18,747 nucleotides of DNA, from contig NW_003314472.1 of the NCBI RefSeq assembly GCF_000143415.4, positions 1-18,747 of the forward strand, given 5' to 3'. This DNA comes from Selaginella moellendorffii. Taxonomy: Eukaryota; Plantae; Lycopodiophyta. The translations under genes were made by a program, and so were the position numbers. A model generated the notes under the pieces. That model saw only the letters and a program-made list of their open reading frames with translations. It made no database searches and was not told where the DNA came from. Shown here in pieces: positions 1 through 18,747 of this stretch (its first letter is position 1; every line of letters starts with the position of its first letter).

Positions 1-483
1 AAAAAGAGAAAAAAAAAAAAAAAGAGAAAAAAAAAAAAAAAAAAAGAAAGAAAAAAAGAGGAATTAGTGCCGTGCTAAACCATTACAGACCAGCCTATTT
101 GCCACTCATAGCAAACCTAGGGAGGTTTGCTTTCACCCACGGTACATGGAACAACTCATGGAACCACTGGAACCATCGATAGGCTTACATTAATCCTGCC
201 AACTCAAAGTATAACTTTGAGTTGCTAATGCGCCTCACTCACGAGCCCAAGCTCAAACTCGTGCAAATGGAACATCTCCAAACCATCCTATGAGCCCAAG
301 CGCAAGCTCACTTAATTACGGTACAAGAAGGTAACCGAATCTATACCCAAGGAACGATTGCGAAGTCTTTGCACCCAAACGTGTACCCACTCGGATCATC
401 GTTTTCATCTCTGCGTATGCAACGAGACTAGTTCCCCAATCTCATTGAATAGTACTCGCTGAGACTCATTCTCTGATACCAAA
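1..483 (-). mobile_element. 5' internal (leader) region of a minus-strand LTR retrotransposon, family A copy 1, running off the left edge
   Basis: Lies directly downstream (minus sense) of the LTR 484-1628 and its PBS. Non-coding, with an A-rich tract at 1-60 and perfect hairpins at 110-131 and 200-224. Confidence 0.7.
471..481 (-). promoter_or_regulatory. Primer-binding site, tRNA-iMet type
   Basis: Plus strand ctctgatacca reads TGGTATCAGAG on minus, 2 nt after the LTR end (...CGCTACA-tt-TGGTATCAGAG). Confidence 0.9.
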
Positions 484-1628
484 TGTAGCGCACGTGGTTT
501 TGACCCTTTATCCTATGGTGATTTACCATAGGATAACACCACGAAGCGGAACATAAACCCTCTTTGTGCCACGTGACAGATGCCACGTGTCACATGCCAC
601 GTGTCCGTGCCACGTGTCCATAGGAACCCGAGGTTCAGGGCCTTGGGCCACTGAACGAAGGAACGGTGCCAAACTCCCAAGCGTGACGCCAAGGAGTGAT
701 GGAACCGGACCACAGAGCAACTCCTGAGCATATAGCCCAAGGAGCGAAGGGACAGGAGCCCGGAGCGACTTGGAACAGTCCTGGAGCAACCAGCATACCA
801 ATGCCAGGACCAGCACGCAAAACGGAGCCAAACGGAGTCTGGCGCTATTTCGGCATACCGGTGGCCTAACGTGAGGATATGGGTACTCCACCAACTAGCA
901 TGGAATGGAACTTGGGCTTAGACCCAAGCCGGACGCAGAACAAGGACAGGCACGCAAGCGGGAGCTAGACTATGCCTCAGGTTGGTCGGCCATGCCCGAC
1001 CTACCCACTATCCCTACTATACATTTGGAACCCCCCATAGCCCCCCCCCCTTGAGGAACACACGCTTTGGGCTTTCACCCCAAGCCTCCCTTAGTATCAG
1101 GAGTTAGTCTCTGGGACAAGTTTAAAACTTACTAAATATGGAATGTCCTTAGAATGCGAATTTGGACACAGGACGAACACCATTGTGTTCAGGCCGACCT
1201 CTACATTCCGTAGATATGCCAAATGAGCAAATCTAGACACTTTCCATAAATAGCATCTAGGACAATTTGAGACTAACACAAAGGGCATGATAGCGAGGGT
1301 GTTTGGCAGACACGGTAAGCTATCATGTAGCGATATTGAGGGACCAATCTCAATACGCGAGGGTTCTTGTCAAGCCAGTGCAAGACAGAGCAAAAGAGAA
1401 CTAACAAGCCGGGCCGAGTATGCTCAGCTAAATAGACACTTAGGAATTCCTTCCTTATGCTCATCCGGCCAAGTACAGATGCAAAGTCCAGTTTACTAAC
1501 ACTTGAACAAGAGGGACTAATAAAGGGTCCAGCAATACCGACCTCCTGCCATCGTGGCAGTAAGGTAAGAGTGTCCGTAAGGACTGGTCGACAGGTAACT
1601 TTCGATACCCAAAGTCACATGCGCGACA
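484..1628 (-). mobile_element. LTR family A, copy 1 (5' LTR of a minus-strand element), 1145 bp
   Basis: Termini TGTAGCG...CGCGACA form imperfect inverted TG..CA ends. Near-identical to 12946-14091, with a PBS adjacent on the left. Confidence 0.9.
567..619. promoter_or_regulatory. Cluster of four TGCCACGTG G-box/ABRE-like motifs inside LTR A (also in copy 2, ~13029-13081)
   Basis: CACGTG at 570, 584, 598 and 611, spaced 13-14 nt apart. Confidence 0.55.
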
Positions 1629-1730
1629 GCCAAGCGTTCATAGCGACGTTGCTTTTTGATCCTTCGATGTCGGCTCGTCCTATCATTGTGAAGCAGAATT
1701 CACCAAGTGTTGGATTGTTCACCCACCAAT

Positions 1731-1785
<55 letters not shown>

Positions 1786-2193
1786 ATGAGCTGTGCCGCA
1801 ATAGTAATTCAACTTAGTACGAGAGGAACCGTTGATTCGCACAATTGGTAATTGCGCTTGGTTGAAAAGCCAGTGGCGCGAAGCTACCATGCGTGGGATT
1901 ATGACTGAACGCCTCTAAGTCAGAATCCGTGCTAGATGCGGTGCTCTCTACCTCCTCAGCTGTTACCTGATTAAGGTTAGGGGGGCCCCGTGCTCCCCCG
2001 AGAACACATGACGCGAGCGCCGTCCCCCGGGGCCGATGCTGCCCCGGGGGCGCGGCTTGGAAATCCAATTTCGAACGGTCGAGGAGATAAATCCTTTGCA
2101 GACGACTTAAATAGGGGACGGGGTACTGTAAGTGGCAGAGTAGCCTTGCTGCTACGATCCGCTGAGGTTCATCCCTCTGTCCCACCGATTTGT
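1629..2193 (+). rRNA. 26S rRNA: 3'-terminal fragment of nuclear 26S (LSU) rRNA, cut on its 5' side by LTR A
   Basis: Conserved eukaryotic LSU sequence GCCAAGCGTTCATAGCGACGTTGCTTTTTGATCCTTCGATGTCGGC and GGGTTTAGACCGTCGTGAGACAGGTTAG. Sarcin-ricin loop AGTACGAGAGGAAC at 1816-1829. The 3' end (...GATTTGT, ~2193) is approximate. Confidence 0.95.
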
Positions 2194-2307
2194 CCCACCC
2201 ACCGAAGGAATAAAACCGAGGGGTACGGCTTTCCCTAGCCCGACGGACCCGGGCAACACGGGCTTGGGCTCAGGCTCGAGCGCGTGGGGTGAAGTGCTTG
2301 ACTCCCT

Positions 2308-3175
2308 GGGGTGAAGTGCTTGTCTCCCTGGGGTGTGGTAGGCCGCGAGCACTGGAAGGATGCGAGTGGGGGATGCGAGTGTTGGGCAGCCGAGGCTAGA
2401 CCTTTGGGTGCCCAGCTCCACACCCCCAAGCTGGACTTCCAGTGCATGTGCGGGCTGCTGCTGGGCTCCTCCCCGCGTGCACCATGTCGGGGTCGGACTC
2501 GGGCTCCATCTCGGACTCGGGTTCCGGCTCGGACATGGACACGTGGGGGTGAAAGCCCAAAGCGCTTGTCTCCCTGGGGCGTGGTAGGCCGTGAGCACCG
2601 GAAGGATAGTGGGGGATGCGAGTGTTGGGCAGCCGAGGTCAGACCTCGGGTGCCCGGCTCCACACCCCCAGCTGGACTTCCAGTGCATGTGCGGGCTGCT
2701 GCTGGGCTCCTCCCCGCGTGCACCATGTCGGGGTCGGACTCGGGCTCCATCTCGGACTCGGGTTCCGGCTCGGACATGGACACGTGGGGGTGAAAGCCCA
2801 AAGCGCTTGTCTCCCTGGGGCGTGGTAGGCCGTGAGCACCGGAAGGATAGTGGGGGATGCGAGTGTTGGGCAGCCGAGGTCAGACCTCGGGTGCCCGGCT
2901 CCACACCCCCAGCTGGACTTCCAGTGCATGTGCGGGCTGCTGCTGGGCTCCTCCCCGCGTGCACCATGTCGGGGTCGGACTCGGGCTCCATCTCGGACTC
3001 GGGTTCCGGCTCGGACGTGGACACGTGGGGGTGAAAGCCCAAAGCGCTTGTCTCCCTGGGGCGTGGTAGGCTGCGAGCTCTGGAAGGATAGTGGGGGATG
3101 GGAGTGTGGGCAGCCGAGGTCAGACCTCTCCACACCCCCTGCTGGACTTCCAGGGCATGCGCGGGCTCCTGCCTG
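2308..3175 (+). repeat. rDNA IGS subrepeat array, 241-bp GC-rich unit, ~3.6 copies
   Basis: GGGGGTGAAAGCCCAAAGCG recurs at 2545, 2786 and 3027 (period 241). The first copy is a variant preceded by a 22-bp duplication at 2286-2330. Confidence 0.9.
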
Positions 3176-4114
3176 CTTGGACTTGGGCTTGAAGTCAGGC
3201 TTGAGCACGTACTCGGGCTTTTGCTCAGGCTCGCGTTTGGACTTGGCTCCTGCTCACGCTCAAGCTTGAACTCGGACTGGGACAAATAGCCAAAAGCTGT
3301 TGTCCCAGAAAGAGGAGGGACTTTCTTACCTGTAGGATGATGGGTGGGGAGTGGAGGCTCTCGGGCAGCTGGGGTTGAACTGCGGCTGCCCAGCTCTGCT
3401 TCCCATACAAACGAGAGTTGGCTCGCTTGCCAGGGTCATGTCGTGGCGCTTCGATGGCTCCCCTTGTGTGCCTCACCTTGTGGGCTTCCCGTGCCCACCG
3501 GCCGAAGGAAACGGTGCTCAGCTGCTCTGGTGGCAAGCACGTGCAGCATCCGTCCAGGTGTTACCCGATCGGCAATCCAGACGCGGAACTCCCGACGTGG
3601 AATGCCTGGGCAGTGTCGCATGTGTGAGTGCTCGTGGCCTTTGGCCGGTGGCGTGGGGGGGGCCTCCCCAGTATTGATGGGGGGTGGGGTTGTGCAAGGG
3701 TTCTCAGCTGCGGAGAGCCTCGGTGTGGCTTCCCTGGCACCCACTCCAGCGTTTGGCAGAGTCGTGCTGTGCGGTCCATGGGCATGGCCTTGGGACCACA
3801 TCCGCACGCCTGTCGGGCGAGGGGGAGGGAGGCAGCAGTGTGGTCCTCCGGGCTTCCAAGGGAGGCGAGCCTCGGGGGCGGCACGGCTGCTTGGCAAGGG
3901 CCAGCGTCACGCGGCGGGAAAGGGGAGGGGCCCCCACCTGCCGTGCGACGGAGGGAGGAAGGGGGGAGGACTCTCCCGGGCCCGAAGCGCACGGAGAAGG
4001 CGCAGGCTGAGCCTCAGCCTGCGCGTGCGTGAGGGAGGGGGGGAAGGCCCTGCCCGCCTGCCACGTGGCACGGAAAAGGGGGGGAGGGGGAAAAAAAAGT
4101 GGCCCGGAATGTCT

Positions 4115-4460
4115 GGGGCCCAAAACGCGCGATTTTTCGCGAAAAGTTGGAAAGGTACCACGTGTTCCGCGGGCTTTTTTTGGGGCCCGAAACGCGTGAT
4201 TTTTCACGAAAAGTCGGGGAGGTACCCCACATTTCGCGGGGCGCGTTTTGGGGCCCAAAACGCGCGATTTTTCGCGAGAAGTTGCAAGGGTACCACGTGT
4301 TCCGCGGGCTTTTTTTGGGGCCCAAAACACGCGATTTTTCACGAAAAGTCGGGGAGGTACCCCACATTTTGCAGCGCGCGTTTTGGGCCCCAAAACGCGG
4401 TCTTCGTGAATTGTTGGGGAGGTACCACATGTCCCGCGGGCGTGCTTTTTGGCGCCCAGA
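4115..4460. repeat. IGS subrepeat, ~67-68-bp monomer arranged as a 135-bp dimer, ~5 monomers
   Basis: GGGGCCCAAAACGCGCGATTTTTC-like starts at 4115, 4182, 4250, ~4317 and 4385. Confidence 0.85.
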
Positions 4461-4514
4461 AAGAACACGGGATTGTGGAGGTACGCTGCAGCTTTGGATC
4501 AAGCTGCCCCACAC

Positions 4515-4519
4515 TATAA
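4515..4519 (+). promoter_or_regulatory. TATA-like element at about -30 of the 5S gene
   Basis: TATAA at -31..-27 relative to 4546, the usual position for plant 5S genes. Confidence 0.6.
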
Positions 4520-4545
4520 GAGTAGGGGGAGTGTGAAATATTTCA

Positions 4546-4664
4546 GAGTGGGTTCAAACCGTGACTATGGCACTGGATCCCATCAGACCTCCAAAGTTAA
4601 GCGTCCCTGGGCTTGAATAGTACTGGGCTGGGTGACCACCCGGGAAGTCCAAGTGACCCCCTCT
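4546..4664 (+). rRNA. 5S rRNA: 5S rRNA gene (divergent variant) linked to 26S in the IGS
   Basis: Aligns without gaps to plant 5S (GGATCCCATCAGA, box A AGTTAAGCG, AGTACT, box C GGGTGACC..GGGAAGTCC). Helices show compensatory changes, with a TATA upstream and a T-run downstream. Confidence 0.85.
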
Positions 4665-4676
4665 TTTTGTTTTTTT
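4664..4676 (+). terminator. Pol III oligo-T terminator of the 5S gene
   Basis: TTTTTGTTTTTTT immediately after the 3' strand of helix I. Confidence 0.8.
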
Positions 4677-4954
4677 CCTTACAAGTCATTTATTTTTGTA
4701 AGATCACTGTTTTAATATATAAACTTTGAGTATTTTTCCATAGCATATAAGTGTATGGTCCTTAAATACTACTTACAATTGTCAATGTAAGGTATGTTTG
4801 CCAAATTGTGTCATTAGTTAGTTATTAACTAGGATATAAGTCACAAAGAATGTGTTGTGACTGTCACCACGTGGCATGGCAAGCAAGTCCAAACATATGT
4901 ATTTCACATGGCATACAAGGACGCTAAACTCTAACTATGAGAACAAGCCAAAGG

Positions 4955-5078
4955 GCATGCCACGTGTCAATGTGACACACATTGAAAACCATAAAACTCA
5001 CCAAAGCACATGCCACGTGTCAATGTGGCACACATTGAAAACCATAAAACTCTGAGCACAAACCAAAGTGCATGCCAT
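4955..5078. repeat. ~53-62-bp tandem repeat (CATGCCACGTGTCAATGTGRCACACATTGAAAACCATAAAACTC); third copy is split by the gypsy insertion and resumes at 11654
   Basis: Copies start near 4956, 5009 and 5071. The sequence from 11654 (GCCATGTGTCAATGTGGCACACATTGAAAACC) completes the third copy. Confidence 0.8.
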
Positions 5079-5272
5079 TGTAAGCAACCAAAGGGAACGA
5101 CTTGAGAGACGATCCATGGGGTTCAAATATAGAGGGAAAGGGCCCATGAACAAGAGTGCACCCCCTTTTCCAATCGGTTAAGGGTCTTGGGATATTTGGG
5201 GTTAAGCGTCCTTGGGTTTGAATAGTACTGGGCTGGGTGACCTCCCGGGAAGTCCAAACTCAGGACCTTACA
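5079..5272 (+). mobile_element. Short 194-bp 5' LTR containing 5S rRNA nt ~51-107 (Cassandra-like)
   Basis: Perfect 6-bp inverted termini TGTAAG/CTTACA. 5201-5257 matches the local 5S gene (4596-4652) at 54/57 nt. PBS follows 2 nt later. Confidence 0.85.
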
Positions 5273-5274
5273 TT

Positions 5275-5287
5275 TGGTATCGGAGCC
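5275..5287 (+). promoter_or_regulatory. Primer-binding site, tRNA-iMet type
   Basis: TGGTATCGGAGCC versus canonical TGGTATCAGAGCC; the single difference allows G-U pairing. Confidence 0.85.
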
Positions 5288-8200
5288 TTCTCCTCAGTTC
5301 TAGCGAAGGAGAGAGGCAGATTGCTGGGAGATGGCAAGGGCAGGGCGTAAGCGAACCCAGGCGGAGACAGAACCTCCGCCAGAGCTGGAGCCTCCGGTCG
5401 AACAAGAGGCTATGGATGAGGAATCCTTGCATGAGGAGGACTCTAGTGAGGAAACTTCCAAACAGGAGTCCGGTGGCGAGGTTCGGTCGTCCAAGGCTCG
5501 ATTGGACGTTCTAGAAGGTCAATTGGCGCAGACCAATGCCCTGCTGGAGACTCTCGTACGCAAGCTAAAGCGTGACGAGAAACGGAAGAAAAGGCGAAAG
5601 ACTGCGGATGCTGGCAGCGCAGAAGGTGCGGACCCTTCGGCAGGGACTGAGGCAAAACCAGACAAGGTCGAACAGACCGAAGTGGAATCAGTCCCTCAGG
5701 CAGTTCCCAAGTACAAACCAAAGCCCCCACCGGTGTTCAAGGGAGTGAACGACTATAAGGTGGTGGAGGATTGGTTTTACGATATGGAGGACTACTTCCG
5801 AGCGTTACGGTTACCGAGCTCGGAGAAGGTCCCATGTGCAAAACCATACTTGGCCGATAATGCCAAGTCTTGGTAGAGAACAACGGAGGCCAACGAAGGA
5901 CCGGTGGCCACCTGGGACATGATGAAGGCGAGGATCCGCGCGACATACGTTCCTCCGAATGCCACTCTGCATCTGAGAGATGAGCTGAGTAGGCTGAAGC
6001 AGACTGGAACCATCCAGGAATATGTGAATGGGTTCATGGCAAAGAGGATACTTGTCACCGACATGGGGGATATGGATGCGTTCCATGCCTTTATATCAGG
6101 TTTGCAAACCTGGGCTCGCGGTGAGGTGATGCGCTGGAACCCGACCAACTACAAGGAAGCGTTGGATGCGGCCATCAAGGTGCATTTCAACGATAACCTG
6201 CGAAAGGGGAACACGACGGGGTCGGGATCCACGTTTCACAAAGGGGCCAAACCGAGGGGAACATATAGCAGGGGGAAATTCAAGAAGAGTTTCTCTAAGA
6301 ATGAGTCCTCGGGATTTCGGAAAGGCAAATCCGGTGGCCAGCGAGCAAGTACGTGGGGGAGTCAAGCGAAAAGAGACAAACCCACGGATAAGAAGGTCAA
6401 GTCATATAGCAGCGTGGGAAACAACGTATGCTATAACTGCGGTGAAGCGGGACACTTTTCGAGGGAATGTCCCTACCCGAAGAAGGCCAGAGCCAATATG
6501 GCCATCAAGTCGGGCGAAGTCCAAAATGAGGTATGTGATCCAGTCCCTAACTCAAAGTTACTCATTACACGAGCAACTTTGGTAGAGAGTCGTTCGCGAC
6601 ATCTACTAGCCCTCCGAGGGAAGCTCGGAGGTAGCTTTGTTAAGATCCTTATTGACACGGGTGCTTCGGATAATTTTGTGGCTGCAGACATAGTCCGGCA
6701 AGCCGGACTAACGGTGCAGCGGCTAGGCGAACCAAGGACTATAGAGTTTGTTCAAGGTAGCCAAAGCACCGATGAGGTACTTCGACAAGCGAAAGTCGAA
6801 GTAGGGACATGGAAGGTAGACATGGATTTCACCGTGTTGGACATGGCGGGATTTGACGTGATCTTCGGAATGGATTGGTTCAATCGGTTCGTGGTAGCCC
6901 TACATGGACAAGGTAGGAACCTTGTGGTACTGGCGAATGCCCAAGGAAGAAGATCTAGGGTGGAAGCCCAGGATCTAAAGGTAGGGCAAAGCAAGGCCAA
7001 AGAATCCTGCTTAAACCTGGTGTCCACGAGAGGACAACTCACTAAAGGAACTAAGGCAACCTTTTTGTGCTTACTCTCGGTGAAGAGTGACAAAAAGACA
7101 AGAACGGAAGAAGTGCCTTTAGTGATCCAGCGGGTGTTGGACCAATTCCAGGATACCATGCCGGAGGAGCTACCGGCGGGGCTGCCCCCAGCACGACCAA
7201 TAGAACATAAGATTGAGCTGGTCGAGGGTGCTGAGGCAGTGGTTCGTCCCCCTTATCGTTTGAACGAAAAAGAACTCAAGGAGCTCAAGTGCCAACTAGA
7301 GGAGTTGGTGGACAAAGGGTATGTTAGGTTGAGCAAGTCGCCGTATGGGGCGCCGGTGTTATTTGTGAAAAAGAAAGATGGATCTATGCGCATGTGCATA
7401 GACTACCGCTTGCTCAACAAGTATACAAAGAAGAACAAGTACCCTTTGCCAAGGATTGAGGACCTGTTCGATAGGTTGGGAAAGGCAAAATACTTCTCGA
7501 GGATTGACCTAAGGTCAGGATACTACCAGATCAGGGTAGCCGAGGAAGATGTCGAGAAGACAACCTGTCGAACGAGGTATGGGAGCTTTGAGTTTCTGGT
7601 GATGCCCTTCGGGCTATGTAATGCGCCGGCAACGTTTTCGGCGCTAATGAACCACGTCTTTGTACCCTATCTGGATCACTTCGTGGTCGTCTATATCGAC
7701 GACATCCTGATCTATAGCGAGACGCTAGAAGAGCATGCCGAACACTTGGCGAAGGTGTTTGAGAAACTAAGGGAACACAAGCTGTATGCTAAAGAGAGCA
7801 AATGTGACTTTGCTCAACAAGAGGTAAAGTTTCTCGGGCATGTGGTGGGCTAGGACGGGCTCAAGGTGGACCCGGAGAAGGTCCAAGCGATCCAGGAATG
7901 GGAGCGACCATCGAATGTACATGAGTTGAGGGCGTTCCTGGGGCTATGCAACTACTATCGAAAGTTTATTAGACACTATTCGAGAGTAGCCCTGCCCTTA
8001 ACGGACCAAACAGGAAAAGGGAAGATGGTATGGACAGCAGAATGCGAGGCGGCATTCGTCCACCTCAAAGGGAAGTTGAGGAAGGCTCCCGTATTGGCAT
8101 TGCCAGACTTTGGTAAGGACTTTGAGGTAGAAACGGATGCTTCGGACTTTGCGTTGGGCGCAGTTCTGAAGCAAGACAACCATCCGGTAGCGTTCTTCTC

Positions 8201-9204
8201 GAAGAAGCTGGACAAGGCTCAACGGAAGTGGCCTGCCCATGAGAAGGAATTGTTTGCGGTGGTCAAGGCACTCAAGGAGTGGCGACACTACCTTGGGAGA
8301 CACTTCAAGGTTTACACGGACAATGTGGCGACGAAACACTTCTTGTCACAGCCCGACCTAAGAGGGAAACAAGGTCGGTGGGCCAATGCCTTGGCCGAGT
8401 TTGATTGCGAAATTCTGTACAAGCCTGGGAAGAGCAACATCGTGGCGGATGCGCTAAGTCGAAAAGCGAGCTTGAAGTTGGCAATATCCAGCGCAACAGC
8501 AACCTTCTGGGACGATGTGCGGACAGCATATGAGAATGATGGTCTAGCACAAGAAGTGTTGCTGAGGAATCTAGAGGCGCGGGAAGCTCACCAGAGAGGT
8601 GAGCTGCCAACGGAAGAGAAAATGGGCTATGCGGAACGCAACGGACTCATTTATTACAAGCAAACGAGGGTGTATGTTCCAGAAGGGGAACTAAGGAAGG
8701 TGGCCTTAGAAGAGTGTCATGACGGACCTCTTGCGGGACACGGCGGAGTGCCCAAGACGATGGGCTTACTCAAGAGGAAGTACCATTGGCCAGATATGGC
8801 TAAGGACGTCCAAGACTATGTAAAGACATGTCCAACATGTCAGCAGGTCAAAGCCGTGACTAAGGCTAGTGGGGGCTTGTTGCAAAGCATCCCAATTCCA
8901 GATCGCCCGTGGAAATGTCTTACGATGGACTTCATCACGGGACTACCCCCAAGCGAGGGGTTTGATGCGATATTCGTGGTGGTGGACCGATTTTCAAAGA
9001 TGGCACATTTCATACCCACCACAACGGACGTGGATGCGGAAGGTGTGGCGAAGCTGTTCTTTGAACAAGTGGTTCGAGTGCGGGGAAGGCCGGAAGAGAT
9101 TATCTCAGATCGAGATAAGATCTTCACTAGTAGGTTCTGGAGGACACTCCTAGAACAGTATCGCACCAAATTGAAATTCAGCACAGCCTATCACCCACAG
9201 ACAG

Positions 9205-9251
9205 GTAATGGGTATTAAGTCAAGATTGATGGCACTAACACTTCTTGACAG
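9205..9251 (+). other. 47-nt GT-AG spliceosomal intron in the integrase core
   Basis: CAG|GTAATG...CACTAAC...CTTCTTGACAG|; removal restores the conserved AYHPQTDGQTERVN. Confidence 0.85.
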
Positions 9252-9669
9252 ACGGACAAACGGAAAGGGTGAATAGGCAGCTGGAGGATTATTTGCGATG
9301 CTATGTCTCGGGAGACCAGACCGACTGGGTAAGTCATTTGGGACTTGCGGAAATGTGTTATAACAACTCACCACACTCAAGCATCGGGGTGAGCCCATGG
9401 GAAGTCATCAATGGGCGAGCTATTGAAGGTCCTGTGGAACTCGGCGTGGCCGAGTATCATGGAGAGTTACCCGCAGTGGAGGCATTCACGGCGGAAAGAC
9501 TCAACATTTGGAATCTAGTGAGGGATTCCTTGGAACGGGCTCAACAAAGGCAAACTAAGTACGCGAACCAAAAGCGTCGGGATGTGGAGTTCCAAGCTGG
9601 GGAGAAGGTATGGCTGAACACCAAGAACCTCAGACTACCAAGCTGGATCAGCCGAAAGTTGACCCAAAG

Positions 9670-9721
9670 GTAAAGACGCCTGTATTCCTGTAAATGAATT
9701 GATCTTGAGTTCCTTAAGCAG
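9670..9721 (+). other. 52-nt GT-AG spliceosomal intron just before the GPY/F motif
   Basis: AAG|GTAAAG...TTCCTTAAGCAG|G; removal restores RKLTQRFAGPYEI in frame with the chromodomain. Confidence 0.85.
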
Positions 9722-10198
9722 GTTCGCGGGGCCTTATGAAATTGAGGCACGAATCGGTAAAGTGGCTTACCGACTCCGACTTCCTCGAGAGATGGGGAAG
9801 ATGCACCCAGTGTTCCACGTGAACTTACTCAAGCCGTACTTTGAGGATCCGCTTCGCAAGGACCAAGTGAGACCTTTACCTGAGGTTATCCAAGGGGAAG
9901 AGAAATACGAAGTCGAGGCCATCCTCAATGCGCGCAAGAGCAAGCGACAAGGACGCGAGGTGAGAGAGTTCCATGTGAAGTGGAAAGGATTTCCACACTG
10001 CGAAGCAACATGGGAACCGGAGGAGAACCTAGCGAACGCACGAGATCTAGTGGAGGAATTTCTGCAAGGCAGAACTTTATGTACTTATGCAAAATTCAAT
10101 TAAAAATATCAATTTGCAAAGTTGAGCAAATGGCATATGTTGGGACCCGAAGGCGCGCCAAAGGTAAGCTAATTAGCATGGGTTGGATAGGTCGACCA

Positions 10199-10485
10199 GG
10201 CGTAGGGCACTACGCCCGACTCCCTGCGGGGATGTCGAATCCGTAGACGTATTCTACGGAGGTTGGGTTCGAGTCCCAACCCCCTAGTAAAGCAAGGCTG
10301 GGTTCAAGTCCCGACCCTATACTAGGGCGTGGTGAGGTGAGGAATATAGGGACACCTATATTCCGTTGTCATGGGCTCTTGGCCGGGGAGGCTAACTTAA
10401 GCACACCGCTAAGTGGGGGGATGCCCCCGGAGACATGGACAACAAGTCGTAGGATAAAACGAGACGTTCGATGTGGGCATCGAAC
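10199..10485 (+). other. Structured RNA region in the 3' UTR (serial hairpins, two T-arm/B-box motifs)
   Basis: Eight or more stems are visible by eye, including GGTTGGG-TTCGAGT-CCCAACC and GGAATATAGG-GACA-CCTATATTCC. Confidence 0.65.
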
Positions 10486-10492
10486 TTCTTCT

Positions 10493-10506
10493 ATGGGTGG
10501 TGGAGT
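10493..10506 (+). promoter_or_regulatory. Polypurine tract
   Basis: ATGGGTGGTGGAGT directly before the TGTAAG that starts the 3' LTR. Confidence 0.75.
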
Positions 10507-11653
10507 TGTAAGGAACCGACTCCCCGAGATGTCGTAGGCTAAAGGATCCCCAAAAGCTTGACCGAAGTGACAAAGAGTTCATCAGATGGGACCAAGTCGA
10601 GGATCGAGTCCAAGACTGACTCTAGGACCGAGTTCGAGATAGAGTCCGGAATCGAATCCGAGACTGACTCGGGGACCGAGTTCGAGTCCGAGTTCGAGAC
10701 CGAGTTCGAGACGGAGTCCGGATCCGAAATCGGGTCTGAGACCGAGTCCGAGGTCGAGTCCGAGGTCGGGTCCGAGATCGGGTCCGAGATCAAGTCCGTG
10801 ATCGAGTCCGAACCCGAATCCGAAGTCGGATCCGAAATCGGGTCCGAGATCGAGCCAGAGACTAAGTCCAAATACTAATACGGGTCAAGGGGTGAAAGCC
10901 CAAAGCGTGCGTCTCCCAGGGGGGGGGGGCTGCAGGGGGTTCCAAAAGTATAGTAGGGATAGTGAGGTCCAGGAACCAGTTTAGAAGGGACTCTCCAGTT
11001 GGGCTTCCAAACCGACTTGAGGTTGGGACTGGGACCGAGGGGCCTTGGGTGGGAGTGAGCATGGACTTGGCTGGTGCCGGAGGGGCCATCCAAGGAAGTG
11101 CTCAAGAGCAGCTCCCACTCCCGAAAGGGAAACCGATTGCGGTGCTCCCGGCTCAGGTGGAGTGGTGCCCCACTTGAGTACCTTGTGGCTCATTGGTCCT
11201 CGCCCTTCCGGGGGCTTGGGCCTTTCCTTCGGGATGGAAGAGGGGGGGTAGAGGTACCCATACCGGGCCGTTAGGCCATGGTGTTTCACCCCGACGTCCC
11301 GAAGCAAGTGCTGCACCCAAGGCTTGGGATTTAGAGGGTCCCATGATCAAGCCTTGTGATACCTTGGGGTGTTAGGAATCTGGAGGCTTGGTGTGCTTGG
11401 CTGCTTGTGCCTGCGGGGAGTGTAGCCGAACCTTAAGTCCAGTCTAACCCGGGGAGGGGGATTGGGAGAGATTTGGGAATCCGTAGATGGATGGCTAACA
11501 CTCCGTTGCTCGTGCAGTAAGTAGTTGAAACCAAGTAGGAGCTGGCACCATAGGCGAGAACCTTGGCGAGGGAACTTAGCACAAGCCAAGGCGGAGTTGG
11601 TCGGATAGGCGAGGTAAGCTGGCAAATTGGAAAGGAAAAATTTGTGGCTTACA
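10507..11653 (+). mobile_element. 3' LTR of the chromovirus, 1147 bp
   Basis: TGTAAG...CTTACA termini, preceded by the PPT and followed by the TSD GCCAT. Confidence 0.85.
10590..10860. repeat. Degenerate hexamer array (YCGAGW-like) within the 3' LTR
   Basis: ccgagt/tcgaga/ccgaga/tcgggt periodicity, which produces the spurious E/S-rich ORFs. Confidence 0.8.
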
Positions 11654-11749
11654 GCCATGTGTCAATGTGGCACACATTGAAAACCATAAAACTCTATGAG
11701 ATCAAACCAAAGGCCATGCCACGTGTCAAAATAAAACTCGGATATATCC

Positions 11750-12222
11750 AGGGCCAGACACATCTGGGGCCCGGCATATCGGGTGCCCGACATGTACGGG
11801 GCCCGACATATCGGGTGCCCGACATGTCCGGGGCCCGATATATCGGGGCCCGGACATGTCTGGGTGCCCGATATGTCCGGGGCCAGACATGTCCGGGGGC
11901 CCGACATATCGGGTGCCCGACATGTTCGGGGCCGGAGATATCGGGGCCCGGACATGTCCGGGGCCCGACGTATTGGGTGCCCGACATGTCCGGGGCCCGA
12001 TATATCTGGGGCCCGACATCTCTGGGGCCCGACATATCGGGTGCCCGACATATCCGGGGCCCGACATGTCCGGGGCCGGATATGTCGGGGCCCGGATATG
12101 TCTGGGTGCCCGACATGTCCGGGGCCAGACATGTCCGGGGCCCGATATATCTGGGGCCGGACATATCGGGTGCCCGACATATCTGGGGCCCGACATGTCC
12201 GGGGCCCGACATATCCAGGGCC
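11750..12222. repeat. ~16-bp quasi-palindromic minisatellite (CCCGACATRTC(C)GGG(T)G)
   Basis: About 29 units of 15-18 nt, each nearly self-complementary, often joined by GGGCCC. Confidence 0.9.
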
Positions 12223-12254
12223 TGAGGTATGCCACATGGCATACAAGTGCAGAA

Positions 12255-12630
12255 GAGGTACCTTCCAATGTCATGTCACGTGGCATACAACCTCAAAGGT
12301 GCCACCTCTCCAAGGGTTTGTCACGTGACATGCAACCTCCAAGATGCCACCTTTCCAAGGGTTTGCCACGTGGCATCCATAGGTACCACCTCTCCAAGGG
12401 TTTGTCACGTGGCATGCAACCTCCAAGATGCCACCTTTCCAAGGGTTTGCCACATGGCATCCATAGGTACCACCTCTCTAAGGGTTTGTCACGTGGCATG
12501 CAACCTCCAAGATGCCACCTCTCCAAGGGTTTGCCACGTGGCATCCATAGGTACCAACTCTCCAAGGGTTTACCACGTGGCATGCAACCTCCAAGATGCC
12601 ACCTCTCCAAGGGTTTGCCACGTGGCATGC
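12255..12630. repeat. 39/45-bp alternating repeat (84-bp dimer) with CACGTG G-boxes
   Basis: RCCACCTYTCCAAGGGTTTGYCACGTGGCAT-like units at 12301, 12346, 12385, 12430 and onward. Confidence 0.85.
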
Positions 12631-12751
12631 TATAAGTACATAAAAGTATGCCACATGGCATGCCACCTCATCCAAACCATCCGTCTGAATGCCACCTTCT
12701 AAAAGGTATAGCTCATGGCATATAAATTGCTCAAAATGTATGCCACGTGGC

Positions 12752-12789
12752 AAACCCTACCCTACCCTACCCTAAACCCTAAACCCTAC
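12752..12789. repeat. Short interstitial telomere-like tract (CCCTA and CCCTAAA units)
   Basis: AAACCCTACCCTACCCTACCCTAAACCCTAAACCCTAC. Confidence 0.6.
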
Positions 12790-12945
12790 ACTTGCACATG
12801 GCATAGTGTTGCGTTCCATACATTGAGCCCGTGTGCCATCTTTAGAGCACGTGGAATAACACGTGGCGATATAAGTTACTACGAAAAAAAACAACTCATA
12901 AACATCCAACTTTAGCCGAAATATGAGTTAGCAACACTACATTTA

Positions 12946-14091
12946 TGTAGCGCACGTGGTTTTGACCCTTTATCCTATGGTGATTTACCATAGGATAACA
13001 CCACGAAGCGGAACCTAAACCCTCTTTGTGCCACGTGACAGATGCCACGTGTCACATGCCACGTGTCCATGCCACGTGTCCTTAGGAACCCAAGGTTCAG
13101 GGCCTTGGGCCACTGAACGAAGGAACGGTGCCAAACTCCCAAGCGTGACGCCAAGGAGTGGTGGAACCGGACCACGGAGCAACTCCCGAGCATATAGCCC
13201 AAGGAGCGAAGGGACAGGAGCCCGGAGCGACTTGGAACAGTCCTGGAGCAACCAGCATACCAATGCCAGGACCAGCACGCAAAACGGAGCCAAACGGAGT
13301 CTGGCGCTATTTCGGCATACCGGTGGCCTAATGTGAGGATATGGGTACTCCACCAGCTAGCATGGAATGGAACTTGGGCTTAGACCCAAGCCGGACGCAG
13401 AACAAGGACAGGCACGCAAGCGGGAGCTAGACTATGCCTCAGGTTGGTCGGCCATGCCCGACCTACCCACTATCCCTACTATACATTTGGAACCCCCCAC
13501 AGCCCCCCCCCCCCTTGAGGAACACACGCTTTGGGCTTTCACCCCAAGCCTCCCTTAGTATCAGGAGTTAGTCTCTGGGACAAGCTCGAAACTTACTAAA
13601 TATGGAATGTCCTTAGATTGCGAATTTGGACATGGGACAAACACCATTGTGTTCAGGCCGATCTCTACATTCCGTAGATATGCCAAATGAGCAAATCTGG
13701 ACACTTTCCATAAATAGCATTTGGGACCGAAATGAGACTAACACAAAGGGCATGATAGCGAGGGTGTTTGGCAGACACGGTAAGCTATCATGTAGCGATA
13801 TTGAGGGACCAATCTCAATACGCGAGGGTTCTTGTCAAGCCAGTGCAAGACAAAACGAGACGAGAACTCCTTACCGGGCTAAGTATGCTTAGCTAATAAC
13901 ACGTAGGAATTCCGTCCTTATGCTCATCCGGCCAAGTACAGATGCAAAGTCCAGTTTACTAACACTTGAACAAGAGGGACTGATAAAGGGTCCAGCAATA
14001 CCGACCTCCTGCCATCGTGGCAGTAAGGAAAGAGTGTCCGTAAGGACTGGTCGACAGGTAACTTTCGATACCCGAAGTCACATTCGCGACA
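12946..14091 (-). mobile_element. LTR family A, copy 2 (3' LTR of a second minus-strand element), 1146 bp
   Basis: TGTAGCG...CGCGACA, near-identical to 484-1628. No PBS on the left; a PPT is adjacent on the right. Confidence 0.9.
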
Positions 14092-14109
14092 CTCTTGTGC
14101 CTTTCTTTT
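14092..14109 (-). promoter_or_regulatory. Polypurine tract of family A copy 2
   Basis: Minus strand AAAAGAAAGGCACAAGAG immediately precedes the LTR start TGTCGCG. Confidence 0.7.
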
Positions 14110-15561
14110 GTAGCATTATGCTCGGTGGCAGGTTGCACCTTGCATTTTGTTAAGACTCTATGAGAGTAGTGAGCTCTCACTGATCTTGACTTGGTCTTGG
14201 TGGCCCTGCACCTTGGCTGAGGATGGTGATGTCCAACTTAGTTGTTTGAGGTTGAAATGTTGGTACCCGTACTATAGCTTTGTCTATGAGGAGGTTGTGT
14301 ACCGATATGAGTCCATCTCATGGTCTTCACTTTAGTTTCGACTGAGTGTTGATCACATAGCTAGCCTCTTCAAGGCATGCTCAGAGCTATTGACTAAATG
14401 CATTAGTGAGCTTATTGCGGTTGAGTTGGATTCGAGTGGTCATTTAGTTTGTGCTTGTCTATGAACTTTTATCTCGTACCTGGGGTATTATGTTCATGTT
14501 GGACAAGTATGTAACTTGATGACATGAGTTAGTGTTCGGGTCTTGTGAAGGCAAGTTGAAGGGCGATTGTTAGTTGCTTTGCGACTAGTGATTACTTGTA
14601 GACTTTGTCAAAAAGACCGTTGACACTTGTTTTGCTCGATGATGATTTAGCAGTGGTGGGCTTGCTTGACCGGATGGTGTTGCGGAGGATCGTGTTGTTG
14701 GACTTGCATGGTTTTCCATGTTGGCATGTCGACTTTACCTCTGTTGATATCATTTGGTTACATTTAGTCCGTAGTATTGGATTTCATTGAGTCTTGGACG
14801 TGGTGAATCACTTCTTGATGATGTGTTATCTGTAACTGAGTATTGTTAGAGGATTGGTCTCGGATACTAAGTATAGTATCTTCGACTATGGTTAGCTTGG
14901 TTGCTAGAGAGTTTCAAGTGGTGATTCACTCTTGCTTTCTTCTAGCTTTGTTCTGTTGTTGATGGCATTGAAGTGATGCCTTGTCATTGACATTGTTGAT
15001 GTTGAGGTAAAATGAAATGAGATATCTCTCCATAGGATTGATATTGAGTTTCATTAGTCTTGATAAAAAGTGATGATTTGGCTTTAGCTTTGTGTTGTTG
15101 GCATTTGTGCAATTGCTAGTTAGCAACTGTATTGACGTTCAAATAAACTGAGTGGCAAGTTTGGGTTAGTTGTGTTCTAGACGAGATTGCTTAGTTGAGG
15201 TTGAGCTTTAGCTTTTCCTTGAAAAGTGATTTAGTCGTGAACAATGCTACCTCTATAAGAGTAAGAGTTAGTGATTGGCATTGAAGTGATTGAATCCTTC
15301 TTGGATTTCAATTGAGATATATCAATCATTAATGATTTTTCTTGTGCTTGTTATGAGGTGAGTTACGTCTTGCTGTAGATGGATTCATGGAGGATCGTTT
15401 GATGATCACTTGTTGAGCATAGCTTCGTTATACTTAGCTTTTGGATTGATGCAGAAATGCTCTTCGTTAGCTTTGGTATTATGAAGTTTGGCTTATGGAT
15501 GTGTTGAGGAAGATATTGTGGGTTGCACCATGATTTCTTCTTTAGCATTGAAGTTAGCTTA
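14110..15561 (-). mobile_element. Probable non-coding 3' internal region of family A copy 2
   Basis: Adjacent to the PPT, with strong G/T skew on plus and no convincing ORF. Confidence 0.45.
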
Positions 15562-16328
15562 GCATGCCATGTGTCAATGTGGCACACATTGAAAACCATA
15601 AAACTCTATGAGATCAAACCAAAGGCCATGCCACGTGTCAAATTAAAACTCGGATATATCCAGGGCCAGACACATCTGGGGCCCGGCATATCGGGTGCCC
15701 GACATGTACGGGGCCCGACATATCGGGTGCCTGACATGTACGGGGCCCGACATATCGGGTGCCCGACATGTCCGGGGCCCGATATGTCTGGGGCCGGATA
15801 TATCGGGTGCCCGACATGTCCGGGGCCGGACATATCGGGGCCCGGACATGTCCGGGGCCGGACATATCGGGTGCCCGACATGTCCGGGGCCGGATATGTC
15901 CGGGGGCCCGACATATCGGGTGCCCGACATGTTCGGGGCCGGAGATATCGGGGCCCGGACATGTCCGGGGCCCGATATATCTGGGGCCCGACATCTCTGG
16001 GGCCCGACATATCGGGTGCCCGACATATCCGGGGCCCGACATGTCCGGGGCCGGATATGTCGGGGCCCGGATATGTCTGGGTGCCCGACATGTCCGGGGC
16101 CCGATATATCTGGGGCCGGACATATCGGGTGCCCGACATATCTGGGGCCCGACATGTCCGGGGCCCGAGATATCCAGGGCCTGAGGTATGCCACATGGCA
16201 TACAAGTGCAGAAGAGGTACCTTCCAATGTCATGTCACGTGGCATGCAACCTCAAAGGTGCCACCTCTCCAAGGGTTTGTCACGTGACATGCAACCTCCA
16301 AGATGCCACCTTTCCAAGGGTTTGCCAC
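15562..16328. repeat. Second copy of the satellite block at 11654-12368, including the uninterrupted gypsy target site
   Basis: GCATGCCATGTGTCAATGTGGCACAC... with a single GCCAT (15566-15570), followed by the same 16-bp and 39/45-bp arrays. Confidence 0.85.
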
Positions 16329-17199
16329 NNNNNNNNNNNNNNNNNNNNNNNNNNNNNNNNNNNNNNNNNNNNNNNNNNNNNNNNNNNNNNNNNNNNNNNN
16401 NNNNNNNNNNNNNNNNNNNNNNNNNNNNNNNNNNNNNNNNNNNNNNNNNNNNNNNNNNNNNNNNNNNNNNNNNNNNNNNNNNNNNNNNNNNNNNNNNNNN
16501 NNNNNNNNNNNNNNNNNNNNNNNNNNNNNNNNNNNNNNNNNNNNNNNNNNNNNNNNNNNNNNNNNNNNNNNNNNNNNNNNNNNNNNNNNNNNNNNNNNNN
16601 NNNNNNNNNNNNNNNNNNNNNNNNNNNNNNNNNNNNNNNNNNNNNNNNNNNNNNNNNNNNNNNNNNNNNNNNNNNNNNNNNNNNNNNNNNNNNNNNNNNN
16701 NNNNNNNNNNNNNNNNNNNNNNNNNNNNNNNNNNNNNNNNNNNNNNNNNNNNNNNNNNNNNNNNNNNNNNNNNNNNNNNNNNNNNNNNNNNNNNNNNNNN
16801 NNNNNNNNNNNNNNNNNNNNNNNNNNNNNNNNNNNNNNNNNNNNNNNNNNNNNNNNNNNNNNNNNNNNNNNNNNNNNNNNNNNNNNNNNNNNNNNNNNNN
16901 NNNNNNNNNNNNNNNNNNNNNNNNNNNNNNNNNNNNNNNNNNNNNNNNNNNNNNNNNNNNNNNNNNNNNNNNNNNNNNNNNNNNNNNNNNNNNNNNNNNN
17001 NNNNNNNNNNNNNNNNNNNNNNNNNNNNNNNNNNNNNNNNNNNNNNNNNNNNNNNNNNNNNNNNNNNNNNNNNNNNNNNNNNNNNNNNNNNNNNNNNNNN
17101 NNNNNNNNNNNNNNNNNNNNNNNNNNNNNNNNNNNNNNNNNNNNNNNNNNNNNNNNNNNNNNNNNNNNNNNNNNNNNNNNNNNNNNNNNNNNNNNNNNN
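16329..17199. other. Assembly gap (871 N)
   Basis: Run of N. Confidence 1.
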
Positions 17200-18747
17200 G
17201 CTGATACTCGAGTTGCTAAAGACAGAGAGGTACCAAGCACAACGGCCACTCTTTCTACACCAACTCCAGACTCTATCCAACTCAATTGCCTTAGCCCCAA
17301 AAGTCAGCATCCCTTTTGGGTTGCATCATACAAACTACCTACCAAGGTCTAAGCTAACCGAAGTCAACTCCAACCCCTTCACTAGTTTGTACTGGCCTAC
17401 GAAAACGGAATGGTTTTCGGACAAAATGATCAATAGATTAGCCATTGGAAAAGTCTAAGAAAATTTGTGGAAAATTTCCCATCCTAGATAAAGAATGACT
17501 CTCAGTCCAGGATTGCAAACTTTCAAGACTTCACCAACTACCTCCTACCAACAACTTCACATAGGCTCACCTCAACACAAATTCTCATGATCGAACAACA
17601 TGCTTAAGCATCGAACATCTTTGTCCATATAACCGACATCCAACACTGACATCCGCAAAGTGCAAAATGAACATCCAAGGCTTGATCACGAAGACCACAT
17701 CTTCGGATATCCATATTGCACTAACACTCTTCTTCAATCACCTTCAAGATCCAATGTGAAGCCAAAACACTAACAAGAAAAATGACATGGAAAATCAAGC
17801 TCTAAGGAAAATTCCTCATCACTCGAATCAACAATGCCACTTCCACTAACACAAGTGCTAGTGATGTCAATGCCCCAACTACACATCTTCTCCATCCAAC
17901 AATCTACTCCAAGTGCTAACGGATCAACCGACAAGCTATAGCAAATGAATGCTACAACCCATTCCCAACACCTAATGGGCAAACTCAAGGAAACAAGGTA
18001 CCAACTTAAGCTTAGCATAATGGACCACCATTGAGAATCCAGTCAAAGCTACTACAATGCTACTTCGTGTAAGTAGACTAGCTTCTCCATCAACCACTTT
18101 GGGGTTGATCATCATTTACCCAAGCAACTTCGTAAACGCATTACTCTTTATCACATGGATATGATATAAGCATCACAATGACTTGATCATCAATTGAGTA
18201 ATGCAATGAGCAATGCCTATGTCATTACTTCAAACGTTTATGTGAGTATCAAATGCCAACTCGATTCGACAAAATGCAACATAAATGCCACACTCCACCA
18301 ATAGAGGTTTACGACACCCAACACCACTAACTTTTGTTCACAACACGAACAAGGTCATGCCACTCTCTTTCCGACCAAACTCAACACTAATCCAACACCA
18401 AGCTACTCAAGGAGCAATAGCAAGGTTCCCCGGAAAAGAATTGAGCATTGCAACCCAAGTCTTCCAATAGTGAGTGTAGACCAAAAATGGTTTAGTGTTT
18501 CACCACTATCCATCCCACAACCCACCATTGTAAGACCACCATCTCCAACATGCATCAAGATAGGGACTCTTGATTGCACGATGTGAACACAAGCAATGAG
18601 TTAACACCTCGTTGCAGATCATCTCTCCAAGAAGAGAAAATGATTTACGTATTTGATCCTTCGTCCCTAATGACTCTCTTTTCGGTCTCATATTTGACCA
18701 AACCTCAAGCTTGCTTTCGCACTGCCTTCAGTTCAATCGAAGAAAAG
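17200..18747 (-). pseudogene. Possible highly decayed pol-derived internal sequence
   Basis: Only faint minus-strand echoes of RT and integrase motifs (EWHDLVRVVNK, SIDD, MDKDV, LQS..LDF..IDHF) in gypsy order, with many stops. Confidence 0.25.

Follow-up and report, generated by a model that had tools for sequence, protein, structure and literature searches.

Cassandra elements have been described from ferns and angiosperms. Their LTRs carry Pol III promoter boxes A and C, 18 nt apart, and a tRNA-Met primer binding site (PBS) follows after a 2-nt spacer (PMC7215508, PMC10853983, PMC10886601). The terminal redundancy is 18 bp (PMC10886601). In two of these papers the autonomous partner of Cassandra is stated to be unknown, and LTR sequence shared with the helper is not to be expected for Pol III TRIMs (PMC10886601, PMC7215508), so that the usual route to a helper fails. 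Ajax and Helenus (TRIMp3) likewise hold a Pol III promoter fragment in the LTR of a non-autonomous element, but Ajax is nemertean and primed by tRNA-Leu, while Helenus has a tRNA-like promoter and other termini; for both, the helpers had been deduced from likeness in the PBS or the internal region rather than from a chimeric element (PMC10886601). Another of the closest described systems is SM1-Galahad, a chromovirus of the Galadriel clade from Selaginella moellendorffii (PMC3350952).

The window analysed here is an 18,747-nucleotide stretch of S. moellendorffii DNA (contig NW_003314472.1) containing an element that combines features of both. This element is probably a single chimera, consisting of a 5S-bearing, Cassandra-like left LTR and an SM1-Galahad-like body and right LTR, joined at the PBS during reverse transcription. 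The body matches SM1-Galahad by published dimensions and layout only: an ORF of 3885 bp (1295 aa) runs to the integrase core in both, the chromodomain lies in a separate 309-bp ORF, the middle ORFs compare at 318 versus 316 bp, with a long LTR at each end the element would measure 7528 bp (about 7.5 kb in SM1-Galahad), and the 1147-bp LTR compares with 1076/1146 bp. The two are also alike in a poly-G of 11, a 13-nt Met PBS and a group I chromodomain (PMC3350952). Unlike SM1-Galahad, the window element has an unrelated 194-bp 5S LTR at its 5' end.

Insertion site and terminal repeats

Positions 5079-11653 form one insertion, bounded by GCCAT on both sides as a preliminary description had claimed (a 5-mer match by chance, about 1e-3). 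That description had a 'tandem repeat' unit split by the element; a repeat is indeed interrupted, but it was identified as the 53-bp subrepeat region of the rDNA intergenic spacer, downstream of the 25S 3' end (at about 1629-2191) and of a 5S gene (Table 1). Contigs from 5 of 15 public runs (X1, X3, X4, X5 and X7) were used for comparison, and a true empty site was found in one X3 and one X5 contig. Positions 15562-15600, earlier taken as the uninterrupted site, were rejected as an empty site, since only 4 bases of left context are kept there. A spacer copy in the window breaks at 15562, 4 bases off the insertion site, a second break which hints that rearrangements may occur readily here. A third iMet-primed LTR family is also present in the same rDNA window, which has an N gap at about 16329-17199 and in which no tRNA genes were found. 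Rfam microRNA matches on 16-bp repeats were dismissed, their scores lying below the gathering scores.

Table 1. Features of the insertion and its surroundings (window coordinates)
Feature	Position	Strand	Basis or remark
Host 5S rRNA gene, full, in rDNA spacer (context)	4546..4664	+	Rfam 90.9 bits
Left TSD copy GCCAT, within rDNA spacer subrepeat	5074..5078	+	Empty site in X3 and X5 contigs
Complete 194-bp LTR of 5S-bearing Cassandra-like family, acting as 5' LTR	5079..5272	+	Many unrelated contig flanks, left and right; own upstream purine tract
Predicted R region, about 18-19 nt	5151..5169	+	Inferred: Pol III start 5151 by host-5S box A offset; T4 run 5166-5169
5S-derived internal promoter segment	5200..5257	+	Box A 5200-5211, box C 5230-5242
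Crossover interval, 13 bases: TT spacer (short-family type) and first 11 PBS bases common to both parents	5273..5285	+	
tRNA-iMet-type PBS, 13 nt, one base off published consensus	5275..5287	+	Same variant begins Helenus-1_SMo-I
gag-pol ORF1 frame: Gag, CCHC, PR, RT, RNase H, integrase core	5331..9218	+	3885 bp / 1295 codons
47-bp GT..AG intron-like insert, integrase core	9205..9251	+	91 of 91 homologs spanning both anchors are shorter by exactly 47 nt
52-bp GT..AG intron-like insert before SH3/chromodomain tail	9670..9721	+	Homolog length comparison
Group I chromodomain, aromatic Y, W, F at cage positions	9906..10064	+	Pfam PF00385, E 1.7e-16
Chromovirus polypurine tract (PPT)	10493..10506	+	PPT-long LTR junction bridged by X4 contig 10468-10734
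1147-bp chromovirus LTR, SM1-Galahad-like, 11-G tract and 12/24-bp repeats	10507..11653	+	5' LTR in other copies
Right TSD copy GCCAT	11654..11658	+	Boundary comparison

The two homologous LTRs with a common R region that mark an intact LTR retrotransposon were not found here. The left (194 bp) and right (1147 bp) LTRs have only their tips in common, in agreement with the preliminary description: blastn between them gave no significant similarity (best E 5.1), and their global alignment contained chance matches only. Each has a perfect 6-bp terminal inverted repeat, and 10 of the first 11 and all of the last 6 bases are identical between the two. Beyond TG..CA the tips agree at 12/13 positions (binomial probability about 6e-7 to 5e-6, for a comparison stretch picked post hoc); the third iMet-primed family matches these tips at only 4-5/11 and 4/6 bases.

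The short LTR family and the chromovirus body

The 5S boxes A and C reported earlier in the left LTR were both recovered, 18 nt apart, each with one mismatch to the Cassandra consensus (PMC7215508). These mismatches are those of the host 5S gene, whose box A and box C variants are identical to those in the short LTR, and 54 of the 57 bases of the promoter segment equal positions 4596-4652 of that gene, so that the promoter variants mirror the host 5S gene as in Cassandra. An Rfam 5S match at 5182-5269 scored 38.2 bits, where the gathering score is 38. The short LTR showed no 5S-like domain of nearly full length and conserved fold: its match to the host 5S gene is limited to 57 bp, identity upstream of the promoter segment is 13/50, and folding gave no signal (z 0.47). 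Unlike Cassandra, the window LTR thus keeps just the promoter part, as in Ajax, and is fused to an autonomous-type body. Further likenesses to Cassandra are the R region, predicted at about 18 nt, and the iMet PBS just inside the 5' LTR after a 2-nt spacer (11/12 match at 5275), and the angiosperm examples, which start with TGTAAC or TGTGAC and end with GTTACA, have LTR ends similar to those in the window when compared by eye. Helenus-1_SMo has the same PBS variant and other ends. Transcription of the short family by Pol III is predicted from boxes A and C, the offset of the start and the T4 run. A literature search found no Cassandra report from lycophytes, and the short LTR may have arisen independently of the fern and angiosperm Cassandra, as for Ajax. 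The family may be one of the 8 Selaginella TRIM subfamilies (PMC4717578) or a Repbase entry; the element's motifs had no match in the paper supplements searched. Exact-pattern scans gave no match to the short-LTR start in metagenome contigs and none to the 5S promoter motif in metagenome or viral contigs.

In the public-run contigs, short-LTR flanks were heterogeneous (agreement 0.38-0.41 in X1 and X3), and the short family is therefore not tied to one site. Its LTR was preceded by its own purine-rich tract in 45, 23 and 4 contigs of X1, X3 and X7, respectively, and past the PBS ran into a different internal sequence (one X7 and one X5 contig); at both ends the internal sequence in the contigs was unlike gag-pol. 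One low-depth contig held two LTR pieces 359 bp apart, corresponding to an internal region of about 165 bp and a total of about 550 bp if canonical, and one low-depth X7 contig held 644 unaligned letters upstream of the short LTR, with no second LTR. Summed contig depth, which is not a copy number, was higher for the short LTR than for the gag leader. Short-LTR copies differed from the window at 6/257 bases (three X5 pieces) and internal copies at 62/2904 (five X4 pieces), so the divergence from other copies is similar for both parts of the element.

The body has the Gag-PR-RT-RH-IN order and C-terminal chromodomain of a chromovirus (Ty3/gypsy), with Gag, zinc knuckle, protease, RT, RNase H, integrase, SH3 and chromodomain all found. 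Its earlier designation as a full gag-pol element holds for the set of domains, but in this copy gag-pol is no longer intact, ORF1 having in-frame stops at 5874 and 7851. The element has a tRNA-Met PBS combined with an aromatic-cage chromodomain, the Galadriel trait of non-seed plants, unlike the self-primed Tcn1. In a quick tree of 56 rows, which covered 55 of the 179 qualifying homologs and had no labelled references, the window protein grouped with proteins of Vitis, Buddleja and Citrus in a clade of 18 rows (SH-aLRT 98); two inspected members of this clade had Galadriel-like chromo boxes, and a third retains the cage tyrosine. Protein searches returned no close relative (best RNase H-integrase match 49% over the whole query, RT up to 67%), and the three related loci in viral contigs, at 37-38% identity, were too distant for use.

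Junction, origin and candidate helper

The PBS is the site used by second-strand transfer (PMC6088434, PMC12786077), and the join in the window falls at this site. Short-family contigs continue through 5285 and then diverge (two contigs), and long-family contigs have one extra base between the LTR end and the interval 5273-5285. With a spacer of the short-family type and chromovirus sequence after 5285, the crossover is confined to 13 bases. The long-LTR 3' end preceded the gag leader in 22 X1 contigs (agreement 0.99), 3 X7 contigs and 1 X5 contig. Among the joints listed, that from 11653 to 5272 was present in 12 X1 contigs and one X5 contig (with a short side of 66 letters), and no reciprocal chimera occurred among 15 of 294 joints listed. 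The check that had been proposed for the genome, whether each LTR has a family of its own, thus gave two parent families in the public-run contigs. This favours the earlier suggestion of a Cassandra-like LTR and a chromovirus joined at a shared PBS, the crossover lying in spacer and PBS. The alternative then offered, a family with asymmetric ends, was not supported, the gag leader normally following the long LTR. The layout of this single copy is what speaks for a genuine family replicating with two different LTRs; all 26 of the LTR-to-gag-leader contigs listed, from three runs, use the long LTR, SM1-Galahad is described with two LTRs of more than 1 kb (PMC3350952), and the ends have no common R region, which makes such a family exceedingly improbable.

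None of the contigs listed ran across the chimeric junction or across a flank of the insertion (all six X5 pieces, and 24 pieces listed for the other runs, with 19,477 more unlisted). This result, the repeat-rich rDNA and the N gap would fit an assembly or cloning artefact in which two repeats were joined at the shared PBS, but the halves would then need to flank the same GCCAT site and match the empty allele exactly, and we regard an artefact as very unlikely.

Unequal exchange is common in tandem rDNA. A change after integration at this tandem rDNA locus could have taken either of two forms: an ordinary chromovirus may have lost its 5' LTR when a 5S element served as template for microhomology-mediated conversion, or two independent same-site insertions in different rDNA units may have recombined at the PBS. 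Galadriel elements are reported to prefer rDNA, a third LTR family and another break 4 bases from the site lie in this rDNA, and beet has chimeric non-autonomous elements with LTRs from other families (PMC13570524). Conversion, however, needs its left crossover within just 6 common bases. The two-insertion route requires both families at the identical base and in the same orientation, yet the flanks of both LTRs are heterogeneous, and a TSD is usually missing where independent insertions have recombined (PMC1950507). Either form is considered unlikely.

Joining during reverse transcription, the preferred reading, has partial precedents in Angela complexes (PMC1950507), Onsen recombinants (PMC5668417) and beet TRIMs (PMC13570524), in which two templates gave one cDNA and a single integration with a TSD. 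The Angela and Onsen recombinants are within-family and have near-identical outer LTRs (PMC1950507, PMC5668417), whereas in the window unrelated families are joined through the PBS only and two unrelated LTRs are left. Plus-strand strong-stop DNA of the short element would have paired, via the shared PBS, with the chromovirus minus strand, second-strand transfer being the stage at which such intermolecular pairing could occur. Since a complete LTR can come only from an LTR copy that is already finished, as plus-strand strong-stop DNA or as cDNA, the join would have taken place no earlier than plus-strand synthesis. One integrase complex would then have processed the short-family left end together with the chromovirus right end, and since the terminal 6-11 bases are common to both families, this integrase was most likely the chromovirus's own.

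The SM1-Galahad-like family of the Galadriel clade probably acted as helper to the 5S element, and co-packaging in one particle is inferred. The PBS join is not proof of co-packaging, since alternative end joining (alt-EJ) of the host can use PBS microhomology (PMC12786077). Finished or half-finished cDNAs of separate particles could have been joined in this way, with a sister family, for instance SM2-Galahad, as the usual helper: annealing of PBS microhomology by alt-EJ has been reported for second-strand transfer (PMC12786077), the iMet PBS is common to several families in this host, and SM2-Galahad is described as a close relative with TGT..ACA ends (PMC3350952). Both ends must still have been accepted by one integrase complex, however, and the tips beyond TG..CA agree closely, so that this route appears quite unlikely. 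The chimera formed during reverse transcription is best read as a one-off; having ends without a common R region and stops in gag-pol, it is a dead end. It may preserve, as a fossil, a helper and its parasite in one particle, that is, a Pol III-driven, Cassandra-type 5S-LTR element whose copying and integration were carried out by a Galadriel-clade chromovirus, the two having nothing in common beyond the PBS and the tips for integrase attachment, a scenario to which we give slightly less than an even chance.

A PBS-joined chimera is physical evidence that names a testable helper candidate, here a Galadriel-clade chromovirus. If the fossil reading is true, the missing Cassandra partner would have been named, and asymmetric PBS-junction chimeras could be used in genome-wide searches to match helpers to non-autonomous elements. 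A general screen for TSD-flanked elements with unlike LTRs is suggested; pipelines requiring two similar LTRs would presumably drop such elements.

Intron-like inserts in the integrase gene

Separately from the question of origin, two family-wide intron-like inserts were observed to split the integrase gene (Table 1). The first was crossed gap-free by an X4 contig (8970-9715) and the second bridged by an X7 contig (9539-10105). At the second, all 43 of the homologs spanning both anchors gave an excess of 1 mod 3, which was exactly 52 in 13 of them. The inserts divide what would be the 'extra ORFs' of the window element; the word 'intron' does not occur in the SM1-Galahad paper (PMC3350952). 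A review lists Ogre and EVADE as the only notable intron-bearing plant elements. As read from the DNA, the inserts suggest that the family may make full chromodomain integrase only from spliced RNA and package unspliced RNA.

The insertion and its two LTRs

An LTR retroelement bounded by GCCAT on both flanks had been placed at 5079-11653 by the preliminary description, and these coordinates were borne out (a 5-base agreement such as this target-site duplication is expected by chance at ~1e-3). Each terminus (194 bp left, 1147 bp right) carries a perfect 6-bp inverted repeat, and alignments confirmed that the two resemble each other at their ends only (10 of the first 11 bases and all of the last 6), with no significant similarity otherwise. 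A Met-type PBS lies 3' of the left terminus, with TT between, and a purine tract directly 5' of the right terminus. By domain search, the interior encodes Gag, CCHC, protease, RT, RNase H, integrase, SH3 and chromodomain, with in-frame stops in gag-pol at 5874 and 7851.

The body comprises an ORF1 of 3885 bp (1295 codons), a chromodomain ORF of 309 bp and a middle ORF of 318 bp, and the element would measure 7528 bp were both LTRs of the long type (1147 bp with an 11-G tract; PBS 13 nt). In lengths and layout, on which the comparison was made, this matches the published dimensions of SM1-Galahad, a member of the Galadriel clade present in Selaginella moellendorffii in hundreds of copies, as described in PMC3350952 (3885 bp/1295 aa, further ORFs of 309 and 316 bp, ~7.5 kb, LTRs of 1076/1146 bp, 11-25 G, PBS 13 nt). 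According to a supplement passage, Helenus-1_SMo begins with the same PBS variant. Together, these correspondences make Selaginella moellendorffii, or a near relative, the very likely host. The aromatic-cage chromodomain and Met PBS fit a non-seed Galadriel rather than Tcn1, as these are characterized in PMC6317226, and in a quick tree of unlabelled homologs the RNase H-integrase grouped with angiosperm chromoviruses in a supported 18-row clade.

The integrase is interrupted by two GT..AG intron-like inserts (see table). Among 120 homologs compared, exactly 47 nt, the length of the first insert, are absent from all 91 covering the first anchors, and the second corresponds to an excess of 1 mod 3 in all 43 covering the second anchors. 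The first contains a branch-point-like CACTAAC and the only indel listed for 5331-10103 (best 12 of 14 rows), and both were spanned gap-free by contigs of other runs. The inserts are family-wide and account for the 'extra ORFs' of SM1-Galahad. They are predicted to be spliced, and they suggest that full chromodomain integrase would be made only from spliced RNA and that unspliced RNA would be packaged.

Features located in the window
Feature	Position	Strand	Length	Remarks
Third LTR family, two LTRs	484-1628; 12946-14091	minus	1145-1146 bp	96% alike
Third-family Met PBS	471-481
Third-family purine tract	near 14092-14110
Host 5S gene	4546-4664			full-length, linked inside 35S rDNA spacer
Left (short) LTR	5079-5272		194 bp	5S-bearing
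Intron-like insert 1	9205-9251		47 bp	GT..AG; 38% GC (coding region 52%)
Intron-like insert 2	9670-9721		52 bp	GT..AG; 38% GC (coding region 52%)
Right (long) LTR	10507-11653		1147 bp	SM1-Galahad-like

The left LTR is 54/57 identical to the promoter half of the host 5S gene at 5201-5257, and its boxes A and C carry the same non-consensus bases; the upstream half of the gene has no counterpart there (13/50). The host gene itself is divergent, its boxes A and C departing from the consensus used in Cassandra searches. Cassandra motifs (consensus in PMC7215508) were found in the left LTR with one mismatch each; the 5S variants of the host are mirrored as well, as the title of PMC10853983 states for Cassandra and as PMC10946416 describes. 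From the box A offset, transcription is predicted to start at 5151, and the T4 run at 5166-5169, which showed no variant above 5% among the contig matches listed, would give a predicted R of ~18 nt; a redundancy of ~18 nt is described for Cassandra in PMC10886601. Because the promoter half alone of the 5S gene was retained and folding gave no signal, the left LTR is likened to Cassandra by motifs and predicted transcript, as probably working in the same way, and may or may not share its descent.

Parent families and the junction at the PBS

The parent families were examined in Logan contigs from 5 of 15 public sequencing runs (figures from the best 23 of 365 loose-end rows, 30 of 19,507 piece rows and 15 of 294 joints). 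Runs X1 and X3 represent one sample, which could be the source of the window, although almost every X1 contig departs from it at several positions. Among the matches listed, the exact 3' end of the long LTR precedes the gag leader, the start of the chromovirus internal region, in 22 X1 contigs (agreement 0.99), three X7 contigs and one X5 contig; the joint from 11653 to 5272 appeared in 12 X1 contigs and one X5 contig (best 15 of 294 joints), and the passage from PPT to long LTR was bridged by an X4 contig. The short LTR, again among the matches listed, has a different purine-rich internal end upstream (45 X1, 23 X3 and 4 X7 contigs), heterogeneous flanks on both sides (33 + 35 in X1, 28 + 28 in X3; agreement 0.38-0.41), and continues through 5285 into non-gag sequence in one X7 and one X5 contig. 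This separate check of both ends in contigs upheld the proposal of two distinct LTR families. A short-family length of ~550 bp was suggested by one low-depth contig; in another, the 644 letters upstream included no second LTR. Over 5079-5120, 16 X1 contigs among the matches listed represent a variant subfamily of the short LTR whose 5' part has diverged.

Long-family contigs have one extra base between LTR end and TT-PBS, and short-family contigs match the window gap-free through 5285, after which the window follows the long family; the family-specific base and the match limits thus confine the switch to 5273-5285, that is, the spacer and first 11 PBS bases. Plus-strand strong-stop DNA and finished cDNA alone carry a complete LTR, and the 5' end of an RNA never does, so a minus-strand template switch, which cannot yield the full 194-bp left LTR, was ruled out as the origin. 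Second-strand transfer, as presented in PMC6088434 and PMC12786077, consists of base pairing of PBS copies, the same site. The one target-site duplication points to one integration event, by a single complex that would have held both unlike ends. The feature is regarded as real. Most likely, two families were joined at the PBS in a one-off chimera, a variant of the template-switch recombinants already known. It is a single case: no contigs bridging the chimeric junction or insertion flanks were found among the matches listed, and no reciprocal chimera among the best 15 of 294 joints. Alternatively, host alt-EJ could have joined intermediates from separate particles. Later recombination within rDNA, in which the element is set, is possible but unlikely because the flanks are heterogeneous and just 6 bases are common on the left.

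A candidate helper

A Met-type PBS is also present in the third LTR family of the window and in Helenus-1_SMo, so the shared PBS is not specific to one pair. Short and long LTR termini have 12/13 bases beyond TG..CA in common; third-family termini agree with the short LTR at 4-5/11 and 4/6 overall. Judged from these alignments, the termini are the specific link between the short and long families and, together with the apparent joint integration, make SM1-Galahad the best candidate helper of the 5S-LTR element. Cassandra's partner is stated to be unknown in passages of PMC10886601 and PMC7215508. As covered in PMC4717578, eight TRIM subfamilies are listed for Selaginella, no 5S sequence is reported for TRIM families except Cassandra, and the sole TRIM-gypsy pairing is that of SmoRetroS4 (104-bp LTR) with a gypsy element. 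No such chimera or Cassandra-Galadriel link appeared among the matches listed in searches of the open literature (Repbase and subscription papers lie outside this scope). Through the chimera, the helper question for 5S-LTR elements becomes directly testable.

Ribosomal DNA setting

The window is ribosomal DNA, comprising the 25S 3' end, spacer (subrepeats of 241, 67 and 53 bp) and a full 5S gene; rDNA is a known location of Galadriel elements, as noted in PMC10946416 and PMC3605345. An uninterrupted insertion site had been proposed at 15562, where only 4 bases of left context proved to be kept; the true empty site, left flank to right flank over a single GCCAT, was present in one X3 and one X5 contig. 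The sequence at 15562-16328 is a second spacer copy, whose start lies just 4 bases to the left of that GCCAT site and which is fused to the internal region of the third family. Spacer arrays of a near-palindromic 16-bp repeat (11744-12222 and 15656-16181) gave spurious Rfam microRNA matches, and a brief telomere-like run of CCCTA/CCCTAAA units lies at 12766-12790.

One third-family copy interrupts the 25S gene immediately ahead of 1629, and the two third-family LTRs come from different elements, with an rDNA piece enclosed between them. A 110-bp block (83%) is common to the long LTR (10855-10964) and the third family (1006-1114 and 13468-13578) and ends in the motif TATAGTAGGG, which we take to resemble a plant Pol I start site. 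Part of this block recurs in the 241-bp spacer repeats (2546-2579, 2787-2820 and 3028-3074), and the rDNA spacer and the LTRs may have exchanged promoter modules. The long LTR also contains 12/24-bp tandem repeats (10597-10854) with a reverse-like match to 18-bp repeats in the 241-bp spacer units.
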